A DNA stretch of 11,149 bases from Rotaria sordida (Eukaryota): the NCBI GenBank assembly GCA_905250005.1, contig CAJNOH010000272.1:135875-147023 (forward strand). The letters are read 5' to 3'. The notes below the pieces were generated by a model. It ran no database searches, was not told the DNA's origin, and saw only the letters and a list, made by a program, of their open reading frames with translations. A program made the translations under genes and the position numbers. Below, piece after piece: positions 1 to 11,149 of the stretch (position 1 is its first letter; every line of letters starts with the position of its first letter).

Positions 1-405
1 AATAATTTTATCTTGATTTCTTAATAGTTTCTTTATTCAAAATTCTAAAGATTTCAAGAACGATGTGTCAAAGTCAATATTATAAAAGTCGAGATGTAGT
101 GAACATATTCAAAATACTAAGTATAAATCAATAGAAAGATAATTTTTGTGTCAATATTACCTCGAATGTTACGACGCTGTCTGACATATATATTTTTTCA
201 GAAGTCTTCAGAATTTTCAATTGAGAAAACATTCTATTAACCTGTACATATAGGATGACATAATTCATATGAAAACTGAGAAAAGATATAGTATAGTAGA
301 TTGTTTTCATTTTTTTTTTAAATGAAAGACGTATTCAAACAAAATATTTTACAAATTTCTCGTTCATGGATTCAAAATAAAATGCTTTAACAATTTCAAA
401 ATTAC

Positions 406-477
406 CTTCTCGCATATAAACTAATTCGGAACCACTCAGCGGTATAACGGTACCTATTTCTGCATAGCACAATGCAC
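406..477 (-). CDS. SLC7-family amino-acid transporter, exon 4. It encodes (G)ALCYAEIGTVIPLSGSELVYMRE(G). The gene continues downstream on the minus strand, i.e. toward or beyond window position 1.
   Basis: The acceptor is 'ttattatag|GTGCATTG', giving a 61-nt intron. 'ALCYAEIGTVIPLSGSELVYM' aligns with '[21 protein letters not shown]' of LAT1. The proposed donor is GAAG|GTAATT at 405–400. Reading through unspliced gives a non-hydrophobic tail and a stop, which does not fit the transmembrane helix that follows in this family, so a splice is preferred. I could not locate the next exon within 1–400. Confidence 0.55.
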
Positions 478-538
478 CTATAATAAAAATATGTATTTGA
501 AGAAAAAGATTAGGTTTTTTTTTAACTCAAAATCTCAC

Positions 539-640
539 CCAATATAGAGATGAAACCACATAATGCCCATATTACCAAACATAATCCAACCGATTCTGTC
601 TCTCTTAGAACACCTTTTGGAGAAATAAATATTCCCGAAC
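539..640 (-). CDS. SLC7-family amino-acid transporter, exon 3. It encodes (G)[34 protein letters not shown] with phase 1 in and phase 1 out.
   Basis: The acceptor is 'ctatatcag|GT', giving a 58-nt intron. The translation reproduces the family signature 'GSGIF.SPKGVL...GL.[16 protein letters not shown]'. The donor G|GTGAGA lies at 538–533. Confidence 0.7.
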
Positions 641-698
641 CTGATATAGAAAAATATTTCACAAAAAAAATAGTTTGGAATTAATATATCCTATTTAC

Positions 699-897
699 CA
701 ATGGTAATACCAAGTACGAACGAGATTCCAGAAAACAGACCGAGATGTCGTTTGAGGGTTTTCTTTTCGATAGGCACTATTTCATTTCTATCAGAATCTG
801 TTTCTTCGATTGATCTACTAATTGAATTTATCTCTTGCTCTTGATTAGATGTTAAATCCGTATGAGCATCCGAAGAACTAGGTTCGACACTATTTGC
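699..897 (-). CDS. SLC7-family amino-acid transporter, exon 2. It encodes ANSVEPSSSDAHTDLTSNQEQEINSISRSIEETDSDRNEIVPIEKKTLKRHLGLFSGISFVLGITIG and ends in phase 1.
   Basis: The frame is open across 66 codons. The C-terminal part 'LKRHLGLFSGISFVLGITIG' matches the start of TM1 of LAT/y+LAT transporters (e.g. 'LQRNITLLNGVAIIVGTIIGSGIF'). A donor G|GTAAAT lies at 698–693 and an acceptor 'cctttag' at 898–904. Confidence 0.65.
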
Positions 898-973
898 CTA
901 AAGGTATGAGAGACAAAAACAAAAACAACGTCTCTTTGAATCATCTCTTGTAGAGTCTTTTTTTTTTCATTAC

Positions 974-985
974 CTGAACAAACAT
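974..985 (-). CDS. SLC7-family amino-acid transporter, exon 1 (start codon). Reads ATG TTT GTT CAG then a GTAATG donor and splices in phase 0 to the exon ending at 897.
   Basis: The minus strand reads 'gatATGTTTGTTCAG|gtaatgaaaaaaa'. The exon ending at 897 begins at a pyrimidine-rich acceptor ('cctttag|GCAAAT') and has an in-frame TAG immediately upstream, so an upstream start exon is required. This ATG plus donor is the nearest consistent candidate and gives a 76-nt intron. Confidence 0.4.
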
Positions 986-1524
986 ATCGTTGTTATTATT
1001 GTTGTTACTTATTTCTATTCGTATTATTCGTCAAATGTAACTAGGATTTGTAGTCTATTCTTTTTTTAATCCAATATTTAAATCTCAAAGTAAGCAATAA
1101 AAATAAGAAGAAAAACATTGGCATTTAGTAACTAACAAAATGACGACTAACCGAAGCGGCTTCTTATGGACTGGATCGTGTGAGAGATAATAGTTTATTT
1201 GCATCTGTTAATCATATGACAATTGGTTGACTATAGTAGATGTGCAGAATCTATTGTAAAACAATGAAAATTCCCACGAACGGAGACATAACTGAAAGAA
1301 TTTAAAAATAAATAGTATCAATTAAACATATCTAGAGATTTAGAATATGAGTACGACTGGGTTGGCTTCTGTTGGGCGTTAGAGAGAGCAAAGAATAATT
1401 CAAGCAATTTCCTATCGGATCTACTCCTACTCTAGAAACAAAGAAGGCTTTCATAAGTTATGTGTTATTACGAAACACACAGACCAAATTTTCAGAATTA
1501 CTGTAGGCAATATAGCAATGAAAA

Positions 1525-1620
1525 GGGTGTGGGTTGTGTATGTTAGTGTCTTCTCTTAACTCACACTCTAGGGTGTGAATGTCTGTTGCTGTCGCGTGAA
1601 TATTACACAAACCCACACCC
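1525..1620. repeat. Telomere-hexamer palindrome, copy A. It looks like two tandem hairpin units (1525–1569 and 1571–1620). The left arm is GGGTGTGGGTTGTGTA and the right arm TACACAAACCCACACCC, with an inner palindrome CACACTCTAGGGTGTG at 1562–1577.
   Basis: This is direct reverse-complement matching of the arms. The G-rich arm lies 5' on the plus strand, as in every other copy. Confidence 0.7.
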
Positions 1621-3139
1621 ACATCCAACCGAAGCACGCTGACGATAATTTGTGGCAAACACAACTGTATTTAGACCTTTCCTCAGTTTCTAAGGAGTTC
1701 TCGGAAGATCTCTGGAGAAACTATCAGACATATGGATTAAGAAAATTTCATCATGCGAGAGTCAATGACTTTTGCACTTTACTGTATATAATATTCTCTT
1801 TTGTTTCTGAAAATGAGTACGAGTGTTAATGGTTGTAGACATGAGTGTGAATATGAAGTGGAAATATGCTTACCAGTAGACGCATGTCTATAAATTTACA
1901 CAAAGGCTAGCACTAACCCACGTACTCGTTTATTACCTTTAACTGTATGTGACTGATGATAATCATCGTATTCGAATCTACGTTCATAGTCCGCAGTTTC
2001 AATCATCATCAAATTAATTTAGTCGTTTTCAACTATATACATATTGTCGTGCTTTACATTTTACTATGTTATCATTTTCATTCTACTAGGTTGTTAAGCC
2101 CTTTAAATTTCATTGGATCAGAGACTTATTTTTGACTGTGATAAATAAATAAAAGTAATAAAGTTTTCTTCTAATTACTATTGATCTAACGGTAGAATTG
2201 CGTTGTTAGTCCTGCTGACTTCATTTGTTAATTTGCAATTTTGACGACAAAGACAGAAATATTCTTGTCAACAAAAGGATCATCCATATATAAAGCCAAA
2301 AAAGAAAAATTTTCAGTTTTTTTTTTACGGTAATTGAAAAGATGTAGCTGTAAATGATACTCGTATTCTTCAGTCACATTGTCGTTCACAAATACCTTTA
2401 AAATAAAATTCGGAATTAAATGTTCACTTTTGAATCAATGTTATGATGTTCCAAAGTATTAAAATATTTTATTGAATGTATACGTTCCTTTAAACAAATA
2501 AATACTTGGTACAATGTTTATATATAAAGGATGAAGAAATATCAAACACTTTTTATTTCATTCATACAGTATACTCGATATTTATAATTTATCCGATAAA
2601 AATATTGCTTGTCTGTACAAATGAAATTTGTATTTCTCATATTATCTTTTTCAACGATAAAATACATTTGAAAAATGTATTAAAAAAGTTTCATTTACTT
2701 ACTCAGTCATAATATGATAAAAGAAGATGCAACATTTCGGTCTAAACGACAACATACGAGATTTCTAATCGTAATTTGTCCTTATTTTTTTTGTGTGTGA
2801 TGTATGGTCAATTTTGAGTCCAATCGAAGCTCATCATTTTTAGTATTTCTATTCAGGCAGAGTGAATATATGACATAGTTAGTTGATATTTTGATGAGAT
2901 AATATAAATATATATGTGACGATGAGGGTGTATATGGAAGAAAATCAGAACTCAGGTAATGGGAACTGTCTTGAGATATTAAAGTACATTAGAAAAAAAA
3001 TCCACGTCTCTATACATTACCATCCGGGAGATATCTAGAGAGCCAAGTTGTAAAATAGGGCATTTACGCGTACAAAACTTTTTTTTTTGGAATATACTTC
3101 AAGCTACAGAGCTGGGTTTGCTTTTATTTGAAAGAGAAT

Positions 3140-3192
3140 CTTGAGGGTATGGGTGTATTCTTTTGTAGCACTTACACCCACACCCTCTCAAG
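3140..3192. repeat. Telomere-hexamer palindrome, copy B: CTTGAGGGTATGGGTGTA – 15-nt loop – TACACCCACACCCTCTCAAG.
   Basis: An 18–20-bp near-perfect inverted repeat. It lies inside the (probably spurious) minus ORF 3099–3344. Confidence 0.75.
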
Positions 3193-4199
3193 CATTGTGT
3201 AACTGTAGAAGCAGATCTACCTTTGATTTCTAGAAGAAAAGTTCGATAAACTTGGCGAACATATTCTATTAAGTCACCTTTTGAGACTTGCAGTGGATGC
3301 GATGCGTGAGATATGTTGAGAAAAATTAAATCTTTGTTTTTCATTAACTTTCATTCATCAAATATGTCAAGCGACCAAATTCTATCTTCAACCTTTTCTC
3401 TTTACTCTTTCATCGATCATTACGTTAATGTAAGAATAATGGAAGCTTTCAAATGTTGTAGGGTTGCCTTTCGAGCAAGCAACAAAAAATAACAAGAAAA
3501 ACAGAACAATGCGGGTGATTACCTCGCTTCATACTGCACAAGAATGTAGTAACTCATTTTTTAGTTTTTTCATTTAGTTGACAATAACACCTTGGAGACG
3601 GTGTACACTAATTGTGAGTACGTAAAATATTACAACTAACAGTCTAATACAAACTTCATAGATAGATCTATTTGTTCTAAAGAATAAACTAGGAACGATA
3701 TTGGGTAAATCAATAATATTTCTATTCAGGCAGTACCATTATCAATGTCACTAATCATGGCTTGAGAATGGATCAGAAATATTAACGATAGACTCAGACT
3801 TGTAGCTAATATTGATTCAATCAGTTCCATTTTGCAGATAATCGAATATGTGGTAGAATAATAACGATTACAAAATGTTGCATTCGTAGAATTCCTTAAA
3901 AATTTTTCCAAAAAATGCATTTTTGAAGAAATATTTGGAAATAAAACTGGTACAACTTTGCCCAGCATACCTACTTCGTGATGTCTCATTCGAATCTGTT
4001 TTATCCACCGCAACTGGAAGAGTTCCATCGATTTGCTCATGACTCATGGATCCTTATCCAAAATCACACAGAAATGTAGTTCACAAAGATCCAGGTAATC
4101 CAGCTTCCGAATATGTATTCTATTGTCTATGTCTACTTTCGCGTCATCAGGCACTTGTAAAGTATGACGTTGTTAGCGTCAATAGAGGTCATCCTATTA

Positions 4200-4370
4200 C
4201 TGCTGACTACTGTCTTTATTAATCATTGGTTTCTTTCTTGCTCTCATATCAGTTATTTTTCTATATTCTCTCTCTCTGATTCATATCAGTGGTTAATGTT
4301 TTTTTTTTCTTTCCTAATTGTTATTTTTATTGATTATCCTTCTCCTTTCTTTCTTCTTTCATCATTATAA
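4200..4370 (+). repeat. Polypyrimidine (CT/T-rich) low-complexity tract of about 170 nt.
   Basis: It contains runs such as 'tctctctctg', 'ttttttttttctttcc' and 'ccttctcctttctttcttctttc'. It explains the artefactual 68-aa ORF 4164–4370. Confidence 0.6.
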
Positions 4371-4775
4371 TATTTTGTTCTATTTTATTAGCAAAACCTC
4401 ATCACAATACGAATATACGGTAGGCGTGCTCTTTCTTTTTCGCATGAGATTTCTCATTGCCTTGTCGGACTAGCATCTAGATTAAGTTCCCTTAATATCA
4501 AAATCGGCAATTTTCGCCGATTTGTAGAAGAAATCACGATTATGCAAATAGGACTAGAATAAAAAAATAAAAAAATATCTCTGCATCGCTACAGTCGAAT
4601 TGACTGAATTTTTGGTTAGTGACAGAAGATTATTGATGGTATCATGAAAGTAATTTTATCAATTATTAAGTAAAAAAAAAAGTACATGCGTAATGTGTTT
4701 CATAACTAATTTTGTCTTGTCATTTAAGACAATGATAAAAACACATCAAAACAAACCTGATAAATAATTTTGTAT

Positions 4776-4984
4776 TGATGCACACAAAACAAGTTTTTTA
4801 CACTAATTAGTTTCAAAATCAACGATTACAAAGTTTCGAGCTTTATGGAATATTGCTTCTTTTTTGCACGAAAGTTAGTGTTTTGATGGTCAATGTGCCC
4901 TAATGGTTTATTTTACTTATGCAACATGAATTTCAGCATTTAAACTAACTAGTAGTTTTGAAAACTTGTTTTGTGTAAATCAAT
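4776..4984. mobile_element. MITE-like non-autonomous DNA element (~209 bp) with ~40-bp terminal inverted repeats (TTGATGCACACAAAACAAGTTTT ... AAAACTTGTTTTGTGTAAATCAA) flanked by TA/TA. This suggests a Tc1/mariner-type (Stowaway-like) origin.
   Basis: The reverse complement of 4943–4984 aligns with 4776–4815 at about 85% identity. TA dinucleotides lie immediately outside both ends (4774–4775 and 4985–4986). There is no internal ORF. Confidence 0.5.
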
Positions 4985-5690
4985 ATAGGATTATCCATAA
5001 AGTTTGTTTTGATTTATTCTTATTATTTTCTTAGATGATAAATCAAAATTATTTATGAAAAGTTATATATATGTATTCTTTTTTTTTTACTTGATAATAG
5101 GCAAAATTGTTTTCATGATGTCAACAATAGTATTTAACAGTAGTATGTGGTTATATTAGTTTCTCGAAAAAAATATTGTAATCATAAGGCTACTGATGGG
5201 CCACCCTTGAATATTTTCGATGATCTGGTCTACTCATAGCATTTGGATCTACGACTATGATGACACTTCCATGTGTCTGCAATAAATAGTACAAAAACAA
5301 AGTTTATTTTTTGTCTTAGATTAATATTAATTAATCAGTTTGACAATCAGATGATCTCAATAGAAGAAAAAAGAAACATATGATTGAATGAATATTAACC
5401 GAAATAACTTGACTCGAATAACTTTTTCGACATGTGAACAAAAATATTTAAGTCTACTGTAAACTCTAAAGTTCCGTACAACTACTAGATCAGTTAGAAA
5501 AATGAAATTTCCTAATAGCATTTGTCATGTTAAAATCATAGGAAAGAGCATTGACTTCATAAACTTTCATCTAATTACAGGCATCTTTTTCTTGAATTCG
5601 ATAAAGATCATTGATGATGTTGCTCGATACATACTCTCAAAATATTGTGTTCAGATCAGAGACTGAAACGAATAGATGAATAGTAATGTA

Positions 5691-5720
5691 GATTCGATTC
5701 GATTCGATTTAGATTAGATT
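5691..5720. repeat. Pentanucleotide microsatellite (GATTC)3 degenerating into GATTT/AGATT units.
   Basis: The sequence is 'gattcgattcgattcgatttagattagatt'. Confidence 0.7.
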
Positions 5721-7127
5721 TTAAATATGTAATTTTACATACTATAAATTTTTTCGAGATGTTTTCTTCATGGCAATGATAATTGTCTATCAAATATACT
5801 AGAATTTATATATTTGTACGTGTCAAAATATGCACGATACAAAAACCAGCATAAGTTCGAATTTTTTTTTTGCAATACACACACCGTTTGATACTTCAGG
5901 AAAGTCGAACATTTTTGCAAGAGAGAGTCGTTAACTACCTACTACCATTAGACAGTACTTGAAAACGAATATTACTATTCAATAATGAACATGCTATGAT
6001 AGCTGTTAAGTGTCAAGAAGATAATGTATAGGAAGCTTTTGCGTAAAATGAAGCAGAAAAACGAAACTCCATCCAAGTTCGACATAATTATCGTGAAGAG
6101 AAAATACTACAATTGACTACTAACATAAACATACATTATAGATTACAACAATCGAGAAATGACAAAGATAATTGCTATTCCTTGTTAGCAATCGTCTTTT
6201 ATATCATGCAATGGTATCATTCTATAACAAAGAAATAAGTTATTATAAACCGTATATGTTAGAAAGGATTTGATTATGGTAATGTTCAATTTCATTTAGT
6301 TTCTATCTCTGATTCAGACATTGATATCATCAGTAATAGAATTATCTTGATCATCTCAACAGCCAATCTTTTTCAGTCAGTGCATAACGAGAACTTCAAG
6401 AAAGTCAGCAAAAAAAAATCAATCAGGTGTGCCCTCTATCCATGGCTACATATACTACTAGTTGTAGAAAAGTTATCGAGATAATGAATATATCTTCGAG
6501 CCTTCAACAATGTCGATTTATCAAAAGAGACAATATTCGATAAACAAATGGATCTTTTCCTAAAAACATAAAATTATCTCGATCAACAAACTAATCACTC
6601 TAATCAAATACTTAGAGTAAGGAGATTAGTAAAATCGATTTTTTGATTAGTAGTTGAAAATTAACTTAAGATAACTCGTATTAGATAAGTATTATCGTTT
6701 AAGTTACTTTTTTTTCTTTATTGTGACAAAAAATTGACCGTAATTGATGAATTTTTTTTCGATTGACATCGAATAAGAGAAAATTTTCAATATGAAATGA
6801 GTATTTTGTAAGTTTTTTTTTACAATATTTGTCTATCAAATACAATAAAAGCAAAGAAAATTACGAATTGGATTATCGTTAATGTCTTCAATGAAAATGT
6901 TTCTAAAGAAGAATTTTATATAAAATTAGAGAAAATTTTTCTTCTCCTCACAATTATTAATGATTGAACTTTCTTCAAGATTTATACAAAGGAAAAAAAC
7001 AAAACGAGATAGTCGATATGTAATGGAAGATAAGTATGAAGAGTCTAAGTCTATGGATGATGTTTCAAAATTTATGAGTTTGATTTTTTTTCTCGTCAAG
7101 ATCTAGTTATTCGAGGAAAATATCGAC

Positions 7128-7172
7128 TAGGGTGTGTGTGTTCCCTTCGTGCATGCTTATACTCACCCTCTT
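7128..7172. repeat. Degenerate possible copy C: AGGGTGTGTGTGTTCCC ... GCATGC ... ACTCACCCTC.
   Basis: It has a GGGTGTG-type left arm and a CACCCTC right arm but much weaker pairing. It may be unrelated GT-rich sequence. Confidence 0.3.
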
Positions 7173-7277
7173 TACAAAACGAATTTTAAATTCGCATTCC
7201 TCGATTGCGGAAACAGCTAATCAAAATTAATAAAAAGAAAAAGAACTAATTTTTTTCGTCAATTTGATCCTCCTTGA

Positions 7278-7285
7278 TATAAATA
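7278..7285 (+). promoter_or_regulatory. TATA-like box (TATAAATA) upstream of the 274-aa ORF.
   Basis: It is about 340 nt upstream of the ATG. It would imply a long or spliced 5'UTR, and acceptor-like sequences 'ttttttttcag' (7340) and 'ttatttatag' (7613) lie between. Weak. Confidence 0.15.
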
Positions 7286-7622
7286 AAGTACACAATTTCA
7301 ATATCATCCTACATCATCGAATTGTTAATCTTGCTTTAGTTTTTTTTTCAGCTAATTTGTGAGGAATTGGCTTGAAAAGTATTTTGACATTTCTCAGTAT
7401 ACGATGTCTAGATGTACAGTAGATGACATAAATACAGCTGAATTTTGAATGAAACAAAATCTCGGCAATGCTTCATATGAAGTGCTTTTTGATCCATGTT
7501 CGTAAAAATATCAATTTGAATTGTTCACAGTAGTGTCATCTCTCTTCGTTGATGCTGGTCACCATCACTTTATTTTTAATGTATATTTTTCCGTCAAAAT
7601 TTTGACTTATTTATAGATAATA

Positions 7623-8447
7623 ATGTCACAAGAGGCACTTGATACACCTTCAAATCACGATGATGAGAAACCAAATCATATGATCATCTGGCTCGATTCA
7701 TCTATCGGTAATCCAAACGAATATCTACATTTGAAAAAGGCTTTCGCAAGTAATACTGATCCACGCCATGAAACTTGGACTATGCTTACCGACAAGGATT
7801 ATGACAATTTGCTTATTGCAACAGAAGCTCAAGAGGTAAAATTCGAAGGTGTACGCTTTCTTCTGCAAGCTTTTACTGACGAAAAAGATTGTCTCAAAGC
7901 TTTTGAGAACAATCAAGACAAGCATATCTTTTTCATTACTTCTGGACTATTAGGAATGAAAATTGTACCACAAATTATGGAACACTATAGACATATTTTT
8001 ACCGATCTAATCACTGATCAGCCGTACATGTCCATATATGTTTTCTGTCTCGATATGGAGGGACATGCTAACTGGGCAGTTGACTACATCGGCTATATTC
8101 AAATGTTCGACTTCGACGCAGACTTATTGGAACGTATGACACTTGATATTTCTAAATATTTCATTGAGCGTAGTAAACGACTGCGACAGGATAATGACTT
8201 GAAAGGTGCACTTCAACGTTTACATTGGGCAAAGAAACTCTGTCATCAGCATGACAAAATGGCACAAAAAATTTCTACAGATAATCCTCGACCGGTGCAA
8301 GAAAGTCAAACAATGAAGGATATTAATGCGCTAATAAACGAAATCGAACAAATATTACCTAAAGACTCTTCTCTACGAAATAGAAGCAGTAGTGATAATG
8401 ATGACAATGAGGAGAACTATGTACGATCAAGTGAACCGAGTAGTTGA
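7623..8447 (+). CDS. Hypothetical protein of 274 aa, apparently single-exon. It has an N-terminal ~150-aa globular domain ('IIWLDSSIGNPNEY...FTDEKDCLKAFENNQDKHIFFITSGLLGMKIVPQIMEHY...IYVFCLDMEGHANWAVDY') and an acidic, Ser-rich, low-complexity C-terminus.
   Basis: It is the longest ORF in the window. The start context 'aataATGTC' has A at -3, and the TGA stop is followed by AATAAA about 118 nt downstream. Codon usage is compatible with the other exons. From memory, the 'hhWLD...F.D..DC...hhFhhSG.LG..hhP' pattern resembles an uncharacterised N-terminal domain of large bdelloid-rotifer families (TPR/NHL/ART fusions); this was not verified by search. Confidence 0.6.
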   Translation: MSQEALDTPSNHDDEKPNHMIIWLDSSIGNPNEYLHLKKAFASNTDPRHETWTMLTDKDYDNLLIATEAQEVKFEGVRFLLQAFTDEKDCLKAFENNQDKHIFFITSGLLGMKIVPQIMEHYRHIFTDLITDQPYMSIYVFCLDMEGHANWAVDYIGYIQMFDFDADLLERMTLDISKYFIERSKRLRQDNDLKGALQRLHWAKKLCHQHDKMAQKISTDNPRPVQESQTMKDINALINEIEQILPKDSSLRNRSSSDNDDNEENYVRSSEPSS

Positions 8448-8564
8448 TCTATTACTTTTCATTTATCTAATCGAAACTAATATCCTACCATAGTTGTTGC
8501 TTGTTAATAGATTTTATGTGTGTGATTCTCGAGTCTTGTAACCTCTCTATTTCGATCGAGAAAA

Positions 8565-8570
8565 AATAAA
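8565..8570 (+). promoter_or_regulatory. Candidate poly(A) signal AATAAA for the 7623–8447 gene.
   Basis: The hexamer lies about 118 nt after the stop codon. Confidence 0.3.
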
Positions 8571-9117
8571 GAAATTTCACTCGCACAATCTCTCTCATTC
8601 TTTCATAAGTATAACTCATTTCATCGATCTCAAAGATTCAATACCGTACGTCAATGATATTGTCATCACCATGATTTTATTCCATCATTTGAATTTAGGA
8701 ATGATTCATAAGTTGTATTTATGCAAACTACATTGTACTGCGAAAATGCATTCATATTTTGTATCACTAGCCGAATACTTCTTTCCTCTCTCTCTTTCTT
8801 ATTGTTTTTTTTGTCCAATACAAATCGACAAATACGGTTTTACCCGTAGGCAAATACTTTAATAAAAAGACAATAATGGTTCTTTATCAATACAATGATT
8901 CATGGCTATTCATGGAACGAATTATTATTATGAGATGTTTAGACTACTGTATATATGTATATATATTTCAGCCATTTTAAAAGACAGCACTGTTAGGCTT
9001 TTCTACTGTTCCATCTGATAATTGAACAGTCGAGAAATGATATAGTTACACATGATCCTGCGTAATCATCAAAATTGATATTCCTCTTTCGGTTTGATTT
9101 TGTCACTATCCATTTTT

Positions 9118-9169
9118 GAAGGGTGTGGGTGTGGTTCAGGTCTCCCGTTAATTGACACCCACACCCTCA
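9118..9169. repeat. Telomere-hexamer palindrome, copy D: GAAGGGTGTGGGTGTGG – loop – ACACCCACACCCTCA.
   Basis: Both arms are exactly (GGGTGT)2 and (ACACCC)2, with about 16 bp of pairing and a loop of about 20 nt. Confidence 0.75.
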
Positions 9170-10014
9170 TTTTGATCGATATTTAGTACATCGATAAAGC
9201 CAAGATATAAAAAGTTTTGATATAATAAAGAATTTTGTTCATTTAATAAAGCATGCCATTCATGACAAGCTAAAAAAGAAAGAAAATTTAATAGAAAATA
9301 TCAGTCTTCTATTTGTTGATAATTGAAACCTCGTTTTATGAGATTATTGATAAGTAGTTTCATTTATTTATTTTTAATAAAAATCGGCAATATCAGTTTT
9401 TATTGTTAAATCAATAAATAATTGTACACGAACAGGATTTATTGATCGTAAATCAATTGAGGACATTCAATCAATTCAAAAAAAGAATTCTAAATTAAAA
9501 TAAAACATTTTAAAAATAATAACACATCTTTGTTTTCTTTTTGTTACTCGATCAACATTTGAATGTTTCTATTGAAATTGTCCAATCCATATTGATTGAA
9601 TAAGTTTATCCTATTTTTCACTTGCATTTATTAATAAATACAAATACACATTATTTATCTTCAACAGTATCAACAGCAAAACATAGATCAAAATTATTAA
9701 GTGAACTTAACTAATATCTACGAATCATTCTATCAATATAATAATATATTTTGTTTTTGAAAAATTAATGCCAACAAGAACTTTAATTAAAACTAATTCA
9801 ATGTAAAGAAAAATTATTTTATTGACTCAACTGACTCTGAATGGATCTTTATTATCTAAAATGTTGTAAAATAATTTTTTTTCTCCTGAATCGACATTGT
9901 ATGAAAAATAGGCTAAAACAATGATATACATCTTTGAGTAAAAGTCTTTCCCCTCCGGATCTCAGTCATTATAAAAATTAGTGGTTTGAAAATTCGTGTG
10001 CACATACTTCACTT

Positions 10015-10076
10015 GGAGGGTGTGGGCGTAGGTGTAGCTATATATCTTTCCTTTACTCACATCCACATCCACACCC
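10015..10076. repeat. Telomere-hexamer palindrome, copy E: GGAGGGTGTGGGCGTAGGTGTA – loop – TCACATCCACATCCACACCC.
   Basis: An imperfect inverted repeat with the same G-arm then C-arm orientation and an AT-rich loop. Confidence 0.6.
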
Positions 10077-10115
10077 ATTTTCTTGAAAGAAATATTTCAA
10101 TCTTGTCAATGGAAT

Positions 10116-10343
10116 TTCATCGGAAAGCAGTTCGTAGAGTAGCTCGATCGAGTCCATTCAGCTGATCACATTCCGCGCATATCTCAATCGAAAGTATGTC
10201 CGATGTACACAAACCAGGTACATTATGCAAATAGCCTTTCAATTCTCGCCCATCAGGATAGATCAGAAAATTTTCGTCATATGCTCCACTCGTGATTCCC
10301 GCAAAACTATTCTGAGAATTGCAGTTTGGACATGTTATTTCTA
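10116..10343 (-). CDS. Candidate coding exon(s), Cys-rich: ...CPNCNSQNSFAGITSGAYDENFLIYPDGRELKGYLHNVPGLCTSDILSIEICAECDQLNGLDRATLRTAFR*.
   Basis: A 76-codon open frame with no Met sits in a locally GC-enriched patch, and the opposite strand is also partly open. CxxC...CxxC spacing is present. A possible acceptor is 'caattctcag'. It is not assignable to a family by eye and may belong to a gene downstream of the NHL locus or be non-coding. Confidence 0.25.
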
Positions 10344-10959
10344 CTTAATTCTTCTATAACTAAGATTATGAATTTCGTAAACTTTAAGGTGAACAGTTGA
10401 AATGTAGAGGCAGCTTCGAATCAAAAGACAACAACCGTATGAGTTTGTTGGAACATTACGTTTTCTCGTGTCTTCACATTTTCTATTTCAAAATTTTTCC
10501 ACCCAAATATTTATTATGAAACTTCGCAAAGGGAATCAAAAGATGCAGAATTTCATATGGAATATTGTAGTATCTTTGGAATTATAGGAGAATGATCATT
10601 GAAAAACTTTTATCATATTTTTTCGTGTCCATGCTCACGCGGGTGGTCCGTTGAATAAGTGTCCAACTTTCAAATACTACGTTTACAAGAAACGTTCTCG
10701 GAAAAACGAAGTCGATAGTGTTGTAGAAAAAAAAATTTCATTAAATGTGAACAGAATTCAATTTCCAAACGACTTCTTAGTGCGTCAAAAACTGAAAACA
10801 AAAAGTTGGCCATTATTTATGGGGCATCTGTTAGTTAGCTAAATAGGTAATTAACTGAATCAACAGATATATTATTAGCTAGTTTGGTTGGATTTATTCG
10901 ATCGACAGACTTTCAAAGAAAAGGTCTTCTACATATGACTTCTTAGTTTCAATATGTAG

Positions 10960-10965
10960 ATTGAG
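10960..10965 (-). promoter_or_regulatory. Candidate poly(A) signal (AATAAA on the minus strand) for the NHL-repeat gene.
   Basis: The minus strand reads 'gcAATAAAtgc' about 35 nt downstream of the TGA. Confidence 0.3.
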
Positions 10966-10997
10966 TAGCATTTATTGCAACCTCAAAACGAGAGAGA

Positions 10998-11149
10998 TCA
11001 TACAGACACCAGTTCAAATTTTTGCACTCGATAGTTTCCCCAATCGACGACATAAAGATTAGCGTGTCTGTCGAAGGACAATCCCAAGGGATAAGACAAT
11101 TGATGTGAGCCATTTCCATCGTCATTTCCACCAACCACGACGTTCCCCT
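10998..11149 (-). CDS. NHL-repeat protein, 3'-terminal partial CDS (gene continues beyond the window end). It encodes ...GNVVVGGNDDGNGSHQLSYPLGLSFDRHANLYVVDWGNYRVQKFELVSV*.
   Basis: The translation fits the NHL blade consensus (G.G..Q...P.G...D..GN.YV.D..N.R.Q.F). The TGA stop at 10998–11000 is followed on the minus strand by AATAAA (plus 10960–10965). An alternative GT donor at 11009 would allow splicing onward and is not excluded. Confidence 0.6.
   Translation of the reverse strand, partial: GNVVVGGNDDGNGSHQLSYPLGLSFDRHANLYVVDWGNYRVQKFELVSV

Follow-up and report, generated by a model that had tools for sequence, protein, structure and literature searches.

Head-to-head telomeric-repeat palindromes in the bdelloid rotifer Rotaria sordida: possible junctions between DNA ends carrying short telomere tracts

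The window analysed here, a stretch of 11,149 nucleotides from the bdelloid rotifer Rotaria sordida, contains six short palindromes, each consisting of a telomere repeat that faces its own reverse complement (Table 1). All of them are intergenic. Genes and palindromes alternate along the region: a permease gene is followed by the palindromes from hairpin 1 rightwards to hairpin 5, the 274-aa gene, hairpins 3 and 4, an NHL gene and a further hairpin, located at 15268-15316 in another R. sordida assembly (L006). We found no fixed distance or orientation of the palindromes relative to genes. The leftmost site, which a previous reading made from the sequence alone (the sequence-only reading) had described as an apparent double copy, is indeed compound, either tandem or nested; the best fold of 1525-1620 places an outer stem (1525-1540/1604-1620) around a second small palindrome.

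Table 1. Palindromes and related features of the window, with energies of DNA folding and z-scores against shuffled sequences
Feature	Position	Strand	Composition	Fold (interval; kcal/mol; z)
Hairpin 1a	1523..1570	.	G-arm GGGTGTGGGTTGTGTATGTTAGT; canonical centre GTCTTCTCTTAAC at 1548-1560; short, decayed C-arm TCACACTCTA	-5.3; z -2.0
Hairpin 1b	1571..1628	.	G-arm GGGTGTGAATGT; 22-nt spacer; C-arm ACACAAACCCACACCCACATCCAA	1568-1630; no better than shuffles, z -0.2
Possible old decayed relative	1811..1931	.	palindrome of 121 bp, one arm GT-rich and the other AC-rich; membership uncertain	-17.3; z -3.2
Hairpin 2	3138..3192	.	ATCTTGA-GGGTATGGGTGT; 17-nt spacer; ACACCCACACCC-TCTCAAG	3136-3196; -12.4; z -4.4
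Block between hairpins 2 and 3	3193..9112	+	5.9 kb; contains the 274-aa gene at 7623-8447	
Hairpin 5, degenerate	7128..7172	.	GGGTGTGTGTGT; 19-nt spacer; ACTCACCCTC	7124-7176; no better than shuffles, z -0.8
Hairpin 3	9113..9170	.	TTTTTGAA-GGGTGTGGGTGT; 22-nt spacer; ACACCCACACCC-TCA	9114-9174; -14.1; z -3.5
Hairpin 4	10015..10078	.	GGAGGGTGTGGGCGTAGGTGT; spacer ending in ATCTTTCCTTTAC; TCACATCCACATCCACACCCAT	10011-10082; -8.0; z -2.0

A search for GGGTGTGGGTGT with at most one mismatch returned nine matches in the window, against 0.00 expected from 200 shuffles, and every copy that the sequence-only reading had listed is present at the coordinates given there. Without exception, the matches pair as (GGGTGT)n–spacer–(ACACCC)m, with the G-arm preceding the C-arm at 1525-1626, 3145-3185, 7130-7170 (degenerate), 9121-9166 and 10018-10076. 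The G-rich arm lying 5' on the plus strand in every copy had been taken as an orientation signal, which it is not, because a G-first palindrome reads G-first on either strand; the metagenome matches were all reported on both strands, and "same orientation" therefore carries no strand information. The meaningful observation is that the order is G-then-C and never C-then-G. The ratio of the two arrangements was 11:0 in 179 kb of bdelloid DNA whose selection involved no motif search and which includes the window's own region, and 32:0 in a 110-kb set that takes in metagenome contigs selected by the motif. The 179 kb contain 48 telomere-like tracts, about 22 of which belong to the 11 head-to-head pairs, and part of the single tracts are chance matches. 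The window is unusually dense, with six palindromes in 11 kb compared with 0-2 per 20 kb elsewhere. The arms span from 2 to more than 12 hexamer units and are frequently very unequal (19 versus 59 nt in locus L013, 19 versus 76 in L019 and 112 versus 34 in L059). Since TGTGGG is the telomere repeat of bdelloids and the source is R. sordida, we identify the palindromes as interstitial telomeric repeats, which the sequence-only reading had suspected, and add that they are joined head-to-head; the organism's own telomeric hexamer occupies internal sites in four R. sordida assemblies, as in short interstitial telomeric sequences (ITS).

The similarity among copies extends beyond the hexamers. On its outer side, the shared arm is prolonged by a heptamer that reads ATCTTGA at the left end and TCAAGAT at the right end. 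Of 54 well-preserved arm ends, 9 are followed by TCAAGA with at most one mismatch, compared with 15 of 1445 other CCC sites (1%; odds ratio 19, p = 4e-8). The heptamer consensus fades outward (T 50%, C 43% and A 46% at positions 1-3), and where one side carries the full heptamer, the opposite side often begins with TCA or TCAA. This occurrence on two sides excludes a one-sided pre-existing target. Between the arms, a centre CTTCTCTT(T/A)AC recurs in at least seven loci; GTCTTCTCTT(A/T)AC is positioned precisely between the arms, in either orientation, in R. sordida, Rotaria sp. Silwood2 and metagenome bdelloids (at least seven loci). The 7-mer core of CTTCTCTT is present in 9 of 37 hairpins, where 1.4 ± 1.2 are expected, and the window loops at 1548-1560, 9139-9153 and 10046-10058 are similar to this centre. 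Conserved stems with unrelated loops, as initially described, thus hold for most spacers but not for the subset with the common centre, and any two copies share at most about 13 nt of it.

Shared ends and a shared centre might indicate a non-autonomous foldback (MITE-like) DNA element with the terminal inverted repeat ATCTTGA(GGGTGT)n and the core CTTCTCTTTAC, which would integrate as an already formed hairpin or palindrome and have its ends trimmed in the process. The terminal inverted repeat is conserved, heptamer included, on either side, hairpin 5 acts as a self-contained unit when the species are compared (see below), and the loci L025 and L059 are alike over 73 nt at 93% identity with an equal unit number, although these two are perhaps not independent. 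However, we found no target-site duplication where both ends are preserved (hairpin 2, L037, L047 and L058; flanks read directly), the number of hexamer units varies too widely between and within copies, and the spacers are mostly unrelated. All-against-all BLAST gave arm-to-arm matches alone, except for L025/L059, so that near-identical whole copies were not found, and a transposase with matching ends was not seen. Typical MITEs had already been dismissed in the sequence-only reading, correctly so. We regard a foldback element as unlikely.

We compared the window with three other R. sordida assemblies (L006-L008), which are 98.3-98.8% identical to it and contain all window copies, internally and with sequence variants. 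Variable columns among the four sequences amount to 6.5% in the hairpins and 2.3% outside (p = 5e-5), about a threefold faster evolution. Most arm substitutions are transitions, G/A in the G-arm and C/T in the C-arm, and disrupt pairing; of about nine such substitutions among the four sequences, not one was compensated. Two of the assemblies lack one hexamer unit of hairpin 3, a unit-loss polymorphism. An assembly or amplification artefact, in which telomeric reads are chimerically joined in inverted orientation, could be suspected from the many metagenome examples at contig ends and from perfect palindromes with a 3-nt centre on some non-rotifer contigs. The window copies, on the other hand, are internal in four independent assemblies, where they differ at single positions and in unit number, and hairpin 3 has an orthologue in a sister species, which leaves this explanation a negligible probability.

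The palindromes also lack constraint. The sequence-only reading had favoured a hairpin under selection for its structure or bound by protein, or else a cis-acting promoter element. Such a functional hairpin, whether a DNA element bound by protein (inverted telobox or Rap1-like sites), a transcription boundary or a small-RNA precursor, would be consistent with the intergenic location of all copies, with the folding of three copies much better than shuffles, and with a generic likeness to miRNA precursor models. The regions of hairpins 1b and 5 do not share this folding. Hairpins in other loci matched many miRNA precursor models on both strands at 25-73 bits, far below the gathering scores of 50-168, and any long hairpin produces such matches on both of its strands. 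The only known structured RNA matched in the window, away from the hairpins, was SNORD115, with 27.4 bits where its gathering score is 39. The comparison with Rfam that had been proposed thus produced no fitting family. The hairpins evolve faster than their flanks without compensation, are decayed or lost in sister species, lie at variable distance and orientation to genes, and differ greatly in density among regions. We found no support for selection of a hairpin function and consider such a function very improbable.

In comparison with the sister species, we found that boundaries of homology and of a deletion coincide with the palindromes. The hairpin 3 orthologue is decayed in Rotaria sp. 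Silwood1, and Silwood2 retains only a remnant of its G-arm. The three species cease to be homologous at hairpin 3 and within 33-85 bp of hairpin 2; the distance between hairpin 2 and the left end of the block common to R. sordida and Silwood1 is 33 bp. Hairpin 5, flanked by a 2-bp CT repeat, is absent in Silwood1 and gone together with 175 bp in Silwood2, where its right edge marks one end of a 218-bp deletion; it may, however, have been present ancestrally and lost twice. Comparison with Silwood1 and Silwood2 yielded no clean pair of filled and empty sites, and that for hairpin 2 depends on the alignment. The block 3193-9112 is 70-86% conserved in aligned segments of both sister species, with different neighbours in each, and is circularly permuted in Silwood2, where the permuted block begins directly at a hairpin (L001 5726-5800).

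We propose, with a probability of about one half, that the palindromes are junctions of two DNA ends, each of which had first been given a short telomere-repeat tract. Two 3' ends would be exposed, either on both sides of one double-strand break or on different fragments. A reverse transcriptase would extend each 3' end from a hypothetical RNA template of the form 5'-X-(ACACCC)n-UCAAGAU...-3', and the annealing position would set how much of ATCTTGA, if any, precedes a variable number of GGGTGT units. From one end, synthesis might sometimes continue beyond the repeats into the fixed CTTCTCTT(T/A)AC. Ligation of the extended ends would then create flank-ATCTTGA-(GGGTGT)n-spacer-(ACACCC)m-TCAAGAT-flank. 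The products would be neutral scars, subject to unit loss by slippage, rapid decay by transitions and possibly re-breakage. Addition to 3' ends predicts exactly the G-then-C polarity, and unequal arm lengths are expected from two separate additions. The putative enzyme could be telomerase or an Athena-type reverse transcriptase, its template the telomerase RNA or an Athena/Terminon tail, and its probable substrate broken DNA; the literature searched held no description of a rotifer telomerase RNA. Two observations fit the junction explanation less well. The arms of hairpin 3 are perfect in R. sordida, yet its Silwood1 orthologue is decayed, and the palindrome at 1811-1931, with 21-nt arms that are 81% complementary, has an outer palindrome different from the family (AAATGAGTACG/CGTACTCGTTT).

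As a special case of the junction explanation, the region could be a fossil chain at a chromosome end, in which gene-sized fragments capped with telomere repeats at both ends were appended serially, telomere to telomere, and the hairpins are the module boundaries. The block 3193-9112 has a C-arm at its left and a G-arm at its right, its neighbours differ in the three species, genes alternate with hairpins, and Terminon chains have been reported to capture host genes between units (PMC6431247). Nevertheless, hairpin 5 is located within a block that is colinear in Silwood1, the region contains no Athena or Terminon remnants, the spacer orientation is mixed with the next hairpin rightward reversed, and the Silwood1 and Silwood2 contigs are perhaps paralogous copies. 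We therefore consider the chain distinctly unlikely.

Junction formation would have close counterparts in the same organisms. In Adineta vaga, telomeric repeats and Athena fragments were found at deletion breakpoints (PMC13564844). Bdelloid neotelomeres and Athena/Terminon attachment involve the same repeat and likewise proceed by RT extension of 3' ends that breaks have exposed, and the TCACCC variant units of Terminon tails are also found in the palindrome arms (PMC13564844, PMC3846280, PMC6431247). The Athena/Terminon products described are, however, single-orientation repeats capping 5'-truncated Athena copies beside a hammerhead ribozyme (PMC13564844, PMC3846280, PMC6431247), whereas the tracts here face each other without an Athena body. 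The hallmark of the Athena/Terminon 3' end is a hammerhead ribozyme immediately upstream of (ACACCC)n (PMC6431247); a search of the window and of 19 loci for hammerheads gave no match with an E-value of 1 or less. Neither an RT gene nor an RT-like ORF was found in the hairpin-bearing loci, and the ORFs of the window had no Pfam match.

The palindromes also resemble the vertebrate short ITS and TERC-ITS (Nergadze et al.; PMC2246262, PMC8537989), short hexamer tracts at internal sites that are explained by an action of telomerase on broken ends while these are being joined. Vertebrate break sites received insertions of telomeric repeats, in some cases together with the part of the telomerase RNA that adjoins the template, and 3 of the 41 loci are head-to-head with repeats on both sides, for which the authors invoke a second telomerase on the other end (PMC8537989). 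The head-to-head arrangement, rare in vertebrates, is the recurrent form in bdelloids, where the flanking signature is a 7-nt motif on both sides and the density is as high as six per 11 kb. Some TERC-ITS include a copy of what adjoins the telomerase RNA template, on its upstream (type B) or its downstream (type C) side (PMC2246262, PMC8537989), to which the conserved neighbours ATCTTGA outside the arms and CTTCTCTTTAC inside can be compared. It is a speculative and rather improbable extension that the desiccation-tolerant bdelloids routinely cap broken or incoming fragments with telomere stubs at both ends before stitching them, leaving parts of the genome as patchworks of gene-sized modules linked telomere to telomere. 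If this extension is true, the palindromes would reveal a distinct route of break repair and DNA capture that could underlie bdelloid rearrangements and foreign-gene uptake, and the two motifs would directly show the sequence that surrounds the template in the bdelloid telomerase RNA.

Two other arrangements of internal telomeric repeats offer a structural comparison. The ciliate telomere-bearing transposon-like elements Tel-1 (Tetrahymena) and TBE1 (Oxytricha) have telomeric repeats at internal positions, adjacent to a short conserved sequence, with the C-strand and the G-strand placed around a segment. The block 3193-9112 is arranged in the same way, but it has no transposase or long conserved terminal sequence, and hairpin 5 is a unit on its own. 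The human 2q13 array, a relic of an ancestral chromosome fusion, consists of head-to-head telomeres in which (G-strand)n is directly followed by (C-strand)m. Its polarity is that of the palindromes reported here, but 2q13 is one large array from the fusion of whole chromosomes, whereas the bdelloid palindromes are many tiny spacer-bearing junctions with 2-12 units per arm, a few kb apart.

The window holds a real, unusually dense set of head-to-head interstitial telomere-repeat junctions. Nine matches to GGGTGTGGGTGT were found in it at up to one mismatch, against 0.00 expected, and they pair into hairpins consisting of a G-arm, (GGGTGT)n, a spacer and a C-arm, (ACACCC)m (table). The site at 1525-1620 is compound, and a seventh hairpin lies just beyond the window edge. 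TGTGGG is the accepted bdelloid telomere repeat, was so used for Rotaria by Nowell et al., and is present at every scaffold end of the A. vaga AV20 assembly. Contigs from three other R. sordida assemblies (L006-L008) align with the window from end to end at 98.3-98.8% identity and carry every copy with point differences, one of them without a hexamer. Because the copies are kept, with variants, at the same sites in these assemblies, they are real sequence, and an assembly artefact was ruled out. Folded as single-stranded DNA, hairpins 2, 3 and 4 were better than shuffles (z = -4.4, -3.5 and -2.0, respectively); hairpins 1b and 5 were no better. One further palindrome of the window differs from the hairpins in its outer sequence and, judged from that sequence, may be unrelated to the family.

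Positions of the hairpins and of other features in the window and in compared contigs
Feature	Sequence	Position	Paired GGGTGTGGGTGT matches
Hairpins 1a and 1b	window	1523-1570, 1571-1628	1525-1626
Hairpin 2	window	3138-3192	3145-3185
Hairpin 5 (degenerate)	window	7128-7172	7130-7170
Hairpin 3	window	9113-9170	9121-9166
Hairpin 4	window	10015-10078	10018-10076
Seventh hairpin	L006 (R. sordida)	15268-15316	
Centre motif	window	1548-1560	
Centre motif	L001 (Silwood2)	5736, 20023	
Shared 5.9-kb block	window	~3225-9170	
Permuted block	L001 (Silwood2)	5726-14312	
Hairpin at new left block end	L001 (Silwood2)	5726-5800	
Orthologue of hairpin 3	L061 (Silwood1)	11448-11498	
Orthologue of hairpin 3	L001 (Silwood2)	11585-11605	
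tRNA gene	L012 (metagenome)	399-471	
tRNA gene	L017 (metagenome)	640-713	
Separated arms	L066	1266-1592	
Telomere-like array	L084 (R. socialis)	7655-7757	
Palindrome, other outer sequence	window	1811-1931	
Foldback palindrome	window	4631-4816, 4939-5129	
Sole long ORF	window	7623-8447	
SNORD115-like match	window	214-284	

The sequence-only reading had stressed that the G-rich arm is 5' on the plus strand in every copy. The order G-then-C is correct, but it carries no strand information, since a palindrome reads G-first on either strand; the metagenome scan accordingly reported each match twice, once per strand. The invariant order is the polarity of two chromosome ends placed face to face. In 179 kb of bdelloid loci reached via proteins rather than the motif, which include L006 (the window's own region) and orthologous contigs, we counted 25 G-tracts and 23 C-tracts, and the tracts at most 100 nt apart formed 11 G-then-C pairs versus no C-then-G pair. 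In 110 kb including motif-selected metagenome contigs the count was 32 versus 0; the comparative sample amounted to ~300 kb rather than a whole genome.

A single scan of the JGI metagenomes with GGGTGTGGGTGT-N10-40-ACACCCACACCC returned 52 loci, all ascertained by the motif, of which about 30 lie on low-GC contigs (0.31-0.42) with the same architecture as the window hairpins. These low-GC loci come mostly from a few related metagenome series (Ga0116226/228/230 samples), and one (L060) carries a gene for an F-box protein, the best named relative of which comes from Rotaria magnacalcarata. Arm length in the family ranges from 2 to more than 12 units, often very unequally within a hairpin (19 versus 59 nt in L013, 19 versus 76 in L019, 112 versus 34 in L059). 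L025 and L059 may represent one locus in two relatives. On two metagenome bdelloid contigs, tRNA genes stand 300-500 bp from hairpins. The non-rotifer matches to the pattern fall into three groups (L010, L016, L032, L039, L053; L009/L046/L050/L051; L014, L018, L027, L035 and others): palindromes of (GGGTGT)n/(ACACCC)n that are long, perfect and have a centre of 3 nt, on contigs with a GC of 0.43-0.46; a palindromic GT/AC microsatellite; and GC-rich hairpins resembling bacterial terminators. Scanning viral contigs with ACACCCACACCCTCAAGAT gave no match, and the ten matches in prokaryotic genomes all code for one same peptide and were set aside as irrelevant.

Outward, the left arm runs on into ATCTTGA and the right arm into TCAAGAT. 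TCAAGA, with up to one mismatch, follows 9 of the 54 well-preserved arm ends versus 15 of the 1445 CCC sites found elsewhere in this DNA (odds ratio 19, p = 4e-8). The heptamer consensus weakens outward, its first three positions being T 50%, C 43% and A 46% in AT-rich flanks, and from ~7 nt onward each flank is unique. In hairpins with a complete heptamer on one side, TCA or TCAA is a common start on the opposite side (hairpin 2, L025, L037, L058). Since the heptamer stands on both sides, a preference for target sites with TCAAGAT on one side was rejected. The earlier description of the loops as unrelated holds for most spacers and fails for a subset with a shared centre: GTCTTCTCTT(A/T)AC lies exactly between the arms, in either orientation, in the window, at two sites of L001 and in the metagenome loci L013, L025, L028 and L059. 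Of 37 hairpins, 9 contain its 7-mer core, where 1.4 +/- 1.2 would be expected (maximum 7 in 2000 resamplings). Window hairpins 3 and 4 have spacers similar to the centre motif, by eye at 9-10 of 13 positions. The C-arm unit adjoining the centre is usually TCAC(A)CC; TCACCC is given as a variant unit of Terminon tails (PMC6431247). On the plus strand, the five spacers of the window are rich in pyrimidines; a uniform spacer orientation across the region was rejected, since the seventh hairpin and several in L061 are reversed. Within the literature searched, we found no description of the polarity, the two-sided heptamer and the recurrent centre of these junctions.

The best reading of the hairpins is as neutral scars left by RT-primed end joining. 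Two DNA 3' ends would each be extended off one RNA template, X-(ACACCC)n-UCAAGAU, and then ligated; the template RNA would read CUUCUCUUUAC (or its complement)-(ACACCC)n-UCAAGAU. Extension of 3' ends would give G-then-C and never C-then-G, a varying annealing register would trim the heptamer from the outside on both sides, and two separate extensions would leave unequal arms. Occasional read-through beyond the repeats at one end would place the fixed centre in either orientation, the spacer otherwise being filler. If the original partner were rejoined, a simple insertion would result, and if another fragment were joined, a rearrangement boundary. The RT responsible could be telomerase or an Athena-type enzyme. 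The same mechanism has been proposed for vertebrate interstitial telomeric sequences and TERC-ITS, some copies of which carry telomerase-RNA sequence from just up- or downstream of the template (PMC8537989). Head-to-head telomeric repeats, as in the window hairpins, occur at 3 of 41 of these vertebrate loci (PMC8537989). In A. vaga, telomeric repeats and Athena fragments were recently reported at deletion breakpoints (PMC13564844), and priming on exposed 3' ends via (ACACCC)n or (TCACCC)n tails has been proposed for Athena elements, which are EN-deficient (PMC6431247). The searched literature holds no description of a rotifer telomerase RNA. Near none of the copies was a hammerhead ribozyme or an RT found, and the search for RT or transposase ORFs in the vicinity of hairpins gave only MULE and Transposase_21 genes, some kb off, in Silwood2. 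A rival reading, a foldback element with telomeric terminal repeats, accounts for the conserved ends and centre, yet leaves unexplained why target-site duplications are missing, why the arms are unequal and vary so widely, and why most spacers are unrelated.

The suggestion of a structure-selected or protein-bound hairpin, or of a cis-element, is contradicted by fast, uncompensated change and by loss in sister species. In the four-way R. sordida alignment, 21 of 322 hairpin columns are variable (6.5%) versus 246 of 10,482 outside (2.3%; p = 5e-5), or ~5% when the loss of a 6-nt unit is counted once. Transitions predominate among the arm changes (G/A in the G-arm, C/T in the C-arm); the changes make mismatches, and no compensatory change was found among the four sequences. 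The comparison with Rfam that had been proposed, run on the window and 19 loci, returned no family at gathering level and nothing specific. The long hairpins in other loci drew matches to dozens of miRNA models, on either strand and with scores that reached a fraction of the thresholds, as any long stem does.

Comparison with contigs of Rotaria sp. Silwood2 (L001-L005) and Silwood1 (L061), which might be paralogous rather than orthologous to the window, places hairpins at or near block boundaries. A 5.9-kb block, 70-86% conserved in aligned segments in both, has different neighbours in each of the three species. Hairpin 3 is its right end: Silwood1 has a decayed orthologue with a homologous spacer (GTTAATT), directly after which homology ends, and Silwood2 retains a decayed G-arm only, with divergence beyond. 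The distance from hairpin 2 to the left end is 33 bp (Silwood1) or 85 bp (Silwood2); hairpin 2 as a clean insertion beside a pre-existing TCAAGAT in Silwood1 was dropped, as MAFFT aligns the region otherwise. Silwood1 keeps the R. sordida order. Compared with window 3250-9138, the Silwood2 block is circularly permuted: between two hairpins lie window 4056-9138, then 1.35 kb of unique DNA, then window ~3250-4330. In this block ~270 bp (window 4056-4330) are present twice, and its new left end adjoins a hairpin with the canonical centre and a decayed C-array of ~9 units. Hairpin 5 is missing in Silwood1, where the left flank matches to the last base, and Silwood2 has a 218-bp deletion ending at most 2 bp from the right edge of the hairpin. 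Either hairpin 5 arose at a site also broken in Silwood2, or it was ancestral and lost twice via palindrome-started deletions; both readings imply a break site, and neither is a clean empty-site proof of insertion. As a special case of end joining, a chain of telomere-capped modules built at a chromosome end is suggested by the division into blocks and by genes alternating with hairpins; against it stands hairpin 5 inside a colinear block. R. sordida, two assemblies of which lack one hexamer unit, has perfect telomeric dimers as the arms of hairpin 3, beside heavily decayed orthologues in both sister species; repeated breakage and re-extension may account for this.

Bdelloid rotifers survive massive chromosome breakage and have unusually many rearrangements and foreign genes. 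A recurrent head-to-head stub-spacer-stub signature would mark past end-joining events at the sequence level, countable genome-wide and comparable between species that desiccate and those that do not, as well as among subtelomeres, synteny breakpoints and foreign genes. The sequences conserved next to the repeats provide a defined query for the undescribed telomerase RNA of rotifers or a priming Athena tail; a foldback element with telomeric ends would likewise be undescribed for rotifers. In a small sample, partly ascertained through the hairpins, we counted ~17 head-to-head pairs in 116 kb of desiccating Rotaria, none in 61 kb from non-desiccating Rotaria (L062, L084-L086: R. magnacalcarata, R. 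socialis) and none in 47 kb of Adineta (L067, L081-L082). With the ascertained region left out, this absence is not significant. In R. socialis, a telomere-like C-strand array of ~100 nt, degenerate and with a super-period of ~30 nt, has no facing G-arm.

The sole long ORF of the window (274 aa) has 59 homologues, and all those with a source name are from bdelloid rotifers; the nearest are from Rotaria sp. Silwood2 (83%), Silwood1 (80%) and R. sordida (86-92%, partial). The product has no Pfam domain, and the gene family forms tandem arrays at other R. sordida and Silwood1 loci (L066, L068). On L066, a G-arm (left flank TTTTGAA) and a C-arm stand ~290 bp apart with AT-rich repetitive DNA between them, as if a hairpin spacer had received an insertion. 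The Rfam scan of the window gave one weak SNORD115-like match (27.4 bits versus a gathering score of 39, E = 0.11), probably due to chance. A foldback, MITE-like palindrome of ~500 bp, whose arms are 69-76% complementary, is also found in the Silwood1 and Silwood2 blocks.
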